Source: Planctomycetota bacterium
GTDB taxonomy: Bacteria > Planctomycetota > UBA1135 > UBA2386
Reading direction: 5' to 3'
Assembly: GCA_046290465.1 (NCBI GenBank)
Contig: JBKAGP010000001.1
Span: 6,432,001-6,496,000, forward strand
Length of the DNA: 64,000 nt
Both the position numbers and the translations under genes were made by a program. The notes under the pieces were generated by a model. It worked only from the letters and a program-made list of their open reading frames with translations, searched no databases and was not told where the DNA came from. Shown here one piece after another: positions 1-64,000 of the stretch (position 1 is the first letter of the stretch; each line of letters opens with the position of its first letter).

Positions 1-402
1 GCGCTGCAGCTGCACGTGCAGTTCGGCCGGCAGCAGCGCGCCGCGGATCCCGAACGGCAGCAGGAAGTCGCCGGTCGTCCAGAAGAACGGCAGCGGGAAC
101 AGCACCACGTCGTAGGCGCCGTCGATCCACTTCGAGGTGTAGCCCTCCGTGTGCTGGTAGAGGGTGCGCCGGGCCGGCCGGAAGCCGGGCTTCTCCAGCC
201 GCACGACGTGGTCGGTGCCGAAGTTGCCGCCGATCGCGAGCCGGTGCGGCGTGGTGTGGCCGGTGTGCTCGCCGTCGACGTAGATGTGCGCGCCCATCGG
301 GTCGCTCGAGATCAGCACGTTCTGTCGCTCGCGCCACGCCGTGCAGGACTGCAGGCAGGCGAACGTCAGGGCGAGCACGGGCAGCAGGCGGCGCCGGAAC
401 AT
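1..402 (-). CDS. PEGA-domain lipoprotein (3' end runs off the window)
   Basis: Not in the ORF track; translated by hand from ATG at 402: MFRRRLLPVLALTFACLQSC (lipobox) followed by ISSDPMGAHIYVDG..TGHTTP...VRLEKPGF, the typical PEGA pattern. No stop before position 1. Confidence 0.75.
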   Translation of the reverse strand, partial: MFRRRLLPVLALTFACLQSCTAWRERQNVLISSDPMGAHIYVDGEHTGHTTPHRLAIGGNFGTDHVVRLEKPGFRPARRTLYQHTEGYTSKWIDGAYDVVLFPLPFFWTTGDFLLPFGIRGALLPAELHVQLQR

Positions 403-565
403 GTTCTGGATCCTATCGGTTGCGGCCGCCGCGGAAACCCACGCCGTGCCGAGGTTCCCGGGCTTCGTTCTGCGCCGATCATCCGGTAGCATCGTGGCCT
501 CGCCGCGTTTGGTCACGCGGTGTGTCGCTGGAAATCCGGTCAACTTCCGAGGTCAGGTCAACCAA

Positions 566-1771
566 ATGGTCACCCGTCGATTCGCGGGCGCAGCCGCGCC
601 CACGTTCCGTTCGTCGCTGGTCGCGGCGCTGCTGCTGAGCGGCGTCGTCTTCGCTCAGGATCCCGATCCGCAGCAGGCGGACCCGCAGTCCAACCAGGTG
701 CCGTCCAGCGGGCGGCCGTCCAGCGGGCAGGCACCGGGCAAGCCGCAGGACGCCACGCCCGTCTACGGCAAGATCGTCGCCGAGCAGGCCCGCCTGCGCT
801 GCTGGCCGAGCGAGGTCGCGACGCCGCCGGTGTTCGAGGACGTGCTGAACAAGGACCTGATCGTGCGCCTCGGCGAACAGGACAACGGCTTCCGCGCCGT
901 GATCCTGCCGCTCGGCCCGATCGGCTACGTCAGCAAGCGCTTCACCGAGCAGGCCGACGACGGCAGCGTCACCACGACCGGCTCGAAGGTCGCGTTCCGC
1001 TACCGCCCGCGCACCAGTGAGGCGCCGGTCGCGCAGCTGCCCAAGGGCACCGAGGTCTACGTCATCGGCGAAGAGGACGGTTGGTACCGCGCCCGCGCCG
1101 TCGGCGTGCACGCCTGGATCGCCAACGCCGACGTGCAGGAGGTCCCAAGCGACCCCGAGAACGTCAAGGCCTACCAGACGTTCGCCGCAAAGACCAAGGC
1201 CGCGCCACAGCAGCGACTCGACGAGATCGCGGCGGCGCAGAAGCAGCAGGAGCTCGACCGCATCGACCTCGAAGCGGTGCGCGTTGTCGAGGACGCCTTC
1301 CAGAAGGAGCTTAAGAAGCCGATGGAACAGCAGAGCTACGCCGGCCTGCAGGGCGCGCTGGCCAAGGTCGTCGAGGGCCTGCAGAAGGACGGCACCGCGC
1401 AGACCGCGGCCGCGTCGCTGCAGAAGCGCATCGAGACCCAGAAGTGGATCGTCGAGGCCTACGACGTCACCCAGAGCGAACCGCCGAAGGCCGACGACGA
1501 GCCGGTGCCCGAGCAGCCGAAGGACCGCCTCGAGCGCTTCGAGGCGATCGGCTGGCTGCGCTACGAGAGCCGCATCGCGGAGCCGGGCATCTACTACCTC
1601 GAGAAGGGCGGTCGCCGGCAGCACCTGCTGTCGTGCAACACCGGCCGCTTCGACCTGGCGCTGTTCGTCGGCCGCGAGGTCGGCGTCATCGGTCCGCGCC
1701 GCAGCCCGCTCGGCGCGACCCTGAGCACGCTGGACGTCGAGCGCCTCGAAGTGCTCGGCACCAGCCGCTAG
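566..1771 (+). CDS. Secreted SH3-domain protein with coiled-coil C-terminal half
   Basis: Within ORF 284..1771, likely start MVTRRF. Signal peptide ends VFA-Q. Two SH3b-like segments (e.g. VAQLPKGTEVYVIGEEDGWYR...WIA). Confidence 0.65.
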   Translation: MVTRRFAGAAAPTFRSSLVAALLLSGVVFAQDPDPQQADPQSNQVPSSGRPSSGQAPGKPQDATPVYGKIVAEQARLRCWPSEVATPPVFEDVLNKDLIVRLGEQDNGFRAVILPLGPIGYVSKRFTEQADDGSVTTTGSKVAFRYRPRTSEAPVAQLPKGTEVYVIGEEDGWYRARAVGVHAWIANADVQEVPSDPENVKAYQTFAAKTKAAPQQRLDEIAAAQKQQELDRIDLEAVRVVEDAFQKELKKPMEQQSYAGLQGALAKVVEGLQKDGTAQTAAASLQKRIETQKWIVEAYDVTQSEPPKADDEPVPEQPKDRLERFEAIGWLRYESRIAEPGIYYLEKGGRRQHLLSCNTGRFDLALFVGREVGVIGPRRSPLGATLSTLDVERLEVLGTSR

Positions 1772-1820
1772 CCCTAGCCGGCGCCGCCCGGCACCGGCGG
1801 TCGCGCCGCCACCGCGCGGC

Positions 1821-1856
1821 ATCCAAAGGCAGCTCCCTATCCAAAGGCAGCTCCCT
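1821..1856. repeat. 18-bp direct tandem duplication (ATCCAAAGGCAGCTCCCT x2)
   Basis: Read directly from the intergenic sequence. Confidence 0.9.
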
Positions 1857-1988
1857 GCGCAGCACGCCCGGCCGGACGGGCGTGCAAGCGGCCCATGGCA
1901 GCGGGGCGTGCGCGGCGCGTTCTCAGTGTTGACCTCGTCGGCACAGCGAGGCGGCGTCGGTTGCCGAAGAAGGGAGGGAAGCCTCCCG

Positions 1989-3542
1989 ATGCCGCCGACC
2001 CGTCGAATTCCCGCGCTGCTGCTCGCCTGTCTGTGCCTGGCCGACGGCGCGACGGCGCAGCATCCGGCGCCGGTGGTCGAGACCGTGGACCTGGCCCGGC
2101 CGCCGGCCTGGCTCGAGCGCGGCACCGGGCTGCTCGAGGTCGAGGACCCGATGGCGGCGTGGCGGGTGTTCCAGGACGCGCGCGCCGACGGTGCGCAGCA
2201 CCTGGAGCGCGACCTCGGCCTCGGCCGCGCGCACCTGATGCTCGGCCGCGCCGACTACGCGACCGCCTACGGCGAAGCTGCGGTCGCCGCGGCGCCCGGC
2301 CGCCAGGACGCGATGGCCCTGAGCGTGCGGGCGTTGATCCGGGCGCGCCGGTTCGACGAGGCGGTGCGCCGCTCGCGTGCCTACCTCGCCCGCAGCGAAC
2401 GGCCGACCGTCGACCTGCTCGCGGCGCGTGGCTCGGCGCTGTTCCGGGTGCAGCGGCCCGGCGACGCGGCCGCGGCCTATCGCCGGGTCGTCGGCCTCGA
2501 CCTCGGCCACGCCGAGGCGCACCTGCGGCTCGGTTCGGGCCTGCTCGATCCGGTGGTCGTGCAGATCCCGCGCAAGCTGCGCCTGGCCGTCGGCGCGATC
2601 GCCGCCGGCGAACGGGCGCGCGCGATCGAACTGCTGCAGCGGCTGCTGCTCGAGCATCCGGGCCACCCGATCGTGCATCGGCTGCTCGGGGAAGCGCTCT
2701 ACGCCGAGCGCACCGCGCGCAGCATGGCGATGCAGGACGAGGCGTTCCGGCGCCTCGCCGCGACGATGCCGAAGCCGGACGTGCGCGAACTGCGCATCGC
2801 CGAGTTCGTGCCGGCCTACCGCGGGCTCGCGCGTGCGCGGCGCGAGGTGATCGAGCGCACCGCCGCGCTGTTCCGCAGCCGGCTCGACAAGCTGATCCGG
2901 GTCGGCGGCCGCCACGACCTGCTGGCCGAGCTCGAACGAACCACCGACGCCGACGCGCGCAAGAACCTGCGCGGCAGCCGCACGTTCGACGGGCGGGTCT
3001 GGGACGACGTGCGCGGCATCGGCGGCCTGCGCGCCGCGACCGGCATCGAGGCGCTCGACGAGGCGGCGACGTTCGGCTTCGACACGTTCGCGCACGAGGT
3101 CGCGCACCAGGTGCACTTCTTCACGTTCAACCCGCTCGAACGCGCGCGCATCCGTTCGCTCTACAAGCAGGCGATGGCCGAGCGCCGCTGCCTCGACTAC
3201 TACGCGGCCAGCAACGAGGCCGAGTACTTCGGCCAGGGCGTCGAGGCGTTCGTCAGCCTGGCCAAGCGGCCCGGCAGCGAGACGACGCACGGCCACACGC
3301 GCTGGGAGCTGCTGCGCGTCGATCCCAAGCTGTATGCGTTCCTCGTGTCGCTGGTCGACTTCGACCCGCTGCTCGACGGAGCCGCGCGCCAGCGGCTGCT
3401 GGCCGCGTCGGTCGAGGTGGCGCTGCGCTGCGGCCGGCCCGAGGACGCCGCCGTCGCGGCCGAGATGATGAACCCGGGCGAGCAACGAACGCGCTGGCTG
3501 GCGGGGGCCGCGCGGGTGCAGAAGGAGATGCGCTCGCACTGA
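1989..3542 (+). CDS. Secreted TPR-repeat protein with C-terminal zinc metallopeptidase domain (HExxH)
   Basis: Signal peptide ending ATA-Q, helical TPR-like repeats, FAHEVAHQVH motif and downstream YAASNEAEYFGQGV (anthrax lethal factor/MtfA-like zincin pattern). Confidence 0.65.
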   Translation: MPPTRRIPALLLACLCLADGATAQHPAPVVETVDLARPPAWLERGTGLLEVEDPMAAWRVFQDARADGAQHLERDLGLGRAHLMLGRADYATAYGEAAVAAAPGRQDAMALSVRALIRARRFDEAVRRSRAYLARSERPTVDLLAARGSALFRVQRPGDAAAAYRRVVGLDLGHAEAHLRLGSGLLDPVVVQIPRKLRLAVGAIAAGERARAIELLQRLLLEHPGHPIVHRLLGEALYAERTARSMAMQDEAFRRLAATMPKPDVRELRIAEFVPAYRGLARARREVIERTAALFRSRLDKLIRVGGRHDLLAELERTTDADARKNLRGSRTFDGRVWDDVRGIGGLRAATGIEALDEAATFGFDTFAHEVAHQVHFFTFNPLERARIRSLYKQAMAERRCLDYYAASNEAEYFGQGVEAFVSLAKRPGSETTHGHTRWELLRVDPKLYAFLVSLVDFDPLLDGAARQRLLAASVEVALRCGRPEDAAVAAEMMNPGEQRTRWLAGAARVQKEMRSH

Positions 3543-3575
3543 TTTTGGTGCCACCGCCGGCGCGTCCGGGCCCCA

Positions 3576-4265
3576 ATGCAGGTGATGGGATCGAGCGGAA
3601 CGGTGCCGCGGCCGCAGGGCCCGCGCGAGCGGGTGCAGCAGCTCGGCGAGCAGCGGTTGAGCGATGCCGAATGCCTGGCGCTGGTGCTGCGCACCGGCGT
3701 GCGCGGGCTGCCCGCCGAGCAGCTGGCGCAGCGGCTGCTGCGCGAGTTCGGCGGGTTGTCGGTGATGTCGGCGTCGGGGGTGCGCGAGCTGGCGCAGGCG
3801 GGCGTCGGGCCGGTGCGCGCGGCGGCGCTGGTCGGAGCGTTCGGGCTGGCGCGCCGACTCAGCGAGGAGGCGTTCCGTCCGGGCCGCCAGCTGCGCCACG
3901 GCGGTGACGTCGCGCAGGTCGTGCGGGACACGGCGCGCGGGGCGCGTCGCGAGAGCTTCTTCGTCGTGCTGCTCGACGTGCGCAGCTGCGTGCTCGGCCT
4001 GCGGGTCGTGTCGACCGGCGTGGTGGATTCGGCGCCGGTGCACCCGCGCGAGGTGTTCGGGCCGGCGGTGCGCGAGGCGGCCTCGTCGATCGTCATCGCG
4101 CACAACCACCCGTCGGGCGACCCGACGCCGAGCGCCCAGGACCGCGCGGTCACCGAGCGGCTGCGCTCGGCCGGCGCGCTGCTCGGCATCGACGTGCTCG
4201 ACCACGTCGTGGTCGGCGCCGAGCGCTACTACAGCTTCGCCGAGGAGTCGTTCTTCGGCTTCTGA
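3576..4265 (+). CDS. radC: RadC-family JAB/MPN domain protein
   Basis: PRERVQQLGEQRLSDAECLALVLRTG N-terminus; VHPREVF and AHNHPSGDPTPSAQD...DVLDHVVVG motifs. Confidence 0.93.
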   Translation: MQVMGSSGTVPRPQGPRERVQQLGEQRLSDAECLALVLRTGVRGLPAEQLAQRLLREFGGLSVMSASGVRELAQAGVGPVRAAALVGAFGLARRLSEEAFRPGRQLRHGGDVAQVVRDTARGARRESFFVVLLDVRSCVLGLRVVSTGVVDSAPVHPREVFGPAVREAASSIVIAHNHPSGDPTPSAQDRAVTERLRSAGALLGIDVLDHVVVGAERYYSFAEESFFGF

Positions 4266-4342
4266 GGTCCTTCGCGGTTTCACCGGCGGTCCGCAAAGTC
4301 TGCTCGCGGAACCAGACTCCCGGAACCAGGCTTGCGGACCGG

Positions 4343-5323
4343 TCAGCGGTTGCCGACGGCGTTGGCTTGGATCAGGGCGACCAGGAAGTTGCCGTCGAGG
4401 CGTTGGGCGGCGAGGGCGACCACGGAGCCGGGAGTGACCTCGGCGACGTTGGCCAGGCGCACGCCGCTGGTGCGCGGGATCTGGATCGTGACCGGCAGCG
4501 CGCCCTCGAGCACGTTGACCTTGACCTCGGGGATCGGGCGCTGCAGCTCCTGAAAGCGCAGGTCGCAGCTCAGGCCGATGCGGCCGTGCGGCAGGAACGT
4601 CGCGCAGACCTCGGCGCGGTGGCCGCTCCACACCACGTCGACGACCGGATCGGCGACCACCTCGTTGGCGTCCGATCGCTGCACGGTGAAGTCCTTGACG
4701 TAGGACGTCTGGTTGACGACCGACACCTCGGCCTGCTGCAGAGGCAGCACGCTGACCAGCGGCGCGGCCAGCTTGCCGGCCCCGTCGATCTTGTCGCACG
4801 TGGCCAGGAACAGCTTGGCCGCCTCCTTGCCGAACACCGACTGGAACGTGCTCGCGCCGTCGCCCTTCGCTTCGACCTTGGTCAGGTGCTCCCTCAGGTA
4901 CTTGCGGAACTTGCCGGCCGGCACGTCGAGCAGCTGCACCTCGATCGTCAGCAGGTCCTTCTGGTGCTTCTTGGCGGCGGTCAGGATCCGCTCGACGCTG
5001 GCGATGCGCTCGGCATCGGCGAACACCGCGATGCGATGCTCGCCGATCGCCGTCAGGTCGTCGCCCTTGCGCAGCGGCGGGTCGACGAACTGCCGCAGCA
5101 TGCGCGCGGCGCGTTCGCTGGCGGTGGCGTCGAACGGCGAGCGGTCGCCCTTCAGCATCAGCTCGACGCCGGGGCTGCCGTCGCGGATCAGGTCGCGCAG
5201 GTCGAACAGCTGCAGCTGCTGGTCGGTATCGGGCACCAGCACCCGCTGGGCGGACAGCGACGGCGGCAGCATGACCGTGGCGGTCAGCAGCGCAGGAAGG
5301 AGACGAAGGCAGCGAGGGGTCAT
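4343..5323 (-). CDS. Secreted protein with secretin-like (type II/III secretion protein D-like) C-terminal region
   Basis: Start MTPRCLRLL, signal peptide ending LSA-Q. The segment LTIEVQLLDV...LAAPLVSVLPLQQAEVSVVNQTSYVKDF...ADPVVDVV resembles secretin core motifs. Confidence 0.5.
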   Translation of the reverse strand: MTPRCLRLLPALLTATVMLPPSLSAQRVLVPDTDQQLQLFDLRDLIRDGSPGVELMLKGDRSPFDATASERAARMLRQFVDPPLRKGDDLTAIGEHRIAVFADAERIASVERILTAAKKHQKDLLTIEVQLLDVPAGKFRKYLREHLTKVEAKGDGASTFQSVFGKEAAKLFLATCDKIDGAGKLAAPLVSVLPLQQAEVSVVNQTSYVKDFTVQRSDANEVVADPVVDVVWSGHRAEVCATFLPHGRIGLSCDLRFQELQRPIPEVKVNVLEGALPVTIQIPRTSGVRLANVAEVTPGSVVALAAQRLDGNFLVALIQANAVGNR

Positions 5324-5817
5324 CGGGTCAGGCTCCGGCGTTCGTAGGTCTCGAGCACGATGCGCTCGGTACGCATCAGGGGTTCGTGCACGGTGACGGT
5401 GGTGGAAGCGTTCAGGCGCGGCGCGATCTCGACGAGATCGGCCGACAGGATGCGCGGCGGACGCGGTGCCGGCTCGGGCGCCGGCGTCGTCAGCAGCGCC
5501 CACGCGCACAGCCCGGCGGCGACGCCGGCGACCGCGCCGATCGCAGCCGCGCGGCGCCAGCGCCCGGGGCGCCCGGCAGCAGGCCCGGCAGCAGGCCCGG
5601 CATGGCCAGCGGCAGCATCGGCAGCAGGGCCGGTCGACCGGTCGCCCGCGGCCGCAGGGGTCACCAGCAGGCGCAGGTCCTCGCGGGTGCGCGCAAACCG
5701 GTCGAGCAGCTCCGGGTGTCGTTCGAGCAGCTCGCGCAGCGCGGGGTCGTCGAGCGGGTCGATGCGCGCGTCGAGGCAGCGGTCGAGGTGGTCGCGATAG
5801 GCGTCGTTCGGATTCAC
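5320..5817 (-). CDS. Putative membrane-anchored anti-sigma factor
   Basis: GTG start overlaps the ECF sigma stop; short cytoplasmic N-terminus, Ala/Gly/Pro linker and one TM segment (AAAIGAVAGVAAGLCAWALL). Confidence 0.55.
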   Translation of the reverse strand: MNPNDAYRDHLDRCLDARIDPLDDPALRELLERHPELLDRFARTREDLRLLVTPAAAGDRSTGPAADAAAGHAGPAAGPAAGRPGRWRRAAAIGAVAGVAAGLCAWALLTTPAPEPAPRPPRILSADLVEIAPRLNASTTVTVHEPLMRTERIVLETYERRSLTR

Positions 5818-6326
5818 GGGTTGCCTCCTTGGTCGCTGGCGCCGTCGGCGAGGCGTCGGCGGGCGCGGTGCAGGTGGGACTTGACGGTGTTGACCGGCAG
5901 TTGGTGGCGGTCGGCGAGCTGCTTCAGGCTGAGTTCGTCGCGGTGGAAGCCGAGCAGCAGCAGGCGCTCGACGTCGGGCAGCGCCGCCAGCCGGTGCCGC
6001 AACTCGTCGCGCAGCTCGGTCGGGCACGGCACGCTCGGCGCCGGCGCGGCCTGCAGCGCGTCGCTGGTCGGCGGCTGCCGTCGGCCCCGGGCCCGGTGGT
6101 CACAGAACACCCGGAACGCGGCGCGCTGCAGCCAGGCGCGGCCGTTCTGCCGCGGGTCGAACGACGCGCGCAGCTTCCAGACCTTGGCCAGCGCCTCCTG
6201 CAGCACGTCGTCGGCGTCCGCCTCGTGGCCGCACAGCCGCCGCACGAACGCGCGCAGCGTGGCGGTCTCACGGTGCAGGAACGCGCTGAACTGCTGGTCG
6301 TCGATGGCTGCGGCGGCGCCGGACAT
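5814..6326 (-). CDS. ECF-family RNA polymerase sigma factor
   Basis: Region 2 (DADDVLQEALAKVW...FD...RAWL) and region 4 (LSLKQLAD...PVNTVKSHLHRARRRL). Confidence 0.9.
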   Translation of the reverse strand: MSGAAAAIDDQQFSAFLHRETATLRAFVRRLCGHEADADDVLQEALAKVWKLRASFDPRQNGRAWLQRAAFRVFCDHRARGRRQPPTSDALQAAPAPSVPCPTELRDELRHRLAALPDVERLLLLGFHRDELSLKQLADRHQLPVNTVKSHLHRARRRLADGASDQGGNP

Positions 6327-6439
6327 GGCGTTCGTCCCTACCGCAGCGGTGCCGCGGGAAGTTGCACGCGGCCGCGATGTTTTCGGTTCGCTCACCTGGT
6401 CGCACAGCGACCCGGGGCCGCCGCCGTCGATGCTACGCG

Positions 6440-8257
6440 TCAGTAGTCGGTCGCGGCGACGTCCGTCGGGATCAGCGGGAAGAACGTGCTGTCCATCAGC
6501 GCCGACTGCGAGAACAGCTGCGCGCCGAGCAGCGCGGCGGGGATCGCCGGCAGCGTGACCACCGAGGCGCGCGTGATCGGGTCCTGCACCGCGACGTCGA
6601 GGATCGCGTAGTCGCTGAACTGCGCGCCGATGCCGAGGCTGACCAGACCCGGCGCGAAGCTCGGCTGGTTGCTGAAGCTCAGGATCACGAAGCAGAACGC
6701 GAAGCCCTGCACGTTCCCCTGGTGGCTGACCCAGTGCTGCGACTCGCCGGTCAGCCGGTCGTTCTCGGTGCGCAGCGTCGGCGTCAGCGGCTCGACCAGG
6801 TCGACCGACAGCGGGTTGCTGATGCGGGTCGGGTTCAGCAGCGTCAGCGGGTAGGTGCCGGGAGCGAGGCCCTGCGGGATCGAGACCTCGACGGTCTGGT
6901 GGTCGATGACGCGCACGAAGCCGTCGAACCACAGCCGTTGGTCGGCGCCGAGCACGAACGGTCCGAGCGCCGCCTGCTCGACGAAGCCGAGGTCGTTGCC
7001 GGTGAACACCAGCGTGTCGCCGGTCACCGTGTCGATGCTCTGCAGGTTGCCGGAGGTGACGTCGGGCGACGGCAGGATGCACTCGGTCGCCAGGTTGGCG
7101 CGCAGCGAGCCGGTGCCGGTCGGCGCCAGCGTCGCGCCGTTCGGCTGCGTCGTCACGGCGACGGTCAGGTCGACCGCCAGGCCGAAGAACGTGTTGTTCT
7201 GGCCGGCGCCGACGCCGACGTGGGCGGCGATGCTCTGCTGCACCGACAGCTCGCCGCCGTCGTTGTCTTCGACGCCGTGCAGCGCGCCGGCGACCGACGT
7301 GTAGTAGCGCCAGCCGTCGGGATCGACCGGGCCGCCGTTGGCCGCGTACGACGTCGCGAGCAGGTCCTGGATCGGCACCGCGACCGGCGGGTGGCCGGCG
7401 TCACCGGGGTCGACCCGGTTCGAGAACGTCACGTCGAGCGTCCACGCGTCGGCGCGGTCGGTCTGGCTGCGCACCGTGCCGGTCAGCTGCGCCTGGCCCT
7501 GGTCGTCCTCGACGAACCGAACGTCCGGCATCAGCAGGTAGTCGTCGGCCAGCCCGCCGATCGCCAGCGTGCGTCGGCTGCCGTTGGCGACGTGCGCCGG
7601 ATCGGGATCGGTGTGCGAGGCGCAACGGTCGGCCTGCGGCACGAAGTCGGCGCGCAGCTCTGCCGGGCCGGTCGGCGCGAACGGCTCCGAGATCGACGGC
7701 TGCGTGATCGTGACCTGCAGGTCGACCGCGAGGCCGTCGCCGACGTTCTTGTTGTTGGCGCCGGCGCCGAACTGGGCGTTGCTGGTCGCCTGCAGGTCGC
7801 AGCGCAGCCCGGCGAACGCGCGCAGGCCGGTGATCGTGCCGGTGACGCTGGTGTAGTAGACGAACGTGCTCGGGTCGACCGGGCCGGCCGGCGCGTAGGC
7901 CGAGGCCTGCAGCGTGGTGATCGGCGAGCCGGCCGGTGGGTGGGCGGGCTGTCCCGGCAGGACCTCGCCGTCGAACTGCAGTTCGACGTAGAGGTCGCGA
8001 TCGAGCGCGCCGCGGCGCTGGGCGAACACCCCGAGCCGCGCCTGGCCGTTCTGGTCGCGCGACCACTGGCCGTCCGCGAACACGACGAAGTCGTCGGCGA
8101 CGCCGGGGATCGACAGCACGAACTCGCCGGTCTCGACGGCCGACGCATCGGGCGCGGCGACCGTGGCGGTCGCGCGGGGTGGGGCTTGCGCCGGCAGGGC
8201 CGCCGCGCAGGCAGCCAGCGTCGACGCGGTCCATAGGCGAAGACGACGGACTCTCAT
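6440..8257 (-). CDS. Secreted protein with two internal repeat domains, an IPT/TIG-like domain and a shared C-terminal domain (paralog A)
   Basis: C-terminal part of ORF 6440..10228; start MRVRRLRL, signal peptide ending LPA-Q; collinear similarity to 8371..10200. Confidence 0.75.
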   Translation of the reverse strand: MRVRRLRLWTASTLAACAAALPAQAPPRATATVAAPDASAVETGEFVLSIPGVADDFVVFADGQWSRDQNGQARLGVFAQRRGALDRDLYVELQFDGEVLPGQPAHPPAGSPITTLQASAYAPAGPVDPSTFVYYTSVTGTITGLRAFAGLRCDLQATSNAQFGAGANNKNVGDGLAVDLQVTITQPSISEPFAPTGPAELRADFVPQADRCASHTDPDPAHVANGSRRTLAIGGLADDYLLMPDVRFVEDDQGQAQLTGTVRSQTDRADAWTLDVTFSNRVDPGDAGHPPVAVPIQDLLATSYAANGGPVDPDGWRYYTSVAGALHGVEDNDGGELSVQQSIAAHVGVGAGQNNTFFGLAVDLTVAVTTQPNGATLAPTGTGSLRANLATECILPSPDVTSGNLQSIDTVTGDTLVFTGNDLGFVEQAALGPFVLGADQRLWFDGFVRVIDHQTVEVSIPQGLAPGTYPLTLLNPTRISNPLSVDLVEPLTPTLRTENDRLTGESQHWVSHQGNVQGFAFCFVILSFSNQPSFAPGLVSLGIGAQFSDYAILDVAVQDPITRASVVTLPAIPAALLGAQLFSQSALMDSTFFPLIPTDVAATDY

Positions 8258-8370
8258 GCGCCGATAGCATACCCCGCCGGTGGTGGGGCGGCAGCGTCCC
8301 CGGACGAGACGACCTGCGGTGCTCCGGAACGGGACGGCCGATGGCGGCCGCCCCTGCGGCGCTGCCGCGG

Positions 8371-10200
8371 TCAGTAGATCGTCGTCGTGACGTTGCTCGA
8401 GACCAGCGGGAACAGCGTCGGTCCGGCGAGCGCCGCCTGCGAGAACAGCGTCGTGCCCTGCAGCAGCGCCGGCAGCGTCGGGTTGGTGACGACGGCGAGG
8501 TTTTGGATCGGGTCGACCAGCGTGTCGGCCAGCACGAACAGTTCGATCAGGTTGTTGCCGATCTGCAGGTCGACGAAGCCCGGCAGGACGCTCGGCTGGT
8601 TGGAGAAGCTGATGCAGACGAACGCCAGCAGCGCGTTGCCGCCCGCACCGCGGTGCACGATCCAGCGCTGCGCCTCGGTCGCGAGCCGGTCGGGTGCGGT
8701 CTGCAGCGTCGGCACCAGCGGTTCGACGACGTCGAGCGTCAGCGCGTTGCTGACCCGGTTGGGGTTGAGCAGCGCCAGCGGATACTGCGCCGGCGGCAGG
8801 CCCTGCGGGATCGACAGCTCGACGGTGTCGTGGTCGAGCACGCGCACGAAGCCGTCGAACCAGCGGCGGTCGTCGTCGCCGACGATGTTCTGGCCGATCG
8901 CCGCCTGCTGCACGAAGCCGAGGTCGTTGCCGGTGAACGTCAGCGTCGTGCCGGTGACGTTCTCGATCGTCTGGCCGTCGCCGGTCAGCACCTCGGGCGC
9001 CGGCAGGATGCAGCTGGTCGCGAGGTTGGCGCGCAGCTCGGCGTCGCCGGTCGGCTGCAGCGCCCCGACGTTGGGCTGCTGCGACACCGTGATCGCAAAT
9101 GAGCCCGACAGCCCGAAGAAGCCGTTGCCCTGGTCGGCGCCGAGGCCGACCTGCAGCGGGCCGGTCGCGGCCAGCTGCAGCGACGCGCCGTCGTTGGCGC
9201 CGAGTCCGGTCAGGATCGCCGACGCCTGCTGGTAGTAGCGCCAGCCGGCGGGATCGATCGGGCCACCCTGGGCGACGTAGGCGCCCGGCAGCAGCAGCGT
9301 GGTCGGCGCGCCCTGCGGCGGGTGGTTGGCGTCGCCCGGATCGACGCGCTGGTCGAACAGGAACTGCGCGCCGAAGCGGTCGGCGTAGTCCGACTGGCGC
9401 ACGAACGTGCCGGCCAGCGTCGCGGTGCCGGTGGCGTTCTCGACGAATGCGCCGGCCGGCAGGAACAGGTAGTCGTCGGCGATCCCCGGCAGCTGCAGCG
9501 CGATGCGATCGGTCTGGCCGCTGAGCGCGGCGTCGCCGTCGACGTGGGTCGCGCACAGTTCGATCTGCGGCTCGAAGTTGGCGCGCAGCTCGGCCGGGCC
9601 GGTCGGCGCGAACGCCGCGCTGCTCGGCGGCTGCACGACGGTCAGGTCGAGGTCGGCGGCGAAGCCGTGCAGCACGTTCTTGTTGCTGGCACCGATGCCG
9701 ACCTGGGCGACGCCGCTGGTGACGACGTCGACGCGCAGCCCGGCGAACGCGCGCAGGCCGGTCATCGTGCCGCTGACCTGCGTGAAGTACGTCCACGTGC
9801 TCGGATCGACCGGACCGATCGGCGCGTAGGCCGACGGGTCGAGCGTCGCGATCGGGCTGCCGGCCGGCGGATGGTTGGCTGCGCCGGGCGCGACCTCGCC
9901 ATCGAACGTCAGTTCGACGAACAGGTCGCGGTCGACGGCGCCGAGCCGCTGGGCGTAGCCGGACCAGTGGGCCGTGCCGTTGCCCGACGCGCGCCACTGG
10001 CCGTCGGCGAACAGCACGAAGTCGTCGTCGACGCCGGGGATCGCGAGCAGGAAGCCGCCGGTCTCGGTGGCGGCGGCGTCGGCCTCCGCTGGCACGGTGG
10101 CGGCACGGGTCGGGACCTGGGCGAGGGCTTCGGGTGAGGACAGGCAGGCGGCCGCGGCGACGACGAAGGCGGCGCGGGCAGGGGCGAGGCGCGGGTTCAT
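8371..10200 (-). CDS. Secreted protein, tandem paralog B of 6440..8257
   Basis: Start MNPRLAPA, signal peptide ending ALA-Q; same architecture, with shared strings such as FADGQW, TGLRAFAGLR, FTGNDLGFV, WFDGFVRV. Confidence 0.78.
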   Translation of the reverse strand: MNPRLAPARAAFVVAAAACLSSPEALAQVPTRAATVPAEADAAATETGGFLLAIPGVDDDFVLFADGQWRASGNGTAHWSGYAQRLGAVDRDLFVELTFDGEVAPGAANHPPAGSPIATLDPSAYAPIGPVDPSTWTYFTQVSGTMTGLRAFAGLRVDVVTSGVAQVGIGASNKNVLHGFAADLDLTVVQPPSSAAFAPTGPAELRANFEPQIELCATHVDGDAALSGQTDRIALQLPGIADDYLFLPAGAFVENATGTATLAGTFVRQSDYADRFGAQFLFDQRVDPGDANHPPQGAPTTLLLPGAYVAQGGPIDPAGWRYYQQASAILTGLGANDGASLQLAATGPLQVGLGADQGNGFFGLSGSFAITVSQQPNVGALQPTGDAELRANLATSCILPAPEVLTGDGQTIENVTGTTLTFTGNDLGFVQQAAIGQNIVGDDDRRWFDGFVRVLDHDTVELSIPQGLPPAQYPLALLNPNRVSNALTLDVVEPLVPTLQTAPDRLATEAQRWIVHRGAGGNALLAFVCISFSNQPSVLPGFVDLQIGNNLIELFVLADTLVDPIQNLAVVTNPTLPALLQGTTLFSQAALAGPTLFPLVSSNVTTTIY

Positions 10201-10332
10201 TGCCGCACAGGATAGCCAAAACGCCCATGCCATCGGGCCGAGGATCGGCGGCCTGGCGGGCTCGGTTTCGGCTCGCGCGCAGTTGGCGTTTGGCTCCACC
10301 GCGCGCGCCGCATACGGTTCGCGAGGTCTGCC

Positions 10333-11889
10333 ATGTCCCGCGGTTCCGCTTCCCACTCCATCGTCGTGCCGCCGTTCGGTCGTCGCCATTGGCTGTGGAT
10401 CGGGATCGCGCTGCTAGTCGGCGCGGCGCTGCGGCTGTGGGGACTCGGCGAGTGGTCGTTCTGGGTCGACGAAGGCCACACCTGGCGCGACGCGACCATG
10501 CCGCTGACCGGCGAGCGCGGCTTCCTGTCGACGGACCGGGTCCGCTACGGCATCCCGTTCCTGCTGCTGCGGCTGCTGCTCGGCCTCGGGGTCACCGGCT
10601 ATGACGAGGCGTCGGTGCGGCTGCCGTTCGCGCTGGTCGGCATCGCGACGGTGCCGGCGATGGCGATCTGCGGCCGGCGGCTGGTAGGCGCCTGGCCGGC
10701 GGTGGTGTCGGCGATGCTGCTGGCGCTCAACCCGTGGCACGTCTACTGGAGCCAGAACGCGCGCGGCTACGGCCTGGCGCTGCTGCTGTGCCTGCTGGCG
10801 CTGCACCGCGCGCACCTGTGGCACGGAACGCGCAGCCTGCGCGACCTGCTGCTGACGCTGCTGCTGGTCGCGCTGTCGGCGGCGAGCCACCCGACCATGG
10901 GCATGCTGGCGGCGGCGTTCGCTGGCTACCTGTTCGTGCGGCGCGGCTTCCGATCGATGCTCGGGGCGCGGGTCACGTCCGCGGTCGCCGCGCTGGTGGC
11001 GCTGGTCGTGCTGCCGGTCCTGATCCGGGTGCTGCACGGCTACGACCTGCTGCCGTTCGGCGGCTTCATGAACGCCAAGGCCGACCCGTCGCTGCGCCAC
11101 TTCGTCGAGACCAGCCTCTACTACTTCCGTCCGGCGACGCTGCTGGCCGGCCTGCTCGGCATGCTGGTCGCGCCGCGCGTGCTCGGCCGCGACCGCGCGC
11201 TGTTCCTGATCTGCATGGTGCTGGTGCCGATGCTGGTGCTGACCGGGGTCAGCGCCAGCCTCGTCAAGGTCACCGCGCGCTACGGCATCTGCGCGCTGCC
11301 GGTGTTGACCTGGCTGGTGGCGCTGCTGCTGGTCGTGGTGGCGCGGCGCGTGCGCGCGACGTCGCTGCCGCTGGCGCTGCTGCTGCCGGGGCTGCTGGCG
11401 GCCGACTCGCTGCGCCTCGACGTCGCCTACTACACCTCGCAGCACGGCCAGCGGGCGCGCTGGCGCGAGGCGGCGCAGTTCGTGCGCGCCGAGGCGGCGC
11501 GCCGCGGCCTGGCCGGTGTCTACGCGGTCTCGACCAACGAACCGGCGATGCTGTACTACCTGCGCCGCAAGCACTGGTTCTTGATGGCGAACGACCCGCA
11601 CCCCGGCTACGCGGTGCAGGTGCTGCTGCGCGAGACGATCGAGGGCGGCCTCGACCGCGACAGCAACCGGCTGCACCCTCCGGGCGTCGAGGCGCACGTG
11701 CAGTGGCTGCGCGACCAGTGCGGCGGCGGCCGGCTGCTGGCGGTGATGGTCACGCTGCCCGAACTGCGCGAACAGGATCCTGCTGGCGCCTTCGAGGCGC
11801 TGCTGCACCAGGAGTTCGAACTCGCCCTGCACCTGCCGTGCTGGGTCGGTCCGAAGGACCAGAGCGTCTACGTTTATCTGCCGAAGTGA
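10333..11889 (+). CDS. Glycosyltransferase family 39 / PMT-like (GT-C fold) membrane protein
   Basis: LRLWGLGEWSFWVDEG, SVRLPFALVG and ALNPWHVYWSQNARGY motifs; many TM helices. Confidence 0.82.
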   Translation: MSRGSASHSIVVPPFGRRHWLWIGIALLVGAALRLWGLGEWSFWVDEGHTWRDATMPLTGERGFLSTDRVRYGIPFLLLRLLLGLGVTGYDEASVRLPFALVGIATVPAMAICGRRLVGAWPAVVSAMLLALNPWHVYWSQNARGYGLALLLCLLALHRAHLWHGTRSLRDLLLTLLLVALSAASHPTMGMLAAAFAGYLFVRRGFRSMLGARVTSAVAALVALVVLPVLIRVLHGYDLLPFGGFMNAKADPSLRHFVETSLYYFRPATLLAGLLGMLVAPRVLGRDRALFLICMVLVPMLVLTGVSASLVKVTARYGICALPVLTWLVALLLVVVARRVRATSLPLALLLPGLLAADSLRLDVAYYTSQHGQRARWREAAQFVRAEAARRGLAGVYAVSTNEPAMLYYLRRKHWFLMANDPHPGYAVQVLLRETIEGGLDRDSNRLHPPGVEAHVQWLRDQCGGGRLLAVMVTLPELREQDPAGAFEALLHQEFELALHLPCWVGPKDQSVYVYLPK

Positions 11890-11897
11890 GAAGTGCG

Positions 11898-13565
11898 ATG
11901 TCGTCGAAGGGTCGAGCCAGCTTGCTGCTGTGGTTGTTCTCGTTGGTGCTGCTGCCGTCGTGCGCGTCGGCGCCCGCCGGCACCCGCGAACGGCGCGCCG
12001 ACGTCTGCGTCTACGGCGCCACCTCTGCCGGCATCATCGCGGCGCTCCGCGCCACCCGGCTCGGCCTCGAGGTCGTGCTGCTCGACGCCGACGGCTGGGT
12101 CGGCGGCCTGACCACGTCGGGCCTCGGCGCGACCGATGTCGGCAACCAGGACGCGATCGGCGGGCTTTCGCGTTCGTTCTACCAGCGGCTGCGGGACCAC
12201 TACGATCGGCCCGAGGCCTGGACCTGGCAGACGCGCGAGCAGTTCGGCGGCCGCGGCCATCGCCCCGGTGAGGATGCGGCGTGGACGTTCGAACCGAGCG
12301 TCGCGCAGGCGACGTTCGCCGCGATGCTGGCCGAGCACGGCGTCGTGCCGGTGCGCACCCGTCTGCGGCGCGACGGCCACGGGGTCGACAAGCGCGGGAC
12401 CCGCGTCGAGGCGATCCACTGCGAGGACGGCACCACGGTGCGCGCGCGCGTATTCCTCGACTGCAGCTACGAGGGCGACCTGTTCGCCGCAGCCGGCTGC
12501 GCCTGGTTCGTCGGCCGCGAGGCCGGCGACGTCTACGGCGAGACGCTCAACGGCGTGCAGATCGAGCGCGCCGTCAAGCACCAGTTCGACCGGCCGGTCG
12601 ACCCGTTCGTGGTGCCGGGCGACCAGGGCAGCGGCCTGCTCGCGCACGTGCACGCCGGCGACCCCGGTGAGCAGGGCGACGGCGACCGCAGGGTGCAGGC
12701 CTACTGCCTGCGCATGTGCGCCACCGACCACCCGGACAACCGCGTGCCGTGGCCCAAGCCCGCCGACTACGACGAACGCGAGTACGAACTGCTGCTGCGC
12801 TACTTCGAGGCCGGCAGCACGCACCGGCCGTGGCATCCGGTGCGCATGCCCAACCGCAAGACCGACAGCAACAACAACGGCGCGTTCTCGACCGACTACC
12901 TCGGCGGCAGCGACCGCTGGCCCGAGGCCAGCTACGCCGAACGGGAGGCGATCTACCGAGAGCACCTGCGCTACCAGCAGGGCCTGATGTGGACGCTCGC
13001 CAACCACGAGCGGGTGCCGGCGGACGTGCGCGCGCACTTCGCGTCGTACGGCCTCGCCCGCGACGAGTTCGTCGAGCACGGGCACTGGCCGCCGATGCTC
13101 TACATCCGCGAGGGCCGTCGCCTGCTCGGCGAAGCGGTCGTGCTCGAACAGCACTGCATGGGCCAGCTGGTGTTCTCCGACCCGGTCGGCATGGGCGCCT
13201 ACGCGATGGACAGCCACAACACGCAGCGCTACGTCGCCGCCGACGGCAGCGCCCGCAACGAGGGCGACGTGCAGGTGCGGGTGCCGCAGCCGTACGGCAT
13301 CTCCTACCGGGCGCTGACGCCGCGCTACCGGGACGCCGACAACCTGCTGGTGCCGGTCGGGCTGAGCGCGTCGCACATCGCGTTTGGTTCGGTGCGCATG
13401 GAGCCGGTGTTCATGCTGCTGGCCGACTCGGCCGCGTTCGCCGCGGCGCTCGCGATCGAGCGCGACTGCGCGGTGCAGGACGTGCCGTATCCGGAGCTGC
13501 GCGAGCGGTTGCTGGCGGCGGGCCAGGTGCTGTCGTGGCCGGCTTCCGGGGGCGAAGCGCGCTGA
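11898..13565 (+). CDS. FAD-dependent oxidoreductase (FAD_oxidored family), probable lipoprotein
   Basis: Lipobox LPSC; DVCVYGATSAGIIAA; GGLTTSGLG; FLDCSYEGDL; LYIREGRR; SASHIAFGSVRMEPVFM. Confidence 0.88.
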   Translation: MSSKGRASLLLWLFSLVLLPSCASAPAGTRERRADVCVYGATSAGIIAALRATRLGLEVVLLDADGWVGGLTTSGLGATDVGNQDAIGGLSRSFYQRLRDHYDRPEAWTWQTREQFGGRGHRPGEDAAWTFEPSVAQATFAAMLAEHGVVPVRTRLRRDGHGVDKRGTRVEAIHCEDGTTVRARVFLDCSYEGDLFAAAGCAWFVGREAGDVYGETLNGVQIERAVKHQFDRPVDPFVVPGDQGSGLLAHVHAGDPGEQGDGDRRVQAYCLRMCATDHPDNRVPWPKPADYDEREYELLLRYFEAGSTHRPWHPVRMPNRKTDSNNNGAFSTDYLGGSDRWPEASYAEREAIYREHLRYQQGLMWTLANHERVPADVRAHFASYGLARDEFVEHGHWPPMLYIREGRRLLGEAVVLEQHCMGQLVFSDPVGMGAYAMDSHNTQRYVAADGSARNEGDVQVRVPQPYGISYRALTPRYRDADNLLVPVGLSASHIAFGSVRMEPVFMLLADSAAFAAALAIERDCAVQDVPYPELRERLLAAGQVLSWPASGGEAR

Positions 13566-13650
13566 CCCGGAGCTCGGGGGATTTCCCCGATGGCATGGCC
13601 GCCGCGCGCATTTGCTTGCAGCGTGTTCGCGGGAGGTCGATCATGCCTCG

Positions 13651-14877
13651 ATGCGCGCTCATCCGCTGGCGATCCTCCCGCTGCTGACCCTGCTGTCGCT
13701 GCCTGCGTGCAGCCAGGAACCCCGATCGAAGCAGGAGCCCTCGAAGCAGGAGCCCACGAAGCAGGAACCATCCGATGGCCAGACCACCGTGCCGAGCGAC
13801 TTCGCGCGGTTCGTCAAGGTCGGCGACGGCGGCCACTTCGACACCGCCATCACGACCTACGAGAAGGACGGCGTCGAGGTGCTGTTCTACGGCGCCGTGC
13901 ACATCGCCGACAAGGCGTGCTACACGGAGCTCAACAAGCGCTTTGGGACCTGTGACGTGCTGCTCTACGAACTGGTCGGCCCCGAGGACTACCGGCCGAC
14001 CAAGGACCGCGAGGAGCAGGGCTTCAACCCGATCGGCATGCTGCAGCAGGGCCTGAAGAACGGCCTGCAGCTCAGCTTCCAGCTCGACGAGATCGACTAC
14101 CAGGCGAAGAACTTCGTGCACGCCGACATGACGCCGCAGGAGTTCCAGTCGAGCATGGCCGAGCGCGGTGAGAGCCTGCTGTCGATCATGTTCGACATGA
14201 TGGTCAACGGCGCCGAGATGCAGCGCGAACAGGCCGAGAAGGGCGCGATGCCGGCCGACGTCGACCTGGTCAAGGCGTTCCGGACCGGTGAGGGCCGGCA
14301 CATGATGCGCGTGACGTTCGCCCAGCAGCTGGAGGCGATGGAGCTGATGGCGGCCGGCGGCGAGGGCTCGACGCTGCTCGAGGGGCGCAACGAGAAGTGC
14401 CTGAAGGTGCTGCGGCGCGAACTGGGCAACGGCCACCGGAAGATCGGCATCTACTACGGCGCCGCACACCTGCCGCACATGGAGATGCGGCTGGTCGAGG
14501 ACATGGGCTTCAAGAAGGTCCGGCACGAGTGGCTGCAGGCGTGGGACTGCACCCGCCGCGCCGACGCCGAGGTCGCGATCGACGAGGTCGCCAACCGCCG
14601 CACCTGCAAGATCCAGCTGCTGAAGCTGGCCAAGGTCGGCAAGCACTGGCGCAAGCAGCGCGGCGACGACGCGGCGCCGCCGACCGATCCGCGCGCGGTC
14701 GCCGAGCTGATGGACGGCGGCAAGAAGGTCTACGAAGGACCGTTCGCCGATCCGTGGGGCACCGCCTACCGGATCGAGAACCGCGAGGGCAAGCAGCGCT
14801 GGGTCGCGCGCAGCGCCGGGCCGGACAAGAAGTTCGGCACCAAGGACGACCTGCGCATGAACGAGCCGAGCTGGTAG
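13651..14877 (+). CDS. Lipoprotein with TraB/GumN-like core and GspG-like C-terminal domain
   Basis: Lipobox LPAC; GAVHIAD..Y, VLLYELV, RNEKCL and IYYGAAHL motifs; C-terminal DPWGTAY...RSAGPDKKFGTKDDL as in GspG pseudopilin C-termini. Confidence 0.6.
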   Translation: MRAHPLAILPLLTLLSLPACSQEPRSKQEPSKQEPTKQEPSDGQTTVPSDFARFVKVGDGGHFDTAITTYEKDGVEVLFYGAVHIADKACYTELNKRFGTCDVLLYELVGPEDYRPTKDREEQGFNPIGMLQQGLKNGLQLSFQLDEIDYQAKNFVHADMTPQEFQSSMAERGESLLSIMFDMMVNGAEMQREQAEKGAMPADVDLVKAFRTGEGRHMMRVTFAQQLEAMELMAAGGEGSTLLEGRNEKCLKVLRRELGNGHRKIGIYYGAAHLPHMEMRLVEDMGFKKVRHEWLQAWDCTRRADAEVAIDEVANRRTCKIQLLKLAKVGKHWRKQRGDDAAPPTDPRAVAELMDGGKKVYEGPFADPWGTAYRIENREGKQRWVARSAGPDKKFGTKDDLRMNEPSW

Positions 14878-15010
14878 TGGGCCTTCGCTGCGGCAGGGCG
14901 GAGCACCTGTCCGGTCCGGGCGTCGCGCGCTAGCATCGTCGCTCTGGGACCGCGTCCGCCCAGCCGGTGGCTCGTCGCCATCGGTCCGGTCGCGCCAGGA
15001 GGAGATCCCC

Positions 15011-15991
15011 ATGCGCGCGCGCTGCAACCTGGTCTGGGCCGGCATCACGCTGGCCGTTTCGCTGCTGTCCGTCGACGCTTCGGCGCAGCAGTTCGTCAAC
15101 GGCGACTTCGAACAGAACACGTTCGCCGGCTGCTCGTACAACGAGACCAACGTGACGTTCTCGGCGGGCATGGTCGGCGCGGACGGCTACGGCACCGGCG
15201 GGGTGACCTCGATGCTCGGCGAGATCGACGTGATGGACGGCAGCTGCACGCAGTACGGGCCGGTCGGCCCGATCGGCACGACGCGAATCGGCCTGGCCGC
15301 CAATAGCGTGACCCAGGGGTTCGACGCGCTGACGCTCGAACTGACCGGGCCTTTGGTCGTCGGGACGTCGTACACGGTGTCGTTCTGGGGGCACTCGGTG
15401 CTCAGCAGCTTCTCCAGCGGCGCGGGCCAGATCCGCATCGGCACGTCGTCGCAGTCGGGCGTCGTCGGCAATGCGGTCGGCGTCGGTGCGCTGATGGACA
15501 CGAGCACCTACGGCCTGTGCTCGGTGACGTTCACCGCTACGGCGCCCGACACCTACATCTCGGTCGAGCCGGTGATGCAGACCTACCGGACCTGGAACTG
15601 GGTCGACGGCTTCGAGATCCATCCGGCGCAGACCGCGTGGTGTTCGGCCGCCAACGGCAACGGCGTCAACCCGTCGATCTGCACCTGCCTGGTGCCGCCG
15701 GTGCTCGGCACCGCGTGGGTGCTCGACGTCGCGCCCGGCCCGAACACGCTGTTCACGGTGATGTACGTCTCGCTCGAGCACGCCTCGCCGCTGTCGCTGC
15801 CGTTCGGCGAACTGCTGATCGACCCGCCGGTGGCCTCGGTCCCGGGCAACCTGACCCACGTCGCGCCGTTGCCGGCTTCGACCGTGCTGCTCGGCGAACC
15901 GCTGTGGGCGCAGGGGCTGCTGGTGGAGAACCTGCCGAGCGGCCTCGACCTGGTGCTGAGCAACGCCCAGGTCGGCGTGATCGGCTACTGA
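15011..15991 (+). CDS. Secreted beta-rich protein (carbohydrate-binding-like N-domain) with shared C-terminal domain
   Basis: GGAG RBS; signal peptide ending ASA-QQ; FVNGDFE start typical of CBM-like jelly-roll domains. Confidence 0.65.
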   Translation: MRARCNLVWAGITLAVSLLSVDASAQQFVNGDFEQNTFAGCSYNETNVTFSAGMVGADGYGTGGVTSMLGEIDVMDGSCTQYGPVGPIGTTRIGLAANSVTQGFDALTLELTGPLVVGTSYTVSFWGHSVLSSFSSGAGQIRIGTSSQSGVVGNAVGVGALMDTSTYGLCSVTFTATAPDTYISVEPVMQTYRTWNWVDGFEIHPAQTAWCSAANGNGVNPSICTCLVPPVLGTAWVLDVAPGPNTLFTVMYVSLEHASPLSLPFGELLIDPPVASVPGNLTHVAPLPASTVLLGEPLWAQGLLVENLPSGLDLVLSNAQVGVIGY

Positions 15992-16070
15992 TCGACGCGG
16001 CCGGTCGTCTCGCAACTACCAGCCGTTCTGCCGCCACCAGTCGACCTGTTGCCAAGCAGTCGACCTGGCG

Positions 16071-17573
16071 CTACCAGTCGTCCTGCCGGCCGAGCTCCTC
16101 GACCGCGCCGCTGGCGTCGGCGGTCTGCCAGACGGTCCAATAGGCCAGCCGCGTGATCGCCTCCATCGCGGCGTAGTCGAGCTTGTCGGCCTCGTCGCTG
16201 ACCTGGTGGTAGTCCGGGTGCTCGCCGTCGCAGAAGAACACCACCGGGATGCCCTTCCTGGCGAAGTTGTAGTGGTCGCTGCGGCGGTAGTAGGTGTCGC
16301 CGCTCGTGAACGCGATGTCGAACCTCGCGCCGAGCTGCACGGCGTCCCGCACGATCGTCGAGTACTTCTCGTGCCGGTTGCTCGGCGTGATCTGCATGCG
16401 GATCGTGTCACCGTCGCGGCCGGCGCGTCCGATCATGTCGATGTTGACGTTGGCGGTGATGCGGTCCTTCGGCCAGGTCGGGTGCTCGGCGTACCAGGCC
16501 GAGCCCCACAGCCCGAGTTCTTCTCCGCTGACCGACAGGAACACGATCGAACGCGCCGGCCGCTGCTCGGCGGTGGCGAACGCCTCGGCCAGTTCGAGCA
16601 GGCCGGCAGTGCCCGACGCGTTGTCGTCGGCGCCGTTGAAGCGGTCGCCGTCGAGGCGCGTGCCGACGTGGTCGTGATGTGCCGAGATCACGATCGCCTG
16701 CGCCTTCTTGCTGGTGCCCTCGAGCACCGCACAGACGTTGCTGCCGGTGGCCTTCTTCTCGCTCTGCACCTGGATCTTCAGCCGGCCGCCGGCCTTCTCG
16801 TCCTGCATGTGCGCGAGCAGCTGTTCGCTCGGTTGGCGCGCCAGCACGAACAGCGGCACCTGCACCGGTGGCCTGGCCTGCCGGTCGAAGCTCATCACGC
16901 CGTGGTCGGGCAGCAGCGCGCGGTAGTTGAGGGTGTTGGCGAGCGACGACGCGTCGTCCATCAGGCAGACGACGGCGGCCTTGACGCCCTTGTCGGCGAG
17001 CTTCTTCGACAGCTGCACGTAGCGCTGCACTGCCTGCAGGTCGCCGCCGACGCCGCCGCGGGTCGCACCGCTGTCGAACACGACCACCGGGATGCGCCCC
17101 TTCAGGCCGCCGGGCAGCGACGCGCCGTTGCCGCAGTGCACGAAGCGGCCCTTGATGCTGACCTTGTCCTTGTCGCTGCTGTGCAGCACGGCGAAGCCCT
17201 GCTCGTGCACCTTGGTCTTGCCGAACGCAAGCGCGGTCGCCCGGTGCAGCACCAGCCGTTCGATCGGGAACGCCTGCAGATACTTGCGCCGGTCGCCGAG
17301 CGGCTTCAGCCCCAGCTTCTCGAAGTGCGCGGCGACGTAGGCGGCGGTGTCGCGCTGGCCCTGGCTGGCGGTGTGGCGGCCGCCGCGCTCGTCGCTGGCC
17401 AGCCAGTAGGCGTGGTCGCGCAGGCCCTCGCGATCGATCGTGGCGATGCCCGGCGGCGCGCCGTCGGGGACCGGTGCCGGCGGGCCGAGGTCCTTGCGCT
17501 TGCCTCCGTTCTGTTGGCTCGTGGCGAGCGCGGCCAGCAGGGTCACGGCAACGGTCAGGTGGAGGCGACGCAT
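16071..17573 (-). CDS. M28 family aminopeptidase with PA-like insert
   Basis: SAHHDHVG, NGADDNASGTAGLLELA, SGEELGLWGS, NIDMIGR, RSDHYNF and DYHQVSD motifs. Confidence 0.9.
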   Translation of the reverse strand: MRRLHLTVAVTLLAALATSQQNGGKRKDLGPPAPVPDGAPPGIATIDREGLRDHAYWLASDERGGRHTASQGQRDTAAYVAAHFEKLGLKPLGDRRKYLQAFPIERLVLHRATALAFGKTKVHEQGFAVLHSSDKDKVSIKGRFVHCGNGASLPGGLKGRIPVVVFDSGATRGGVGGDLQAVQRYVQLSKKLADKGVKAAVVCLMDDASSLANTLNYRALLPDHGVMSFDRQARPPVQVPLFVLARQPSEQLLAHMQDEKAGGRLKIQVQSEKKATGSNVCAVLEGTSKKAQAIVISAHHDHVGTRLDGDRFNGADDNASGTAGLLELAEAFATAEQRPARSIVFLSVSGEELGLWGSAWYAEHPTWPKDRITANVNIDMIGRAGRDGDTIRMQITPSNRHEKYSTIVRDAVQLGARFDIAFTSGDTYYRRSDHYNFARKGIPVVFFCDGEHPDYHQVSDEADKLDYAAMEAITRLAYWTVWQTADASGAVEELGRQDDW

Positions 17574-17613
17574 CGCAGGATCGTAGCGCTCCTCGCCGGC
17601 ACCGGCAGCTGGA

Positions 17614-19137
17614 TCAGTCCGCTTCGCCGGCCGAGTCGAGCAGGCGCCGCAGCCGCTCGTCGTCCTCGAGCACGGTGACCGTCTTGGTCTGCGACGGCAC
17701 CACGGCACCGGCCGGCAGCCCCTTCGGCTTGCGCACGTTCTTGCGGAACGTGTAGATCACGTCGATGCGCGGCTCGCCGCGCGCCTTGCTGAAGTGCACC
17801 GCCAGCGTCGCGGCGTCGAGCAGGGTCTCGAGGCTGGCGGTCTTGTTCTTCGGCAGCCGCACCACGACGTGCGAACCGGGTCGGCCGCCGCCGACGTGCA
17901 GCCACAGGTCGTTGCCATTGGCGAACCGCATCGTCAGCTCGTCGTTCTGGTTGTTGTTGCGGCCGACGAAGATCGGGTAGCCCTCGGCGGACGCGAACCG
18001 GCGGTAGGGGGCCGCGGCCTCCTTCTTCTTCTGCCCGCTCGGCTTGGTCTGCCTGGTCTGCCTGGTCTGGGGCTTCGGCAGCAGGCCGAGTCCGACCAGC
18101 ACCGCGCGGGCCGCTTCGAGGTCGTCGTCGGACGGCTGCTCGAGCCGCGCCAGCACGTCGTCGAGGCGCTGCAGCTCCGCTTGCCCGTCCTGCAGCCGTT
18201 GCTCGGCCACGGCGCGGCCGTCGCCGAGCCGGCGCGCCTTGTCGTAGAGCTGGTTGGCCTGCTGGGTAACGGGCTTCTTCGGATCAAGCGGGATCGTCAC
18301 CGTGCCGTCACCGTCGAGCGCGGGCACCTCCATGCTGCCGGCGCCGCGCGGCACCTGGTAGGCATCCGCCAGCATCAGGTCGGCGCGCTGCCGCAGTTCG
18401 TCGGCGCGGCCGACGTCGTCGAGCTGGCGCCGCAGTCCCTGCACCTTGTTGCGCACCTTCTTGCGCGCCCGCTGGGCCGCGAGCCGCAGCGTGGTCTCGC
18501 TCTGGGCCTGCTCCTTGTCGAGATCGAGTGCGGTGAAGTGCGCGTCGATCGCGTCGAGCACCGGCGGCGCGAACCGCGGCTCACCGACCTTGCGGTCGCC
18601 GCCACCTGGGGACGGCGGCGGCGGCACGTAGACGTCGCCGCGGCGCAGCGTGCGCACGGCGGTCTCGACGGCCCGCGACATCGTCAGGCAGACGCCGCCC
18701 TGGTCGCACAGCGCCCACAGGCCCCGGGCGCCGAACAGTTCGACGTGGAGCCGCCGCTCGCCGGCAGCCGCGTCGAACACGAACGCGCAGCTACGCTCGT
18801 CGTCGCCAGCGTGGGTCACGTCGCGCAGCACCGCGTTCTGCAGCTCGCGCTGCAACAGGTCCGGGCCAGGCCCACGTGCGCGCGCTTCGCGCCCGAACCG
18901 TCGCTGCGTCGAGCAGATCCGCGCGCGGGTGCCGCCGAGCGCGACGTGCACGAAGACCTTGCGCGCGTCCGGGTCGGTGGGCTGCAGCACCAGCAGCACG
19001 TCCTCGTGCTCGTCGGTGCCGATCAGCGCGACCGCGTCCAGCACGGTCGCAGAGCGCAGCGCAGAGAGCTCGGCCACGGCGTGGCCGAGTTCTCTTGCAG
19101 TCAGCCCGCGCGCGGCGGGGCCAGCAGGCGCGGGCAT
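17614..19137 (-). CDS. rqcH: NFACT/FbpA family ribosome quality-control protein (RqcH-like)
   Basis: IPLDPKKPVTQQANQLYDKARRL, VGRNNNQNDELT, DLWLHV..PGSHVVV and VRKPKGLPAGAV motifs. Confidence 0.85.
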   Translation of the reverse strand: MPAPAGPAARGLTARELGHAVAELSALRSATVLDAVALIGTDEHEDVLLVLQPTDPDARKVFVHVALGGTRARICSTQRRFGREARARGPGPDLLQRELQNAVLRDVTHAGDDERSCAFVFDAAAGERRLHVELFGARGLWALCDQGGVCLTMSRAVETAVRTLRRGDVYVPPPPSPGGGDRKVGEPRFAPPVLDAIDAHFTALDLDKEQAQSETTLRLAAQRARKKVRNKVQGLRRQLDDVGRADELRQRADLMLADAYQVPRGAGSMEVPALDGDGTVTIPLDPKKPVTQQANQLYDKARRLGDGRAVAEQRLQDGQAELQRLDDVLARLEQPSDDDLEAARAVLVGLGLLPKPQTRQTRQTKPSGQKKKEAAAPYRRFASAEGYPIFVGRNNNQNDELTMRFANGNDLWLHVGGGRPGSHVVVRLPKNKTASLETLLDAATLAVHFSKARGEPRIDVIYTFRKNVRKPKGLPAGAVVPSQTKTVTVLEDDERLRRLLDSAGEAD

Positions 19138-19146
19138 GGGCAGGGC

Positions 19147-19614
19147 TTACTTCTTGAGCTCTTCGACCGGATCGTAGATCCAGTTGTACGCCGCGTAGTC
19201 GTACTCGACGATGCCCTCCGGGAAGAACAGCTCGAGCTCACGCGCGGCGGCCTCGGGCGAGTCGCTGCCGTGCACCAGGTTGTAGCTGCGGCTGACGCCG
19301 TAGTCGCCGCGGATCGTGCCGGCCTCGGCGTCCGAGCCGAACGTCGCGCCCATGATCTTGCGGCAGACGGCGATCGCGCCGATGCCCTCGAGCGCCAGCG
19401 CGACGACCGGCGAGCTGGTCATGAACTTGACCAGGCCGGGGTAGAACGGACGCTCCTTGTGCGCTTCGTAGTGCTTCGCGGCCAGCTCGGGCGTGATCTG
19501 CATGAGCTTCATCGCGGCGATCTTGAGGCCCTTCTTCTCGAAGCGGCTGAGGACTTCGCCGACGAGGCCACGCTGGACGGCGTCGGGCTTGAGCAGGATG
19601 AGGGTGCGTTCCAT
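19147..19614 (-). CDS. ndk: Nucleoside diphosphate kinase
   Basis: [20 protein letters not shown]...GTIRGDY...NLVHGSDS. Confidence 0.97.
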
Positions 19615-19664
19615 GTCTTGGGTTCGTATTCGGACGGGCCGTTTGTGCTTGAATGAGGGCGAAG

Positions 19665-20348
19665 ATGATAGCGAGCCACGACCCGCGACGACCAGATCTT
19701 TCACGCCGGACCGGCAGCCGGGTGCTGCTGCTCGGGTTGCTGCTGCTCGGGGTGCCTGCGCTGTGCGGCTGCGCGCAGGGCCGCGAGACGACCCTGCTGC
19801 GGTCGCGTCGCGCCCGCGAGATCGGGACGCTGCGCGCCGAGCGCGAGGCGCAGGAGCGCGAACTGGCGGTCTGGGAGGCGACCCGCGAGCAGGCCGTTCG
19901 GCAGACCGACGAGGCCCGGCGCGGTTCGATCCGCACCAGTTCGCTGCTGCGTTCGGCGCGCGCCGAGCTGCTCGACGAGCTCGAGAAGCTGCAGCAGAGC
20001 GAGCGGGACCTGCTGGCGGCCAGGCAGCGCGGCGTCGAGATCGAGAAGGAGCTGCAGCCGCTGCGCAAGCTCGAGCAGACCCTGAAGGAGCAGGACCAGA
20101 AGATCGCCGCGGCGCACGACCGCATCAAGCAGCTGTCCGCCGAGCTCGCCAAGGCGACCGAGCTGGCGGCCAAGCAGGAGGCCCAGCTGGGGCCGAAGCT
20201 GGCCGCGCTGCAGCAGAAGCTCGGCGAGCTGAAGGCGGCCGGGGCGTCGATCGCCGAGGCCGAGGCGCTGGTGGCGGCCGCCGCCAAGGTGCTGGCGCCG
20301 CAGCAGCCGGCGACGAAGCCGGCCAAGAAGCCGGCCAAGAAGGACTGA
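19665..20348 (+). CDS. Coiled-coil lipoprotein of unknown function
   Basis: Hydrophobic stretch with lipobox LCGC, long heptad-rich body and Lys/Pro/Ala tail; start position uncertain. Confidence 0.6.
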
Positions 20349-20354
20349 CGACCG

Positions 20355-21767
20355 CTACTGCCAGTCGTGGTGGAACCACTCGCCGGCCGGCTTGTCGGTG
20401 CGCTCGAACGTGTGCGCGCCGAACAGGTCGCGCTGCGCCTGCGTCAGGTTCTGCGGCAGCGACGCGCGCCGGTAGCTGTCGAAGTAGCTGAGGCTCGCGG
20501 CCATCGCCAGCACCGGGATACCGCGCTCGGCGGCCAGCGCGACGACCTTGCGCCAGGCGCCCTGGTGCTCCTGCAGGAAACCGCCGAGGCCGTCGTCGAG
20601 CAGCAGGTTGGGCAGCTTGCCCTCCTTTGCGTAGGCCTCCTGGATGCTCTTCAGGAAGCGTGCGCGGATGATGCAGCCGCCCTTCCAGATGCGCGCGACC
20701 TCGCCGAGGTTGACGCCCCAGTCCTTGTCGGCGTTGGCGGTCGCGATCAGATCCAGGCCCTGCGCGTAGCTGCAGATCTTGCTGCAGTAGAGGGCATCGC
20801 GGATCGCGTCGAGCATGTCGCCGTCGACGTCGCCGGATGCGTCCGGACCGCGCAGCTTGCTGCTGGCGTGCACGCGCTGCGCCTTCATCGCGCTGAGGTA
20901 GCGAGCCTCGACCGCGGCCTGCATCGTCGGCACCGGGATGCCGTAGCGCAGCGCGATCTCGCTGGTCCACTTGCCGGTGCCCTTCTGGCCGGCCTGGTCG
21001 AGGATCACCTCGACCATCGGCTGGTTGGTCTCCGGGTCCTCGGCGCGCAGGATGCGCTCGGTGATCTCGATCAGGAACGACTCGAGGAAGCCGCGGTTCC
21101 ACTCGGCGAACGTGTCGGCCATCTGCGCGTGGCTCATGCCCAGCACGTTCTTCATCAGGTCGAAGCACTCGGCGATCAGCTGCATGTCGCCGTACTCGAT
21201 GCCGTTGTGCACCATCTTGACGAAGTGCCCGGCCGAGCCCTTGCCGACGTGCGTGACGCAGGCGCCGTCGTCGACCTGGGCGGCGCACTTCTGCAGGATC
21301 GGCGCCAGCTCGTCGTAGGCGCTCTGCTCGCCGCCCGGCATCATGCTCGGGCCGTTGAGCGCGCCCTCCTCGCCGCCGGACACGCCCATGCCGACGAAGC
21401 GGAACCCCTTGGCGGCGAGTTCGACCGAGCGCCGTTCGGTGTCGTCGGGGTGGCTGTTGCCGGCGTCGATGATCATGTCGCCCGACTGCAGGTGCGGCAG
21501 GAACTGCTCGATCGTCGCGTCGACCGGGGCGCCGGCCTTGACCAGCAGCAGCACCTTGCGCGGGCGCACCAGCGAGGCGCAGGCTTCTTCGGGCGTCTTG
21601 GCGCCGAACATCTGGTAGCCGTCCTCGCAGCGGGCGAGGGTCGACTCGACGCGATCCTGGGTGCGGTTCCAGACCGTGACCGGAAAGCCGTTACGGGCGA
21701 TGTTGAGGGCGAGGTTCTGGCCCATCACGGCCAGCCCGACGACACAGATCTGGGAGTTGCTTTGCAT
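20355..21767 (-). CDS. gndA: NADP-dependent 6-phosphogluconate dehydrogenase
   Basis: GLAVMGQNLALN, GVSGGEEGA, HFVKMVHNGIEYGDMQ, GQKGTGKWT and QAQRDLFGAHTF motifs. Confidence 0.97.
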   Translation of the reverse strand: MQSNSQICVVGLAVMGQNLALNIARNGFPVTVWNRTQDRVESTLARCEDGYQMFGAKTPEEACASLVRPRKVLLLVKAGAPVDATIEQFLPHLQSGDMIIDAGNSHPDDTERRSVELAAKGFRFVGMGVSGGEEGALNGPSMMPGGEQSAYDELAPILQKCAAQVDDGACVTHVGKGSAGHFVKMVHNGIEYGDMQLIAECFDLMKNVLGMSHAQMADTFAEWNRGFLESFLIEITERILRAEDPETNQPMVEVILDQAGQKGTGKWTSEIALRYGIPVPTMQAAVEARYLSAMKAQRVHASSKLRGPDASGDVDGDMLDAIRDALYCSKICSYAQGLDLIATANADKDWGVNLGEVARIWKGGCIIRARFLKSIQEAYAKEGKLPNLLLDDGLGGFLQEHQGAWRKVVALAAERGIPVLAMAASLSYFDSYRRASLPQNLTQAQRDLFGAHTFERTDKPAGEWFHHDWQ

Positions 21768-21829
21768 GTGCTCTCGTGCGACGCGCGCATGGTAGCGCGG
21801 CCGTGCACGCAATCACACGAGAGCTGCGG

Positions 21830-22831
21830 CTACTTGCGGTCGGCGACGAAGCGCGCCCACCGGGTGTGGTCGCGGCCCGGGTCCTCGCCGACCAGCTTGC
21901 GCAGCGCGCGGCGGTAGGCCTTCCGCACGAAGCGCACCTGCTGCACGTTGACGGTGGTGGCGTCGAGCACGGCGCCGTCCTGGATCACGTCGACCTTCGG
22001 ATCGGCGATGAACGCGGCCGAGGCGACCTCGACGTCCATGTCGGGCACGTAGCTGGTCTGGCGCAGCAGCGCGACGTGGCCGCGGGTGTTCTGGATCGGC
22101 GGGGCGGCGAGGCCGGTCGCGGCCTTCGGCGCGGCTGCGACCAGCAGCTCGACGGCGGCCGGATGGCCGAGTTCGCCGAACAGCTCGGCGGTGCGCGCGC
22201 GCACCACGTGCGAACGGCTGCGCAGGCCCTGGCCGAGGTAGCGCATGTCGGGGCCGCGGATGCCGGACCGCACGACGTCGGTGACGCGGCTGCGCACCAG
22301 GCGGCTGCGGTCGTGCAGCAGCGCGCGCAGCACCAGCGTGCGGTCGCCAGGCTCGCCGCGCCGCAGCAGCGCCTGCAGCGCCAGCATCCGGCGGGCGATG
22401 TTGGCGTTGGTGCGGGCTTCGCCGCGCAGCACGTGGGTCGCGTCCGGCTCGCGCGCCAGCAGTTCGACCAGCGCCGCGTGCCTGCCCATCGACAGGTGCG
22501 TGCGCGCGTGCCGCAGCAGCGCCGTGACGCGTTGCCCGGTGGCGGCCTGGTGGAGGTCGTCCTTCAGGAAGAACGGCTCGAGCCTGGCCAGGAAGTCGCC
22601 GACCGCGCGGATCTGCTGCGGCACGCCTTCGCGGTGCGGCTGGCGCCGGATCGCGGCCTCCAGGTGCTTCCACATCGCCGTCGAACGCCGCTGCGTGAAC
22701 GCCTGCCTGGCCTTCTCCAGGTGGTAGGTGGGGCGCGACAGTCGATCGCGCGAGGGTGCGCAGTCGTCGTGCTGGGCGAGTGCTGCCGGGGCGGCAGCGA
22801 GGACGAACGTCAGGAGCCGTCGGAGTCGCAT
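21830..22831 (-). CDS. Secreted HEAT-repeat protein (paralog A)
   Basis: Signal peptide ending ALA-Q; HEAT-like repeats (VVRARTAELFGELGHPAAVELL); paralogous to 23028..24248. Confidence 0.72.
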   Translation of the reverse strand: MRLRRLLTFVLAAAPAALAQHDDCAPSRDRLSRPTYHLEKARQAFTQRRSTAMWKHLEAAIRRQPHREGVPQQIRAVGDFLARLEPFFLKDDLHQAATGQRVTALLRHARTHLSMGRHAALVELLAREPDATHVLRGEARTNANIARRMLALQALLRRGEPGDRTLVLRALLHDRSRLVRSRVTDVVRSGIRGPDMRYLGQGLRSRSHVVRARTAELFGELGHPAAVELLVAAAPKAATGLAAPPIQNTRGHVALLRQTSYVPDMDVEVASAAFIADPKVDVIQDGAVLDATTVNVQQVRFVRKAYRRALRKLVGEDPGRDHTRWARFVADRK

Positions 22832-22944
22832 CGTGCTCGGGGTCGGGACACAACGGTGGCGCGACGCGCCGGGGGTGCGCGCGGCCGGAAGCAGGGGGTG
22901 GCCGGAAGGTGGGGCGAGCCCGCAGGCAGCGCCCCCCGGCGCTC

Positions 22945-23031
22945 CTAGGAGCGCGTCCATGTAGTGGACGCGCTGCCGACCGTGATCGCGGAAGCGGCGT
23001 GTACGCGTGCGGACGGGGCTTTGCCCCCTAG
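22945..23031 (-). repeat. 83-bp CTAG-bounded palindromic dispersed repeat (REP/MITE-like), copy 1
   Basis: Reverse complement matches 63872..63958 with 4 substitutions; contains stem AGCGCGTCCA-5nt-TGGACGCGCT and hairpin GGGGC-AAA-GCCCC. Confidence 0.9.
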
Positions 23032-24248
23032 CGCTTGCCGGTCGTGACCGGCTTCGACGGGTCGGGCAGGCTCTCGGCCCACGACGACCAGCGGCGCGGG
23101 TCGACGCCCGGGTCGCGGCCGCTCAGCAGCTTGAGCGCATCGCGGTAGGCGTAGACGATGCGGCGGATCTCGGTGACGCCGACGACGGTCGCGTCGAGCA
23201 CGGCGCCGCTCTGCAGCACGTCGACCTTCGGGTCGGCGATGAACGACGCCTGCGCGACCTCGACGTCGAAGTCGCGGATGTAGGCCTGCTGCTTGAGGAA
23301 GGCGATGTGGCCGCGGCTGGCGCCGGTGTCGTTGGCGGCGCGGCGCAGGCCGGTGGCGGCGTGCGGGCCGGCCTTGACCAGCAGATCGATCGCCGCCGCG
23401 TGGCCGAGCTGGCCCATCGCCTCGGCGGTGCGCACGCGCACCTTGGCGTTGGAGTGGCCGAGGCCGCCGGCCATGTAGGTGACGGCGTCGGCGGTGATCG
23501 CCGGCTTGCCGATCTCGGCGGCGGCAGCGCGCACCTTCTTGTTGCGGTCGAGCACCGTCGTGCGCAGCACGAACAGGTCGTTGCCGTTGGTCTTGCGGCG
23601 CTGCAGCGCCGACAGCGCCGCGATCCGCTGGCGGAAGTTGCCGTTGCGGCGCGCGTGCGTGCGCAGCAGCTGGTCGGCGTTGGGTTCGCGCACCATCAGC
23701 TCCTCGATCGCGGCGAGCTTGCCGGGCTTGGTGGCGGCGTGGCACATGTTCAGCATCGACTTGATGCGCTTCGAAGCCGGCGCCTGGCGCACCGAGCGCG
23801 GCAGCAGTTCGGGTTCGAGCTGGGCCAGGAAGTCGCGCAGGCGGCGTTCGACCGCGGTCGGCTGGCAGGTCTTCTCGTTGGCGGGCAGCGCCGCGATCGC
23901 CTTGTCGAGATGCCGCCACATCTCCGGCTCGAGGCCGTAGTCGCGCGCGATCTGCGCGAGGTTGAGGTGGGCGAAGGCGCTGTCGCCGCTGGCCTTGGCC
24001 TTCTCCTTGAGGGCGGTCTGCAGGTCCCGCTGGTCGCGCAGGCGTTCGACGTCCTTCTCGGCGACGGTGACGGTGCCGTCGTGCGTCTCGACCTGCCAGG
24101 TCTCGCCGCGCAGCCGCGCCTCGCCGACCAGCACGCGTCCGTCCTTCAGCCGCAGCTCCTTGATCCCCTGGGCCGCGGTAGGGACCGCCAGCGCCAGTGC
24201 GGCGCCGAGCGTCAGCAGGCGAACGGAAACGGAAAGGCGTGGTGCCAT
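23028..24248 (-). CDS. Secreted HEAT-repeat protein (paralog B)
   Basis: Signal peptide ending TAA-Q; ELRLKDGRVLVGE small N-terminal domain; HEAT repeats (VRVRTAEAMGQLGHAAAIDLL). Confidence 0.75.
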   Translation of the reverse strand: MAPRLSVSVRLLTLGAALALAVPTAAQGIKELRLKDGRVLVGEARLRGETWQVETHDGTVTVAEKDVERLRDQRDLQTALKEKAKASGDSAFAHLNLAQIARDYGLEPEMWRHLDKAIAALPANEKTCQPTAVERRLRDFLAQLEPELLPRSVRQAPASKRIKSMLNMCHAATKPGKLAAIEELMVREPNADQLLRTHARRNGNFRQRIAALSALQRRKTNGNDLFVLRTTVLDRNKKVRAAAAEIGKPAITADAVTYMAGGLGHSNAKVRVRTAEAMGQLGHAAAIDLLVKAGPHAATGLRRAANDTGASRGHIAFLKQQAYIRDFDVEVAQASFIADPKVDVLQSGAVLDATVVGVTEIRRIVYAYRDALKLLSGRDPGVDPRRWSSWAESLPDPSKPVTTGKR

Positions 24249-24321
24249 GGGTCGAGCTCTCGTGGTCGCGGACGTTCGATGTGGGGGCGAGGGGCGGCTC
24301 CCGGTATGCTGGCGTTCGAGC

Positions 24322-25266
24322 ATGAACCGTACCACCGCGAGTGTCCTGTTGTGCCTCACGTCCCTGATCGGGACCGCGGCCGCGCAGCAGCCGGCGCCGT
24401 CGTCCGCCAAGAAGTCGCAAGACACTCCTGTGTCGCGACTTGTGGCGTCCATGGCGAAGGCCGAGCGGGTCCTGACGAGCCTCTCGATGACGATGAGGAC
24501 GAGCGGCAGGCTGCCGGGTGGACCGCCGGTGACCACGCGCGGCGAACTGCGTGTCCTGCGTGGGACACAGCCGAACGAACCGGTGCGGCGCTTCAGCCGC
24601 GTCGAGTATGCGTTCGGCGAAGGGCTGCGCGGACGGCTCGAGTCGGCCGAGACTGCCGAGGGCATCCTGCTGTTCGAGGAGGATCCGGCGTTCGGCGCGG
24701 TGTTCCTGCGCATCGAGCCGGCGATCGTCAAGGACCTGGAATGGGCCGGCACGGTGCTCGATCGCAGCGACCTGCCGGGCATGCTCGACGCGCGGGCGCG
24801 GGCGCCGCTCGGCAGTGGCTTGCTCGCGGACATGACCCGCACGTTCGACCTGAAGGTCGACGAGCGCACCCGGAACGGCGAGCACGAGGGCACCTGGGTC
24901 GTCGGCACCCGCAAGGCCGGCCTCGACGACCAGGACCCGGACCTGCCGCTCTTCGACGCCGTCGAGGTGTTCGTGCGCGGCAAGGATCAGGCGCTGCTGC
25001 TGGCGCGCTACAAGGTCGGCGACGAGGTCGTGCAGCAGATCGAGGTCGAACGGCTCGAGGTCGGCGTTCGGCTCGACGCCGACGCGTTCGTCGTCGACGG
25101 CCACGGCGTTCGCATCCGCAACGTGCAGGACTACGCCCCGATGTGGGAGCAGATCGAACAGGCGGTCCAGCGCGCCGAGGAGAAGGGCGCCGAACAGGGC
25201 ATCCTGCGCCCGAGCCGCCGCGACCAGCCCAAGAAGAACGACCAGAAACCAGGCGACGGCAAGTAA
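24322..25266 (+). CDS. Secreted protein, possibly LolA/outer-membrane-lipoprotein-carrier-like fold
   Basis: Signal peptide ending AAA-QQ; beta-rich body ending in a LDADAF motif reminiscent of the LolA superfamily. The fold call is weak. Confidence 0.5.
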   Translation: MNRTTASVLLCLTSLIGTAAAQQPAPSSAKKSQDTPVSRLVASMAKAERVLTSLSMTMRTSGRLPGGPPVTTRGELRVLRGTQPNEPVRRFSRVEYAFGEGLRGRLESAETAEGILLFEEDPAFGAVFLRIEPAIVKDLEWAGTVLDRSDLPGMLDARARAPLGSGLLADMTRTFDLKVDERTRNGEHEGTWVVGTRKAGLDDQDPDLPLFDAVEVFVRGKDQALLLARYKVGDEVVQQIEVERLEVGVRLDADAFVVDGHGVRIRNVQDYAPMWEQIEQAVQRAEEKGAEQGILRPSRRDQPKKNDQKPGDGK

Positions 25267-25272
25267 CCGCCG

Positions 25273-25322
25273 GTTCGCAAGTCTGGTTCCGTTCGCGAGT
25301 CTGGTTCCGTTCGCAAGTCTGG
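25273..25322. repeat. 18-bp tandem repeat (GTTCGCRAGTCTGGTTCC, about 2.8 copies) between convergent genes
   Basis: Read directly from the sequence. Confidence 0.88.
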
Positions 25323-25323
25323 G

Positions 25324-26913
25324 TCAGTCGCCGAGGTCTTCTTCGCTGGGTGGGGTCTCGAGGAGTTCGAGGCCCTGGTAGCGCGACCTGGCGTAGTCGA
25401 TCTCGAAGTCGGAGTTGAACAGGGCGACGAAGCGGTCGGCCTCGTCCTTGACGACCATCGGCAGGATTTCGAGCACCTCGTCGGTGACGTCCTTGACCCA
25501 GCGGGCGCGGGTCCAGCCCTTGCGGTCCAGCCGCAGCGATACGCCGTATTCGACCTCCAGACGGGTCTGGAACACCTCCAGCTGCAGCTCGCCGACCGCG
25601 CCGAGTACCGGCTCGCGCGCGCCGAAGCGCGGCCAGAAGATCTGCACGACGCCCTCTTCGCCCAGCTGCGTCAGGCCCTTGGTGAAGCCCTTGGCCATCG
25701 ACGGTTCGCGCGGTGCGACCTGCGCGAAGATCTCCGGCGCGAACCGCGGGAAGTTGCGCACCTCGAACGTGCGGCCGCTGCTGAGCGCGTCGCCGACACG
25801 GAACATGCCGGGGTTGATCAAGCCGATCACGTCGCCGGGGTAGGCCTCGTCGATGGAAACGCGCTCCTGACCGAAGAACCGGTGCGGGTGCGACAGCCGC
25901 ACCTCGCGGCCCATGCGCAGATGCTTGGCCGACATGCCGCGTTCGAAACGGCCCGACGTCACCCGCAGGAACGCGATGCGGTCGCGGTGCATCTTGTCCA
26001 TGTTGGCCGCGACCTTGTAGACGAAGCCCGAGAAGAAGTTCTCGTTCGGCTGGATCACGCCGTCGAGCGTCGGCAGCGGGCCCGGCTGCGGCGCCATGTC
26101 GATGAAGTGCTTGAGGATCGTCTCGACGCCGAAGTTGACCAGCGCCGAGCAGAAGAACATCGGCGAGATCCGCTGCTGCAAGAACGCCTCGAGCTCGAAC
26201 GGCTCGACGCACTCCTCGACCATCATCAGGTCCTCGACCAGCTGGTCGTGGGCGCGGTCCCCGAGCTCGTCACGCAGCTTCTGGTCGTCCGGGCCGGTGG
26301 TCTGCACGGCCGCGCGCGTGGCGTTGTGCGCGGTCTTCTCGAACAGCAGCACCTCCTTGTCGCGCAGCGAGTAGACGCCGCGGAAGCTGTCGCCCGAGCC
26401 GATCGGCCACGACGCGGGCGTGATCGTGATGCCGAGCGTCTTCTCGACCTCGTCCATCAGGTCGAGCGGCGCGCGTGCCGGCCGGTCCATCTTGTTGACG
26501 ACCGTCACGATCGGGATGCCGCGGTCCTTGCAGACCTTGAACAGCTTGATCGTCTGCGGCTCGACGCCCTTGGCGCCGTCGATCAGCATCAGCGCCGCGT
26601 CTGCGGCCACCAGCGTGCGGTAGGTGTCCTCGGAGAAGTCCTGGTGGCCCGGCGTGTCGAGCAGGTTGACGCAGAAGCCCTCGTACTCGAACTGCAGCGC
26701 CGACGACGAGATCGAGATGCCGCGCTTCTTCTCGATGTCCATCCAGTCCGACGTCGCGGCCTGGCCGCCGCGCCGCGCCTTGACGGAGCCTGCCTCGCGG
26801 ATCGCGCCGCCGTACAGCAGCAGCTTCTCGGTCAGCGTGGTCTTGCCGGCGTCCGGGTGCGAGATGATCGCGAACGTGCGGCGGCGCTGGATTTCGTGGT
26901 CGAGGTCGGGCAT
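25324..26913 (-). CDS. prfC: Peptide chain release factor 3
   Basis: RRRTFAIISHPDAGKTTLTEKLLLYGGAI, SDWMDIEKKRGIS, LLDTPGHQDFSEDTYR and HRDRIAFLR motifs. Confidence 0.97.
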   Translation of the reverse strand: MPDLDHEIQRRRTFAIISHPDAGKTTLTEKLLLYGGAIREAGSVKARRGGQAATSDWMDIEKKRGISISSSALQFEYEGFCVNLLDTPGHQDFSEDTYRTLVAADAALMLIDGAKGVEPQTIKLFKVCKDRGIPIVTVVNKMDRPARAPLDLMDEVEKTLGITITPASWPIGSGDSFRGVYSLRDKEVLLFEKTAHNATRAAVQTTGPDDQKLRDELGDRAHDQLVEDLMMVEECVEPFELEAFLQQRISPMFFCSALVNFGVETILKHFIDMAPQPGPLPTLDGVIQPNENFFSGFVYKVAANMDKMHRDRIAFLRVTSGRFERGMSAKHLRMGREVRLSHPHRFFGQERVSIDEAYPGDVIGLINPGMFRVGDALSSGRTFEVRNFPRFAPEIFAQVAPREPSMAKGFTKGLTQLGEEGVVQIFWPRFGAREPVLGAVGELQLEVFQTRLEVEYGVSLRLDRKGWTRARWVKDVTDEVLEILPMVVKDEADRFVALFNSDFEIDYARSRYQGLELLETPPSEEDLGD

Positions 26914-26985
26914 TCGGGGCGAAGATCGTAGCGATCCCGCCCCGCGCGTGCACCCGGGACGTTCGCCGAACCTCGCGAACGGCCG

Positions 26986-29022
26986 CTACCGGCCGCGGTG
27001 CCGCGCCGCGACCGGCCGGATGTGGCGGGTCCACACCGCGTAGCCGGCGGCGTTGAGGTGCAGCATGTCGTCCTGGAAGAAGCGCGGGTCGGGGCTGCCG
27101 TCGGCCCGCAGCAGGTCCTGGGTCGGGTCGACGAACTCGAGCAGCGGATCGGCCTCGCAGGTCGCGCGCACCAGGGCGTTGGCCGCGTCGACGAGCGCGC
27201 GGTGCTCGCTGCGCGACGGCGTCGGCGTGATCGCGAGGAAGCAGATCGGCACCTGCGGGTGCAGCCGACGGATCCGCTGCACCAGCAGTTCGAACAGCTC
27301 GTGCACCCGGTCGGCGCGCTTCGGCCGGTCGCCGGCGAGGTCGTTGGTGCCCGAGAACACGAACACCGCGCTCGGCGCCGGGTGCGGCGCGAGCAGCTGC
27401 TGGCACCAGTAGCAGGCGTCGAACAGCCGCGAGCCGCCGAAGCCCCGCTGCACCACCGGCACCGGCGCCAGGTCGTCGGCGAGCGTGTGCCACAGCCGGA
27501 TGCTGGAGCTGCCGACGAACACCGCCGCGCCGCTCGGCGCGGTCCGCGCGGCGTCGGTCCGCGCGAACGCGTCCATGTCCTTGCGCCAGCGCTGCGGGTT
27601 CTCGCCGGCCGGAACGTCGAGCGCCGGCAGCGGGGTGCGCCGCGAAAGCCAGCCGGCCTCGTCGTTGCCGCAGACGTGCAGCAGCCTCCGTTCGCAGGCG
27701 AGCACCATGCCGGCGATCGCGTTGGCGACGTGGGGCTCGCCGAGGTAGTGGTCGCCGCCGTTGTTGCGCTTGCCGCCGACGTAGCCGGCGGAGCCGTCGG
27801 GCTGGCACATCAGCGCGCCGTACCAGCGCCAGTTCTGCAGGTGGCGGCGGCACGCGTCGCGGTCGATCCGGCAGAGCGCCGCGGTGCCGAAGATCATGCC
27901 GATCGAACCGGTCGCATGGGCCTCGCGCATGCGGTTGCTGTGGGTCTCGAGGTAGCCCGCCATGCGTCGGTAGAGCGGCTCCCGCTCGCCGCGCAGCGCC
28001 AACGCCAGCGCCATCTGGCCGGTGCGCGCCGAGGCGTCCCAGTAGCCGGTCTGCAGCGTCCAGTAGCGCACGCCGCCGTTGTCGCCGGTCGACTTCTCGA
28101 TCTCCGCGAGCGAACGCTGCCACGCGGTCTCGTCGAGCCGGCACCCGGCGCGCTCGGCCAGCGCCCACAGCAGATGGGCGTGGGTGTTGACGATGTTCAG
28201 GCCCTTGCCGCCGTAGCCGACCTTGATGCCGTGGCCGTAGCGGCCCTCTCCGGTCTGGCGCGCGGCCAGGCAGTCGCACAGCAGCTGGATCGTCGGCAGC
28301 CATTGCTCGTCGCCGGTCGCGAGCACGTACTCGGCCAGGTAGATCCCCGACATCGTCAGGTGCCAGTTGGACAGGCCGGCCGGTTCGAGCAGGGTGTCGC
28401 CGATGGTGGCGCGGCGCGCGGGTCCGGCCAGGTACGCCGCGATCTCGGCCAGCGCTTCGCGGTGGGCGGGATCGCCTTGGCCGAGCAGCGCCAGGCCGCA
28501 CAGGGCGGTGGTGTAGCGCGACGCGTCCTCGCCGGTGCGCGCCTGCCACGAGCCGTTGTCGCGACGGGTGCGCAGCAGGTCCTGCACGACGCCGTCCGTG
28601 AACGCCGGCATGGTCCCGACCTGGACCTGCAGCTGCACGGTCTCTTCGCCGCGGCGCACCGTCAGCCGCAGCGGCTCGCCGTCCTCGTGCCTCAGGATCG
28701 CGTTGCCGAGGCTCTTCATCGGGCCGTCGAGCACGTTGATGTCGCGGCTGTGCGCGGGCGGTGCCGCGTCGTCGATCGCGACGATCACGTCGCCCTTCTG
28801 CAGGCCGGCGCGGTCGGCGGGCGCGCCCCGCTGCACTCCGAGCACCTCGATCGTCGTGCGGTCGGCCACGACCTCGCCGCTGCCACCGAGCGGTCCGAGC
28901 GGGAAGCGCGCGAAGTCGCCCTTCTTGGCGTCGCGGCGGGGTGGCTCGGGCTGTTGGGCGCGCGCCAGCGGTGCGGCGCAGGCGGCGGCGAGCAGCAGCA
29001 GGCTGAGGCTTGGCGGATGCAT
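26986..29022 (-). CDS. Secreted PDZ + alpha/alpha-barrel (DUF6288-like) + SGNH/GDSL hydrolase fusion protein
   Basis: PDZ (GAPADRAGLQKGDVIVAID); Trp/Gly-rich helical repeats (DNGSW, LAEYVLATGD, QTGEGRYGH); GDSL blocks FVGSSSIRLW, RGFGGS, GTND and DMLHLNAAGY. Confidence 0.78.
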   Translation of the reverse strand: MHPPSLSLLLLAAACAAPLARAQQPEPPRRDAKKGDFARFPLGPLGGSGEVVADRTTIEVLGVQRGAPADRAGLQKGDVIVAIDDAAPPAHSRDINVLDGPMKSLGNAILRHEDGEPLRLTVRRGEETVQLQVQVGTMPAFTDGVVQDLLRTRRDNGSWQARTGEDASRYTTALCGLALLGQGDPAHREALAEIAAYLAGPARRATIGDTLLEPAGLSNWHLTMSGIYLAEYVLATGDEQWLPTIQLLCDCLAARQTGEGRYGHGIKVGYGGKGLNIVNTHAHLLWALAERAGCRLDETAWQRSLAEIEKSTGDNGGVRYWTLQTGYWDASARTGQMALALALRGEREPLYRRMAGYLETHSNRMREAHATGSIGMIFGTAALCRIDRDACRRHLQNWRWYGALMCQPDGSAGYVGGKRNNGGDHYLGEPHVANAIAGMVLACERRLLHVCGNDEAGWLSRRTPLPALDVPAGENPQRWRKDMDAFARTDAARTAPSGAAVFVGSSSIRLWHTLADDLAPVPVVQRGFGGSRLFDACYWCQQLLAPHPAPSAVFVFSGTNDLAGDRPKRADRVHELFELLVQRIRRLHPQVPICFLAITPTPSRSEHRALVDAANALVRATCEADPLLEFVDPTQDLLRADGSPDPRFFQDDMLHLNAAGYAVWTRHIRPVAARHRGR

Positions 29023-29066
29023 GCGCGGACTCTAGCACGGCAGTCGGCCGCGGCGCGGCGGCCGAC

Positions 29067-29909
29067 TCAGCGCTCGTCGTCCTGGCGCGCGGCCTGCCGC
29101 CGCAGCCAGGCGCGCTGCTGCTCGGGGCCCCTGCCGGCCAGCCCCTCGAGCCAGGCACCGCGATCGTGGTGGTCGGGGCGGTGCTCGATGAGCCACGCCA
29201 GCATCACGTCGCGGTGGAAGCGCCAGACCTTCTCGTCGGCCCCTTCGGGCTTGGGGTGCGCGACGCGGCGCGCGAAGTGGTTCTCGACCGGCGCCATCGG
29301 CTTGGACGGTGACATCTCCGGCACCTCGGGGATCAGCTTCTGCAGCACGTTCGGGTCGCACCAGCTGAGCTTGACCTGCACGGTGCCCATGCGATCGAGC
29401 ACGATCGCCGAGTGCGGCAGGTCGCCGAACAGCGCGCGGCTCTGGTCGCCCTCGTCGTCGATCCATACGTCGACGTCGAGGTTCATCTCCTGCAGCGCCT
29501 TCTTGGCCAGCGCGGCGCGCTCGGCGAAATCCTTCGGCTGCCGAACGTCACGGAACGCCATCTGGCGGGCGTGCGGTTCGCGTTGGTAGACGATCACGAA
29601 GCGAACGTCGTTCGGGTGCTTCTCGTAGGCCTTGATGAGGTTCCGCAGACCTGCGGCGTTGCGACGGAACGGCGGTCAAGTGTAGGAGCCGGCGATCAGC
29701 ACGAGCTTGCGGCCGCGCTCGAGGTGCAGGCTGCGCGGCCGGCCGTCGAGATCCCACAGGCGCAGGTCCGGCGCCGCGGTGCCGACGCGCGGCTGGCTCT
29801 GCGCGTAGATCGTGCCGGAGTATTGGTCGATCCAGCGCTTGCCCATCTGGGCGGGGAGGCAGCTCGCGAGCAGTGCGGCCGTCGTTGCGAACGTGGCGAT
29901 CGGGTTCAT
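29067..29909 (-). CDS. Iodothyronine deiodinase-like thioredoxin-fold selenoprotein (in-frame UGA = Sec at 29678-29676)
   Basis: ORFs 29676..29930 and 29067..29597 are in the same frame, separated only by TGA in GSYT-TGA-PPFR. Also APDLRLWDLDG upstream, and YQREPH and WIDDEGD..FGDLP downstream, all deiodinase-like motifs. Confidence 0.85.
29640..29675 (-). promoter_or_regulatory. Putative bacterial SECIS element
   Basis: mRNA after the UGA reads CCGCCGUUCCGUCGCAACG-CCGCA-GGUC-UGCGG-AAC; contains GCAGGUCUGC, as in the apical hairpin of the E. coli fdhF SECIS (from recall). Confidence 0.7.
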
Positions 29910-29938
29910 GTCGGACGGACTCCGGGTCACGCCCGAGC

Positions 29939-30988
29939 TTACCGCAATTCCGGCGACGCCTCGCGCAGCACGCGGAAGCCGACGTCGTCGGCGCGCACGG
30001 TCGGCCGCAGGCGCATGCGCATCGCGTTGCGGCAGAAGATGCCGTCCAGCACGTACGAGCCGCCGCGCAGCACGCGGAACTCCGCCTCACCGGCGGGGGC
30101 ACGTTCGCCGGCGTAGGCGCCGCGAACGTAGGCGTCGGCGCACCACTCGAACGCGTTGGCGGTCATGTCGTGCAGGCCGAAGCCGTTGGCCTGGTAACGG
30201 CCGACCTCCCGCAGCCGGCCGCTCTCCTGGTTGGCGGCTTCGGTGTCGCAGGTGTCGCCGTAGGCGTAGACGCGCTGGCCCGGCCCGCGCGCGGCCTTCT
30301 CCCACTCGGTCTCGGTCGGCAGGCGGTGGCGCGTGCCCGCAGTCGCGGTCCGCCATCGGCAATCGGCCACGGCGCCGGCCCAGCTCACCGTGACGACCGG
30401 CAGGTCGGGCGCGTCGGTCGCGAACGGCTGGTCCGGGCCGTTGCGTTGGATGCGGCACTTGGCGCCGTCGAGGTCGAGCCAGGTCGGGTCGACCTCCGCT
30501 GTGTCGTTGAGGAAGCGCACGAACTGCGCGTTGCTGGTCTCGTACGTCGCCAGCCAGAAGCCGTCCGTCGCGGGCGTCGACAGCGGCCGTTCGTCCTCCT
30601 GGCCGACGCCGAGTGCGTCGCCGCGCACGGCCGGGCCCGGCGGGATCCAGCAGAAGCCGGGTTCTGCCGTGGGGGCGGCTGAGACCGTCACCTCGGTGAT
30701 GCCGGCCGGCTCGAAGCCGAGCTCGCGCCGCGGCAGCGGCACGGCGAACCGCGGCGGCTCGTCGTCGACCGACAGCGCGTAGCGGCCGGGCGGCAGCCGC
30801 AGCGAGAGTTCGCGGCCCGAACCGAGCGTGCGCGGCGCCGCGAAGCCGTCGCGCACGACCGAGTAGAGCTGCACCGCCCTGCCGGTCGGGTTGTGCACGA
30901 CGACGCGGCGTAGCTCGCGCGGCGGCAGGTCGGTCGCGCAGGCCGCCGCGAGCAGCGGCAGCAGCAGCAGGGGGCGGCGTCGGATCAT
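29939..30988 (-). CDS. Formylglycine-generating-enzyme (SUMF1/FGE-sulfatase) domain lipoprotein
   Basis: Lipobox AAAC; PVVTVSW, HRLPTETEWEKAARG, NGFGLHDM..N.FEW, RVLRGGSY and VGFRV motifs. Confidence 0.88.
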   Translation of the reverse strand: MIRRRPLLLLPLLAAACATDLPPRELRRVVVHNPTGRAVQLYSVVRDGFAAPRTLGSGRELSLRLPPGRYALSVDDEPPRFAVPLPRRELGFEPAGITEVTVSAAPTAEPGFCWIPPGPAVRGDALGVGQEDERPLSTPATDGFWLATYETSNAQFVRFLNDTAEVDPTWLDLDGAKCRIQRNGPDQPFATDAPDLPVVTVSWAGAVADCRWRTATAGTRHRLPTETEWEKAARGPGQRVYAYGDTCDTEAANQESGRLREVGRYQANGFGLHDMTANAFEWCADAYVRGAYAGERAPAGEAEFRVLRGGSYVLDGIFCRNAMRMRLRPTVRADDVGFRVLREASPELR

Positions 30989-31017
30989 GACGGGCGGACG
31001 CAGCAGGTGCCCGGACC

Positions 31018-31899
31018 TTACATCTTGTCCGGATCCTGCCCGCGCAGCACCGAGTTGCCCTCGAAGGTCTCGCGCAGGTTGGCCGACGCCGGCTTCGCCA
31101 GCATCGTCTCGTTCAGTCGGCCGCTCTGGCCGAAGAACGTGATCGGGTTCTTCCAGACCAGCTGTTCGACCTGCTCGCGCGGCACGCCGGCCTGCTCGAG
31201 CTTGACGACCGTGCGCGGCACCATCAGCGGGTCGCTGATGCCCCAGTCGGCCGCGCTGTTGATGATGAACCGCTCGATGCCGTACTCGAGCACGATCGAG
31301 ACCATGCGCGTCGGGTCCATCTTGGTGTTCGGGTAGATCGAGAAGCCCGAGTAGCAGCCGAGGTCGCGGGTGATCTTGATCGTCTCCTCGTTGCCGTGGT
31401 CGAGCAGCACGCGCTCCCACGGGAAGTCCTGCTCCTTGACGATGGCGATGCAGCGCTCGAAGCCCTTCTTCTTGTCGCGATGCGGCGTGTGCACCAGCAC
31501 CGGCAGGTCGTGCTTCTTGGCGAGCTCGATCTGCGCCGACATGAACTTCTCCTCGGTCTTGGTCTGGTCGTCGAGACCGATCTCGCCGATGCCGACACAG
31601 GAGTCCTTCTCGCAGTAGCGCGGCAGGATGTCGAGCACGTCCTGGTTGACGCGGTCGTCGTTGGCCTCGCGCGGGTTGAGCCCCATCGTGCAGAAGTGGT
31701 GGATGCCGAACTGCTGCGCGCGGTGCCGTTCCCAGCCGATCAGCGTCTCGAAGTAGTCGATGAACGAACCGACCGACGTGCGGTTCTGGCCGAGCCAGAA
31801 CGCCGGCTCCAGCACGGCGCGCACGCCGGCGAAGCTCAGCTTCTCGTAGTCGTCGGTGATCCGACTGAACATGTGGATGTGCGGCTCGAAGATCAGCAT
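31018..31899 (-). CDS. eboB: TatD-family metallohydrolase, EboB type
   Basis: PHIHMFSRITDDYE, EPAFWLGQ.RTS, GWERHRAQQFGI, GLNPREAN, HTPHRDKK and NSAADWGISDPL motifs. Confidence 0.85.
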   Translation of the reverse strand: MLIFEPHIHMFSRITDDYEKLSFAGVRAVLEPAFWLGQNRTSVGSFIDYFETLIGWERHRAQQFGIHHFCTMGLNPREANDDRVNQDVLDILPRYCEKDSCVGIGEIGLDDQTKTEEKFMSAQIELAKKHDLPVLVHTPHRDKKKGFERCIAIVKEQDFPWERVLLDHGNEETIKITRDLGCYSGFSIYPNTKMDPTRMVSIVLEYGIERFIINSAADWGISDPLMVPRTVVKLEQAGVPREQVEQLVWKNPITFFGQSGRLNETMLAKPASANLRETFEGNSVLRGQDPDKM

Positions 31900-31941
31900 C
31901 GCGGTCTGGGTTGGGCGGGCTCGGACGGGAGGGGTTTCGGA

Positions 31942-32802
31942 TCAGGAGGACAGCTGCTTCAGCAGCTCCTGGATCGCCGGGCGCGGTTCGCGCGGCAGGC
32001 GTTCCTTGGCGAAGCCGGCGATGCCGGCGCCGCGCTCTTGCAGCAGCAGCAGGCCCTCGGCGGCGGCCAGGCGCACGCCGTCGTCGCCGTGCTCGAGGCC
32101 GCCGATCAGGCGCGCCAGCGCGCCGGGGCACGGCGCGCGACCGAGCATGCGCCAGGTGTCGCGCCAGACCGCGCGGCCGGCGGCCTCGCGCTCGGTCGCC
32201 AGGTCCTGCAGCATCGTCGACAGCTCGGCGCTGGCGTGGCTCTCGGCGCCGAACGCGCGCTGCAGCGGCATGTCGACGAACGCGAACTTCAGCAGCAGGC
32301 GGTTGCCGGTGTCGGCGTCGACGACGCCCGCCGCGATCGCGCGGGCGAGCACGTTCTGGTCGCACATCGCGGCCTCGAGGTGCAGCACCACGTTGGTGCG
32401 CAGCACCTCGACGAGCAGGCGTGAGGTCGCCTCGCCGAGCGGCAGGAAGCTCAGGCTGCGCAGCAGCATCGCGCGTTCTTCGATGTCGCCGTGCGCGAAC
32501 ACGTCGACCAGTTCTTCGCCGGTGGCCTCGATCGAGGCGCACAGGAACGCCGCCACCAGATCGCAGGTGCGGAACGCGTCGAGGTCGACCACGACGTCGC
32601 CGAACTCGCGGCGGCCGCCGCCGACCGGATCCTTGCCGAAGCGGCGCGGCAGGCCCGGAAACACGACGGGCAAACGACTTCGGTCGTCGCGCAGCTCGGC
32701 GACGACGGCCTCGGCCAGGTCGGCCGTGGGGCCGAGGAGATGGCGCAGTTCGGACGTGGACATGCGGGGGAACACCATAGCGGCTGGCGTCGGCGCCGTC
32801 AT
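31942..32802 (-). CDS. eboA: EboA-domain protein
   Basis: GDIEERAMLLRSL, LRTNV, NRLLLKFAFV and ELSTMLQDLATEREAAGRAV motifs; directly upstream of eboB. Start uncertain. Confidence 0.72.
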   Translation of the reverse strand: MTAPTPAAMVFPRMSTSELRHLLGPTADLAEAVVAELRDDRSRLPVVFPGLPRRFGKDPVGGGRREFGDVVVDLDAFRTCDLVAAFLCASIEATGEELVDVFAHGDIEERAMLLRSLSFLPLGEATSRLLVEVLRTNVVLHLEAAMCDQNVLARAIAAGVVDADTGNRLLLKFAFVDMPLQRAFGAESHASAELSTMLQDLATEREAAGRAVWRDTWRMLGRAPCPGALARLIGGLEHGDDGVRLAAAEGLLLLQERGAGIAGFAKERLPREPRPAIQELLKQLSS

Positions 32803-32877
32803 CTGCGGTGGGGGAAGACCCCCTGCTGAGGGTAAGTCCCGTCAAGCGAGGGGGCGCAGGCCTCCGATATTGCCAGC

Positions 32878-33369
32878 ATGGCTGACCCTGCAGCGAGAGA
32901 CGAGAGCCCCGCCCCGAATGGCTGCGAACCCGGACGTAGCCGCGTGCTGCTGGTCGAGGACGACGATCTCGACGTGATCGCGTTCCACCGGGTGATGGCG
33001 TCGCTCGGGCTCGACATCGAACTGCAGCGGGCCCGCAACGCCATCGAGGCGTTCGAGATGCTGCGCCTGCAGCTCGAGGAGGGCCGCTCGGAGAGCATGC
33101 TGATCGTGCTCGACCTCAACATGCCGAGCATGAACGGCATCGAGTTCCTGGCGCAGCTGCGCGCCGACCCGGCGCTGCGCAGCTCGGTGGTGTTCGCGTT
33201 CACGACCTCGGACTCGCCGGACGACATGCGCCGCTGCTTCGAGCACAACGTCGCCGCGTACCTGACCAAGGAGGTCGACGAGGACTCGACCCGCAAGCTG
33301 GCCGAGCTGATCGAGGTCTACCTCCGCACCGTCCGCATGCCCCGCATCGAAGCGGTGCCCGCGTCCTGA
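32878..33369 (+). CDS. Single-domain response regulator (Rcp1-like)
   Basis: VLLVEDD, IVLDLNMPSMNGIEFL, FTTSDS..D and AYLTK motifs. Confidence 0.9.
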   Translation: MADPAARDESPAPNGCEPGRSRVLLVEDDDLDVIAFHRVMASLGLDIELQRARNAIEAFEMLRLQLEEGRSESMLIVLDLNMPSMNGIEFLAQLRADPALRSSVVFAFTTSDSPDDMRRCFEHNVAAYLTKEVDEDSTRKLAELIEVYLRTVRMPRIEAVPAS

Positions 33370-34643
33370 TGGTCGACCCGACGCGGCGCGACCTGCTGCG
33401 CGGCGGTGTCGCCGCGCTCGCGGCCACCGCGGCGGCCAAGGCCGGCCCGCGCGGTCCGTTCCTGGTGGTGCCGCGCCGTCGCCGCCTGCGCGTGCTCGGC
33501 ACGCACGTGACGCTGCGCGAGGAGATCCGCCGCAAGGCCGAACAGGACCTCGGCATCGACATCGAGTTCCACCCCGGCGGCGACGCCCAGATCCTGCAGC
33601 GCGCGTCGACGCGGCCGCACAGCTTCGACGTGTTCGAGCAGTGGTCCAACACGATCCGCGTGCTGTGGCACGCCGAGGCGATCCAGGGCCTCGACGTCGC
33701 GCGCATCGAGGCGTGGGACGAGGTCAGCGACCTGACCAAGGTCGGCAGGATCCAGGCCGGCGCCCGCATCGGTCGCGGCGACGCGCCGCACAAGCTGCTG
33801 CACGTGCAGCCCGACGGATCGCTCGGCACCGCGGCCAGCGACCGCGTCAGCTTCCTGCCCTACGTGCACAACGTCGACTCGTTCGGCTACAACGCCGAGC
33901 ACGTCGACGAGGGCGAGCCGTACCGCACCGAGAGCTGGGGCTGGCTGCTCGACGAACGCAACCACGGTCGGGTGGCGCTTGCCAACGAGCCGACCATCGG
34001 CCTGTTCGACGCGGCGCTGGCGGTCGAGGCGCGCGGGCTGATGAAGTTCGGCGACCTCGGCGCGATGACCCGCGACGAGGTCGACCGGCTGTTCGACATC
34101 CTGGTCGAGAAGAAGCGCCAGGGCCACTTCTACGGCGTCTGGCGTTCGGTGCCGCAGTCGGTGCAGCTGATGCGGGACCACCGCGTCGTGATCGAGAGCA
34201 TGTTCTCGCCGGCGGTCGCCGAGCTGCGCGCCGGCGGCACGCCGGTGCACTACGCCGCGCCGCGCGAGGGCTACCGGGCGTGGCACGGCGTCATGTGCCT
34301 GTCGTCGCAGGTCTCCGAGGAGGCCCGGGACGCCGCCTACGAGTTCATGAACTGGTGGCTGAGCGGCTGGGCCGGCGCCTGCATCGCGCGGCAGGGCTAC
34401 TACATCTCGGTGCCCGACCGCGCCCGCGCGTTCCTGTCGCCGGCGGAGTGGAGCTACTGGTACGAGGGCCTGCCGGCGCAGCAGGACCTGCCCGGACCCG
34501 ACGGCCGCACGGTCGCGCGCCGCGGCGAGCGTCGCCGCGGCGGCAGCTACCAGGAGCGCTTCTCCAACATCGCCGTCTGGAACACGGTGATGGACACCTA
34601 CGAGCACAGCATGCTGCGCTGGAGCGAGTTCCTGAGCGCCTAG
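33369..34643 (+). CDS. Tat-exported extracellular solute-binding protein (PotD/PotF-like)
   Basis: Tat signal TRRDLLRGG; NVDSFGYN, ESWGWLLD and PREGYRAW motifs of spermidine/putrescine-type SBPs. Confidence 0.8.
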   Translation: MVDPTRRDLLRGGVAALAATAAAKAGPRGPFLVVPRRRRLRVLGTHVTLREEIRRKAEQDLGIDIEFHPGGDAQILQRASTRPHSFDVFEQWSNTIRVLWHAEAIQGLDVARIEAWDEVSDLTKVGRIQAGARIGRGDAPHKLLHVQPDGSLGTAASDRVSFLPYVHNVDSFGYNAEHVDEGEPYRTESWGWLLDERNHGRVALANEPTIGLFDAALAVEARGLMKFGDLGAMTRDEVDRLFDILVEKKRQGHFYGVWRSVPQSVQLMRDHRVVIESMFSPAVAELRAGGTPVHYAAPREGYRAWHGVMCLSSQVSEEARDAAYEFMNWWLSGWAGACIARQGYYISVPDRARAFLSPAEWSYWYEGLPAQQDLPGPDGRTVARRGERRRGGSYQERFSNIAVWNTVMDTYEHSMLRWSEFLSA

Positions 34644-34659
34644 GCCGGGCGATCCGACC

Positions 34660-36501
34660 ATGAAGCTGACGTCGAAGATCCGCGTGGGATTCCTGGTGGT
34701 GCTCGGCCTGCACATCGCGGTCGCCGCGATGGCGCACGTCGGCCAGGAGCGCGCGCAGCGGGACCTGTCGCGGGTGGAGGACGGCAACCGCCTGACGCGC
34801 AGCATGCTCGAGGTCGACCGCCTCGTCGGGGTGCTGCGCGGTGCCGTGCAGGGCTATACGTTCTCGGGCAACCAAGGCCTCGCCGTGCGCGGCGAACGGA
34901 CCTACGAAGAGCTGGTGCACCGCCTCGAGGAGGTCGAGCGCATGCTGTCCGAGGAGCGGGCCGCCGAGGTCGCCGCCATGGCCGCGTCGCTGGCGAGCTA
35001 TGCCGCGAACTTCCGCGCCGCAGTCGAGGACCGCACCCGACGCGAGCAGTTGGTGCAGGAGGACCTGCCGGCGCTGGCCCGCCGCTCCGACGGCCTGCAG
35101 GCCGACCTGCAGGCGCAGCTGCGCGCCGAGGCCGGCGGCGACGATCCGGCCGGACGCAGCCGCGCGCTGCGCGAGGCCGCGCGGCTGCTACTGGTCGCGC
35201 AGAACGGGGCACACCAGTACCTGGTGCAGCTCGACAGCGAGGCGATGCGCCGCGCCAACGCGGCGATCGCGTCCCTGCGCGATCAGCTCCGCGCCTACCC
35301 GGACCTGCTGCTCGCGTTCGATCCGGTCGCCTCCGAGTACGAACGCGTGCTGCTCGGCCTGGTGCAGTCGACGCGCGGCTACCTGCACCTGGTGCACGTC
35401 GTGATGGCCGCCGAGGCCGTCGAGTTCCTGCGCGCGTCGGCCGAGCTGCGCGAGGCCGCCAAGCAGCGCGTCGAGCTGCTGCAGGCCGGCATCCGCCGCC
35501 AGCAGGAGGACTACCGGATGTGGAGCAACGTCGTCTCGGTCGTCACGATCGTGCTGGGTCTGCTCGCCGGGGCCGTGCTCGGCCGGCTGGTGGTGGGGCC
35601 GCTGCAGGCGATCACGGCGACGCTGCGGCGGCTGCGCCGCGGCGAGCCGGCCGAGATCCCGGGCCTCGACCGCAGGGACGAGATCGGCGACATGGCCAGC
35701 GCGGCGCAGCAGCTCAGGGAGCGCAGCGCCGAGGCCGAGCGCCTGACCCGCGAACAGGAGCGCATGATCGAGGACCTCGAGCGCAGCAACCGCGACCTCG
35801 ACGACTTCACCCGCATCGCTTCGCACGACCTGAAGGCGCCGCTGCGCGCGATCGCGACGATCGCACGCTGGATCGAGGAGGACTGTGGCGAGCAGCTGCC
35901 GGAGCTCGCGCGCGGCCACCTGGAGCGGCTCAACCAGCGGGTGGTGCGCACAAGCCGGCTGCTCAGCGACCTCAAGTCCTACTCCAAGCTGACCCGCGGC
36001 GACGAGGCTCACGAGCGCGTCGACGTCTGCGAACTGCTGCGCGACCTGTCGCGCATGTCCGGCGAGGTGGCGTTCCCGTGTGAGCTGCGCGCGCCCGACC
36101 AGGTGATGATCACGACCGTGCCGGTGGCGTTGACGCAGGTGGTCGGCAACCTGCTGGCGAACTCGGTGCGCCACCACGACCGGCCCGAGGGCAACGTCGT
36201 GCTCGAGGTCGTGCAAGAACCCGGTGCGGTGACGATCACGGTCACCGACGACGGTCCCGGCATCCCGCCCGAGCACCACGAGCGCGTGTTCGCGCCGTTC
36301 CAGACGCTGCACCCGCGCGAGGACCAGGAGAACAGCGGCCTCGGCCTGGCGATCGTGCGCAGCCTGGTCGACCGGAACGGCGGCGAGCTGTCGCTCGAGT
36401 CACCGGTGCAGAACGGCCGCGGCGCCCGCTTCGTGGTGCGCTGGCCGGACGCCGCGGCGTCGGCCCCGGCCCCGGCCGAGCCGGTCTGTGTCGCGACGTA
36501 A
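34660..36501 (+). CDS. Membrane sensor histidine kinase (periplasmic helical sensor, HAMP, HisKA, HATPase)
   Basis: Two TM segments; RRDEIGDMA (HAMP); ASHDLKAPLR (H-box); NLLANSVRH, DDGPGI and GLGLAIV. Confidence 0.92.
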   Translation: MKLTSKIRVGFLVVLGLHIAVAAMAHVGQERAQRDLSRVEDGNRLTRSMLEVDRLVGVLRGAVQGYTFSGNQGLAVRGERTYEELVHRLEEVERMLSEERAAEVAAMAASLASYAANFRAAVEDRTRREQLVQEDLPALARRSDGLQADLQAQLRAEAGGDDPAGRSRALREAARLLLVAQNGAHQYLVQLDSEAMRRANAAIASLRDQLRAYPDLLLAFDPVASEYERVLLGLVQSTRGYLHLVHVVMAAEAVEFLRASAELREAAKQRVELLQAGIRRQQEDYRMWSNVVSVVTIVLGLLAGAVLGRLVVGPLQAITATLRRLRRGEPAEIPGLDRRDEIGDMASAAQQLRERSAEAERLTREQERMIEDLERSNRDLDDFTRIASHDLKAPLRAIATIARWIEEDCGEQLPELARGHLERLNQRVVRTSRLLSDLKSYSKLTRGDEAHERVDVCELLRDLSRMSGEVAFPCELRAPDQVMITTVPVALTQVVGNLLANSVRHHDRPEGNVVLEVVQEPGAVTITVTDDGPGIPPEHHERVFAPFQTLHPREDQENSGLGLAIVRSLVDRNGGELSLESPVQNGRGARFVVRWPDAAASAPAPAEPVCVAT

Positions 36502-36554
36502 TTGCGCGGGATCCTGACGCGACTTGGCCGGCGTCGTTGGCTAGGGTGCTGGCG

Positions 36555-37676
36555 ATGGATTTCCCCGCCTGGGACCCGGTCCTGTTCGACATCCCGTACC
36601 TGCCGATCGCGATCCGCTGGTACGGCCTGATGTACGTGGTCGGCTTCCTGTGCGCGCAGTGGATCTTCGTGCGGCTGGCCCGGCGCGGCTTCTTCCCGGT
36701 GCCGCCCGAGAGCGCGCCGGACCTGATCTTCTACTGCGTGTTCGGCGTCATGCTCGGCGGCCGCACCGGCTATGCGCTGTTCTACGACCAGTCGCTGCTC
36801 AATCCGCTGGAGTTCCTGCAGGTGTGGAAGGGCGGGCTGGCGTTCCACGGCGGTCTCGCCGGCGTCTGCGTGGCGATCTGGCTGTTCTGCCGGCGCCACG
36901 GGATCGGCTGGGCGCGCGTCGCCGACGCCACCGCGCTGGGCGTCTGCCCGGGCATCTTCGCGGTGCGCTTCGCGAACTTCATCAACGGCGAGCTGTACGG
37001 GCGCAAGACCGAGCCGGACACCTGGGGCGCGATGCAGTTCCCGACCGATCCGGCGGCGTTGCGCGAGATGGGGCTGTCGGCGCCGGGGCTGACGATGCGC
37101 GACCGCGAGCTCGGCATCCAGGTCGCCTACGGCAAGCTCGACTTCGCCGACGTCGAGGCGGACCTCAGCAAGGTCGACGAGCTCGGCCGGCCGATCGACT
37201 GGAGCCGGATCGAGCCGAGGCTCGACTGGGAGGCCGTGCGCGATCGCATGGGGCCCGACGGCCTCGAGCACGTGGTGCCGTTCCGGCATCCGTCGCAGCT
37301 CTACGAGGGCATCTGCGAGGGCCTGCTGGTCGGCATCGCGCTGTGGATCCTCTACTCGCTGACGCGCAGCCGGCCGCTGCGCACCGGCCGCTACGCCGCG
37401 GTGTTCCTGCTCGGGTATGCGGTCGCGCGGTTCTGCCTCGAGTACGTGCGCAAGCCGGACGAGCAATTCTACGAAGGGGCCAACGACGGCACCGTGCTGT
37501 TCGGCATGACGATGGGGCAGACGCTGACGCTGGGCATGGTGATCGGGGCGCTGCTGATCCTGTGCTGGCCGCGCAAGCCGGAGGCCCCGTCGGGCCAGCA
37601 GGCTGGCGGTGGCCCGGATGGTGGCCCGGATGGTGGATCTGGGGGCGGCGACCCGCCCGCGGCAGCGAACGGCTAG
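36555..37676 (+). CDS. lgt: Prolipoprotein diacylglyceryl transferase
   Basis: IRWYGLMY, GGRTGYALFY, WKGGLAFHGG, RFANFINGELYGR and RHPSQLYE motifs. Confidence 0.95.
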   Translation: MDFPAWDPVLFDIPYLPIAIRWYGLMYVVGFLCAQWIFVRLARRGFFPVPPESAPDLIFYCVFGVMLGGRTGYALFYDQSLLNPLEFLQVWKGGLAFHGGLAGVCVAIWLFCRRHGIGWARVADATALGVCPGIFAVRFANFINGELYGRKTEPDTWGAMQFPTDPAALREMGLSAPGLTMRDRELGIQVAYGKLDFADVEADLSKVDELGRPIDWSRIEPRLDWEAVRDRMGPDGLEHVVPFRHPSQLYEGICEGLLVGIALWILYSLTRSRPLRTGRYAAVFLLGYAVARFCLEYVRKPDEQFYEGANDGTVLFGMTMGQTLTLGMVIGALLILCWPRKPEAPSGQQAGGGPDGGPDGGSGGGDPPAAANG

Positions 37677-37782
37677 GGCGGCGGCGCCAATCGCAGCCCG
37701 GACTCTGGTTGCGGCCCCGGTCCGCGGGAATAATGGTGTTCGCTTCGGCGTCCCTGCCGGGCCGTCGAGGCATCCCAACCCT

Positions 37783-40677
37783 ATGTTGCGTAACCGTCTG
37801 CTGCTCCTTCTCGCGCTGTTGCTGCCGGCCGTGGCCTGCGACAACGTCGGCCGCGCCTTCGACCGCAACGTCGATCCCAACACGCCGGGCAACGAGACCG
37901 GCGAGTCGGAGATCCAGGTGGTCCCGGTCGGCGGCGACGCCCGCGACGGCCGGCCGCAGGTCCGCGAGGTCTACCCGCAGGGGTCGGGCTGGCCGACCAC
38001 GGTGCCGATCGTGGTCGAGTTCAGCGAGAGCATCAACGAGGCCTCGGTGCTGCCGACCTCGGCCAACGGCATCGACGGCCGCATCGGCGTGCGCGTGCAG
38101 GGCTCCACGCAGCTGCTGCCGGCGCAGTACGACTTCCTCGCCAACGGCAAACTGCTGATCATCCGGCCGCTCAACGGGCTGTCCAACGAGGGCCTGCCGA
38201 TCTACGAGATCGTGCTGTTCCCCGATGCGCGCGACGTCGACGGGGTGCGCTTCCAGGTCACCGGCGGTGAGACCGTGCTCGGCGACTTCCAGGTCAACCA
38301 GGGCGAGTCGATCGACGACGGCGCGATCGTCGCGGTGTTCCCGCGCGACAACTTCGGCGACCACCCGCGCGAGAACGACTTCTTCGTGATCTTCGACAAG
38401 CCGGCCAACGCCAGCACGCTCGACGCCGCCAACCTGTTCCTGCAGCCCGAGGGCGGCACGCCGATCACCACCGAGATCCGCACGCCGCTGGCGACGATCG
38501 GCGTCAACGACCCGCGCGTGGTGCAGATCGAGCCGAGCGCGACGCTGATGGCGTCGCAGCGCTACGAGTTCACCGTCACCGAGAACATCACGTTCGGCCA
38601 GACCGGCAACCTCGACTTCAACGGCCGCACGCCGTTCAGCGAGTTCGACACGGTGGCGCCGGCGCGGCCGACGCTGGTCGAGCTCGATTCGCCGCAGGCG
38701 GGCTTCCCCAACAAGATCAACGCCACCAACGTCGCGACCGTGCAGATCGCGGTGACGCCGCCGGCCGACGCGCTGCCGGGCGACACGGTGATCGCGCGCA
38801 TCTACGGCGGCGACGCCGAGACCACGCCGACGTTCGACGAGGCGTTCGTCGAACGCACCGGCACGGTCGTCACCGCGGGCACGCCGGTCGTGATCGACTT
38901 CTCCGGCACGCTCGGCACGGCCGCGTCGCCGCGGCTCGACGGCGGCGAGGTGACGTTCGCGGCGCAGCTGCAGCGCGGCAGCGAACGGTCGGGCTTCGCG
39001 CACAACGACGCCAACGCCGATCCGGAGTTCGACGTCACGCCGCCGACGCTGGTCTCGGCCGGTCCGCCCGGCACCGGCAACGACATCTACACCGACGGTG
39101 AGTGGCTGGCCTACTACGGCGTCGCCAGCGAAGAGCTGGCCGCCGCGACCATCGACGACGGCGTCAGCCCGACCGCCAACATCTTCGGCTCGAGTGCCGG
39201 CGGCCGCTTCCTGATGCTGCCGCTGCCGCTCGGTCGCCTGACCGCCAACCGCACCTACACGCTGACGCTGACCGACGCGTCGGGCAACACCAACGCGACC
39301 ACGTTCAGCGGCCAGGTCGTGCAGCAGGGCGTGCTGACCGGCGGTCTCGCCGGCACGCTGACGGTGGAGGTGTTCGACCACACGACGCTGCAGCCGGTGG
39401 CCGGCGCGACCGTGCTGGTCGACCCGGCGACGCCGGCGGTGCCCGCCACCGGCCAGCTGCTCGGCACCACCGACCAGGCCGGCACCGCGACGTTCACGAC
39501 CGGGCTGTCGTCGCACACGATCACGGTGATCCGGCCGGGCTACGACCTGATCACGATCGTCGACACGCAGGCGGCGAACGTCAGCCTGCCGCTGACGCCG
39601 ACCGCCGAGCCGACCGCGTCCTTGACCGGCAACCTGGCGTTCGAGCAGGCCGCCGGCCTGACGGCGATCGTCGGCAGCACCGCGGTCGCCGACCGCGATC
39701 CGATGGGCGTGCGCACGACCAATGCCTCGCCGACGGCGATCCCGGCGACGCCGATCACGCCGAACCGCGCGCAGATCCTGACCGCGTTCGGCGGCGGCTT
39801 CGAGCCGACCGCGACGCCGACCTACACGATCAGCGGCTGCCAGGTCTGTGGCGCGACCTTGACCGATCCGACCGCGCCGCCGGCGCCGGCCGAGGCCGGT
39901 GAGTCGTCGATCGCCAACTTCGTGCTGATCCCGGTGCCGCCGGTGGTCAGCCCCAACCCGCCGACCGACCCGACGCTGCTCGGGCCGCACATGGAGGACT
40001 TCGGTCTGGCCGCGGGCCTCGACACGTCCAACCTGGTCGGCGGCCTGCCGCGCGCGCGCACGACGATGTCGCTGCAGGGCTTCGTCGGCCAAGCGCTGAG
40101 CGGGGTCGGCGTGGTGACGCTGAACGCCGGCACCGTCTACGACGTCGACGCCAACTACTCGCTGCCGATCATCACCGGCCTGGCCGGCTACTCGCCGGTG
40201 TCGTGGCTGGTCAGCGAGGCCGAGGACACCAGCGGCAACGTCGCGCGCACCCGCGTGCTGCTCAACCCGGCGACCCAGACGATCATCACCGGCACCGGCC
40301 CGATCCCGATCCCGACGGTCACCGCCGGCACCTTCAGCAACCCGCCGGCGGTGACGTTCGTGGACGTCGTCGATGCGTCGACGGTGCTGACCGGCATCGG
40401 CTGCACCGACCTGACGATCACCGATCCGAACGGCCGCCGCTGGACCGTGCTGGTGACCGACCGCGACGACACCACCGGCACCAACGTCGTGCAGCTGCCC
40501 GACGTCGCCGCCTCGCCGAACGCGGGCCTCGCCGTCGGCGCGTGGTCGACCGTCGCCGAGTCGCGCGTGTTCGTGTCGATCACCGGCTCGACGACCGACG
40601 ACCTGGTGCTGACCGAACGGTTCCGCCAGGAGGTCAACTACTCGCGCTCGGCGGCGGCGACGCTGACCGTCAACTGA
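37783..40677 (+). CDS. Large surface lipoprotein with multiple Ig-like (Big) domains
   Basis: Lipobox AVAC; PIVVEFSESINEASV (Big_5-like), DTVAP/DVTPP linkers, Thr/Pro/Gly-rich beta domains. Confidence 0.75.
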   Translation: MLRNRLLLLLALLLPAVACDNVGRAFDRNVDPNTPGNETGESEIQVVPVGGDARDGRPQVREVYPQGSGWPTTVPIVVEFSESINEASVLPTSANGIDGRIGVRVQGSTQLLPAQYDFLANGKLLIIRPLNGLSNEGLPIYEIVLFPDARDVDGVRFQVTGGETVLGDFQVNQGESIDDGAIVAVFPRDNFGDHPRENDFFVIFDKPANASTLDAANLFLQPEGGTPITTEIRTPLATIGVNDPRVVQIEPSATLMASQRYEFTVTENITFGQTGNLDFNGRTPFSEFDTVAPARPTLVELDSPQAGFPNKINATNVATVQIAVTPPADALPGDTVIARIYGGDAETTPTFDEAFVERTGTVVTAGTPVVIDFSGTLGTAASPRLDGGEVTFAAQLQRGSERSGFAHNDANADPEFDVTPPTLVSAGPPGTGNDIYTDGEWLAYYGVASEELAAATIDDGVSPTANIFGSSAGGRFLMLPLPLGRLTANRTYTLTLTDASGNTNATTFSGQVVQQGVLTGGLAGTLTVEVFDHTTLQPVAGATVLVDPATPAVPATGQLLGTTDQAGTATFTTGLSSHTITVIRPGYDLITIVDTQAANVSLPLTPTAEPTASLTGNLAFEQAAGLTAIVGSTAVADRDPMGVRTTNASPTAIPATPITPNRAQILTAFGGGFEPTATPTYTISGCQVCGATLTDPTAPPAPAEAGESSIANFVLIPVPPVVSPNPPTDPTLLGPHMEDFGLAAGLDTSNLVGGLPRARTTMSLQGFVGQALSGVGVVTLNAGTVYDVDANYSLPIITGLAGYSPVSWLVSEAEDTSGNVARTRVLLNPATQTIITGTGPIPIPTVTAGTFSNPPAVTFVDVVDASTVLTGIGCTDLTITDPNGRRWTVLVTDRDDTTGTNVVQLPDVAASPNAGLAVGAWSTVAESRVFVSITGSTTDDLVLTERFRQEVNYSRSAAATLTVN

Positions 40678-40681
40678 GTCC

Positions 40682-41326
40682 GTGATCGGCGTCGCGCTGC
40701 TGTCGGGCGGGCTCGATTCGGGCGTCGCCTCGGCCTGCTTCGCCGAACGGCCCGGTCACGAACTGCGCGCCGCGCTGTTCTGCGACTACGGCCAGCGCGC
40801 CGCCGCGCCGGAGCTGCGCGCCGCGAGAGGCCTGGCCGAACGGCTCGGCACGGTGCTGCATCACTACCAGCTGCCGTGGCTGCGCGATCTGGCGCAGCGC
40901 TCGGGGACCGCGTTGCTCGCCGGCAACGACGCGCCGCCGGCGGCGACCGCCACCGCACCCGGCGACGACGCCTCGGCGCGCGCGGTCTGGGTGCCGGCAC
41001 GCAACGCGGTGTTCGTGAGCATCGCCGCTGCGCTCGCCGAGACCGTCGGTGCCGATTGCGTGATCGCCGGCTTCAACCGCGAGGAGGCCGCGACGTTCCC
41101 CGACAACTCGCGCGCGTTCGTCGACGCGGCCACCGCCTTCCTGCAGCTCGGCACGCGCGACGGCCTGCACGTGCAGAGCCCGACGATCGACTGGGACAAG
41201 CCGCGCATCGTCGCCGAGGCGCAGCGACTCGGCTTCGGCGCCGACGACTTCTGGTCGTGCTACCACGGCGGTGCCGCGCCCTGCGGGCGATGCGAGTCGT
41301 GCGTTCGCAGCCGGTTCTCGCGATGA
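40682..41326 (+). CDS. queC: 7-cyano-7-deazaguanine synthase
   Basis: LLSGGLDS, DYGQR, WVPARN, FPDNS and WSCY...CGRCESC motifs. Confidence 0.92.
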   Translation: MIGVALLSGGLDSGVASACFAERPGHELRAALFCDYGQRAAAPELRAARGLAERLGTVLHHYQLPWLRDLAQRSGTALLAGNDAPPAATATAPGDDASARAVWVPARNAVFVSIAAALAETVGADCVIAGFNREEAATFPDNSRAFVDAATAFLQLGTRDGLHVQSPTIDWDKPRIVAEAQRLGFGADDFWSCYHGGAAPCGRCESCVRSRFSR

Positions 41327-41336
41327 TCGCGTCGGC

Positions 41337-42146
41337 ATGCAACGACCCGGCATCTTCGGCATCGTCAACGTCACCCGCGATTCGTTCAGCGACGGCGGCC
41401 GCTACCTGACCGCCGAGATGGCGTGCGCGCAGGCCGAACGGCTGCGCCTCGCCGGCGCCGACGTGCTCGACCTCGGCGCCGAGTCGACCCACCCCGACTC
41501 CGAGGAGGTCGCTGCCGACGAGGAGATCCGGCGGCTCGAGCCGGTGGTGGGGGCGCTGGTCGAGCAGGGGGCGACGGTGTCGATCGATACGACCAAGGCC
41601 GAGGTGATGCGCGCGATGCTCGGCCTCGGCGCGACCTGGCTCAACGACGTCAACGGCTTCCGCGACGAGGCGGCGATGCAGGTGGCGGCCGACGCCGCCG
41701 CGCAGGTTCGGTTCGTCGTGATGTTCTCGCGGGCCCAGGGCCCGCGCGCCGACCGCAGCTCGCAGGGCGCCGACGGCCTGCTCGACGAGCTGCGCGCGTT
41801 CTTCGACGAGCGCCGCGCGGCGTTCGGCAAGCTGGGCATCGCGCCCGAACGGCTCGTGTTCGACCCGGGCATGGGTTTCTTTCTCGGCCGCGATGCCCTA
41901 CCGAGCCTGACCGTGTTGAAGCACCTGCCCGAACTGACGCACAGCCACGGCCCGCTGCTGGTCAGCGTGTCGCGCAAGTCGTTCCTCGGCGAGGTCACCG
42001 ACAGCCCGGTCACCCAGCGCGGCCCGGCGACGCTGTCGGCCGAGCTGTGGGCGGCGCGGCACGGGGCGGCCTACGTGCGCACCCACGACGTCAAGGCGCT
42101 GCACGACGCCTGCAAGATCGAAATGGTCATCGATGGCACGCCGTAG
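41337..42146 (+). CDS. folP: Dihydropteroate synthase with Sul-type signature
   Basis: GIVNVTRDSFSDGG, SIDT, LNDVNGF, DPGMGFFLG, SVSRKSFL and VRTHDV motifs. Confidence 0.93.
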   Translation: MQRPGIFGIVNVTRDSFSDGGRYLTAEMACAQAERLRLAGADVLDLGAESTHPDSEEVAADEEIRRLEPVVGALVEQGATVSIDTTKAEVMRAMLGLGATWLNDVNGFRDEAAMQVAADAAAQVRFVVMFSRAQGPRADRSSQGADGLLDELRAFFDERRAAFGKLGIAPERLVFDPGMGFFLGRDALPSLTVLKHLPELTHSHGPLLVSVSRKSFLGEVTDSPVTQRGPATLSAELWAARHGAAYVRTHDVKALHDACKIEMVIDGTP

Positions 42147-42188
42147 CCGGCCCCTTGGACACCTTCTGTCCACCGAGCCCGATCCGAC

Positions 42189-42947
42189 ATGATTCCCCTC
42201 CGCGACAGCATCCCCGCCAGCCGCACTCCGATCGTGCGCAACGTGTTGATCGGCATCTGCGCCGCGGCGTTCCTGCTGCAGCTGACGGTGGGGCGGGAGA
42301 TGACGTTTGCGCTCGGCATGATCCCCGAACGGCTGCTCGACGGCGACCCCGACGGCGGCCTGACCACGTCGGGACGGCCGTTCGGCATCGCCGGTCCGGT
42401 CTACGTCGATCCGGCCTGGGTGCCGGACTGGCTGACGCTGCTGACCTGCACGTTCCTGCACGGCGGCTGGCTGCACTTCCTCGGCAACATGCTGTTCCTG
42501 TGGATCTTCGGCGACAACGTCGAGGACCGCTTCGGACGGGTGCCGTTTGCGCTGTTCTACCTCGGCTGCGGCGTCGCCGCGTCGGTCGCGCACCTGCTGG
42601 CATCGCCCGGATCCCCGATCCCGACCATCGGCGCTTCGGGCGCGATCGCCGGCGTGATGGGGGCCTACATGTTCCTCTATCCCAAGGCGAAGGTGCTGAC
42701 GCTGGTGCCGCTGGGCTTCCTGCTGGTCGACTTCGTGCTGCCGGCGCCGCTGTTCCTCGGCTACTGGTTCGTGCTGCAGCTGGTGCAGGGAACGGTCGAC
42801 TCGAGCGTCGGCGGGGGCGTCGCCTGGTGGGCGCACATCGGCGGCTTCGTGGTCGGCGCGGCGGTCGCCGGTGGGCTGAAATGGTCCACGCGTCTGCGGC
42901 CCGCACCGCAGTCGATCGTGCTGACCGGCCGACGTCGCCGGCGGTGA
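42189..42947 (+). CDS. Rhomboid family intramembrane serine protease
   Basis: MIPLRD, FLHGGWLHFLGNMLFLWIFGDNVEDRFG, IGASGAIAGVMGAY and AWWAHIGGF motifs. Confidence 0.93.
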   Translation: MIPLRDSIPASRTPIVRNVLIGICAAAFLLQLTVGREMTFALGMIPERLLDGDPDGGLTTSGRPFGIAGPVYVDPAWVPDWLTLLTCTFLHGGWLHFLGNMLFLWIFGDNVEDRFGRVPFALFYLGCGVAASVAHLLASPGSPIPTIGASGAIAGVMGAYMFLYPKAKVLTLVPLGFLLVDFVLPAPLFLGYWFVLQLVQGTVDSSVGGGVAWWAHIGGFVVGAAVAGGLKWSTRLRPAPQSIVLTGRRRRR

Positions 42948-43001
42948 CGGAAAAAGCGTGAACCGATCGGGGAAAGCGGTTCGTTGGCGGCCGAACCGAT
43001 C

Positions 43002-45293
43002 ATGCAGCTCTCCCGATCCCTCGGCGCCGTCGCGCGCTACGCGACCCCGTTCGCGACGCTCTCCCCGCTCCTGTTGGCCCAGGTCCCGTCGACTCCGGTT
43101 GCGAGCAACCAGAACCCGACGACCCAGACGCCGACCAGTCAGAACCCGACCAACCAGACCCCGACCGGTCAGAACCCGACCGGTCCGACCCCGACCGGGC
43201 CGACCGCGACCGGGCCGACCGCCGTCCGTGCGCGCCCCGACTCGACGCAGGGTCCTGGCCGCCGCGTGTTCGTCACTGCGTCCCGGACCACGCGCGATCC
43301 GTTCGAGACGCCGCGCGCGGTCGACGTGGTCGACCTCGAGGACCTGCAGCGCAACCAGTTCCGCTCGGTCCCGCAGGCGCTGCGCAACCTGCCCAGCACG
43401 TTCATCCAGGAGACCTCGCCCGGCCAGGGCTCGCCGTACATCCGCGGCTTCACCGCCTACAACAACCTGATGCTGATCGACGGCATCCGGCTGAACAACT
43501 CGACGTTCCGCTCGGGGCCCAACCAGTACTGGGCGACCATCGATCCGATGTCGCTGTCGCGCATCGAGGTGGTGCGCGGCCCGGCCTCGACGCTGTGGGG
43601 CAGCGACGCCGTCGGCGGCACCGTGCAGGTGTTCACCAAGAGCCCGTCGCGCTACGGCACCGAGGGCGTGCGCTACGGCGGCGAGGTCTACGGCCGCTAC
43701 GCGACGGCCGAGGACTCGGTCGCGGCGCGCGGCGAGATCCACGTCGGCTTCACGCGCGAGGACGGCCTGCGCTCCGGCATCCTGATCGGCGGCAGCGCGC
43801 GGTCGCTCGGCGAGATCGAGGGCGGCAGCGCCACCGGTCGCCAGCCCAACACCGACCACGAGGAGAACGGCTTCGACCTCAAGTTCGAACACTGGCTCGA
43901 CCGGGACACCAAGCTGGTGTTCCTGCACCAGGAGTTCTCGCAGGACAACGTGCCGCGTACGCACTCGACCAACCAGGGCGTCTCGTGGCGCGGCGCGACG
44001 CCGGGCAGCGACCAGCGACGCGACAACGACCAGAACCGCCGCCTGAGCTACGTTCAGCTGCACAAGGACGGCATGGAAGGCGGCATGGAGTCGATGAAGC
44101 TGTCGCTGTCGTGGCAGACCCAGCAGTGGGTCGAGGACCGCCTGCGCAGCAACGGCACGTCGTCGACGTTCGACTCGTTCACGGTCGGCACGCTCGGCTT
44201 CTTCGCGCAGTTCGAGTCGGCCAGCCCGTTCGGCCACCTGACCTACGGCGTCGACTACTACCGCGACAACGTCAACAGCTCGCGCCGCCGCGACACCTAC
44301 CGCACCGGCGACGAGATCCAGGGCAAGGTCGGCAACGACGCCAGCTACGACCTGCTCGGCGTGTTCCTGCAGGATGTGCTGCCCCTCACCGACGACGTGC
44401 GCATCGAGGCGGGCGTGCGCTACACCTACGCCGCGGTCGACGCCGACAGCGTGCGCGACCCGTCGACCAATGGCCGCATCGGGGTCAGCAACGACTGGGA
44501 CGAGTTCACCGCCAACATCCGCGGCCTCGTCAACCTGACCGACGAGGTCAACCTGTACGCCGGCGCCAGCCAGGGCTTCCGCGCGCCGTCGCTGACCGAT
44601 CTGACCAGCTTCGACGTCGCGCGCAGCGGCGAGCAGGAGATCCCGGTCACCGACCTCGACGAAGAGCGCTTCGTCGGCTACGAGGTCGGCGCCAAGGTCC
44701 GCACCAGCCGCTTCTCGGCGCAGGCTGCGTGGTTCTACACCGACATCCAGGACCAGATCCTGCGCTTCCCGACCGGCACGACCAACCTGGCGGGCGACCC
44801 GATCGTCACCAAGGGCAACGTCGGCGACGGCTACATCCAGGGCGCCGAACTCAGCTACGCGGTCGAGGTCGTCGAGCGCACCGAGCTGTTCGGCTCGCAC
44901 AGCTACCAGTACGGGCGGATCTCGAACTTCCAGGACCCGAGCAGCCCGAACGTGATCAGCAACGACTACCCGACGCGCCTGATGCCGCTGCAGAACGTGA
45001 TCGGCGTGCGCTGGGAGAACGCCGAGGGCACGTTCCACGCCGCGACCACGGTGGTGCGGGCCGAAGACGCCGACAAGCTGTCGTTCCGCGACCAGGGCGA
45101 CACCCAGCGGATCCCGCCGGGCGGCACGCCGAGCTACACGATCTGGAACGCCAGCTGTGGCTGGCAGATGACCGAGCAGGCGAGCCTCGAGTGCGCCATC
45201 GAGAACATCACCAACGTCGACTACCGCGTGCACGGCTCGGGCAGCAACAGCCTGGGCACGAACTTCGTGTTCGGCATGCGCGTGACGTTCTGA
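43002..45293 (+). CDS. TonB-dependent receptor
   Basis: VFVTASR (TonB-box-like); plug SPYIRGF..LIDGIRLN..RIEVVRGPASTLWGSDAVGGTV; GFRAPSL; ENITNVDY; C-terminal Phe. Thr/Pro/Gln repeats follow the signal peptide. Confidence 0.93.
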   Translation: MQLSRSLGAVARYATPFATLSPLLLAQVPSTPVASNQNPTTQTPTSQNPTNQTPTGQNPTGPTPTGPTATGPTAVRARPDSTQGPGRRVFVTASRTTRDPFETPRAVDVVDLEDLQRNQFRSVPQALRNLPSTFIQETSPGQGSPYIRGFTAYNNLMLIDGIRLNNSTFRSGPNQYWATIDPMSLSRIEVVRGPASTLWGSDAVGGTVQVFTKSPSRYGTEGVRYGGEVYGRYATAEDSVAARGEIHVGFTREDGLRSGILIGGSARSLGEIEGGSATGRQPNTDHEENGFDLKFEHWLDRDTKLVFLHQEFSQDNVPRTHSTNQGVSWRGATPGSDQRRDNDQNRRLSYVQLHKDGMEGGMESMKLSLSWQTQQWVEDRLRSNGTSSTFDSFTVGTLGFFAQFESASPFGHLTYGVDYYRDNVNSSRRRDTYRTGDEIQGKVGNDASYDLLGVFLQDVLPLTDDVRIEAGVRYTYAAVDADSVRDPSTNGRIGVSNDWDEFTANIRGLVNLTDEVNLYAGASQGFRAPSLTDLTSFDVARSGEQEIPVTDLDEERFVGYEVGAKVRTSRFSAQAAWFYTDIQDQILRFPTGTTNLAGDPIVTKGNVGDGYIQGAELSYAVEVVERTELFGSHSYQYGRISNFQDPSSPNVISNDYPTRLMPLQNVIGVRWENAEGTFHAATTVVRAEDADKLSFRDQGDTQRIPPGGTPSYTIWNASCGWQMTEQASLECAIENITNVDYRVHGSGSNSLGTNFVFGMRVTF

Positions 45294-45470
45294 GTGCGAT
45301 TCCGGGCCGCTGGCCCGCGGATTTCCGGCAGGCGCCCCGCCAGGTTGGCACGTCCGACCGGCGGGTCTCGAAATGGGGCACCCTGGGAGCCGTCGCGTTC
45401 TCAAGTTCGTCCTACGGGTTCCCGATGAGAGGCCCGTCGCACACCGCAACCCGGTGCCGGCACGAGGCCA

Positions 45471-46280
45471 ATGGAATCCGTCAACGAGATCAAGGAAGCG
45501 CTGTCGGCGCGTTCGCGCACCGCGACCCTCGACGAGCTCAAGAGCGAGGGGCGCAAGCGCGTTCGCCTGATCCGCGCCGAGCACGTCGCGCAGATGATCA
45601 GCGAGGCGGTGCATGCGGCGATCGAGCACTCGGGCCTGCTCGGCCAGGACGAGGTCGACTTGCTCATCGAGAAGAGCCGGACCGAGTTCAAGTCGATCCT
45701 GCGCGAGCGCGAGCAGGAGCTGCAGACGGCGCGTGAGAACGAGGAGCAGCTCGAGGCCAAGGAACACGAGCTGACCGAGCTGAAGTCGCGCTTCAGCGAG
45801 CTGACCCGTTCGCTCGCTTCGACCCGCGCCGAGCTCGAGCAGACCAGGAACGAACTCGAGGTCGCACGCGACCTGCCGGCGCCGGCTGCGCCCGAGGCGG
45901 CGGCGCAACCTGCACCGGCGGCGATGTCGCCCGACATGATGATGTCGATGATGCAGGAGCTGGCCAACCTCAAGGCCAGCATGGCGCATCAGCAGCAGCC
46001 GCAGGGCGCACAGCAGGAGCAGGCCGCGTCGCCGGACTTCTCGGCCGCGCTCGACAAGCTGGCCGGAACGCTCAACGACCGACTCGACAGCTTCGGCAAG
46101 AAGATGGGCATCAGCTCCGCCGTCGGCGGCGATGGCCCGGTCGACTTCGGCGCGATGTTCAAGGACGACGACGACAACAAGCTCGAGTCGAACATGGAGA
46201 ACATTCAGGTGAAGCAGAAGGCCGCCGGGGGGATCGCGGCCAACCTCGCGAAGCTGAAGAAACTGAAGGGCGGCGGCTGA
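45471..46280 (+). CDS. Cytoplasmic coiled-coil protein, probable partner of the downstream actin-like ATPase
   Basis: Long heptad region (REQELQT...ELEVAR), Met/Gln/Ala-rich linker and basic amphipathic C-terminus IAANLAKLKKLKGGG. Confidence 0.75.
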   Translation: MESVNEIKEALSARSRTATLDELKSEGRKRVRLIRAEHVAQMISEAVHAAIEHSGLLGQDEVDLLIEKSRTEFKSILREREQELQTARENEEQLEAKEHELTELKSRFSELTRSLASTRAELEQTRNELEVARDLPAPAAPEAAAQPAPAAMSPDMMMSMMQELANLKASMAHQQQPQGAQQEQAASPDFSAALDKLAGTLNDRLDSFGKKMGISSAVGGDGPVDFGAMFKDDDDNKLESNMENIQVKQKAAGGIAANLAKLKKLKGGG

Positions 46281-46336
46281 TCGCAGAGTCGCCGACGCGG
46301 ACACACAACCAACCGGGAAGAGAAGGCGGAAGAGCT

Positions 46337-47380
46337 ATGACTGAACAAGACGACATTGATCCGAACATCGATCAGGGCACCGAGACCGCGGTCGGCCTCG
46401 GCAAGGGCCTGGACGTGGGCACCGCGAACCTGGCGGCGGCCGTGCAGAACGACGAAGGCGGCATCACCGTCAACGTCGAGCGCAACGCGTTCCTGGACAT
46501 CCCGAGCGACGTTTACAGCAAGAACATGCTGACGAAGCTCAAGGTCCCGTACGTCGTGCACAACGGCAAGCTGGTCGTGATCGGCGAGGCGGCGTTCGAG
46601 CTGGCCAACGTCTTCGGCCGCGAGACCCGCCGCCCGATGGCGGACGGCCTGGTCAGCCCGAACGAGCAGGACGCGCTGCCGATGATGAAGATGATCATCC
46701 AGAAGATCCTGGGCGAGCCCCAGGAGCCGGGTGAGAACTGCTACTTCTGCGTGCCGGCCGAGTCGCTGGACGTCGACAACAACGTCGTCTACCACCAGGG
46801 CCTGTTCGAGAGCATGATCAGCAAGCTCGGCTACAAGGCCCACGCGATCAACGAAGCCCACGCGGTGATCTTCTCGGAACTGGCCGAGAACGACTTCACC
46901 GGCATCGGCCTCTCGTTCGGCGGCGGCATGGCCAACGCCTGCATCGCCTACAAGTCGATCCCGTGCCTGTCGTTCTCGGTGGCGCGCGGCGGCGACTGGA
47001 TCGACAAGAACGTGTCGAGCGTGCTGGGCGTCCCGCGCAGCAAGGCGACGGCGATCAAGGAGCGCGGCATCGACATCCGCGATCCCAAGAGCCGCGAGGA
47101 GGAGGCGGTCGCGATCTACTACCGCAGCCTGATCAACTACGTGCTCGAGAACATCAAGTCGCGCTTCGAGTCGGGCCAGAACATGCCCAGCTTCAACGAG
47201 CCGATCGACATCGCCTGCGCTGGCGGCACGTCGATGGTCGGCGGCTTCATCGAGGTCTTCCGCGAGGAGTTCGCGAAGATCGACTTCCCGATCCCGGTCG
47301 GTCGCATCTTCCGCAGCGAAGAGGCCCTGACGGCGGTGGCGAAGGGCTGCCTGGTCGCCGCGGCGATCGGCGAAGAGTAG
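46337..47380 (+). CDS. Actin-like ATPase resembling haloarchaeal volactin
   Basis: Actin-fold motifs: phosphate-1 GLDVGTAN, connect INEAHAV, phosphate-2 GLSFGGGMAN, ARGGDWID, adenosine AGGTS and C-terminal VAKGCL. Confidence 0.82.
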   Translation: MTEQDDIDPNIDQGTETAVGLGKGLDVGTANLAAAVQNDEGGITVNVERNAFLDIPSDVYSKNMLTKLKVPYVVHNGKLVVIGEAAFELANVFGRETRRPMADGLVSPNEQDALPMMKMIIQKILGEPQEPGENCYFCVPAESLDVDNNVVYHQGLFESMISKLGYKAHAINEAHAVIFSELAENDFTGIGLSFGGGMANACIAYKSIPCLSFSVARGGDWIDKNVSSVLGVPRSKATAIKERGIDIRDPKSREEEAVAIYYRSLINYVLENIKSRFESGQNMPSFNEPIDIACAGGTSMVGGFIEVFREEFAKIDFPIPVGRIFRSEEALTAVAKGCLVAAAIGEE

Positions 47381-47438
47381 CGTCGAAGAGCGGGTCGGCC
47401 GGGCAGCCCGCCACCGGGCGGGCGCAGCGGGCCGACGA

Positions 47439-47470
47439 AGCCGGCGGACGGAGCAGCCGGCGGACGGAGC
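47439..47470. repeat. 16-bp direct tandem duplication (AGCCGGCGGACGGAGC x2)
   Basis: Read directly from the intergenic sequence. Confidence 0.85.
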
Positions 47471-47472
47471 AG

Positions 47473-47511
47473 AAGGGCGCGACGGGGCCGGGCGGTCCCG
47501 GTCGCGCCCTT
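47473..47511. terminator. GC-rich hairpin between convergent genes (possible terminator)
   Basis: 11-bp inverted repeat AAGGGCGCGAC...GTCGCGCCCTT; no clear U-tract. Confidence 0.35.
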
Positions 47512-47531
47512 GCTGCATCGAGGCGTGAGGC

Positions 47532-50504
47532 TCAGAGCTTCAGCCGCACCCGCAGCCAGCTGCTGATCTCGCGCTCCTCGGGCAGCACCGGGTCGAACGA
47601 GAACGCGGCGACGTACAGGTCGAGCCCGGCGAGGAACGGGATCGGCGGCACGAAGAGCTTGGGGGCGGCGCTGGCTGCGCCGTCCAGCGTGCCGCCGAAG
47701 TCCTGGAACACCGGACTCGGGATCAGGCTCGCCTGCAGGATGCCGCCGTCGCGCAGCGGCAGCACGCCGCCGAGCGGCAGCGTGATCGGCGGGTCGATCG
47801 CTTCGCTCAGCGCACAGACGAACGGCATGCCGGCCTCGCCCGGCAGCCGCAGGTCGAACGTCGCCTGCTGGCCCATGGTCACGTCGGTCGCGCCGCCGAG
47901 CCGCTGGCCGTCGAGCAGGAACGCCATCGTCTGCTGCAGCAGCTGCGCGCGCACGTCGTCGTCGAGCAGCGTCTCGAGCGGCACGCCGAGCACGCAGATG
48001 CGCGCACCGGAGCCCGGCTGCACCGTTTGCACACCGGCGCCCAGTCCGTTGCCGTAGCGCAGGCAGGTCGCGCCGTTGGCGGTGGTCGGCACCAGTACGT
48101 CCGGGAAGTCGACGTCGTAGGTCGGGCCGCTGCCGTCGTCGAACGCGGTCGCCGCGACGCCTTCGCTGACGGTGCCGGGGACGCCTGCCTGCAGCGTGTA
48201 GGTGCCGGCGTCGTCGGCGACGTAGGTCGCGCCGAGCGTGTTGCGGAAGAAGGTGCGGTCGCCGGCCGAGCCGAGCCAGTCGAGGTCCCAGCCGACCTCG
48301 GCACCGGTCACCAGCAGCGCGCCGCCGCCGTTGAGGTAGAGCGTCAGCGCGAACTGCTCGACGGTGTCGAGCGTCTCGTCGTCGGTGCTCTCCTCGCCGA
48401 GGCTCCAGACCACCGCGTCGTAGTCGTTGAGCGCGACCCTTCCGAGCTTGACGGCCTCGTTGCTGGCGGCGTCGAAGCCGAGCGAGAAGCGGGCGTCGCG
48501 GCGCAGCGCGGAGCCGAAGCGCGCCAGGTAGTCGCGCGTGTTCTCCGGGCCCTTGACGGTGCGGCCGAGGCGGTCGAAGCCCTGCACCAGCAGCGCCTGC
48601 GCGGTCGCCAGGTGGTCGGTGCCGGCGGTCAGCACCTCGGTCGGGAACGACCGGCCGGTCTGGTTCCACGCCCGCACCCGGAACGAACGGCTGCTGTGGT
48701 GCGGCAGCGGGCCGGTCGACCACGACAGCGTCGTGACGTTGGCGACCTCGACGAAGCCCTTGCCGTCGAGCGACTGCTCGACCGTGTAGAAGGTCGCGCC
48801 GGGGGCGGTGTCCCACGCGACCTGCAGGCCGCGGTTGCCGTCCTGGGTGACGCGCAGCGCCGTCGGCGGCTCGGGCGGGAACGGCGCCAGCGGCGCGAAG
48901 TAGCGCAGCACGCCGCGGGCGTAGGCGCGCGCCGCCAGGTAGCGGAACTCCGGCTCGTGCAGCGAGTCGTGGTCCAGGGAGCCGGGCGTGTCGTGGAACG
49001 CCATCTCGACCAGGATCCCGGGCATGCTGCTCAGCAGCCGCAGTTCGCCGAAGTTGGCCTGCTGCTGGCCGCGGTCGACCCAGCTCGGGTTCCACTCGTT
49101 GCGCAGGTCGTTGATGATCTGCGTGTGCACGGCGTTGCTCAGCGCCGCGGAACCGGCGGTCGCGCCGCCCGAGTAGGTGAACGTGTCGGTGCCGCTGCCA
49201 CCGCCGGCGTTGGTGTGCAGCGACACGAACGCGTCGGCGGTGCGCCACTCGGCGAACCGCGGCCGCGCGGTGACGTCGTCGCTGTTGTCCTGGCCGCCGG
49301 CGACCGAGTTGTAGACCGACGCCGGCGCGCCGGCGAACTGCGCCCAGTAGCGCGCGCACTCGCGCCAGCGTTCCTGCAGCGACGTCGTGCCGCCGCGCAC
49401 GATCGAACCTAGGCCGCCGCCGAGCCGCACCGCGTCGGCGATCACGACGCCCGGGCTCGGCGAGCGGTCGCTGAGCGTGACCGTCGCGCCCTGCTGCGCG
49501 GTGAACCAGTAGTTGCCGAGGTGGGCCCAGGTCAGGTTGTCGACGGTCTGGTCGACCGTGACCTCGTCGACGCCGCCGCTGTGCTGCACCCGGTAGATGG
49601 CCTCCGGGGTGCGGTTGCCGCTGGCGCGGAACCACGCGAACACCGGGTAGAGGCCGTCCTCGGCGACCGGGATCTGCCAGGTCGCCGTGGCGGTCTCGAC
49701 GGTGGGGTTGCTGCTGGCGAAGCGGTAGGTCGAGTTCTGGTAGCCCGACGACGCCGACGTGCTCCAGCCGCCGGTCTCGGTGTAGGCCGGCGCGCCCTGG
49801 TCGTTGTCGGCCAGCCCGTCGACCGCGCGTTCGCCGGGTTCGCGGCAGAACACGACGTCGGCGCCCATGTTCTGCAAGAACGGGATCAGGTAGCGGTTGG
49901 CGATCTGGGCGGTGTGGATGTCCTCGATCAGGCCGCCGATGTTGCCGCGCTGGGTGGTCCAGCCGAGCGACGAGTGCCAGTAGTAGCCGTGGCCGGGCGA
50001 CACCGCGATGCGCTTGCCGGCGAGCGAGCCGAACGAGGCGACCAGTGACGCACCCGGCTGCGCCTGGCCCTGGCCCGGCTGCGGCAGCGGCGGTCGGCCG
50101 AGCGCCTCGCCGAGTTCGACGACCGAGCCGTCGTCGCGCTGCACGTGGATCTCGCAGCGGGACACGCCGGCGGCGGCGAGCACGGTCTTGTCGATCTGTT
50201 CGACCGCGTGCTCGCGCTCACAGCCGGGGGCCGCGCGCAACAGGTCGCTGCTGAACGTGACGCGCACGGTCGCGCCGGTGTGGCGGCAGGCGACCAGCCG
50301 GGTGCCGCGCGGCAGGTGGCTGCGCAGGCCCTGGGCCGCCTGGGCCGCGTCGGGACCGGCGCACAGCTGCCGCATCGCGGCTGCGACATCGGTGTGCAGC
50401 GGCGGCACGGCGCAGAGGTTGCGGTCGCGGAAGAACAGCACGTTCTGGGCGGTCAGGCACGTCGACGTGGCGAGCGTCGCGGCGAGCAGCGGAAGGAGGT
50501 GCAT
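47532..50504 (-). CDS. Secreted multidomain N-acetylmuramoyl-L-alanine amidase (Amidase_3) with CBM-like insert, FN3 and shared C-terminal domain
   Basis: IAVSPGHG..E, FVSLHTNA and GILVEMAFHD zinc motifs; VIADAVRLGGG (golvesin/xanthan-lyase-type CBM); FN3 (SFRVRAWNQTGRSFPTE). Confidence 0.85.
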   Translation of the reverse strand: MHLLPLLAATLATSTCLTAQNVLFFRDRNLCAVPPLHTDVAAAMRQLCAGPDAAQAAQGLRSHLPRGTRLVACRHTGATVRVTFSSDLLRAAPGCEREHAVEQIDKTVLAAAGVSRCEIHVQRDDGSVVELGEALGRPPLPQPGQGQAQPGASLVASFGSLAGKRIAVSPGHGYYWHSSLGWTTQRGNIGGLIEDIHTAQIANRYLIPFLQNMGADVVFCREPGERAVDGLADNDQGAPAYTETGGWSTSASSGYQNSTYRFASSNPTVETATATWQIPVAEDGLYPVFAWFRASGNRTPEAIYRVQHSGGVDEVTVDQTVDNLTWAHLGNYWFTAQQGATVTLSDRSPSPGVVIADAVRLGGGLGSIVRGGTTSLQERWRECARYWAQFAGAPASVYNSVAGGQDNSDDVTARPRFAEWRTADAFVSLHTNAGGGSGTDTFTYSGGATAGSAALSNAVHTQIINDLRNEWNPSWVDRGQQQANFGELRLLSSMPGILVEMAFHDTPGSLDHDSLHEPEFRYLAARAYARGVLRYFAPLAPFPPEPPTALRVTQDGNRGLQVAWDTAPGATFYTVEQSLDGKGFVEVANVTTLSWSTGPLPHHSSRSFRVRAWNQTGRSFPTEVLTAGTDHLATAQALLVQGFDRLGRTVKGPENTRDYLARFGSALRRDARFSLGFDAASNEAVKLGRVALNDYDAVVWSLGEESTDDETLDTVEQFALTLYLNGGGALLVTGAEVGWDLDWLGSAGDRTFFRNTLGATYVADDAGTYTLQAGVPGTVSEGVAATAFDDGSGPTYDVDFPDVLVPTTANGATCLRYGNGLGAGVQTVQPGSGARICVLGVPLETLLDDDVRAQLLQQTMAFLLDGQRLGGATDVTMGQQATFDLRLPGEAGMPFVCALSEAIDPPITLPLGGVLPLRDGGILQASLIPSPVFQDFGGTLDGAASAAPKLFVPPIPFLAGLDLYVAAFSFDPVLPEEREISSWLRVRLKL

Positions 50505-50536
50505 GGTGGCCGACGATACCGCGATAGACTGTTCGC

Positions 50537-51310
50537 GTGACGTGCGAAGCGTTCGAACGCGACGGCTTCGTCGGCCCGCTCGCGATGCTGTCGGCCGCAG
50601 AGCTCGACCGGGTGCGGTGCGCAGTCGCCGACGTCATCGCCGATCTGGACACGCACCGGCAGCGGCTCTACGAGGTCGAGCAGGCGTTCACCGAGCGCCC
50701 GGACGAGGTCGTCTGCCACTTCCTCGGCGGCTTCCGCGTGCACCCGGTGCTGCGCGAGCTGATCTTCCACCAGGGCATCACGTCGACGTGCGCCGCGCTG
50801 CTCGGCGTCGATCGGCTGCGGTTCTGGCACGACCAGGTGTTCGCCAAGCCGCCGCGGCATCCCGGGGTGGTGCCGTGGCACCAGGACTATTCATACTGGC
50901 GCCGGACCGCGCCGGCGCGCCACATCACCTGCAACCTGCTGCTCGACGACAGCGACGAGGCCAGCGGCTGCCTGCAGTTCGTACCGGGCAGCCACCGCTG
51001 GCCGCTGCTGCCGAGCCTGCCGTTCGACAGCGAACTCGAGGCGGTCCGCGCGCAGCTGCCGGCGGGAGCGTCGTTCGCCCCGCGGGCGGTGCCGGTGCCT
51101 GCCGGCAGTGCGACGTTCCACCACAGCCACACCCTGCACGGCAGCGACGCCAACCGCAGCGAGCGCTGGCGCCGCGCCGTCGTGCTCAACTACATGGCCG
51201 CCGACACGCGCGTCGCCGACGGTTCGCGGCCGCTGCTCGACGGGGTCCCGCTGCTGCCCGAGGGGGCGCTGGTCGAGGGCGACGACTTCCCGATCGTGTT
51301 CGAGCGCTGA
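50537..51310 (+). CDS. Phytanoyl-CoA dioxygenase family (Fe(II)/2OG) protein
   Basis: FERDGFV, PWHQDYSYW, GCLQFVPGSH and TLHGSDANRS..RRA motifs. Confidence 0.9.
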   Translation: MTCEAFERDGFVGPLAMLSAAELDRVRCAVADVIADLDTHRQRLYEVEQAFTERPDEVVCHFLGGFRVHPVLRELIFHQGITSTCAALLGVDRLRFWHDQVFAKPPRHPGVVPWHQDYSYWRRTAPARHITCNLLLDDSDEASGCLQFVPGSHRWPLLPSLPFDSELEAVRAQLPAGASFAPRAVPVPAGSATFHHSHTLHGSDANRSERWRRAVVLNYMAADTRVADGSRPLLDGVPLLPEGALVEGDDFPIVFER

Positions 51311-51325
51311 GCGGCCAGGCGCGCG

Positions 51326-51607
51326 TCACCGATCCGGCGATTCGACCAGGGCGCGCGACGCGGCCAGCACCTCGTCGAGGATGCGGGTCAGCTGTTCGGG
51401 CGAGAAGCCGTCGCCGGGAGCGGCGCGCAGCGCGGCGTGCAGCATCGCGCGTTCGCGCTCCGGGTCCTGCGTGGCCAGGCCGTGGTCGCGCTTGCAGCGG
51501 CCGATCTCGCGGGCCAGCGCGGCGCGCTCGTGCAGCACCGCCAGCAGCCGCTCGTGCAGTTCGTCCATGCGCGCGCGCAGGTCGTGCAGGTGGTCGGGGC
51601 TGCCCAT
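51326..51607 (-). CDS. Monofunctional chorismate mutase (AroQ type II)
   Basis: LHDLRARMDELHERLLAVLHERAALAREIGRCK...DPERE...ILDEVLAASR. Confidence 0.85.
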   Translation of the reverse strand: MGSPDHLHDLRARMDELHERLLAVLHERAALAREIGRCKRDHGLATQDPERERAMLHAALRAAPGDGFSPEQLTRILDEVLAASRALVESPDR

Positions 51608-51684
51608 CGTCGCCGCATGCTAGCAGCCGGCGTCTTGCCTGCACACGCCGCTGCGGCGGGGCCGTGGTCGGCTAGAATGGCGCG

Positions 51685-53223
51685 ATGCCTCGCCTCGCTG
51701 CCCGCCGGCTTCTTGCGGTGTCATTGCCTTCGGTGTCATTGCCTTCGGTGCCATTGCCTGCGGTGCCGTTCGCAGCGGTACCGTTCGCCGCGGCGCTGGT
51801 CGTCGGTCCGCTCACGGGCCAGCTGCCGCAATTCGTGCTCGATACCCCGCCGGCGATCCTGGCGCAGCAGTTCGACAACGTCAGCTGCGTCGACGTCGAC
51901 GGCGATGCGGACCTGGACCTGTTCGCCTACAGCAGCTTCGGCCTCGGCGGTGGCAGCATCCGGCTGCTGCGCAACGACGGCGGCAACGTCTTCACCGACG
52001 TCTCCGCGTCGCTGCCGATGCTCGGCAACGGCGCCACCGGCGTCAGCTGGTTCGACGCCGACGGCGACGGCGACCTCGACGCGTTCCTGACCGTCGTCTC
52101 CGCGCCGAGCATCGTGTTGCGCAACGTCGGCGGCGGGGCGTTCGTGATCGGCGCGCAGCTCGCCGGGGCGAGCGGCCAGACCGGCAGCGCCGTCGCCGAC
52201 TTCGACGGCGACGGCGACCTGGACGTCGCGGTGTCGGGCTCGGCGCTGATCAGTTCGCGCGACCGCGTGCTGCTCAACGACGGCACCGGGCAGTTCCCGA
52301 CCGAGGTGTTCCTCGGCGTGCCGCTCAGCAGCACGGTCGTCGCCGGCGACCTCGACCTCGACGGCGACGCCGACCTGGTCTACATCGACGCCGGCGCGGG
52401 GCTGCGCGTGCTGCGCAACGACGGCGCCAACGTGTTCACCGACGTCAGCGCGACCCAGGCGGTGATGCTGCCGGGCTCGGTGCCGTCGACCGGTGTCGGG
52501 CTCGACCTCGAGGGCGACGGCGACCTCGACCTGGTGCTGCGCGGTGGCTACCAGGGCAGCGACACTTTCGTGCGCAACGTCGGCGGCGTGCTGACCGAGA
52601 TCGGGCCGCTGCCCGGGCCGAGCAACAGCAGCTACCTCGCGGTCGGCGATGTCGACGGCGACGGCGCTCCGGACGTCGTGCGCGCGCTGCTGCCGTCCGG
52701 GATCGCGCTGTCGCGCAACGACGGCGTCGGCGGCTTCGTCGACGGCGCGGCGCGCATGCCGCCGCAGGTGATCTACTCGTGGGCGGTCGCGCTCGGCGAC
52801 CTCGACGGCGACGGCGACGAGGACCTCGTCAGCTGCCTGAGTGGCGCGGCGACCCTGGTGCTGCGCAACCGGGACGTCGACCTGCAGGTCGACGCCGCGG
52901 CGATCGGCCAGCCGTGGACGTGCCGGCTGCGATCGCGCCCGGGCTACGCGACCGGCGCCCAGCCGATGCGGCTGGCGGTCTCCCTGGCGCGGCTGCCGCA
53001 GGCCGTGACGCTGCCGGCCATCGGCCAGCTCTGGCTCGACCTGACCGCACCGCACGCGCTGTTCGACCAGGTCGCGCCGCCGGTCGACGGCACCGCGGTG
53101 TTCTCGCTGTCGATCCCGAACGATCCGGCGCTGGTCGGGGTGACCCTGCACGTGCAGGGACTGGTCGCGCGCGCGCCGGGACCGCCGCGGCTGACCGCGT
53201 GGCTCCCGGTGACGATCCAGTAG
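51685..53223 (+). CDS. Secreted FG-GAP/VCBS-repeat (beta-propeller) protein with shared C-terminal domain
   Basis: Seven D-x-DGDGDLD-type repeats; signal region expanded by 15-bp repeats; start uncertain. Confidence 0.85.
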   Translation: MPRLAARRLLAVSLPSVSLPSVPLPAVPFAAVPFAAALVVGPLTGQLPQFVLDTPPAILAQQFDNVSCVDVDGDADLDLFAYSSFGLGGGSIRLLRNDGGNVFTDVSASLPMLGNGATGVSWFDADGDGDLDAFLTVVSAPSIVLRNVGGGAFVIGAQLAGASGQTGSAVADFDGDGDLDVAVSGSALISSRDRVLLNDGTGQFPTEVFLGVPLSSTVVAGDLDLDGDADLVYIDAGAGLRVLRNDGANVFTDVSATQAVMLPGSVPSTGVGLDLEGDGDLDLVLRGGYQGSDTFVRNVGGVLTEIGPLPGPSNSSYLAVGDVDGDGAPDVVRALLPSGIALSRNDGVGGFVDGAARMPPQVIYSWAVALGDLDGDGDEDLVSCLSGAATLVLRNRDVDLQVDAAAIGQPWTCRLRSRPGYATGAQPMRLAVSLARLPQAVTLPAIGQLWLDLTAPHALFDQVAPPVDGTAVFSLSIPNDPALVGVTLHVQGLVARAPGPPRLTAWLPVTIQ

Positions 53224-53298
53224 CGACGGCTCGCCGGCGCGCGTGGTCGCCAGCCGTGGTTGCCTGCCGCGGCTGCCGCTGGTACGACCGTCCGCCAG

Positions 53299-55911
53299 AT
53301 GGCCGCCCGCCCCGTGCAACCAGAAGTCCTCGCGCCCGCAGGTTCGATCGAGTCGCTGCGGGCGGCGCTGTGGAACGGCGCCGACTCGGTCTACTTCGGC
53401 CTGCAGGACGGCTTCAACGCGCGGGCCCGCGCCGCCAACTTCGCGATCCGCACGCTGCCGGAGACCGTCGCGCGCATCCATCGCGCCGGCGCGCGCGCCT
53501 ACGTCACGCTCAACACGTTGGTCTTCGAGCCGGAGCTCGAGGCGCTCGAACGGGTGGTGCGCGCGATCGCGCGGTCGGGCGTCGACGCGCTGATCGTGCA
53601 GGACCCGGCGGTGTGCCTGCTGGCGCGCGCGATCTGCCCCGAGCTCGAGCTGCACGCCAGCACCCAGATGACGATCGCCGAGCCGGCGGCGGCGCCGTTC
53701 GCGACCGGGCTCGGCGTCAGCCGCATCGTCGTGCCGCGCGAGCTGTCGGTGTCGGAGATCCGGAGCTTCGCGGCCGGTACCGACGCCGAACTCGAGGTGT
53801 TCATCCACGGCGCGTTGTGCGTCTCGTGGAGCGGCCAGTGCCTGACCAGCGAGGCTTGGGGCGGCCGTTCGGCCAACCGCGGCCAGTGCGCGCAGTCGTG
53901 CCGGATGCCGTACGAGCTGGTCGTCGACGGCGAGCTGCGACCGCTCGGCGACGTGCAGTATCTGCTGAGTCCCAAGGACCTGTCCGGGGCGCGCGCCGTG
54001 CCCGAACTGCTCGACATCGGCGTGCACGGCCTCAAGATCGAGGGCCGCCAGAAGGGGCCGCAGTACGTCGCGACGGCGACCGGCGGCTACCGGCGCTGGG
54101 TCGACGGGTTGCTCGGGGGCGAGGACCGGCACGCGGTTGAACGCCGGCTCGCCGACGACCTGCTGCAGATGTCGCTCAGCTACACGCGCGGCTTCTCGGA
54201 CGGCTTCCTCGGCGGCAGCGACCACCAGACGCTGGTCGAGGGACGCTTCCCCAAGCACCGTGGGGTGTTCGTCGGTCGCGTCACGCGGCTCGACGCCGAG
54301 CACGTCGTGGTGCGCACCGACGATCCGGACGGCAGGCCGTGGACCGGGGCGCTGGCGCTCGGTCGACGGCCCGACGCACCGGTCGGCGAACGCAGCGATG
54401 CGCTGCCCGCTGCCGGCGACGCCGCGCCGCTGCAGCTACGCGCCGGCATGGGGGTCGTGTTCGACCAGGGCGATCCGGAGGACCGGCACGAGCCGGGCGG
54501 GCCGCTGTTCTCGGTCGAACGGCGCGGCGACGAGCTGCTGCTCGGCTTCGGCAAGCCGGGGCCGGACCTGTCGCGCGTCAAGGTCGGCGATCGCGTGTTC
54601 GCCAACAGCGATCCGTCGCTCGGCAGCGTGGCCGGCCGGACGAGCCGCGACGACGCGCCGGAGCCCGAGGGCCGCAACCCGGTCGACCTGTCGGTGTCGG
54701 GGGCGCTCGGCGAGCCGCTGCGGGTCGTCGCGCGCTGCGGGCCGCACCAGGTCGAGCGGGCCTCGGCGTCGCCGCTGCAGCAGGCCCGCGGCGGCGGCCT
54801 CGACGACGCGATCCTGCGCGACAAGCTCGGCGCGTTCGGCGGCACGCCGTTCGCGCTGTCCGGCCTCGACGTCGCCGGGCTCGCCGCCGGCCTGCACGTG
54901 CCGGCCAGCGAACTGAAGGAGCTGCGCCGCCAGCTGGTCCAGGAGCTGTTGCCGCGCATCGAGCGCGGCCCGGTGCGCACCGTCGACGCGTCGCCGGCGA
55001 ACCCGCGGGTCGCCGACGGCTTCGCCCCGGTCGAACCGCGCCCGGGCGCGCCGACCGTGGTGCCGCTGGTGCGCAGCGACGAGCAGCTCGAGGCGGCGAT
55101 CGCCGCCGGGGTGGCCGAGGTCGAGCTCGACTGGATGGAGTTCGTCGGGCTCGGCAAGGCGTATGAGCGGGCACGCGCGGCGGGCCTGACGGTCACGGTG
55201 GCGAGCACGCGCATCGGCAAGCCCGGCGAGGACGCGCTGGTGCAGCGCATCCTCAAGCTGGAGCCGGACGGCGTGCTGGTGCGGCACTTCGGCGCAATGA
55301 TGCGCTGCCTGCGACACCGCGACGAGCACGGCGCGTCGTTCGCTCTGCACGGCGACTTCTCACTCAACGCGACCAACTCGCTGACCGCGCGGCACCTGCT
55401 GCTGCAGGGCCTCGAGACGATCACCGCGTCGTTCGACCTCGACGAGACCCAGCTGTTCGCGATGCTCGAGCACGTCGAGCCGAGCCGCATCGCGATCGTC
55501 GCGCACCATCGCATCCCGACGTTCCACACCGAGCACTGCGTCTACTCGCACCTGCTCAGCAACGGCCGCGACTACCGCTCGTGTGGCCGGCCGTGCGAGC
55601 AGCATCGCGTCGCGCTGCGCGACCACACCGGTCGCGAGCATCCGGTGATCGTCGACGTCGGCTGCCGCAACACGGTGTTCCACCACGCACCACAGCAGAG
55701 CGCTGAGTGGACCGCGGGGCTGCGCGAGCTGGGCGTGCGGCGGTTCCGGGTCGAGTTCGTGCGCGAGACGGCCGACGAGGTCGCGGCCGTGCTGGCGGCG
55801 TGGCGCGAGCACCTCGGCGGTCGCATCGACGCCGACGAACTGGCGCGGCGCACCGGCGCCTCGGGCCAGATCGGCGTCGCGCAGGGCGGCATGAAGCTGC
55901 TCGCCGAGTAG
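53299..55911 (+). CDS. Peptidase U32 family protein with DUF3656 (RlhA-like RNA hydroxylase)
   Basis: EVLAPAG, GADSVYFG, LHASTQMT, EVFIHGALCVSWSGQC, SANRGQCAQSCR, LSPKDL and KIEGR motifs; degenerate second U32 domain. Confidence 0.88.
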   Translation: MAARPVQPEVLAPAGSIESLRAALWNGADSVYFGLQDGFNARARAANFAIRTLPETVARIHRAGARAYVTLNTLVFEPELEALERVVRAIARSGVDALIVQDPAVCLLARAICPELELHASTQMTIAEPAAAPFATGLGVSRIVVPRELSVSEIRSFAAGTDAELEVFIHGALCVSWSGQCLTSEAWGGRSANRGQCAQSCRMPYELVVDGELRPLGDVQYLLSPKDLSGARAVPELLDIGVHGLKIEGRQKGPQYVATATGGYRRWVDGLLGGEDRHAVERRLADDLLQMSLSYTRGFSDGFLGGSDHQTLVEGRFPKHRGVFVGRVTRLDAEHVVVRTDDPDGRPWTGALALGRRPDAPVGERSDALPAAGDAAPLQLRAGMGVVFDQGDPEDRHEPGGPLFSVERRGDELLLGFGKPGPDLSRVKVGDRVFANSDPSLGSVAGRTSRDDAPEPEGRNPVDLSVSGALGEPLRVVARCGPHQVERASASPLQQARGGGLDDAILRDKLGAFGGTPFALSGLDVAGLAAGLHVPASELKELRRQLVQELLPRIERGPVRTVDASPANPRVADGFAPVEPRPGAPTVVPLVRSDEQLEAAIAAGVAEVELDWMEFVGLGKAYERARAAGLTVTVASTRIGKPGEDALVQRILKLEPDGVLVRHFGAMMRCLRHRDEHGASFALHGDFSLNATNSLTARHLLLQGLETITASFDLDETQLFAMLEHVEPSRIAIVAHHRIPTFHTEHCVYSHLLSNGRDYRSCGRPCEQHRVALRDHTGREHPVIVDVGCRNTVFHHAPQQSAEWTAGLRELGVRRFRVEFVRETADEVAAVLAAWREHLGGRIDADELARRTGASGQIGVAQGGMKLLAE

Positions 55912-55914
55912 CGC

Positions 55915-56364
55915 TCAGGCCGGCAGCACCCGCAGCAGCCGCTGCAGGAACAGGCAGTAGCTGGCGCCGAACGCACACGCGACGTGCCACAGCGTGCGCA
56001 GACCCCACGACACTTCGGTCGGGAAGTAGCGGGTCGCGAACCACTCGAGCAGGCCGCCGGCGACGGCGGCGGCGATCGCGATGATGGTCGCGACCAGCGC
56101 CGCCAGCGGGATCGCGCGCGCGCCCTCGGGCATCGGCGGCAGCGGCCGGCGCTGCCAGATGCGCTTGCCGAGCACCTGCATCGCGAACGCGAACGCGACC
56201 AGAAGCAGCCAGTGCAGCGGCTGCAGTTCGTAGTTGCGGAACTGCGCGACACCGGCGACCCAGATGATCGCGATGCCCATCGGGATCAGGCCGAGGATGC
56301 GGTCGAGCGGCCGCGGCCGTCCTGGCGGCTGCTGCGGGCGCGGAGCTTCCGGGGCGTCACTCAC
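55915..56364 (-). CDS. Small multi-pass membrane protein
   Basis: About four hydrophobic segments; lies directly downstream of the DsrE gene on the same strand. Confidence 0.6.
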   Translation of the reverse strand: MSDAPEAPRPQQPPGRPRPLDRILGLIPMGIAIIWVAGVAQFRNYELQPLHWLLLVAFAFAMQVLGKRIWQRRPLPPMPEGARAIPLAALVATIIAIAAAVAGGLLEWFATRYFPTEVSWGLRTLWHVACAFGASYCLFLQRLLRVLPA

Positions 56365-56368
56365 GTCG

Positions 56369-56695
56369 CTAGATCGTGATCACCTTGGCGGCGCGGTTGA
56401 GCTCCTGCACGATCGAGTCCATGTCGGAGACCGCGCCGACCCGTGGTTCGACTTCGTAGTGGGCCAGGCAGGTGCCGCACGGCACGATGTCGACGCCGCG
56501 CTCCTCGAGCAGCTGCAGCTCGGCGAGCACCGGCGAGTCGGCGGCCACCAGCTTGACGCCGCTGTTGAAGAACACGATCGCGGTGAAGTCGGTCAGCGCG
56601 ATCGACTTCTTCAGGAACGTGCCGAGCACCTTCTGGCCGAGGTCGCGGTCCCCGTGGCCCATCTGGTCCTTGTTCAAGACGACGATCGTGTCCAT
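56369..56695 (-). CDS. DsrE-family protein resembling the C-terminal domain of selenium-metabolism protein YedF
   Basis: MGHGDRDLGQKVL..F, IVFFNSGVKL, GVDIVPCGTCL and VGAVSDM motifs. Confidence 0.8.
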   Translation of the reverse strand: MDTIVVLNKDQMGHGDRDLGQKVLGTFLKKSIALTDFTAIVFFNSGVKLVAADSPVLAELQLLEERGVDIVPCGTCLAHYEVEPRVGAVSDMDSIVQELNRAAKVITI

Positions 56696-56772
56696 GCCCC
56701 TGATCGTGCCGGCGCGGCCGGCCGGTGAAAGCCTTTTATGGCAGTCGGCCGTGCCGTAGTTTGCGCGGCTCG

Positions 56773-58047
56773 ATGAAAGTCCTCGTAGTCGGTTCTGGCG
56801 GCCGGGAGCACGCGCTCGCCTGGAAGATCCAGCAGTCTCCGCTCGTCGACCGCGTCTACGTGGCGCCGGGCAACCCGGGCACCGAGCAGATCGGCGAGAA
56901 CGTGCAGATCTCCTCCGACGACCTCGAGGGCCTGGTCCGGTTCGCCGTCGACGAGTCGATCGACCTGACCGTCGTCGGGCCGGAGGCGCCGCTGTGCGCC
57001 GGCATCGTCGACCTGTTCCGCAAACGCGGCAAGCTGTGCTTCGGCCCGGACAAGGCCGCCGCCGAACTCGAGGGCAGCAAGGCGTTCGCCCGCAAGATCT
57101 GCACCGACCACCGGATCCCGGGGCCGCAGTGGTGGGCCTACGAGAACCTGGCGATGGCGCGCGCGTTCCTCGAGTCGCGCCCGGACGGTCCGATCGTCGT
57201 CAAGGCGTCGGGGCTGGCCGCCGGCAAGGGCGTCGCCGTCTGCAAGAACAACGAGCAGGCTCGCGTCGCGGTCTCCGAGTGCTTCGACGGCCGCTTCGGC
57301 GACGCCGGCAGCGTGGTGCTGTTCGAGGAATGCCTCGAGGGCCCGGAGGTGTCGCTGATCACGCTGACCGACGGCGAGACGATCGTGCCGCTCGAGCCGG
57401 CGCGCGACCACAAGCCGGTCGGCGAGGGCGACACCGGGCCCAACACCGGCGGCATGGGGGTGATCACGCCGGTGCCGCTGATGCCGCGCATGGCGACGCA
57501 GATCGAGTCGCAGATCGTGTTCCCGACGGTGCACGCGATGAACCGCGAAAAGCGCCGCTACCGCGGCTTCCTCTACGCCGGCCTGATGCTGACCACGAAC
57601 GGCCCGCGCGTGCTCGAATACAACTGCCGCATGGGCGACCCTGAGACGCAGCCGCTGCTGATGCGCCTGAAGAGCGACCTGGTGCCGCTGCTGCTGGCGA
57701 CCGCCGAGGGCAGGCTCGAGACCGTCGACGCGCCGGTCTGGGACCAGCGCGTCGCGGTCTGCGTGGTCGCGTGCAGCGGCGGCTACCCCGGCGACTACAA
57801 GAAGGGCGTGCCGATCTTCGGCCTCGACAAGATCGAGACCGGCGACGACCTGCAGGTCTTCCACGCCGGCACGCGGCGCTCGATCCACGGCGATCTGCAG
57901 ACAGCCGGCGGCCGGGTGCTGGCGGTCACCGCGCTCGGGGACGACGCCGAGCAGGCGCGCGAACGGGCCTACCAGGCCATCGCCAAGGTCGAGTTCGACG
58001 GCGTGCACTACCGCAAGGACATCGGCGCGCCGAAGCCGAAGGTCTGA
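56773..58047 (+). CDS. purD: Phosphoribosylamine--glycine ligase
   Basis: MKVLVVGSGGREHALAW, VVGPEAPL, KASGLAAGKGV, GPNTGGMG, EYNCRMGDPETQ and GGRVL motifs. Confidence 0.97.
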   Translation: MKVLVVGSGGREHALAWKIQQSPLVDRVYVAPGNPGTEQIGENVQISSDDLEGLVRFAVDESIDLTVVGPEAPLCAGIVDLFRKRGKLCFGPDKAAAELEGSKAFARKICTDHRIPGPQWWAYENLAMARAFLESRPDGPIVVKASGLAAGKGVAVCKNNEQARVAVSECFDGRFGDAGSVVLFEECLEGPEVSLITLTDGETIVPLEPARDHKPVGEGDTGPNTGGMGVITPVPLMPRMATQIESQIVFPTVHAMNREKRRYRGFLYAGLMLTTNGPRVLEYNCRMGDPETQPLLMRLKSDLVPLLLATAEGRLETVDAPVWDQRVAVCVVACSGGYPGDYKKGVPIFGLDKIETGDDLQVFHAGTRRSIHGDLQTAGGRVLAVTALGDDAEQARERAYQAIAKVEFDGVHYRKDIGAPKPKV

Positions 58048-58102
58048 AGGCCCGGCCCTCGGGCGTGAGTCCGCGGTGCCCAGCCGCTATCGTGACCGCG
58101 GC

Positions 58103-58552
58103 GTGAAGCACGAACAGGAACAGAGCATCGTCGAGGAGCACCTGCGCAAGAGCGGGTTCCGCTGGACGAACCAGCGCGCGTTGATCGTGCGGGAAGCCCT
58201 CGAGACGCACGACCACTTCACCGCCGAAGAACTGCTCGACCTCTGCCGCAAGAAGGACCCGAAGGTCTCGCGCGCGACCGTCTACCGGACGCTGTCGGTG
58301 CTCGAGGATGCGGGCTTCGTCGAGGGGCTCGAGACCGGCGACGGCGGCCGCCGCTTCGAGCACGTGCTCGGCCACGAGCACCACGACCACATGGTCTGCC
58401 TCGAGTGCGAGAAGATCATCGAGTTCCGCGACGACGAGCTCGAGCGGCGCCAGGAACTGGCCGCCAGGCGGGTCGGGTTCAAGATCCAGCGCCACAGCCT
58501 GCGCCTCTACGGCCTGTGCAAGGACTGCCAGCGGGGGAAGCGCAAGAAGTGA
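58103..58552 (+). CDS. Fur-family transcriptional regulator
   Basis: TNQRALI, HFTAEEL, VSRATVYRTL, HHDHMVCLEC and LYGLCKDC motifs. Confidence 0.92.
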   Translation: MKHEQEQSIVEEHLRKSGFRWTNQRALIVREALETHDHFTAEELLDLCRKKDPKVSRATVYRTLSVLEDAGFVEGLETGDGGRRFEHVLGHEHHDHMVCLECEKIIEFRDDELERRQELAARRVGFKIQRHSLRLYGLCKDCQRGKRKK

Positions 58553-59949
58553 GCGAGGCGACCGAACGGGTGCTGGTCGTCGACGACGAAACCGACCTCG
58601 CCGAGTCGTGCGCCTACTTCCTCGAGCGCGCCGGCTACCAGGCGCGCTGCGCCGCGTCGGCACCGGAGGCGCTGGAGTTGCTGCAGCGGGAGCCGTTCGG
58701 CGTGGTGGTCAGCGACGTGCGCATGCCGCGCATGAACGGCATGGAGCTGCTGGCGGCGATCCGCGAGCGCGACCCGGACATCGAGGTGCTGCTGATCACC
58801 GGCTACCCCGACCTGCAGATGGCGGTGTCGGCGATCAAGCAGGGGGCGTTCGACTACCTGGCCAAGCCGTACGCCGAGCAGGACCTGATCGAACGGGTCG
58901 GCAAGGCGGCGGCGCGGCGGCGCGTCAAGGAGAGCAACGAGGGCTTCCGCGAGCGCATGCGGTCGGGGGTCTCCGGTCGGCGGCTGATCCACACGTCGAC
59001 GTCGTTCGGCGATGCGATCCAGATGCTCGAGCGCGCCGCGCGCACCGACGCGTCGGTGCTGGTGATCGGCGAGAGCGGCACCGGCAAGGAACTGCTCGCG
59101 CACCACCTGCACGACACCAGCGGGCGCGCCGACAAGCCGTTCGTGCCGGTCGACTGCACGTCGATCCCGGCGGAGCTGTTCGAGAGCGAGCTGTTCGGCC
59201 ACAAGAAGGGGGCGTTCACCGGGGCCGCTTCGGACAAGCTGGGCCTGTTCCAGGTCGCCGACGGCGGCACGCTGTTTCTGGACGAACTCGGCGAACTGCC
59301 GCTCGAGTTCCAGTCGAAGCTGCTGCGCGCGATCCAGGAGCGCAGCGTGCGCCCGGTCGGCAGCAGCGAACAGAAGGACGTCGACGTGCGCATCGTCGCC
59401 GCGACCAACCGCGACCTGCAGAAGGAGGTCGAGCAGGGCCGGTTCCGCTCGGACCTGTTCTACCGGCTCGACGTCGTGCGCATCGCGGTGCCGCCGCTGC
59501 GCGACCGACAGGGGGACGTCGACGTGCTGGTCGCGCACTTCCTCGAGCGGTTCGGCAAGAAGGTCGGCATCACGCGGGTGCAGCCTACGGCCGCCGAACG
59601 GCTGCGCGCCTACCACTGGCCGGGCAACGTGCGCCAGCTGCGCAACGCGATCGAGCGCGCCTGCGCGCTCGGCCAGGGCCCGGAACTGCGCCTCGAGGAC
59701 CTGCCGCCGGAGCTGCGCGAGGACGCGCCGGTGACGCCGCGCGCCGACGCGATCGAGGCCGAGGGCGGCACGTTCCAGGAGATGAAGGCGCGCCGCATCG
59801 CGGCGATGGAGCGCACCTACGTCGAGGAGCTGCTGACGCGGCACAAGGGCAACGTCACGCACTGCAGCGAGGAGGCCGGCATGGCCCGCAGCGCGTTCCA
59901 GAAGCTGATGCAGAAGTACGGCATCCGCTCGGCGGATTATCGTTCCTGA
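58549..59949 (+). CDS. Sigma-54-dependent response regulator (NtrC/AtoC family)
   Basis: Receiver domain; GESGTGKE, ELFGHKKGAFTGA, LFLDE and WPGNVRQL motifs; GTG start overlaps the Fur stop. Confidence 0.93.
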   Translation: MSEATERVLVVDDETDLAESCAYFLERAGYQARCAASAPEALELLQREPFGVVVSDVRMPRMNGMELLAAIRERDPDIEVLLITGYPDLQMAVSAIKQGAFDYLAKPYAEQDLIERVGKAAARRRVKESNEGFRERMRSGVSGRRLIHTSTSFGDAIQMLERAARTDASVLVIGESGTGKELLAHHLHDTSGRADKPFVPVDCTSIPAELFESELFGHKKGAFTGAASDKLGLFQVADGGTLFLDELGELPLEFQSKLLRAIQERSVRPVGSSEQKDVDVRIVAATNRDLQKEVEQGRFRSDLFYRLDVVRIAVPPLRDRQGDVDVLVAHFLERFGKKVGITRVQPTAAERLRAYHWPGNVRQLRNAIERACALGQGPELRLEDLPPELREDAPVTPRADAIEAEGGTFQEMKARRIAAMERTYVEELLTRHKGNVTHCSEEAGMARSAFQKLMQKYGIRSADYRS

Positions 59950-59998
59950 GCTGGCGATCCTGAGCTGGCTATCCTGAGCTGGCGATCCTGAGCTGGCG
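59944..59998. repeat. 14-bp tandem repeat (TCCTGAGCTGGCKA, about 4 copies) starting at the stop codon
   Basis: Read directly from the sequence. Confidence 0.92.
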
Positions 59999-60012
59999 GA
60001 CCGGGCTGCGGC

Positions 60013-60507
60013 TCAGCCGAGCTGGTGGGCGGGTTGGAACGGCGGGTAGCTGAGCGTGTAGATACCCAGGTAGTGGCCCTCCGGGTTGACGGCGACGAAG
60101 GTGCCGTCGATGGCCTGGGTGTGCTGCACCGACAGGTCGATCATGCCGGTGGTCGACGCGAGCGCCACGTCGACGTCGTGGTCGACGCTGCCGCCCGGCG
60201 CGACCGCGTTGAAAACGGCGATCAGCATCGCCATCGCCTCGGCGTCCGCGGAGCCGCCGAACATCACCCCGTTGACGTCGGTCACCACCGCGGTCAACGA
60301 GCTCCCCGGCAGCGCGAACTGCTGGCCCGCGGGGCCCTTCCTGCCCTTCAGCGTGATGCGGATGCTGCCGGGGATCACGGTCTTGATCTTGGTGATCTCC
60401 ACCGACGGCGGCGGCACCGCGAGGGTGTAAGAGCCGCCGGGCAGGTCGACGATCGGGCTCGGCGTCTGCTGGCGGGTGTGGGACGGGTCCTGACGAGTTT
60501 CTTCCAT
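60013..60507 (-). CDS. Hypothetical beta-rich protein
   Basis: 164-aa ORF with strong RBS (AGGAAGGAGG) upstream; divergent from the ECF sigma gene. Confidence 0.6.
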   Translation of the reverse strand: MEETRQDPSHTRQQTPSPIVDLPGGSYTLAVPPPSVEITKIKTVIPGSIRITLKGRKGPAGQQFALPGSSLTAVVTDVNGVMFGGSADAEAMAMLIAVFNAVAPGGSVDHDVDVALASTTGMIDLSVQHTQAIDGTFVAVNPEGHYLGIYTLSYPPFQPAHQLG

Positions 60508-60602
60508 GCGTCCTCCTTCCTGGTATCGGGATAGGTATTAGGATCGGAGCGATCGCCGCCTTGGCTTGCAAGGCCGTCACGTTGGATCGCTGTGGACCCG
60601 GC

Positions 60603-61277
60603 ATGCCAATACCCGAGTACGACCCGACCAGCTGGCAGCTGATCCTCGATGCCGGGGGACGCTGTGCCGACCGGCGATCCGAGTTCGCCAACCGCTACGG
60701 CGCGGTGGTGCGTGCCTACCTCGAGGCGCGCTGGGGCGGTCGCGGGCGCCGCGGTGCCATCGACGATGCGCTGCAGAACGTGTTCGTCGAGTGCTTCCGG
60801 CGCGGCGGCGTGCTGGAGCGGGTCCGTGCCGATCGTCCCGACAGCTTCCGTGCGTTCCTGCTCGGCGTGACCCGCAACGTCGCGCTGCGCACCGAGCAGC
60901 GCGACGGCGGCCGCGGCGAGCAGCGGCTGGACACGGAGGTGATGCGGGGCGAGGCCGGTCCGGGCGCGCTCGAGCCCGAGCAGGCGTTCGAGCGTCGCTG
61001 GGCGCGCGCGATGATCGCCGAGGCGCTGCAGGCCACCGTCGCGCGGCACCCCGAGGATCGCACCGCCGAGTTGTTCGAACTGCGCTTCGAGCAGGGGCTG
61101 CCGATCCGCGAGATCGCCGGCCGCTGGGGCTGCGAGGCCGAAGAGCTGCACCGCCTGTACGCGCGGGCCCGGCGACGCTTCGGCGTCTGCCTGCGGCAGG
61201 TGGTGGCGCAGCACGAGGCGTGTTCGGAGCAGCAACTCGACGGCGAGTGTGCGCGGTTGCTCGCGTTGCTGCAGTAG
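60603..61277 (+). CDS. ECF sigma factor of the Ser/Thr-kinase-associated type
   Basis: PTSWQLI N-terminal motif, FANRYGAVVRAYL, DDALQNVFV, SFRAFL, FERRWA and region-4 HTH. Confidence 0.85.
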   Translation: MPIPEYDPTSWQLILDAGGRCADRRSEFANRYGAVVRAYLEARWGGRGRRGAIDDALQNVFVECFRRGGVLERVRADRPDSFRAFLLGVTRNVALRTEQRDGGRGEQRLDTEVMRGEAGPGALEPEQAFERRWARAMIAEALQATVARHPEDRTAELFELRFEQGLPIREIAGRWGCEAEELHRLYARARRRFGVCLRQVVAQHEACSEQQLDGECARLLALLQ

Positions 61278-61286
61278 GAGCAGCAA

Positions 61287-63875
61287 ATGGACTCGGAACT
61301 GCTCGCGTTCTTCGGGGAAGGGGAGGACTCGCAGCACAACGCGTCGCTGCGGTTCCTGCAGCGGCACCCGTCGTTGCTGCGCGACCTGGACCAGGTCCGC
61401 GGCAAGCTCCGTGGGGTCGGAGATCCGGACGGTGACGGCGTCGGGCCGGGGCTGCCGAAGCAGGTCGCAGACCACGAGGTGCTGGAGGTGCTCGGGGCAG
61501 GCGGCATGGGGGTGGTCGTGCGGGCCCGGCCGACCGGCGGCTCGCAGGGCGGCGATGACCTCGCGCTGAAGCTGGCCGATCGCGGCGACCCGGTCGCCTG
61601 CGAGGCGCTCGAGCGCGAGGCCGAGGTGCTGCTGCGGCTGCGGCACGACCACGTCGTGCGCGCGCTCGCGACCGGGCAGACCGACACGCATCGCTGGTTG
61701 GCGATGGAACTGGTGTCGGGCACGGTGCTGTCGCGACGCCTCGACGTGCGACCTTCGGTCGACGAGGCGATGCGGTGGTTCGCGGAGCTGGCCGACGGGG
61801 TGGCGGCGCTGCACCGGCACGGCCTCGTGCACCGCGACATCAAGCCGGGCAACGTGATGGTCCGCAGCGACGGCTCGGCCTGCCTGATCGACCTCGGCCT
61901 GGTCGAGGCCGAGGGCGGCTGCGAGATCGGCTTCGAACAGCGCATGCTCGCCGGAACGGTGCCGTACATGAGCCCGGAGCAGACCCTGTCGGGCCTGCTC
62001 GCGCTCGACGGCACCAGCGACGTCTACAGCCTCGCGGCGACCATCTACGAGGCGTTGACCGGGCATCGCACCGTGCACGGTGCCACCCGCGGCGAACTGC
62101 TCGAACAGGTGGCGTTCGTCGCGGTGCCGCCGCCGTCGCGCTACCGACCGGAGCTCGGCGAGGCCGTCGACGCGATCTTCGCCAAGGCGCTGCACAAGCA
62201 GCGGCCCGGTCGCTACGCGTCGGCCGATGAGCTGCTCGAGGACCTCGCGCGGTGGCGGCAGGGGCGCGCGCTGGTGCACGCGAAGCTGCCCTTGGGGCAG
62301 CGCGCCTGGCGTCGGCTGCGTCGCCACCGTCGGGCGCTGGTGCTGGCCGCGGTTCTGGCCATGGTGCTCACGGCGGTCTGGTGGTGGCAGCGGGCGGAGC
62401 ACGACGGACGGCGCGCTGCGTGGTCGCATGCCCTCGCGGCGGAGCTCGAAGGCCGCGATCCGCAGCAGGTCCGGCAGCGGCTCGAGCAGGGCCTGCGGGA
62501 GTTCGGCGACGACGACGCGTTCGTGGCCACCCTGCAGCGGTGCGCCGCCGACGTGGCCGACGTGCTGGTGCACGCGACGATCGCGGAGCTCGGCTTCGTC
62601 GTCGACGGCGCCACCTCGCTCGCGTCGTTCGCTGCGCGGGCGGCGCTGTCGGTGCGGCTCGCGCGGCATGCGGAGCGCGACGGGTTCGCGTTCGTGCGGC
62701 TCGTGCACCTCTGGCTGCAGCAGGGCCCCGACGCAGCCTTGCGGCAGCTGCCGGTCGGCGATGCGGCGGCGAGCGCCCTGCTCGGCGAACTGCGCGCGGT
62801 GCTGCTGTTGGAGGCCGAGGACCTCGACGGCTACCGGCGGCAGGTCGAACGGCTCGACGCCGTGACCACGGCCGACCTGCGGGTCGCGTGGTTGCCGTTG
62901 CGCGCCTACCGCAACGTTCGCGGGGCGTCGCTGGCACGCACGCTCGGTCGGCCCGCAGAGCGCGAGGCAGCGCTCGAGAACGCCCGCGGGGTGGTCGCGG
63001 TCGCGCGTTCGATGGGGGTGCCAGGGCGCTTGCTGCTGGTCTGCGAGGTGCTGCTCGATCTCGAGTTCGGCGCGTTCGCGCGGGCCGCGCGGGCGCTCGA
63101 GGCTGCCGAGGCCCCGTCCGCCAACACGGTGCCGTCCGCCAACACGGTGCTGTCCAACACGGTGCTTTCCGGCACGGTGCTGTACCGCGTGCTGGCACGC
63201 GCCCTCGCCAATGGCGTCGACGAGGGGGCGATCCGGGAACTGCGCGAACTCGCGGCCGGGTCGGCCGATCGGGAGGCGTCGCTGCGCGGCTGGATGGCGC
63301 GCAGCAGCCATGCCTACGGCCACCTTCCGGTCGCGTGTGCGTTCGTGCTCGGCTGGCCCGAGCAGGCCGCCGTCGACGCCGAAGCCGTGCGGCTGACCTA
63401 CGCGCTGGCCGGGGCCGCGTTCGTCGCCGAGCGGTGGACGACGTGCCTTTCACTGTGCGAGCAGCTGGTCGGCTGGGCGCCGCAGGTGCCGGCGGCCGCG
63501 GCGCGGCGACGCGACGCCGAGGCGCTCGCGGTCTGGTCGGCGCTGCACGTGCTGCGCGCCGCCGTCGACGCGAAGGTGTCCGGCACGGTGGCGATGGCGG
63601 CGTTGGCGCGGCGCACCGTGGCGCGGCTGGCGGCTGACGACGCGCCGGATCCGAGCGTCGAGACGCAGGTCGCGGCGGCGCTGGCGCGGCTCTACGAGGC
63701 GCGGTTCCGCAGCGTGCCGGATCGCGCGGCGGCGCTGCAGCGAGCCCGCGACGAGGCCGGACGAACGTCGGCGCGCCTCGCGCAGGTCGTCGCCGAGCGC
63801 GAGGTCCCCGGAGCGCAGCCAGGCGCGAGGGCGGCGCTGGAGCTGCTCGACGAGGCGCTGCGGACCGTTCGCTAG
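61287..63875 (+). CDS. Hanks-type Ser/Thr protein kinase with TM segment and helical C-terminal region
   Basis: GAGGMGVV, ALK, HRDIKPGN, DLG, GTVPYMSPEQ and SDVYSL motifs; TM ALVLAAVLAMVLTAVWWW. Confidence 0.92.
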   Translation: MDSELLAFFGEGEDSQHNASLRFLQRHPSLLRDLDQVRGKLRGVGDPDGDGVGPGLPKQVADHEVLEVLGAGGMGVVVRARPTGGSQGGDDLALKLADRGDPVACEALEREAEVLLRLRHDHVVRALATGQTDTHRWLAMELVSGTVLSRRLDVRPSVDEAMRWFAELADGVAALHRHGLVHRDIKPGNVMVRSDGSACLIDLGLVEAEGGCEIGFEQRMLAGTVPYMSPEQTLSGLLALDGTSDVYSLAATIYEALTGHRTVHGATRGELLEQVAFVAVPPPSRYRPELGEAVDAIFAKALHKQRPGRYASADELLEDLARWRQGRALVHAKLPLGQRAWRRLRRHRRALVLAAVLAMVLTAVWWWQRAEHDGRRAAWSHALAAELEGRDPQQVRQRLEQGLREFGDDDAFVATLQRCAADVADVLVHATIAELGFVVDGATSLASFAARAALSVRLARHAERDGFAFVRLVHLWLQQGPDAALRQLPVGDAAASALLGELRAVLLLEAEDLDGYRRQVERLDAVTTADLRVAWLPLRAYRNVRGASLARTLGRPAEREAALENARGVVAVARSMGVPGRLLLVCEVLLDLEFGAFARAARALEAAEAPSANTVPSANTVLSNTVLSGTVLYRVLARALANGVDEGAIRELRELAAGSADREASLRGWMARSSHAYGHLPVACAFVLGWPEQAAVDAEAVRLTYALAGAAFVAERWTTCLSLCEQLVGWAPQVPAAAARRRDAEALAVWSALHVLRAAVDAKVSGTVAMAALARRTVARLAADDAPDPSVETQVAAALARLYEARFRSVPDRAAALQRARDEAGRTSARLAQVVAEREVPGAQPGARAALELLDEALRTVR

Positions 63876-64000
63876 CGGGCAAAGCCCCATCCGCACGCGT
63901 ACCCGCCGCTTCCGCGATCACGGTTGGCAGCGCGTCCACTACATGGACGCGCTCCTAGCGGGCAAAGCCCCGTCCGCACGCGTACCCGCCGCTTCCGCGA
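63872..64000 (+). repeat. 83-bp CTAG-bounded repeat, copies 2 and 3 in tandem (third copy truncated by the window end)
   Basis: CTAG at 63872 and 63955 (period 83); same unit as the reverse complement of 22945..23031. Confidence 0.92.

Follow-up and report, generated by a model that had tools for sequence, protein, structure and literature searches.

The DNA analysed here (the window, a stretch of 64,000 nucleotides of a Planctomycetota genome) contains two adjacent genes on the forward strand, designated A and B, which are separated by an intergenic gap of 56 bp; the two-gene unit of the preliminary description was recovered, with both open reading frames in place. Gene A (45471..46280, +) is predicted to encode a soluble adaptor protein of 269 amino acids, laid out as an N-terminal domain (residues 12-84; 45504..45722, +), a long helix predicted by AlphaFold2 (AF2) to form a coiled coil (residues 59-134; 45645..45872, +), a variable linker, helices and a conserved C-terminal motif, the putative docking tail, delimited from an alignment of tails and a complex model (residues 226-266; 46146..46268, +); the protein ends IAANLAKLKKLKGGG. 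Gene B (46337..47380, +) encodes an actin-like ATPase of the volactin/Mad28 family (PF25216) of 347 amino acids. The GC3 values of genes A and B were 0.92 and 0.95, respectively. A 15-bp inverted repeat with no strand assigned (47473..47511), a possible terminator, lies between gene B and a convergent amidase gene; the repeat was not flagged by the terminator scan, and promoter and terminator scanning of the A/B locus returned nothing useful.

The scanned flanks of the pair encode a TonB-dependent receptor, a rhomboid protein, the convergent amidase and an Ig-domain protein. Over 80 loci the amidase was found in 38, folP in 30 and the TonB receptor in 16, in each case in closer relatives only, and the flanking genes were therefore not counted in the A/B module. 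Contigs from RNA libraries of relatives covered both A and B in 4/4 runs, with two spanning the gap; the runs were chosen by their match to the A/B stretch, and such contigs cannot show transcription or co-transcription.

The B protein matched the PF25216 (Volactin) profile at 278.7 bits (cut-off 35) over profile positions 3-321 of 321, while its scores against MreB_Mbl (19.7 bits, cut-off 27), a Pfam-type FtsA profile (22.9 bits, cut-off 31.8) and the NCBIfam profiles for mreB (14.2 bits, cut-off 365.75), ftsA (14.5 bits, cut-off 175.85) and MamK (NF040964; 13.8 bits, cut-off 400) all fell below the cut-off. The full set of actin-fold motifs which had been claimed for B was found, at residues 24 (GLDVGT), 171 (INEAHAV), 193 (SFGGGM) and 295 (AGGTS), downstream of an acidic, disordered N-terminus (residues 1-19), and the AlphaFold2 model has an actin fold (pLDDT 89.9, pTM 0.87). 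The best structural match to this model was BeeR (Z 26.9, rmsd 3.5, 306 aligned residues), followed by MreB (Z 25.2, rmsd 3.4, 282 aligned residues), both at 16-20% identity, with ParM structures at Z 18-21; no solved structure was matched by the B sequence at an E-value under 0.05. B also carries the motif variants of the family (serine in phosphate 2 and no proline after the connect-1 glutamate), and the same variants have been described for Mad28 (PMC10653835).

In a tree of 46 sequences (representatives picked from 158, fast search) the volactin family including Mad28 formed one clade against MreB, MamK-like proteins and DnaK (SH-aLRT 96.9), which places B outside those three clades; a separate FastTree analysis gave this grouping a support of 0.87. 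Haloarchaeal and Mad28-like members clustered together (98.4) and B was found in a separate, planctomycete-rich clade; the backbone of the tree was poorly resolved and no donor was visible. Identity of B was 39-40% to haloarchaeal volactins (three plasmid members) and 31-37% to Mad28-type proteins. Judged by its sequence, B is a volactin-family (PF25216) actin, as the preliminary description had proposed in preference to MreB, FtsA, MamK or ParM; since it lies in a separate clade, it is a member of the family, yet not an orthologue of VolA or of Mad28 in the narrow sense. Identification as strict VolA was rejected on the difference in clade and because A has neither DUF7139 nor a transmembrane segment, and as strict Mad28 on clade and unrelated scanned neighbours. 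MreB was rejected on scores below the cut-offs and on a true MreB encoded elsewhere in the host genome, and FtsA, PilM and Hsp70 on profile scores and trees. Saltatorellin/MamK was likewise rejected, as B is 21% identical to saltatorellin and scores 13.8 bits on the MamK profile, and the orthologue is another gene of the host (L113).

The family had initially been regarded as largely uncharacterised in bacteria, a view which has to be given up: the volactin/Mad28 family is already known, including its polymerising bacterial members, as Mad28 belongs to it and polymerises both in vitro and in E. coli, and cross-interaction with MamK was also reported (PMC10653835).

The host genome (6.59 Mb, a single contig, 70% GC) also encodes MreB, a PilM-like protein and the MamK-like protein L113, which scored 414 bits on the MamK profile NF040964 (threshold 400). 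The C-terminus of L113 agrees with the translated saltatorellin reverse primer from 10.1101/817700, and L113 is taken as the orthologue of saltatorellin, the MamK-like actin of the Saltatorellus clade; the published primer itself had matches in 0/111 genomes of the host class. We infer that the host is related to the Saltatorellus (OM190) clade, for whose cultured strains only MreB and saltatorellin are reported (10.1101/817700), with no partner named in the passages considered. The genes scanned around B and around the MamK-like gene included no magnetosome genes; a genome-wide magnetochrome search missed every control and says nothing on the absence of magnetosome genes.

Among 301 sampled Planctomycetota genomes PF25216 was above cut-off in 110 and missing from 191. 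'Core' volactin was defined as 89 of the 110, after removal of the 16 genomes from one family with divergent members (two examined, 22-23% identical to B) and of five other weak or divergent matches. Within the host class volactin was present in 35/35 genomes of the host family and in 13/13 across five other families, and in 1/56, 0/5 and 0/1 genomes of three further families. A profile search gave 494 volactin clusters at 50% identity (E up to 1e-30). The family also occurs in two huge phage records, in 3 plus 38 viral-contig loci and in 5/72,556 plasmid records, all five being haloarchaeal megaplasmids.

This distribution bears on the link with FtsZ-independent division hinted at in the preliminary description, and on the reading that A and B belong to the machinery by which planctomycetes divide in that way. 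No FtsZ/tubulin match was obtained in the 94%-complete host genome by a search that was positive in 13/14 controls, volactin is carried throughout the host family (35/35), and the haloarchaeal neighbour of volactin is CdpA-like (PMC12126565), all of which would fit such a role. However, the family is present in just 1/56 and 0/5 genomes of two families of the same class (missing, that is, from 55/56 genomes of the former) and in 110/301 across the phylum, and this patchy presence disfavours a universal role in division; in addition, the assembly of volactin in Haloferax does not depend on the division site (PMC10869688). Involvement in division is considered highly improbable, and a general role of this kind is not supported.

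The A protein had no family over cut-off in Pfam and NCBIfam profile scans or in PHROGs (the last containing no family for B or the phage partners either), and in Atlas searches every match to A scored below 0.9, with TM under 0.4. No transmembrane segment was detected in A (best 19-residue hydropathy 0.8). The AF2 monomer model (pTM 0.40) contains a single long helix at residues 59-134 (pLDDT 85-98), which is probably a dimerisation stalk. Residues 1-84 have a net charge of -3, and residues 238-269 of +4.

Gene A was directly upstream of B in 79/80 GTDB loci, the 80th contig starting inside B, and a pairing of this consistency is not chance. A tail profile built from Planctomycetota only recovered the motif in 106/111 Planctomycetota loci, in all 106 cases at most 500 nt upstream of the actin gene and with pairing maintained down to 52% B identity; of the five loci without it, one is on a truncated contig, two belong to divergent members and two have a tandem second copy at their centre. 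The motif (residues 226-266) consists of LF, ESN, V-x-K and G-I-x-x-x-L-x-K/R-L-K-x-L, and among 87 aligned tails N241 was conserved in 87/87, L259 in 86/87, E239 in 85/87 and L265 in 81/87. The gene-neighbourhood survey proposed in the preliminary description thereby bore out the conserved upstream partner with a KLKKL-type tail which it had anticipated. In two families (L193, L200) A-type genes were found away from the actin gene, which counts against the tether model developed below.

A complex model of B with residues 205-269 of A gave an ipSAE of 0.66 (runs 0.68, 0.66 and 0.66), compared to 0.00 for the best of three controls; the ipSAE mark is one reached by 116/157 solved and 2/215 mismatched pairs, and applies roughly here because the alignments were self-supplied. 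The runs shared at least 81% of contacts, with a partner pLDDT of at least 56, a low 57-60. In the model residues 238-266 of A are docked, with I255, N258, L259 and L262 contacting B179-187, 206-207 and 336-344, A249-250 pairing with strand B45-47, and the ESN motif contacting subdomain IB of B. The contacted segments of B form what we take, from actin numbering and the AlphaFold2 secondary structure, to be the groove between subdomains IA and IIA. This groove is the site used by WH2, arcadin-2 and ParR (PMC5173319), and the model supports binding of the C-terminal helix of A in it. The complex result may reflect likeness to solved groove-binding peptides, and the predicted interface residues of B were no more conserved than the rest of the protein (0.80 vs 0.80).

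An adaptor role for A, one of the possibilities raised at the outset, is supported by this model. Another, that A would anchor B to the membrane through its basic amphipathic tail, acting as a targeting helix like those of MinD and FtsA, is suggested by the lysine-rich composition of the tail, its net charge of +4 over residues 238-269 and its hydrophobic residues at every third to fourth position; an amphipathic helix is also what CorR uses to anchor CorM (10.1101/2025.06.27.661541). The model, however, buries the hydrophobic face of the tail (I255, L259, L262) in the actin groove, the near-invariant E239 and N241 suggest a specific protein contact, and the tail of A falls below a hydrophobic-moment filter of 0.75. 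Moreover, the membrane helix of CorR is N-terminal and it is the C-terminal helix that binds actin (10.1101/2025.06.27.661541), while haloarchaeal partners with a similar motif already possess a DUF7139 membrane domain and carry a separate C-terminal helix besides the motif. With the tail predicted to lie in the groove of B, docking on actin is favoured over membrane anchoring through the tail, which we consider very unlikely.

The N-terminal domain of A was found a second time in the host genome. With a profile HMM of A homologues only, the gene upstream of saltatorellin came second (E 0.0085) among 69,547 ORFs in a six-frame translation of the genome, and hhalign aligned the N-domain of A with that gene over 96 columns (91%, E 1e-6). 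This paralogue of A was present in 54/61 relatives and lay directly upstream of saltatorellin in 30/30 loci fetched; it ends in a conserved tail different from that of A. That the N-domain of A is common to the upstream gene of saltatorellin in the same genome is a new finding of this analysis. A combined N-domain profile matched 124/301 Planctomycetota genomes, and exactly two places in the host genome. Each of the 124 genomes has core volactin or a MamK-like actin (124/124), and the domain was detected in 0/163 genomes with neither; it was present in 87/89 core-volactin genomes and 100/112 genomes with MamK-like actin, these being related genomes and not independent observations. When 20 N-domain loci away from listed volactin genes were picked, 12 were directly upstream of a MamK-like gene, and the other eight comprised three A-type, three saltatorellin-type without an adjacent actin and two other loci. 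No consistent Pfam or PDB match, and no recognisable fold or ligand, was obtained for the N-domain.

In addition, the N-domain is fused to full-length volactin in 8 of the 150 best family representatives, with a ninth partial case, and these fusions provide independent support for the docking model; the A-type tail occurred in 0 of the same 150. Five fusion clusters were looked up, two of which have several full-length members. In some of the fusions the ATP motifs are degenerate, and these proteins may represent specialised paralogues.

The shared domain is relevant to the proposal that A regulates polymerisation, its tail capping or sequestering B monomers via the groove in the manner of arcadin-2 or thymosin beta-4. 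Such an activity would use the same predicted groove site, where arcadin-2 depolymerises crenactin with a conserved helix at its C-terminus, set off by a variable linker (PMC5173319), and A is soluble. A pure sequestering activity would need no conserved N-domain, yet that of A is common to the saltatorellin adaptor and to volactin fusions, and the haloarchaeal neighbours of volactin are DUF7139 membrane proteins, as anchors would be. We regard regulation of this kind as unlikely.

A ParMR-like positioning of DNA or the nucleoid, with the N-domain of A binding DNA, was also considered. The layout of A is ParR-like, with a C-terminal docking helix; ParB-HTH-like N-termini were detected in family members P0249 (over cut-off) and P0246, P0250 and P0256 (under cut-off), and an HU-like N-terminus in P0342; and the volactin family is common in large phages. 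Against this, no parC-like repeat array was found near the A/B genes, the locus is approximately 2.3 Mb from dnaA, from parB/parS and from the minimum of the GC skew, and the host possesses a parB of its own along with a parS-like site. Residues 1-84 of A, as noted, carry a net charge of -3; a ribbon-helix-helix match was obtained in just 1/59 N-domain members (E 0.012), and the plasmid matches were confined to haloarchaeal megaplasmids (5/72,556 records). DNA positioning is judged to be quite unlikely. Membership of ParMRC was rejected on the lack of centromere repeats and on the single ribbon-helix-helix match among 59 N-domains.

Similarity to ParMR(C), CorMR and crenactin-arcadin-2 is one of arrangement, since each combines an actin with an adaptor whose C-terminal helix binds the groove, as predicted for A and B, whereas no sequence homology, ribbon-helix-helix or centromere was detected in the A/B pair. 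In structure, moreover, B resembles ParM (Z 18-21) no more closely than it does BeeR (26.9) or MreB (25.2).

Volactin of Haloferax forms dynamic filaments in vivo with tips bound to the membrane (PMC10869688), and in Haloferax volcanii the CdpA-like HVO_2016 lies next to HVO_2015 (VolA) (PMC12126565). The comparison with VolA was made with syntenic haloarchaeal members scoring up to 447 bits, standing in for HVO_2015; each of three such volactins, one of them scoring 447 bits, follows a DUF7139 gene, as in HVO_2016/HVO_2015. VolA and B share PF25216, the same motif variants and a partner gene directly upstream, and differ in that B is bacterial, falls in a separate clade and has no S-layer disk-shape context. 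The haloarchaeal partner is a DUF7139 membrane protein, in which a weakly similar motif is present in two copies near the C-terminus; A, by contrast, is soluble, contains a predicted coiled coil and has an N-domain unrelated to that protein. The tail profile ranked the CdpA-like upstream genes first and second of 665 haloarchaeal ORFs, with weak matches in two of the three loci (E 0.05 and 0.07), and hhalign of the tail gave 4.7% for haloarchaeal and 19.6% for phage partners, both weak; given such matches, homology of the tail across domains is a lead and not a result. Among 43 viral loci examined a clear tail motif was found in two (E 3e-13, 2.3 kb upstream of the actin gene; E 3e-6, adjacent); the motif was marginal in a few others, and many have an unrelated small partner instead. 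The first five phage loci had given no significant match to the tail profile.

Mad28 occurs with MamK and the coiled-coil protein Mad25 in deep-branching magnetotactic bacteria (PMC12748827). The motifs printed for Mad28 in Fig. S9B of PMC12713370 match a clade of PF25216 hits, and members of that clade located by mamK/feoB or by HEAT/coiled-coil genes scored 268-279 bits on PF25216. Mad28 thus belongs to the same family as B; it is found together with a MamK-type actin, and a coiled-coil protein (Mad25) is its binding partner. It is 31-37% identical to B and falls in a different clade, and its extended N-terminus contains an amphipathic helix, in contrast to the short acidic N-terminus of B. 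Neither the tail nor the N-domain of A was found in Mad28-type loci (0/65).

Taken together, the pairing, the shared domain, the fusions and the predicted docking favour a model in which A docks on the ends of B filaments and its N-domain ties them to a cellular structure, to which we assign a probability of about 0.62. B would be an ATP-binding actin of the volactin/Mad28 family forming dynamic filaments, and A its dedicated adaptor, with the C-terminal motif of A running along B, first as an extended strand and further on as a helix in the modelled IA/IIA groove, the site at filament ends to which ParR, arcadin-2 and WH2 proteins bind. A probably dimerises through its coiled coil, and as a dimer could hold or nucleate filament ends, while its N-domain would tether the filament to a structure of the cell. 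The same N-domain, joined to a different tail, appears to head the adaptor of the MamK-like saltatorellin, and because it is shared by both adaptors the two actins probably reach a common anchor. Both would then position internal or envelope structures, much in the manner of MamK and Mad28 in deep-branching magnetotactic bacteria, where these two actins together with the coiled-coil protein Mad25 provide the nearest precedent.

Planctomycetes of the host lineage lack FtsZ, and their relatives in culture are capable of shape changes and amoeba-like movement; to our knowledge, the cytoskeleton of such cells is almost unknown. B would be the third actin named in such a cell, and A and its paralogue are the first candidate adaptors for B and for saltatorellin, respectively. 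The results also link the volactin and Mad28 literatures, neither of which cites the protein of the other in the publications considered: the word 'volactin' does not occur in PMC12748827, nor 'Haloferax' in the main text of PMC12713370. In the publications found, titles and the opening lines of abstracts contained no description of a planctomycete volactin, of adaptor A or of the shared N-domain; Wiegand et al. 2020 and preprint supplements may include these proteins in their lists of planctomycetal actin homologues. More tentatively, and with the odds rather against it as a whole, non-magnetotactic deep-branching Planctomycetota may run a modular two-actin cytoskeleton, in which one anchor domain and coiled coils carry interchangeable tails selecting a volactin/Mad28-type or a MamK-type filament, both acting on a common structure. 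The docking tail might in that case be an ancient reversed-WH2-like motif, also present in haloarchaeal HVO_2016-type membrane proteins (which would then be the tip anchor still missing for volactin in Haloferax) and in some large phages, and such a system could be a possible ancestor of the magnetosome pair MamK and Mad28.

The actin gene of the pair (B, a 347-amino-acid protein of the volactin/Mad28 family, PF25216) is faced by a convergent gene on the reverse strand (47532-50504), which encodes a secreted-looking protein of 990 amino acids with Amidase_3 and Golvesin_C domains; a homologue of this protein was found in 38 of 80 related loci. Also present in the window, both on the forward strand, are a lipoprotein-like protein of 1022 amino acids with Ig domains (37609-40677; domain match to Big_5) and a protein of 512 amino acids (51685-53223) in which FG-GAP-like repeats were read from the sequence.

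Genes of the type of A, the predicted adaptor encoded directly upstream of B, were also seen with a recognisable tail at two loci where no actin gene adjoins (L193 in genome G158 and L200 in genome G028). An A-B pair 95% identical to this one, flanked by genes of planctomycete type, was observed on a contig (L005) in a genome labelled Luminiphilus, and this contig is probably a binning contaminant.

An intein-like insertion was found to split 19 of the 150 best volactin representatives, with several insertion sites in the vicinity of the phosphate-2 motif, and intein or homing-endonuclease matches were obtained in 12 split representatives that were scanned (the split proteins include P0257, P0290, P0291, P0293, P0294, P0304, P0309, P0320, P0339, P0341, P0348 and P0356). 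The volactin reading frame of genome family f55 is unusually long. In other Planctomycetota, a second volactin copy was observed in tandem, carrying an N-terminal extension that is helical or ParB-HTH-like, and proteins with two volactin domains were seen as well (tandem, extended or two-domain forms: loci L100, L101 and L103; representatives P0241, P0242, P0244, P0246, P0249, P0250 and P0256). A divergent PF25216 subfamily (L082, L091), 22-23% identical to B and with altered catalytic motifs, was present in all 16 genomes of family f7, most of them of high quality; no A-type N-domain was found in these 16 genomes.

On viral contigs (L117-L119) the volactin gene is surrounded by small genes, with bS21, scaffold-like and Gp23 major capsid genes downstream and, a few genes upstream, a protein of 101-103 amino acids whose N-terminus is hydrophobic and whose end is tail-like. 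Phage partners of a second class (73-98 amino acids; L124, L210-L215, L220, L223, L227, L228, L231, L232 and L234-L240) are encoded directly upstream of volactin and combine a beta-rich N-terminus with the C-terminal motif W-x-I/V-P-D-F...F-G-K.

Elsewhere in the host genome, outside the window, a three-gene unit on the reverse strand (G000:C1:1706431-1709118; L113, L308) encodes a P-loop protein of 256 amino acids resembling the BY-kinase/MinD domain, a paralogue of A, and the MamK-like actin saltatorellin. In another planctomycete, Wzz and a BY-kinase/MinD-like P-loop domain are fused to volactin (P0258), and MinD-like genes lie downstream of Mad28-type genes at L289 and L298. MamK-like genes were detected in 112 of 301 Planctomycetota genomes (families f2, f14, f24 and f62 among them), 76 of them above the MamK cut-off; given this wide spread, a MamK match by itself would be a poor marker of magnetotaxis within the phylum.
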